Source of the DNA: Desulfurococcaceae archaeon
GTDB lineage: Archaea; Thermoproteota; Thermoprotei_A; Sulfolobales; Desulfurococcaceae
DNA length: 10,922 nucleotides
NCBI GenBank assembly: GCA_038888155.1
Contig: JAWAJB010000036.1
Span: forward strand, 1-10,922
Direction of reading: 5' to 3'
Below the pieces are notes generated by a model. The model was given only the letters and a program-made list of their open reading frames with translations. It made no database searches and was not told the origin of the DNA. This document shows, in pieces, positions 1 through 10,922 of the stretch; position 1 is the stretch's first letter; each line of letters begins with the position of its first letter. Made by a program: the position numbers and the translations under genes.

Positions 1-1
1 A

Positions 2-565
2 TCCGAATTTAACGATGAAATAGTTATCGGTGCCATTGCTCGGATCTCACCAGAAAAAGGTCTGCATAGGTTAATAGCAATAATGAAAAAAGTTAAAAAC
101 ACATCACCAGAGATATTAAAGAAAATTCGAGTATTACTAGCTGGAAGAATTGATCATCAGAGATACGCTTTTCAAGTACTAACCAATCTAAGTAAACTAT
201 TAAAAGAGAAATTTTCCTATGTAGGTGAAGTGGCTTCCCCTTATAAGTTCTACAAAATGATTGATGTTCTAGTCGTGCCATCATTAATCGAAACTGGTGC
301 TATAACCGTTTTAGAAGGTATGGCAGCCGGAAAGATCGTCATTGCTAGCGATATATACCCTATAAACCTCTACATAAAACATGGATACAACGGTTTCCTA
401 TTTAAGTCCTCTGAAGATGCAGTTAAAATTCTTCATCAAATCATCTCAATGGGTTCAGAGTTTAAAATTTTCGCTAAAAGAGCTCAAGAGTATGCACGAG
501 AGCATGATTACAAAAATGTGTGTCAAGCGCTTGAAAGAATATACATCAACTCGAGTGGAAGATAG
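2..565 (+). CDS. GT4 (GT-B fold) glycosyltransferase, 5'-partial; starts upstream of the window
   Basis: The frame of ORF 83..565 is open back to base 2 (SEFNDEIVIGAIARISPEKGLHRLIAIMKK), so ATG 83 is internal. GT4 motifs: ARISPEKG, DVLVVPS, EX7E (ETGAITVLE), GMAAGKIVIASD, HGYNGFL. Confidence 0.93.
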   Translation, partial: SEFNDEIVIGAIARISPEKGLHRLIAIMKKVKNTSPEILKKIRVLLAGRIDHQRYAFQVLTNLSKLLKEKFSYVGEVASPYKFYKMIDVLVVPSLIETGAITVLEGMAAGKIVIASDIYPINLYIKHGYNGFLFKSSEDAVKILHQIISMGSEFKIFAKRAQEYAREHDYKNVCQALERIYINSSGR

Positions 566-598
566 CTGAAGACGCTTTACCTGAGCCATCAACTTCAT

Positions 599-1825
599 AT
601 GCGAATAGCTGTGTTTACTCCTTATCTCTATCCATTCCAAATAGATATGCTGGAGACTTTGAGAAGGGTAACTTCAACAAAACTCTTTACTCTTGGAATT
701 TATGGCAACTATCCGTTCGAAGAATTTTTGAAATACACCGTACTTTTTAAGCCTGTTATTAGAGTACTAGGTCAACCAATGTTCTCACCTTTGGATATAC
801 TTAGATTCATTCAGTGGAAGCCTAACGCAGTAATAATTTACGGTGCGGAAAGTATTTCAGGTCTGTGCATCTTCTTTATTTCCAAACTTATAGGTGCTAA
901 GACGCTTGTCATAGTGGAGGAGAATAACATAACTTCGCTTAATAGCATTATCTTGAGCTTTATTCAAAAGATTAAAAGAGCCATAGTCAAGTTTGTCTAT
1001 GAGTTCTCAGATATGGTGATCGCAGAATCCTCGGCATCAAAAAGATACGTCGAGAAGATGCTTCACGTAAGGAGAACTAAACATTTCTACATTTACCCTC
1101 ATGGAGTTAATGTAAGACGTTTTGCTGAGAACAATCACTCTAAAAATGGTATGAAAGCAAAAGAACAGCTATCGAGAAGTCTTGGTTTATCAAAAGACCT
1201 AATCGAAAAACTATGGATTTGCTTTATAGGAGAGTTATCTTACTGTAAGGGCGCTGATGTACTGATCGATTCAATAGAGATCCTTAGAAAGAGAAATGTG
1301 CTACGTAAGTACAACTGCGTATTTTTCTTACCTGGGAAATCTAGGCTCTTATCAGATAGGCATGATCTTAGGCACATATATCTACAGAAGCTGGCTAAAC
1401 TTGTTAAGGAAGGTTACGTCGTCTTGTACCCCCCAATAGCGCATAATAAAGTATCCTTGCTCTATCGCTCAGCTGATATAATAGTTCTCCCATCGAGATC
1501 GCTCAAGTATACGAGTAGTGATAGAAGCCCAAATGTTGCGTTAGAAGCTCTTGCTACCGGTTCGCTCTTGGTAGCCTCTTATGCGGGAGGTATACCAGAT
1601 ATTGTGGGCGATGCCGGCATTCTAGTCAAACCCAACGATCATCAGGCATTAGCTGATAGAATAGAGGACGTAGTGAGAAATTACGAAAAATATCAAAGCT
1701 TGAGGGGAAAAGCACGTACAAGAGCTATCACAAATTTCGATATCAGACTTTACGCCTTTACCTTAATAAAGAGCTTGTGTAAAGCTATAAAAGAGCTCCG
1801 GGAAATGAGCAATATGCGAGCTTGA
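599..1825 (+). CDS. GT4 glycosyltransferase (408 aa)
   Basis: MRIAVFTP N-terminal strand, YPHGVN linker, FIGELSYCKGADVLI, ADIIVLPS, DRSPNVALEALATG, GGIPDIVGDAGILV. Confidence 0.92.
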   Translation: MRIAVFTPYLYPFQIDMLETLRRVTSTKLFTLGIYGNYPFEEFLKYTVLFKPVIRVLGQPMFSPLDILRFIQWKPNAVIIYGAESISGLCIFFISKLIGAKTLVIVEENNITSLNSIILSFIQKIKRAIVKFVYEFSDMVIAESSASKRYVEKMLHVRRTKHFYIYPHGVNVRRFAENNHSKNGMKAKEQLSRSLGLSKDLIEKLWICFIGELSYCKGADVLIDSIEILRKRNVLRKYNCVFFLPGKSRLLSDRHDLRHIYLQKLAKLVKEGYVVLYPPIAHNKVSLLYRSADIIVLPSRSLKYTSSDRSPNVALEALATGSLLVASYAGGIPDIVGDAGILVKPNDHQALADRIEDVVRNYEKYQSLRGKARTRAITNFDIRLYAFTLIKSLCKAIKELREMSNMRA

Positions 1826-2001
1826 AGCTTATTGTTAGGGGATTTAAGACCGTGTATGTCTCCAACAATCCCATTTTACACATTTATAGAGAAGATAGCC
1901 TATCTAGGATTAAAGATAAACGTCTTAAGAAGGAAGTTGAGGGGGAAGCTCGATTGATGAGGTCTTTATACTTGAAGCTACTTTCACAGAATTCTCAATA
2001 A
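1783..2001 (+). pseudogene. Probable C-terminal relic of a GT2 (GT-A) glycosyltransferase; alternatively a 59-aa ORF from TTG 1822
   Basis: Stop-free frame 1783-1998, TAA at 1999-2001: SYKRAPGNEQYASLKLIVRGFKTVYVSNNPILHIYREDSLSRIKDKRLKKEVEGEARLMRSLYLKLLSQNSQ. It fits the GT2 post-catalytic pattern (acidic residue, helix, G-F/Y-K-x-x-Y-x-x, H, S-L-S). Family assignment is by eye only. Confidence 0.55.
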
Positions 2002-2173
2002 AAGTAAGGTTCTTCTGAAACTACAAATATAGATAAAGTATAAGGAAGAGAGTTCAAATGTGTCAGCTATTTGGTTTTTATGACTACGGTTGTATTTGCA
2101 GAGTTACCGTAGAGCTAGCATTAAGGCTTAGGTCTTTAACGTCACTTCAGCATGCCGCAACGTCTTAAGAAGG
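1919..2173 (+). repeat. Perfect 15-bp direct repeat AACGTCTTAAGAAGG at 1919-1933 and 2159-2173
   Basis: Read directly; the copies are 240 bp apart. A third copy matching 14/15 (AAGGTCTTAAGAAGG) lies at 4544-4558. Confidence 0.85.
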
Positions 2174-2236
2174 CATTGAGGTCATTGAGTTAAGTTCAAA
2201 AATACAGCAGGCTTATGGAAGAAATTGCGAAAGTTG
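2052..2236 (+). pseudogene. Decayed copy of the 5' ~200 bp of the GT4 gene at 4424..5527
   Basis: Aligns to ~4433-4633 (MCQLFGFYDYGCICRVTVELALRL vs ICQLFGYYDYGGICRVAVELALRL; both end ttatggaagaaattgcgaaagtt). Hand alignment gives ~21 substitutions in ~176 nt plus 4-, 11- and 1-bp deletions. The frame from ATG 2058 stops at 2166-2168. Confidence 0.95.
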
Positions 2237-2272
2237 CAATTTAAGACTAGGTAGCATGTATAATCTTTTGTT

Positions 2273-4231
2273 ATGAGGCAAATTATTTCAAAAGTAGTTT
2301 TGTTCTTCTCCTTGCCCTTACTATTGATTATGCTTCTTTATAGGGAGCCCATGATGGAAATTTTTGGAGCTGTTGTCTCCTACCTAGTTATCTTTACATT
2401 CGCTCTCCTCTTTCTATGGTCACTAATATACAACGTCATTAAACCCGGTGAGGTTAAACGGATTTTTTGGAGTGATACCATCGTTCCTTCAATTCTTTTG
2501 TTCTATCTTTGTCCTTCTCTGTGTGTTATCTCATTCTTAACATGCATCCTATTGAACGCTCGGTCAATCCTTTTAGTTGTCCTTTGTTTAGGGCTTTTCC
2601 TGTCATCTATTTTGGCGGTACTTCTTAAAGCTGCAAGTAATGCTACATTGTTTAGCATCAATACTCTACTCTTAACACTTATACTATCTACATATTTGTT
2701 CTATCCTCCATCGCTTGGTAACGACACTTGGAGAGATGTTGCTTGGGCTGAAGCTATAGATAAAGATGTTAGTTGGCCTGAAATTAGTCCATATCCTCTT
2801 CCAATAATCCCTGTATTATACTTGATATCCTCTAAAATTATTGGTCTTTCAACTGTGGAAGCGAGTGCTTTAATAGGTCTCATCTACATAGAGTTGGTGG
2901 TTATACTTGTTTATGTTTTGAGCCGCATATTGGCTAGATCTACTACTTCATTATCGCTCATGATTATACTTCTAATAACCTCAAATCCTCTTATCACACT
3001 TTGGAGTGTACATTTTATTCCGCAAGCATACGCCTCAGTTCTTTCCTTATTCATCGTATTGTTTACAGTTAAAGAGATGAGAGGTGGTCGAAGCCCTTTA
3101 GTCTTGACGCTTCTTATAACCCTCTCTTTAGTATTTAGCCATGCAGCTGTCAGCATCTCAACAGCATTTCTGCTCTTATGCGTGTTAAGTGGCGTGAGGT
3201 TCCTTCAAAAGGGGGAGGTTCCCAAGGTACATTGCCAATACGTGAAGTCTACTATTAAGCTTCTATTCATGGTTTTTTCGGCTTACGTCATATTCACTAC
3301 TTTAATTGAGGTTTTAGTTATGGGTGCAAAGAACATCTTAAGCGTTTTTTCGAAGGTTGTTATGGGCGTAGAGCCACAGCGAGTTAGTATCGTAACAGCG
3401 ATGGGAAATCCACTACTTACAGCATTACTTAGTTATGGCTCGTTGGCTGTTTGTGTAGTAGGTGCTTTCTTCGCGTGGCTTGATAATAAACCTTCAGGGA
3501 GCATTAAGGCAACCATCACAGAAGCAGGTTTCTTTTTTGGACTTATCTTATTAACCGTAAGCGTGCTTGGGCTTGTATATAATCCTGAGTTGGTTCTTGA
3601 CAGATACTTAGGATTGCAAGCATTACTCATCTTAACTATATTGTCAGTAAATGGATTTGATACATTATTAAGGAGAAACGGTGCTGGGAGAATCCTTATT
3701 TTAGCTATTGTCATTCTACTGGCAGCCGCAACAGTTTATGGAGGTACTTTCACTCCAGACCAAGACTTCCTCAATAAATCAAATATGTATGCTGTGCATG
3801 CCCCAATAAGTTGGAATGAAAAGACTAGCATAGATTCAATGGTACCATACATTAAAGGTTTAACAGCTTATACTGATTGGAGAGTCCAAACATATGTTAC
3901 TTGGTACAGCATAAAAGATAACCAGGTCTTTGCTATAACACGTTTAGGATCACCATGGAGGGTAATTTTGGATTTTCACGACTTTACGCAACTCACGCTA
4001 ATAAGCCTTGGGACTTACCACCTTCGTTTAACTCTATTAAATGATGGAAGCATCGGATTAACATATACCGGTATAACTGAAAAAGCGAATGGTCTACTCA
4101 TTTACAGACCCTACGCTTTTGAGGGCTTAAATATCCTTTCAGGGAAACTTAACGAACAAATTCTTTATAAGAACGTCTGCATCCACAACAAAATCTATGA
4201 TGGACCAATGGAAGCTTTTATAGTAGGTTAA
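2273..4231 (+). CDS. Polytopic membrane protein (652 aa), possible GT-C-fold glycosyltransferase or glycan polymerase-like protein
   Basis: About 13-14 hydrophobic segments by eye, an acidic loop (YPPSLGNDTWRD...PYPLP), a DRY motif near the last helices and a ~155-aa soluble C-terminal domain ending NKIYDGP. The CDS is secure; function is inferred from topology and context. Confidence 0.7.
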   Translation: MRQIISKVVLFFSLPLLLIMLLYREPMMEIFGAVVSYLVIFTFALLFLWSLIYNVIKPGEVKRIFWSDTIVPSILLFYLCPSLCVISFLTCILLNARSILLVVLCLGLFLSSILAVLLKAASNATLFSINTLLLTLILSTYLFYPPSLGNDTWRDVAWAEAIDKDVSWPEISPYPLPIIPVLYLISSKIIGLSTVEASALIGLIYIELVVILVYVLSRILARSTTSLSLMIILLITSNPLITLWSVHFIPQAYASVLSLFIVLFTVKEMRGGRSPLVLTLLITLSLVFSHAAVSISTAFLLLCVLSGVRFLQKGEVPKVHCQYVKSTIKLLFMVFSAYVIFTTLIEVLVMGAKNILSVFSKVVMGVEPQRVSIVTAMGNPLLTALLSYGSLAVCVVGAFFAWLDNKPSGSIKATITEAGFFFGLILLTVSVLGLVYNPELVLDRYLGLQALLILTILSVNGFDTLLRRNGAGRILILAIVILLAAATVYGGTFTPDQDFLNKSNMYAVHAPISWNEKTSIDSMVPYIKGLTAYTDWRVQTYVTWYSIKDNQVFAITRLGSPWRVILDFHDFTQLTLISLGTYHLRLTLLNDGSIGLTYTGITEKANGLLIYRPYAFEGLNILSGKLNEQILYKNVCIHNKIYDGPMEAFIVG

Positions 4232-4412
4232 AAGAAGACTTTGATATACAAAATAATCAACCTACACGAGATCTCAATCATTCCTACTTAGCCTTTGTAG
4301 AAGCTCGCATGCTTTCGTAAAATTCAAGGTATTAGGAGAGAATGATTATCAGCATATCCGCAGTTATAAGGATTTCTTGGGCAGAAGTCATTTTGTAAAT
4401 AATCTTAGTATA

Positions 4413-4417
4413 GGTGA
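4413..4417 (+). promoter_or_regulatory. Archaeal-type Shine-Dalgarno site GGTGA
   Basis: taGGTGAagcattATG; 6 nt upstream of ATG 4424. Confidence 0.65.
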
Positions 4418-4423
4418 AGCATT

Positions 4424-5527
4424 ATGGGAAGTATTCGGATATGTCAGTTATTTGGTTATTATGACTACGGTGGTATTTGCAGGGTTGCTGTGGAACTAGC
4501 ATTAAGGCTTAGAAGGGTCTTTGACGTTACTTTAGCATGCCGCAAGGTCTTAAGAAGGCCTGAAGAAGGCATTGAGGTCATCGAGTTAGGCTCTAGAAGC
4601 ACGGCAGACTTATGGAAGAAATTGCGAAAGTTAAGAGAACTATTTGACGTAATCCATACACATGACGTGTACTCCCTTCCAGCTTTGGTGAGAGGGCGGC
4701 GTAGGGCGAAGGTGGTTTACACAGATCATGGGCTCGTTCCCATTAAGTATCAGAGCCATATTATGAGGAGTTTTCATGGAGTTATGTTTGCCCACTTATG
4801 TAGACTATTTGCTCGATGGGCAGACGTCTCAGTTGGAATAAGTGATTATATTGTTGCTGAGCTAAAAGAAATTGGTTGCCTAAATGTGTTAAAAGTACCT
4901 AATGGGGTTGATCTTGAGAGGTTTAGACCTATTGAGAGGCTTGAGGACCTTCATAAGCTGAAGATCGGGGATCCAATGTTGCTGAAAGTTGGACTAATAG
5001 AGAAGCATAAAGCTGTGGATTATCACATTGCGGCAATGCCGTTCATTTTAAAGAGATTCCCGCGAGCACGTTTAGTGTTCATTGGCACTGGCAAAGAAAT
5101 TGATCACTATAAAAGATATGTTAAGATGAAGAAGCTCGATCGCTTTGTACATTTCCTTGGTTGGGTTCCTGATAATTTATTACCCCTCTATTATAATGCA
5201 GCGGACGTAATTCTCCAAGTTGATTATTGGCATGGTTTTGGCCTTCCAATTTTAGAGGGAATGGCTTGTGGTAAGCCGGTTATAGCCCGTAACGCTTACG
5301 CCATGAGGGAACATATTCTACGATCAGGAGCTGGCGTTTTGGTTGAGGGGAAGGACCCTCGAGAACTAGTGGTAGCACTAGAACAAATCCTCAGCAACTA
5401 TGAGGATTATTCATTAAAAGCAAGGAAGTATGCTGAGCTTTTTGACTGGGATAAAGTGGTTGCTAAGTACGTGGAAGTTTATGAGAAAACGTTGGGGCAC
5501 TCTTACCAAAATAGAAGGTTTGCTTAG
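4424..5527 (+). CDS. GT4 glycosyltransferase (367 aa)
   Basis: YGGICRV loop, FDVIHTH, VVYTDHG, ISDY, VPNGVDLERFRP, VHFLGWVP, YYNAADV, GFGLPILEGMACGKPVIA. Confidence 0.95.
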   Translation: MGSIRICQLFGYYDYGGICRVAVELALRLRRVFDVTLACRKVLRRPEEGIEVIELGSRSTADLWKKLRKLRELFDVIHTHDVYSLPALVRGRRRAKVVYTDHGLVPIKYQSHIMRSFHGVMFAHLCRLFARWADVSVGISDYIVAELKEIGCLNVLKVPNGVDLERFRPIERLEDLHKLKIGDPMLLKVGLIEKHKAVDYHIAAMPFILKRFPRARLVFIGTGKEIDHYKRYVKMKKLDRFVHFLGWVPDNLLPLYYNAADVILQVDYWHGFGLPILEGMACGKPVIARNAYAMREHILRSGAGVLVEGKDPRELVVALEQILSNYEDYSLKARKYAELFDWDKVVAKYVEVYEKTLGHSYQNRRFA

Positions 5528-5539
5528 GTTGCGAGTATA

Positions 5540-7167
5540 TTGGGAGGGTTAATTAAGAGAAATACTTGTATTAAACTGTTCGCGTATTCCATTTTAATAA
5601 TTTCGCTGTTCCTGGCAGTATTTTCCCCGATGTATTTTCAACTTGTGGGGGGTTACGCCGCTCCTACAGCCACCTATGCATACATGTTAATAAGCAAAAC
5701 TGAGATACCCAATGAGACCGATTACTGGTCTTATGCTTTAATGGCTGAAATAGAGTATCCTGCTCCATCCATATTTCTCAGCATATATTGCGAGATTCTA
5801 GGATTACCATTAAGCCTGAGAATGTTTCAACCAGCAATGAGTTTAGCTTCTTTAGTTTTTCCGTGTTCGCATTGAAGATTATGATGTTGAGAGGAATTAG
5901 GCACGAGCACGCTTTGTTCTTATCTGCTATATATTATCTATTTATCGTTACAGATCAATTAATCGCCCATTATATAGGCAGAGCAACTTTTGGAGTATGT
6001 CTTATAGCGTATTTTCTCTTAGCGCTTCTGGTACATATAGGTTGCTACAAGCGAGAAGGACTTAACTTTATTACTTATAACGATTTTGTTAGGATTTACA
6101 TACTATACAAGCACGTTAGCCATATTCTTGATAAGCATATTTTCATATCCATTAGTAAAGCTAATCAACTCAAACGGACATCACTTTAAGCATTACAAGG
6201 AATTGTACGTACTTTCACTCCTGACAATTGTTCTCATAATTGTACGATCCACCTCTACTCTTACACTTCTAGCAAGTATAAGCTCAGAAAAGTTTTATTA
6301 TATTTGATCGAATATTTAAAGGCTCAGCTTAAGATAGAAAAAGCTTCTGAGGCATATTATCTTTTTGTAGGAGTTGGTGGGGAAATAGATCCTATTATCA
6401 GAGTGACTCAGATATGGTTACGTACTTTCGTAAAGCTGATTGCAGCCACAACATTGCTCATTCTATTTTTAAGAGAAATCATTAAATCATTGCAAAGAAA
6501 AGAGAAAATTGATGCAACTCGCTTGAGTGCATATATTATAATAGCCTTTGTGTGTTCTTTGTCGGAACTCACTCATACATTTATAGCTCCTACATTCTCC
6601 TTAAGATTCTTTACTATGTTCGGGTTACCTGCTTTCATATTACTAACGTATTCTAGAGTTACTTTAAAAACCGCATCTAGCAGTGTTTGGAATAGCGCAC
6701 GCAAAGCTATATTAGCAACAACCTTGGGACTATTACTTATCATAAGTATGACTTCTACGATTATGCTTCAACATGGTGAGGTAGGGCATGCAAAGCTATA
6801 CGGCTATGAAAAAGTTCAAAGTCTAGTTACTTACTTAACAGCCGGAAATCCTTTAAATAGGATTATAATAGCTACTGATGCTTATTATTCTGCGGTTCTA
6901 TACTATTTACTAAGGATCAGTAACAGCAACGTAACAGTGGAGCCTTTAGGTCCCACATCGATAGCTTTGTATTACGCATGCAACAACACCTCGCTATACT
7001 ACGATAACCTAATGTACCAACTCCGTTCTCGACAACTTCTCCTAGTGCACGATGAAACTATTTTTGGTGATCCATGGGGCTACGCTGTGAGAATTTGCAA
7101 GTGCGAGCTTGCGTCTATGTTCGATTTAACGTATTCTAATTCAAAATTCACATTACTAACACGATAG
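5540..7167 (+). pseudogene. Single ~540-aa polytopic membrane protein gene split by three frameshifts (pseudogene or sequencing indels)
   Basis: ORFs 5540..5875, 5788..6189, 6086..6307 and 6304..7167 alternate between two frames and join into one continuous hydrophobic protein. Shifts fall at T5 5856-5860, at ~6035-6060, and at A4/T4 6288-6296. It has an EYPAP loop and a soluble C-terminal domain ending DLTYSNS. Confidence 0.8.
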
Positions 7168-7169
7168 AA

Positions 7170-8405
7170 ATGCACAACATTTTAGCCTTTGCACATGGTC
7201 TTTGTTTAGGTGGAGCCCAGGTATCTACCCTAGAGTTCCTTGAGTTGCTAAGAGGCGAAGTGGATTTAAAGGTTGTTGTCTGCGAGAATGCTAAGGAGGA
7301 GTTCCTCAGGCAGCTTCAAAGGCTTAACATCAAATATAGAGTAGTTCCTTGTTCTACAACCTTAGGAGTGCCAGGCATGAATGTTAGTTTAATTAAAGAC
7401 TGGGTTAAGTGGTCTGACATTGTGTGGATTACCGATATTGAATTCTCTATAGCGCCTAGGATCAAAAGGATTAGGGAAGTCCCCGTGGTTGCGCATCTCC
7501 ACAGCTACCCGCTCCTCTGTCCTTGGTGGGGGCTCCTCTACGACATGAGGAAGGTATGCTATAGAGGTTGTAGTTTATCGAGGATTGTGAGGTGTAAACA
7601 AGTGTTTAATGAAGAGCTAAGTAGACTCGGCATCATCGGCAGCTTCAGGAGCTCTGCATATCAGGTACTGGACCTTGTTAAGGGGCCTCTAGATTATCTC
7701 AGCTGGCGACGAGTCGTGAACAGGGACTTGATAGACTCGATAGATGGCTTCATCGCAGTCTCGAACTTCGTCAAGAGAGTTCACGAAGCTCTTCTACCAG
7801 TCGAGGGTAAACCGATCGAGGTCGTATACAACCCAGTGACGTACCCCCTAAAGTACATTAAAGACGTTAAGCCGAGAGAAAACCTTGATGAGAACCTCAT
7901 CGTGTACGCCTCCGGCTCAAACCCCGTTAAGGGTCCGCACTTAGCTCTTCAAGCTCTAAAGCTACTGTTGAATGATGGTATGGACCTCAAGCTCATCATG
8001 TTTGGTTGCAGGGGCTCTTGGGTAGAGGAGTATGCACGTAGGCTCGGGATCAGTAGGTCGGTAGTCTTTGTTGGGAGGGAGTCCTTCGCCAAACTTTACG
8101 AAACTATCTCTTCTGCTAGCGTGGTGGTCATGCCCAGCATATGGCCTGAGCCCTTCGGCAGAATACCAGTAGAAGCTAATAGGTTAGGAGTGATGGCCGT
8201 TGTAACGAATAGAGGAGGGCTTCCAGAAACCGTAGTTCATGGCGAGACAGGCTACGTAGCTAACCCCCATCCTGAGGATATAGCAAAGATGCTGCTGAGA
8301 GCGCTGAAGAACGCTAGAGGGAAAGCGGTCAAAGAGAAGTCTCTGAAGACCATTAACCCCCAAGCGAGCGTGGGCAAACTACTTGACTATCTGTCTAAGT
8401 TCTAA
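7170..8405 (+). CDS. GT4 glycosyltransferase with Cys-rich insert (411 aa)
   Basis: LGGAQ loop, HLHSYPLLCP, FIAVSNFVK, VVYNP, NPVKG, PSIWPEPFGRIPVEA (EX7E), GGLPETVVHGETG. Starts 2 nt after the upstream stop. Confidence 0.95.
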   Translation: MHNILAFAHGLCLGGAQVSTLEFLELLRGEVDLKVVVCENAKEEFLRQLQRLNIKYRVVPCSTTLGVPGMNVSLIKDWVKWSDIVWITDIEFSIAPRIKRIREVPVVAHLHSYPLLCPWWGLLYDMRKVCYRGCSLSRIVRCKQVFNEELSRLGIIGSFRSSAYQVLDLVKGPLDYLSWRRVVNRDLIDSIDGFIAVSNFVKRVHEALLPVEGKPIEVVYNPVTYPLKYIKDVKPRENLDENLIVYASGSNPVKGPHLALQALKLLLNDGMDLKLIMFGCRGSWVEEYARRLGISRSVVFVGRESFAKLYETISSASVVVMPSIWPEPFGRIPVEANRLGVMAVVTNRGGLPETVVHGETGYVANPHPEDIAKMLLRALKNARGKAVKEKSLKTINPQASVGKLLDYLSKF

Positions 8406-8431
8406 AAGATGGCTATCGCCAAGAAGTAAAA

Positions 8432-8438
8432 GGTGAGG
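8432..8438 (+). promoter_or_regulatory. Shine-Dalgarno site GGTGAGG for ATG 8448
   Basis: aaGGTGAGGatccatcaaATG; the GTG start in the ORF track (8433) lies inside this motif. Confidence 0.6.
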
Positions 8439-8447
8439 ATCCATCAA

Positions 8448-9641
8448 ATGGCTAAGGTAGGCATTCTAACCTTTCACTGGGCTAACCACATTGGCGCAGT
8501 TCTTCAAGCCTATGCTTTGCTTAAGGTGCTCGAGAGCTTAGGACATGAGACTTACGTAATAAATTACCACCCAGGTTTAGAGCTAGTGGTTTCGTATGTG
8601 ATTAGACCTGATAAGTTGGTAAAGAAGTACGGACTATTACGTCTTCCATTTCGGAAAACGATTAGATCGATGTTAGGAGAAATCATTTACTATTTGCCCG
8701 ACTTATCTAGCGAAACTAAGAAAACGCTAGCTTTCAGTTCCTTTAGAGAAAAACACCTTAAGATTAAGCCAAGGAAGTGTGTGGTGAACGTAGAAGAGTT
8801 ACGACAAGAATGCTCTAATTATGAGGCAGTTCTCGTAGGGAGCGACCAAGTATGGAATCCAGAGTTTCTCAAGTACTCTGACCATTGCTATCTGCTTCCG
8901 TTCAATCTGAAAAACACTATGAAGATAGGGTTCTCAGCAAGCATAGGTGTAGGGTTCTCAACACACAAGGAGCTGTTAACATTATACAAGTGGTTTCTTA
9001 AGGACTTCAAGTTCATATCTATTAGAGAACGCCGTCACGCCGAGGAGCTTTCGAAAACCCTAAACAGAGCTGTTTACCATACACTGGACCCTACTTTGCT
9101 TGTATCCAAGGAGGTTTTTGAGGAGCTTTCCCGCAATCACTTTAAACCAGTACATGGAAAGTATATCCTCTTCTACAACCTAGATCCAGGCTTGCTTCCC
9201 TTTACCGAGGTGTTAGAGAAGTTGTTAAACCTTCCAGTGATCATATACAAGGCTCCTACCACTATTCGTGAGAAATTATTGTACAGCAAGTGGCTTGAAA
9301 ACAAGGCTTCATTTTACCACACGGGTCCCCAAGATTTCATATCACTTCTCAAGCATGCTGATTTAGTGTTTACTGATAGTTATCATGGTCTAACTCTGTC
9401 GGTCCTCTTTGAAAAACCAGTTTTAGTAACGACGTTAGGTCCACCTCATAGAGCTGGAGTTAAGTCACGTATTGAAGACCTAGTCGAACTACTTGGTTTA
9501 CAAGATAGGGTAGTTAGGAGGAAAGAGGATATAGTGAAAACACTTCGCAAAGACTTGGAGGATTACAGCGCTGTGAGGTCTAAGCTGAGAGAGCTTAGGA
9601 GAACCTCCATAGAGCTATTGAAAGAGGCTCTTAGACCTTGA
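8448..9641 (+). CDS. Polysaccharide pyruvyl transferase family protein (PF04230-like)
   Basis: KVGILTFH..GAVLQAYAL, VGSDQVWN, SASIG, ISIRE, LDPTLL, GPQDFISLLKHA, TDSYHG, LFEKP, SRIEDL. Start moved from GTG 8433 to ATG 8448 because of the SD site and the family N-terminus. Confidence 0.9.
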   Translation: MAKVGILTFHWANHIGAVLQAYALLKVLESLGHETYVINYHPGLELVVSYVIRPDKLVKKYGLLRLPFRKTIRSMLGEIIYYLPDLSSETKKTLAFSSFREKHLKIKPRKCVVNVEELRQECSNYEAVLVGSDQVWNPEFLKYSDHCYLLPFNLKNTMKIGFSASIGVGFSTHKELLTLYKWFLKDFKFISIRERRHAEELSKTLNRAVYHTLDPTLLVSKEVFEELSRNHFKPVHGKYILFYNLDPGLLPFTEVLEKLLNLPVIIYKAPTTIREKLLYSKWLENKASFYHTGPQDFISLLKHADLVFTDSYHGLTLSVLFEKPVLVTTLGPPHRAGVKSRIEDLVELLGLQDRVVRRKEDIVKTLRKDLEDYSAVRSKLRELRRTSIELLKEALRP

Positions 9642-10921
9642 GAATAGATGTTTCAAGCGTTTCTTGCTCTGGTTGTGGTATATGCGTAGTTCTATGCCCA
9701 CGCGATGCGTTGAAGTTGAGCTTCTCAGCAGTGGGACATTTGAGGCCGACCTTAAACAAGAGTCTCTGCGTTGACTGCGGTCTCTGTGCGAGAGTATGTC
9801 CTTTCGTGGATGTAAGTAGTGAGAGAGAAGTAGTGCTGAGCAGTTTTACGGCCAGCTTGATCGGCAAGTACGTGAAGGTAGGGTTAGCTTGGTCTACCGA
9901 TGAGAGAGTTAGGTTCAATTCGGCTAGTGGTGGTGCTGCTACCTCGATTCTTAAGTACTTGCTTGAGGAGAGGATGGTTGACGCGGTTCTCGTTCCGAGG
10001 ATTTGGGTAAAGCGAGGTATGGTCTTCGGCAGATACGAAGTGGTTTACGACCCGAAGGAGGTAATAAACTACGCGGGCTCCATCTACGCTCCAGTCGATA
10101 TCACTAAGGCGCTTAAGGAGGCCTTCAAGAAGGGGTTGCATATCGCCTTAGTGGGCCTACCGTGTCAAATCAGAGGACTACGCAAGTCTTTCCAGTACCT
10201 GCCACGCCTCAAGGATAACATAAAGCTTGTTTTAGGTCTCTACTGCAATAATACACCCAGCTCTAAGGCTGCGGGATACGCTGTCAAGACGCTACTGAAG
10301 GTAAACCCGGAGAAGGTCTCACGTTTAACCTTTCGGGGACACGGGTGGCCTGGATATGCAGTAATTGCTACTGATGACGGTAGAACGCTTAAAGTCTCGT
10401 TCCCAGTCTTCTGGGGCTCTGGGCTTGGTCAATACTTCTACGGGAGGTCATGTCTCGTATGCCCTGATCATGCTGCTGAGCTTGCCGACATCTCGCTCGC
10501 TGATCCATGGACTTACCAGAGAGGTATCGGTACTGGTAAGACCCTCGCCGTTATCCGCACAAAGTTAGGGCTTGAGGTCCTCGTGAGGGCTGTTGAATCA
10601 GGGTACCTGAGGTTTGAGGAGATTCCAGGGTTCTACGCAGTCCAGTACACTACGCTACTCAAGGAGACCGTGAAGGTGATAGGTGGGAGGAGTTTCAGGT
10701 ACCCCTACGTTATTCCACCTAGCATCACTACAGTTCTCCACGAGATTGACTATCTAGTGGGTGGTGTTCTTGCGAGGGACGAAAGACTATGGTCTCTCCT
10801 CAGGCTCTACACGAAGGCTCGACACTACATATTCAAGCCGCTGGTTGCCCTCGACTATTTCTTGAAGCTAGGGTTCTCAAGGGTACTGGCCAAAATCTCT
10901 AAAGCATGGATCGTTAGCTAA
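9638..10921 (+). CDS. FrhB/FdhB-family (F420 hydrogenase/dehydrogenase beta-like) Fe-S flavoprotein with N-terminal 2x[4Fe-4S] ferredoxin domain
   Basis: CSGCGICVVLCP and CVDCGLCARVCP; SASGG, GSIY, VGLPCQI, LGLYC, FRGHGWPG, SCLVCPDHAAELADISLADPW. The TTG start overlaps the upstream TGA (TTGA, 9638-9641). Confidence 0.92.
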   Translation: MRIDVSSVSCSGCGICVVLCPRDALKLSFSAVGHLRPTLNKSLCVDCGLCARVCPFVDVSSEREVVLSSFTASLIGKYVKVGLAWSTDERVRFNSASGGAATSILKYLLEERMVDAVLVPRIWVKRGMVFGRYEVVYDPKEVINYAGSIYAPVDITKALKEAFKKGLHIALVGLPCQIRGLRKSFQYLPRLKDNIKLVLGLYCNNTPSSKAAGYAVKTLLKVNPEKVSRLTFRGHGWPGYAVIATDDGRTLKVSFPVFWGSGLGQYFYGRSCLVCPDHAAELADISLADPWTYQRGIGTGKTLAVIRTKLGLEVLVRAVESGYLRFEEIPGFYAVQYTTLLKETVKVIGGRSFRYPYVIPPSITTVLHEIDYLVGGVLARDERLWSLLRLYTKARHYIFKPLVALDYFLKLGFSRVLAKISKAWIVS

Positions 10922-10922
10922 C

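Follow-up and report, generated by a model that had tools for sequence, protein, structure and literature searches.

The gene pair and its surroundings

The window analysed here is a whole contig of 10,922 nt from a draft genome of a Desulfurococcaceae archaeon (genome G000), and it closes with two overlapping genes, referred to below as gene 1 and gene 2, that follow a run of glycosyltransferase genes. Its features are as follows.

2..565, forward strand: GT4 glycosyltransferase truncated by the contig start, C-terminal part only (PF00534, E 1.2e-25)
599..1825, forward strand: GT4 glycosyltransferase (PF00534, E 9.3e-21)
2273..4231, forward strand: polytopic membrane protein of 652 aa, recognized from its hydrophobic sequence, with no family match in Pfam or NCBIfam
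4424..5527, forward strand: GT4 glycosyltransferase (PF00534, E 2.8e-29)
7170..8405, forward strand: GT4 glycosyltransferase, directly upstream of gene 1 and on the same strand (PF00534, E 1.5e-29)
8448..9641, forward strand: gene 1, PF04230 polysaccharide pyruvyl transferase of the 'GSDQVW' (c1) subclade, 397 aa
9638..10921, forward strand: gene 2, 2x[4Fe-4S] ferredoxin domain fused to an FrhB_N/FrhB_C flavoprotein, 427 aa, with a TTG start and a TAA stop
9638..9641, forward strand: TTGA, the 4-nt overlap of the gene 2 start and the gene 1 stop

Upstream of the pair are four GT4 genes (the first of them partial) and membrane ORFs without a Pfam match; the 652-aa membrane protein may be a polymerase or transferase of the locus. 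The contig stops 1 base after gene 2, so the region downstream of the pair is not visible in the window. Gene 1 starts with the ATG at 8448, with GGTGAGG just before it (an alternative in-frame GTG lies at 8433). The TTGA overlap, which judged by sequence is a translational coupling of the two genes, recurs, again at 4 nt, in the pairs of two related loci (L004 and L006) and in that of a complete relative genome (G034). An earlier note on this DNA had placed such an overlap within a run of glycosyltransferases, as the ORF coordinates and the four GT4 genes bear out, and had stated that the window lacks hydrogenase and formate dehydrogenase subunits; a Pfam search of the 10,922 nt likewise found no gene for either. 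The observation of coupled PF04230 and ferredoxin–FrhB genes is confirmed.

The transferase and its subclade

The product of gene 1 belongs to PF04230, which it matches over the whole domain (profile positions 1–275 of 280; E 3.7e-28) at 99.7 bits, against a curated cut-off of 25.3. Its TDSYHG motif (H313) is invariant in the alignment A5, and the matching segment of the profile lines up with TDRLHAH in Pvg1p (5ax7), so that this is predicted to be the PEP-binding histidine segment; the reported PEP-binding residues are H308 in CsaB and H339 in Pvg1p (PMC10435577).

When 70 partner transferases were clustered (68 neighbour ORFs of FrhB-like genes, the transferase of the Escherichia coli O146 antigen cluster and the C-terminus of the fusion protein P0088), the gene 1 protein fell into a cluster, c1, with those of L004 and L006, the O146 transferase and the P0088 C-terminus. 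It is 24% identical to the O146 transferase over the full length (BLASTP, E 4e-30). Most of the set (63 of 70) formed another cluster, c0. Its profile is matched at 4e-54 by E. coli WcaK, whose annotation is colanic acid pyruvyl transferase, but not by the gene 1 protein (E 0.3). The product of WcaK is a ketal, and that enzyme is not known to have a reductase partner. The existence of a reductase-linked 'GSDQVWN-type' subclade, which the earlier note had supposed, is evident both from the c1 cluster and from the gammaproteobacterial and Bacillota loci considered below.

The flavoprotein

Gene 2 encodes a protein that matches PF04422 (1.1e-17), PF04432 (2e-28) and, over residues 7–64, Fer4 families; it is laid out as a ferredoxin domain (c. 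7–64), an FrhB_N/FrhB_C core (c. 75–345) and a helical C-terminal extension (c. 363–426). Two cluster motifs, C10xxC13xxC16xxxC20P and C44xxC47xxC50xxxC54P, are accompanied by four core cysteines: C176 (in PCQ), C203 (in LYC) and C272xxC275. This is exactly the arrangement described in the earlier note, and it is conserved across an alignment of 56 sequences, in which C10, C13, C16, C54, C176, C203, C272 and C275 are invariant and C20, C47 and C50 are kept in at least 90%; the other invariant residues of the FrhB core are G98, G99, Y150, R233, D284 and D289. The AF2 model of the protein (pLDDT 89.6, pTM 0.90) finds as its top Foldseek matches 8riu_B, 8rja_E, FrhB chains, Fsr, FdhB and HCAR, with E-values of 1e-18 to 1e-22 against chains of the FrhB family. 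By its two Pfam domains, its four cluster cysteines and its fold, the protein is a member of the FrhB/FdhB family.

The C-terminal extension (58–102 aa in the gene 2 family) is amphipathic. A role for it as a transmembrane anchor was considered and rejected: just 4 of the 56 tails reach TM-like hydropathy, and for that reason the tail is called amphipathic only. Complex prediction for the two proteins, each with its own alignment, gave a score of 0.00, which counts neither for nor against their interaction.

Linkage of the two families across genomes

A second pair of PF04230 and Fer4–FrhB genes is present in G000 (on contig C100), and beyond the FrhB genes of these two pairs that genome has no PF04432 match. 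Among 80 loci fetched via the FrhB-like protein (the related-locus search used an alignment of 7 closer sequences), 65 have a PF04230 gene within 5 kb, adjacent in 44, fused in 1 and nearby in 20. Adjacent genes share a strand in 41 of the 80 loci (transferase upstream in 25, downstream in 16) and lie on opposite strands in 3. The remaining 15 loci have no PF04230 gene, 11 with a short flank and 4 despite flanks of at least 5 kb; one FrhB-like gene of this kind, in L069, stands in an unrelated context. Nearly all the candidate neighbour ORFs (67 of 68) match PF04230. The PF04432 bit score was tried as a divider of transferase-linked from unlinked FrhB homologues, and gave no clean separation.

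Natural fusions occur in both domain orders: Fer4–FrhB–transferase in P0088, FrhB–transferase in L111 and L117, and transferase–FrhB in L119; L013 encodes a fusion of 980 aa. A homologue search at 'longer' lengths returned no long fused forms, the fusions being found among near-length homologues and in the loci. A sample of 201 genomes of Thermoproteota holds about 25 PF04230 genes, 10 of which have a PF04432 match no more than about 2.5 kb away. Both families are present in 16 of these genomes, and 7 of the 16 show such proximity; a Desulfurococcus carries an 85%-identical pair (of the L004 type). The second pair in G000, the adjacency across phyla and the natural fusions together support the view that the genes belong together as a conserved functional module, paired beyond chance. 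The co-occurrence check that the earlier note had called for thus came out as linkage in the 80 loci, the Thermoproteota sample and the fusions alike, and its mention of similar pairs in bacterial polysaccharide loci proved correct.

A possible route to lactyl ethers

Many O antigens, capsules and exopolysaccharides contain lactyl (1-carboxyethyl) ethers, and we know of no established enzymology for their biosynthesis outside MurA/MurB, nor of any glycan structure for the host archaeon. The pair is probably (we would put the probability at roughly 0.58) a two-enzyme module that installs such an ether on a sugar of a GT4-built glycan. The PF04230 enzyme would move the enolpyruvyl group of PEP onto one sugar hydroxyl and release the enol ether with no ketal closure, and electrons would then travel via the fused 2x[4Fe-4S] domain and the core [4Fe-4S] cluster to the flavin, which would reduce the C=C bond of the enol ether to leave the lactyl ether. 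What is inferred is which donor is used, what is made and in what order the steps run, as well as the electron source (probably reduced ferredoxin rather than F420) and the acceptor, which by comparison with CsaB (PMC10435577) is probably a lipid-linked or nascent glycan.

The closest guide to the product is the E. coli O146 antigen, in which D-glucose bears a lactyl group (PMC7685785). Its cluster has the order galF–rfbBDAC–nitroreductase–wzx–transferase–GT4–wzy–GT2–GT–gnd, and apart from the transferase its flavoreductase, of the nitroreductase family, is the only non-standard gene. Like the window, therefore, the cluster combines a c1 transferase with a flavoreductase in one glycan locus; unlike the window, its reductase has the nitroreductase fold and no Fe-S domains, and wzx stands between the two genes, which do not overlap. 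We know of no experimental proof of the roles of the O146 transferase and nitroreductase. To the question raised in the earlier note, whether paired loci match polysaccharides carrying carboxyethyl ethers, O146 gives an answer by analogy, as it shares the transferase subclade and has another reductase fold. Distant blastn searches with the O146 nitroreductase and transferase genes gave matches only in the 17 O146 genomes.

The two kinds of reductase seem to replace each other. Among 401 Gammaproteobacteria, all three c1-type transferases found adjoin a PF00881 nitroreductase, whereas 23 of the 30 Bacillota c1 loci have an FrhB-like protein instead, 6 of these 23 in the order reductase–wzx–transferase seen in O146. 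One protein, P0090, joins the two kinds, a nitroreductase being fused to Fer4–FrhB. No O146-like nitroreductase was found in the 80 fetched FrhB-type loci, and no FrhB-like gene in the O146-type clusters; each reductase therefore appears to suffice alone with the transferase. The nitroreductase fold is one with a demonstrated activity of this sort, as the corresponding domain of FbiB uses reduced flavin to turn the enolpyruvyl moiety of dehydro-F420-0 into (S)-lactyl (PMC6450877).

The main competitor of the lactyl-ether reading, and one that we think appreciably less likely, is that the transferase makes an ordinary pyruvate ketal, and that the FrhB-like protein either performs some other redox step on the glycan or a precursor (for example, on a keto or unsaturated sugar) or reductively opens the ketal to a lactyl ether. 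The characterized PF04230 enzymes named in two papers (CsaB, Pvg1p and WcfO) are all ketal-formers (PMC6801904, PMC10435577). WcaK, which the large c0 cluster of FrhB-like partners resembles, is a ketal-former too, and since 63 of the 70 partners are WcaK-like, an FrhB-like neighbour by itself is compatible with a ketal product. No redox partner is needed to make a ketal, however, and fusion or translational coupling of the two proteins is seen again and again. It is also the window's own subclade that is found in the lactyl-glucose O146 cluster (for which no ketal is reported; PMC7685785), and it is the enolpyruvyl-reducing FbiB fold that takes the corresponding locus position in Gammaproteobacteria. 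Klebsiella serotypes K22 and K37 point the same way, having pyruvyltransferase genes yet non-pyruvylated capsules (PMC4616057); K22 contains 4-O-(1-carboxyethyl)-GlcA (a title in the reference list of PMC3857182), and the K22 and K37 clusters are probably of the same kind as the O146 pair. For the c1 subclade, then, locus context argues against a ketal product. The lactyl ether proposed in the earlier note is supported by analogy only (kinship of the O146 transferase, the lactyl-glucose antigen and the FbiB-fold reductase); against it are the WcaK-like majority among the partners of FrhB-like proteins in other phyla and 7 of the 30 Bacillota c1 loci, in which about 6 kb of surroundings hold no FrhB-like gene and no O146-like nitroreductase gene (two of the seven stop at a contig end), nor does a nitroreductase figure among the 25 commonest Pfam families there.

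It is less likely again that the FrhB-like protein does not act on a sugar at all, and serves as a partner for electron input or redox sensing, regulating or stabilizing the transferase, or passes electrons to some other enzyme encoded in the locus. The fused ferredoxin domain would suit such a part, as would P0090, a nitroreductase fused to Fer4–FrhB, if this is read as FrhB feeding a separate catalytic flavoprotein; in L029, moreover, the FrhB-like gene adjoins a radical SAM/SPASM gene. This improbable arrangement fits poorly with clusters that have the nitroreductase only and loci that have the FrhB-like protein only, and with the FrhB core, which keeps its six invariant residues as well as the four cluster cysteines.

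F420 and energy metabolism

Although its fold is that of F420-linked proteins, gene 2 scores far below the relevant equivalogs (82 bits against a cut-off of 331.5 for TIGR03289, and 71 against 475 for the FpoF equivalog NF040616). Neither CofD (PF01933) nor CofH (TIGR03551) was found in G000, a 97% complete draft bin, though these absences are soft because the bin, which greatly exceeds its congeners in size, has 6.4% contamination; it does contain a gene resembling CofE. No CofH above the cut-off was found in any of five other carrier genomes. With CofD and CofH not found in the host, nor CofH in the other carriers, F420 is an unlikely cofactor for gene 2.

The earlier note had named, as an outcome that would count against it, a downstream energy-metabolism complex of which the flavoprotein was a subunit. 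In the complete genome G034 the syntenic pair is preceded by GT4 genes and followed by small ORFs, a sugar epimerase, a nucleotidyltransferase and a solute-binding protein; the locus also has a 590-aa ORF without a Pfam match, and neither there nor in the window were partner subunits of an energy complex found. This supports the placing of the flavoprotein outside any such complex. That it is nevertheless a subunit of an F420- or ferredoxin-linked complex encoded beyond the contig end, 1 base past gene 2, with the transferase nearby by accident, is so improbable as to be negligible, given the systematic PF04230 linkage, the fusions, the syntenic locus and the missing CofD and CofH, even though in structure the protein comes closest to the F420-reducing modules of CODH, Fwd, Frh and Fsr.

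Relation to other systems

The lactyl-ether module proposed here would be an analogue of MurA/MurB, and is not a member of that system. As there, a PEP-derived enolpyruvyl ether on a sugar hydroxyl would be reduced to a lactyl ether in a flavin-dependent step; but the folds are unrelated (PF04230 and an FrhB-fold Fe-S flavoprotein with a ferredoxin domain), and the Pfam matches of gene 1 and gene 2 include neither the family of MurA (EPSP-synthase-like) nor that of MurB (FAD_binding_4). The electron source would probably be ferredoxin instead of NADPH, and the acceptor probably a lipid-linked or nascent glycan instead of UDP-GlcNAc. FbiB performs the same conversion as that proposed for gene 2, but has a cofactor-precursor substrate and no Fe-S clusters. 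WcaK, CsaB, Pvg1p and WcfO share with gene 1 the PF04230 domain, the conserved His donor motif and its probable donor, PEP (PMC10435577), and would differ from the window pair in closing a cyclic ketal with no known reductase partner.

Gene 2 shares its fold and [4Fe-4S] cysteine set with FrhB, FpoF, FdhB, the N-terminal half of Fsr, 8riu_B and 8rja_E, the last two of which also have an N-terminal ferredoxin domain. FrhB-type modules, though, are F420-linked components of complexes for energy metabolism or assimilation, whereas gene 2 has glycosyltransferase neighbours and a C-terminal extension, and stands in a genome in which the F420 synthesis genes CofD and CofH were not found. There is precedent for F420-independent activity in this fold: HCAR and BciB are ferredoxin-dependent FrhB-fold biosynthetic reductases that work without F420, and BciB reduces a C=C bond. 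HCAR (5dqr_E) is matched by the gene 2 model at E 1.9e-15; HCAR and BciB differ from gene 2 in having tetrapyrrole substrates, no fused 2x[4Fe-4S] domain and no link to PF04230.

Wider implications

It may be general that Fer4-fused FrhB-fold flavoproteins are F420-independent enolpyruvyl-ether reductases, the 'MurB' of a widespread PF04230 lactyl-ether pathway in which nitroreductase-fold and FrhB-fold enzymes are interchangeable; we would offer even odds on this. If it were so, the FrhB family would have a new, F420-independent catalytic role, and a misleading annotation in glycan loci would be explained, hundreds of 'coenzyme F420 hydrogenase beta subunit' genes in polysaccharide loci being misnamed. 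Muramic-acid-like carboxyethyl sugars would be predicted in Archaea, on the surface glycans of hyperthermophilic Desulfurococcaceae, and likewise in many uncultured bacteria and archaea. A c1-type PF04230 gene with a reductase would become a genomic marker for acidic lactyl sugars, and could aid the prediction of serotype structures in Klebsiella and E. coli. Among the papers searched, none connects lactyl ethers with a gene of the FrhB-like or 'F420 hydrogenase' kind; the sole mention, in a survey of Klebsiella cps clusters, is a gene count ('coenzyme F420 hydrogenase' n=1, beside 'nitroreductase' n=2; PMC4616057). A further pointer to a lactyl link comes from Campylobacter, where a 234-Da sugar, for which the identity glucolactilic acid has been proposed, goes together with a pyruvyl transferase gene in pgl operons (bioRxiv 10.64898/2026.05.23.727390).

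A coupled gene pair in a glycan locus

Every sizeable ORF of the window, a whole contig of 10,922 nt, lies on the plus strand, and several of the ORFs, without a family match, are predicted to encode polytopic membrane proteins. The features are as follows.

2-565, plus: GT4 glycosyltransferase, truncated by the contig start
599-1825, plus: GT4 glycosyltransferase
4424-5527, plus: GT4 glycosyltransferase
5540-5875, 5788-6189 and 6304-7167: short, partly overlapping membrane ORFs without a family match
7170-8405, plus: GT4 glycosyltransferase
8448-9641, plus: PF04230 'polysaccharide pyruvyl transferase' (Pfam), at the 3' end of the contig
9638-10921, plus: 427-aa protein with a 2x[4Fe-4S] ferredoxin domain, FrhB_N and FrhB_C (Pfam), at the 3' end of the contig

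The last two genes have four bases (TTGA) in common, as the earlier note had observed, and the cysteine pattern that it read in the flavoprotein is both present there and conserved over 56 homologues. The nearest homologues come from MAGs that carry the labels Desulfurococcaceae, Sulfolobales, Thermofilaceae and Bathyarchaeia, which places the host in the Thermoproteota and probably in the Desulfurococcaceae. It had been proposed that the pair makes a lactyl (1-carboxyethyl) ether: the transferase would use PEP to form an enolpyruvyl ether, which the flavoreductase would then reduce, the same chemistry as that of MurA and MurB but carried out by proteins of other folds.

The ORFs at 5540-7167 may represent a single polytopic membrane gene that has been frameshifted or degraded; a comparable series of small ORFs occurs at 3701-5475 of a Desulfurococcus-type locus with an 85%-related pair (L004). 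The G+C content reaches 0.45-0.50 from the last GT4 gene through the pair (7500-10922), against 0.36-0.40 across most of the contig.

Linkage of the two families

The pairing of PF04230 and FrhB-like genes is more than chance. The co-occurrence of PF04230 with PF04432, which the earlier note had left to be checked, was found in several settings. First, 80 loci were retrieved via the FrhB-like protein (one genome per species, from Archaea and many bacterial phyla), and PF04230 genes were marked in them by an iterated profile, 67 of whose 68 matches were confirmed by Pfam. PF04230 was fused to the FrhB-like gene in one locus, adjacent on the same strand in 41, adjacent on the opposite strand in three and within 5 kb in 20; it was absent from 11 loci with a short flank and from four with full flanks, where the neighbours were transposases (L020), a Wzx flippase (L025), radical-SAM and GT9 genes (L029) and unrelated genes (L069). 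Second, among 201 evenly sampled Thermoproteota genomes, PF04230 was present in 19 and PF04432 in 77; 10 of about 25 PF04230 genes had a PF04432 match no more than about 2.5 kb away, and such proximity was seen in seven of the 16 genomes with both families. Third, there are natural fusions of the two, in either domain order (P0088, L013, L111, L117 and L119).

The host bin has exactly two PF04432 matches, that of the window and one on contig C100, where a second Fer4-FrhB gene follows a PF04230 gene and overlaps it slightly (L003:3255-5686), in a locus also containing a polysaccharide deacetylase gene and two GT2 genes. Identity between the two FrhB-like proteins is 29%. A third PF04230 gene of the bin (C42:3457-4368) is on a contig with no PF04432 match. 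The bin measures 2.42 Mb, with 6.4% contamination, against 0.9-1.5 Mb for 16 congeneric genomes; PF04432 was matched in only two of these 16 and PF04230 in none. Possible explanations are a mixed bin or glycan loci that are strain-specific islands.

The flavoprotein

The AlphaFold model of the flavoprotein is confident (pLDDT 89.6) and matches chains of the FrhB family (the F420-reducing modules 8riu_B and 8rja_E, FrhB, the N-terminal half of Fsr, and FdhB), with HCAR a more distant match. Against the NCBIfam equivalogs for FrhB and FpoF the protein scores far under the cut-offs, no CofD or CofH was found in the host bin, and none of five other carrier genomes had CofH above cut-off. The bin does have a lone F420-ligase homologue, a CofE-like gene (C114:3917-4654; PF01996, E 3.6e-55). 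The ferredoxin domain of the flavoprotein points to electron input at low potential, which would fit an anaerobic fermenter.

The possibility that the flavoprotein is a subunit of an energy-metabolism complex encoded downstream was examined in G034, a complete genome from the same order. The syntenic pair there again overlaps by 4 nt and has GT4 genes upstream; the genes downstream encode a sugar epimerase, a nucleotidyltransferase and a solute-binding protein, and none at this locus encodes a hydrogenase or dehydrogenase subunit.

Residues 363-426 form, in the model, a long helical C-terminal extension that is missing from solved FrhB chains (about 280 residues). A helical amphipathic extension of 58-102 residues is a feature of the family (56 homologues), and that of the C100 paralogue is clearly hydrophobic (GLSCIIVMLPYIMIMSSLF).

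Transferase subclades and exchange of the reductase

Clustering of 70 sequences (68 neighbour ORFs, the transferase of the E. coli O146 antigen cluster and the C-terminus of the fusion P0088) placed the PF04230 partners in more than one clade. Most (63 of the 70) fall in a WcaK-like cluster, c0, whose profile matches E. coli WcaK at 4e-54. The window's transferase is in another cluster, c1, with the signature GSDQ[VI]W, together with its Desulfurococcus and Bathyarchaeia orthologues, the P0088 transferase domain and the O146 transferase, with which the window's protein aligns from end to end (24% identity, E 4e-30). The C100 transferase is of a third type (E 0.72 against the window's). The PF04230 donor motif (PMC10435577) is kept in the window's transferase.

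Searches with the c1 alignment found two matches in the 201 Thermoproteota, both FrhB-linked, and three in 401 Gammaproteobacteria, all adjoining a PF00881 nitroreductase gene in GT2/Wzx/Wzy loci. Among 401 Bacillota there were 37 matches in 31 genomes; of 30 loci read, the FrhB-like gene was adjacent in 12, fused in three and 4-5 kb distant in two, while six had the order FrhB-like gene, ORF of about 500 aa, transferase, with flippase families heading the Pfam tally of neighbours. O146 has the same order, with the nitroreductase gene in the FrhB-like position. Set side by side (L123, L124, L131-L133 and L135; L085 for E. coli), these loci read reductase, wzx-like gene, c1 transferase. Both types of reductase are united in P0090 (582 aa, source label Clostridiales), in which a nitroreductase domain, a Fer4 motif and FrhB_N/C form one chain. 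The simplest account is that a PF04230 enzyme can work with either of two unrelated flavoreductases: the transferase would form an enolpyruvyl ether from PEP, and the reductase would convert this to a lactyl ether, as in MurA/MurB chemistry but with other folds.

In a FastTree phylogeny of 101 FrhB-like proteins (excluding fragments <330 aa and fusions >620 aa), partner type is phylogenetically structured: 18 c1-linked proteins from Bacillota group together with support 1.0, the C100 paralogue joins the archaeal c1-linked proteins in a second clade, and the remaining cluster is made up of almost all the c0-linked proteins. Relatedness alone could suffice for much of this pattern.

The main reservation is that the majority partner type, c0, resembles WcaK, the colanic acid pyruvyl transferase, which forms ketals; either lactyl ethers are made at c0 loci too, or the flavoprotein has a different job there. 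About a quarter of the Bacillota c1 loci have no reductase gene nearby (no FrhB-like gene in seven of the 30, two of them at contig ends).

Lactyl ethers in known glycans

A review of E. coli O antigens (PMC7685785) places lactyl groups on L-Rha (O58), D-Glc (O124, O146) and D-GlcNAc (O69, O150); it attributes the sole difference of O164 from O124, the lack of this group, to a wfeP frameshift. Published primers for O146 wzy (PMC4309606) located the O146 cluster on one metagenome contig (L084). Of 5,426 complete E. coli genomes, 17 match this contig at 99-100% identity, and in every one of them wzx and wzy are annotated as O146-family. Its order is galF-rfbBDAC-nitroreductase family-wzx-PF04230-GT4-wzy-GT2-GT-gnd. 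When the rhamnose genes, glycosyltransferases, wzx and wzy are set aside, only the transferase and the flavoreductase remain, and they are therefore the sole candidates in the cluster for making the lactyl group.

Independent hints of a link to lactyl ethers come from Klebsiella and Campylobacter. Klebsiella capsules K22, K37, K66 and K8 are non-pyruvylated despite pyruvyltransferase genes, and the genes of 79 cps clusters include two for nitroreductases and one named 'coenzyme F420 hydrogenase' (PMC4616057); K22 carries 4-O-[(S)-1-carboxyethyl]-GlcA, and K37 differs from it only in an acetyl group (PMC3857182). A 234-Da sugar of the Campylobacter N-glycan, proposed to be glucolactilic acid, co-varies with a pyruvyl transferase gene (bioRxiv 10.64898/2026.05.23.727390). 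FbiB is a nitroreductase-fold enzyme proven to reduce enolpyruvyl to lactyl (PMC6450877).

That a 'pyruvyl transferase' gene may be a source of lactyl sugars is already implicit in the O-antigen and Campylobacter literature. In the main texts of the open-access papers searched we found neither the pairing of a PF04230 enzyme with an FrhB-fold Fe-S flavoprotein nor the fusions, nitroreductase exchange, F420 independence or archaeal presence of the pair; a prior assignment elsewhere is possible.

In E. coli ATCC 8739, an IS1 element interrupts the O146 cluster's final glycosyltransferase gene (L085:3514-5102), and this strain may therefore not make the complete O146 antigen.
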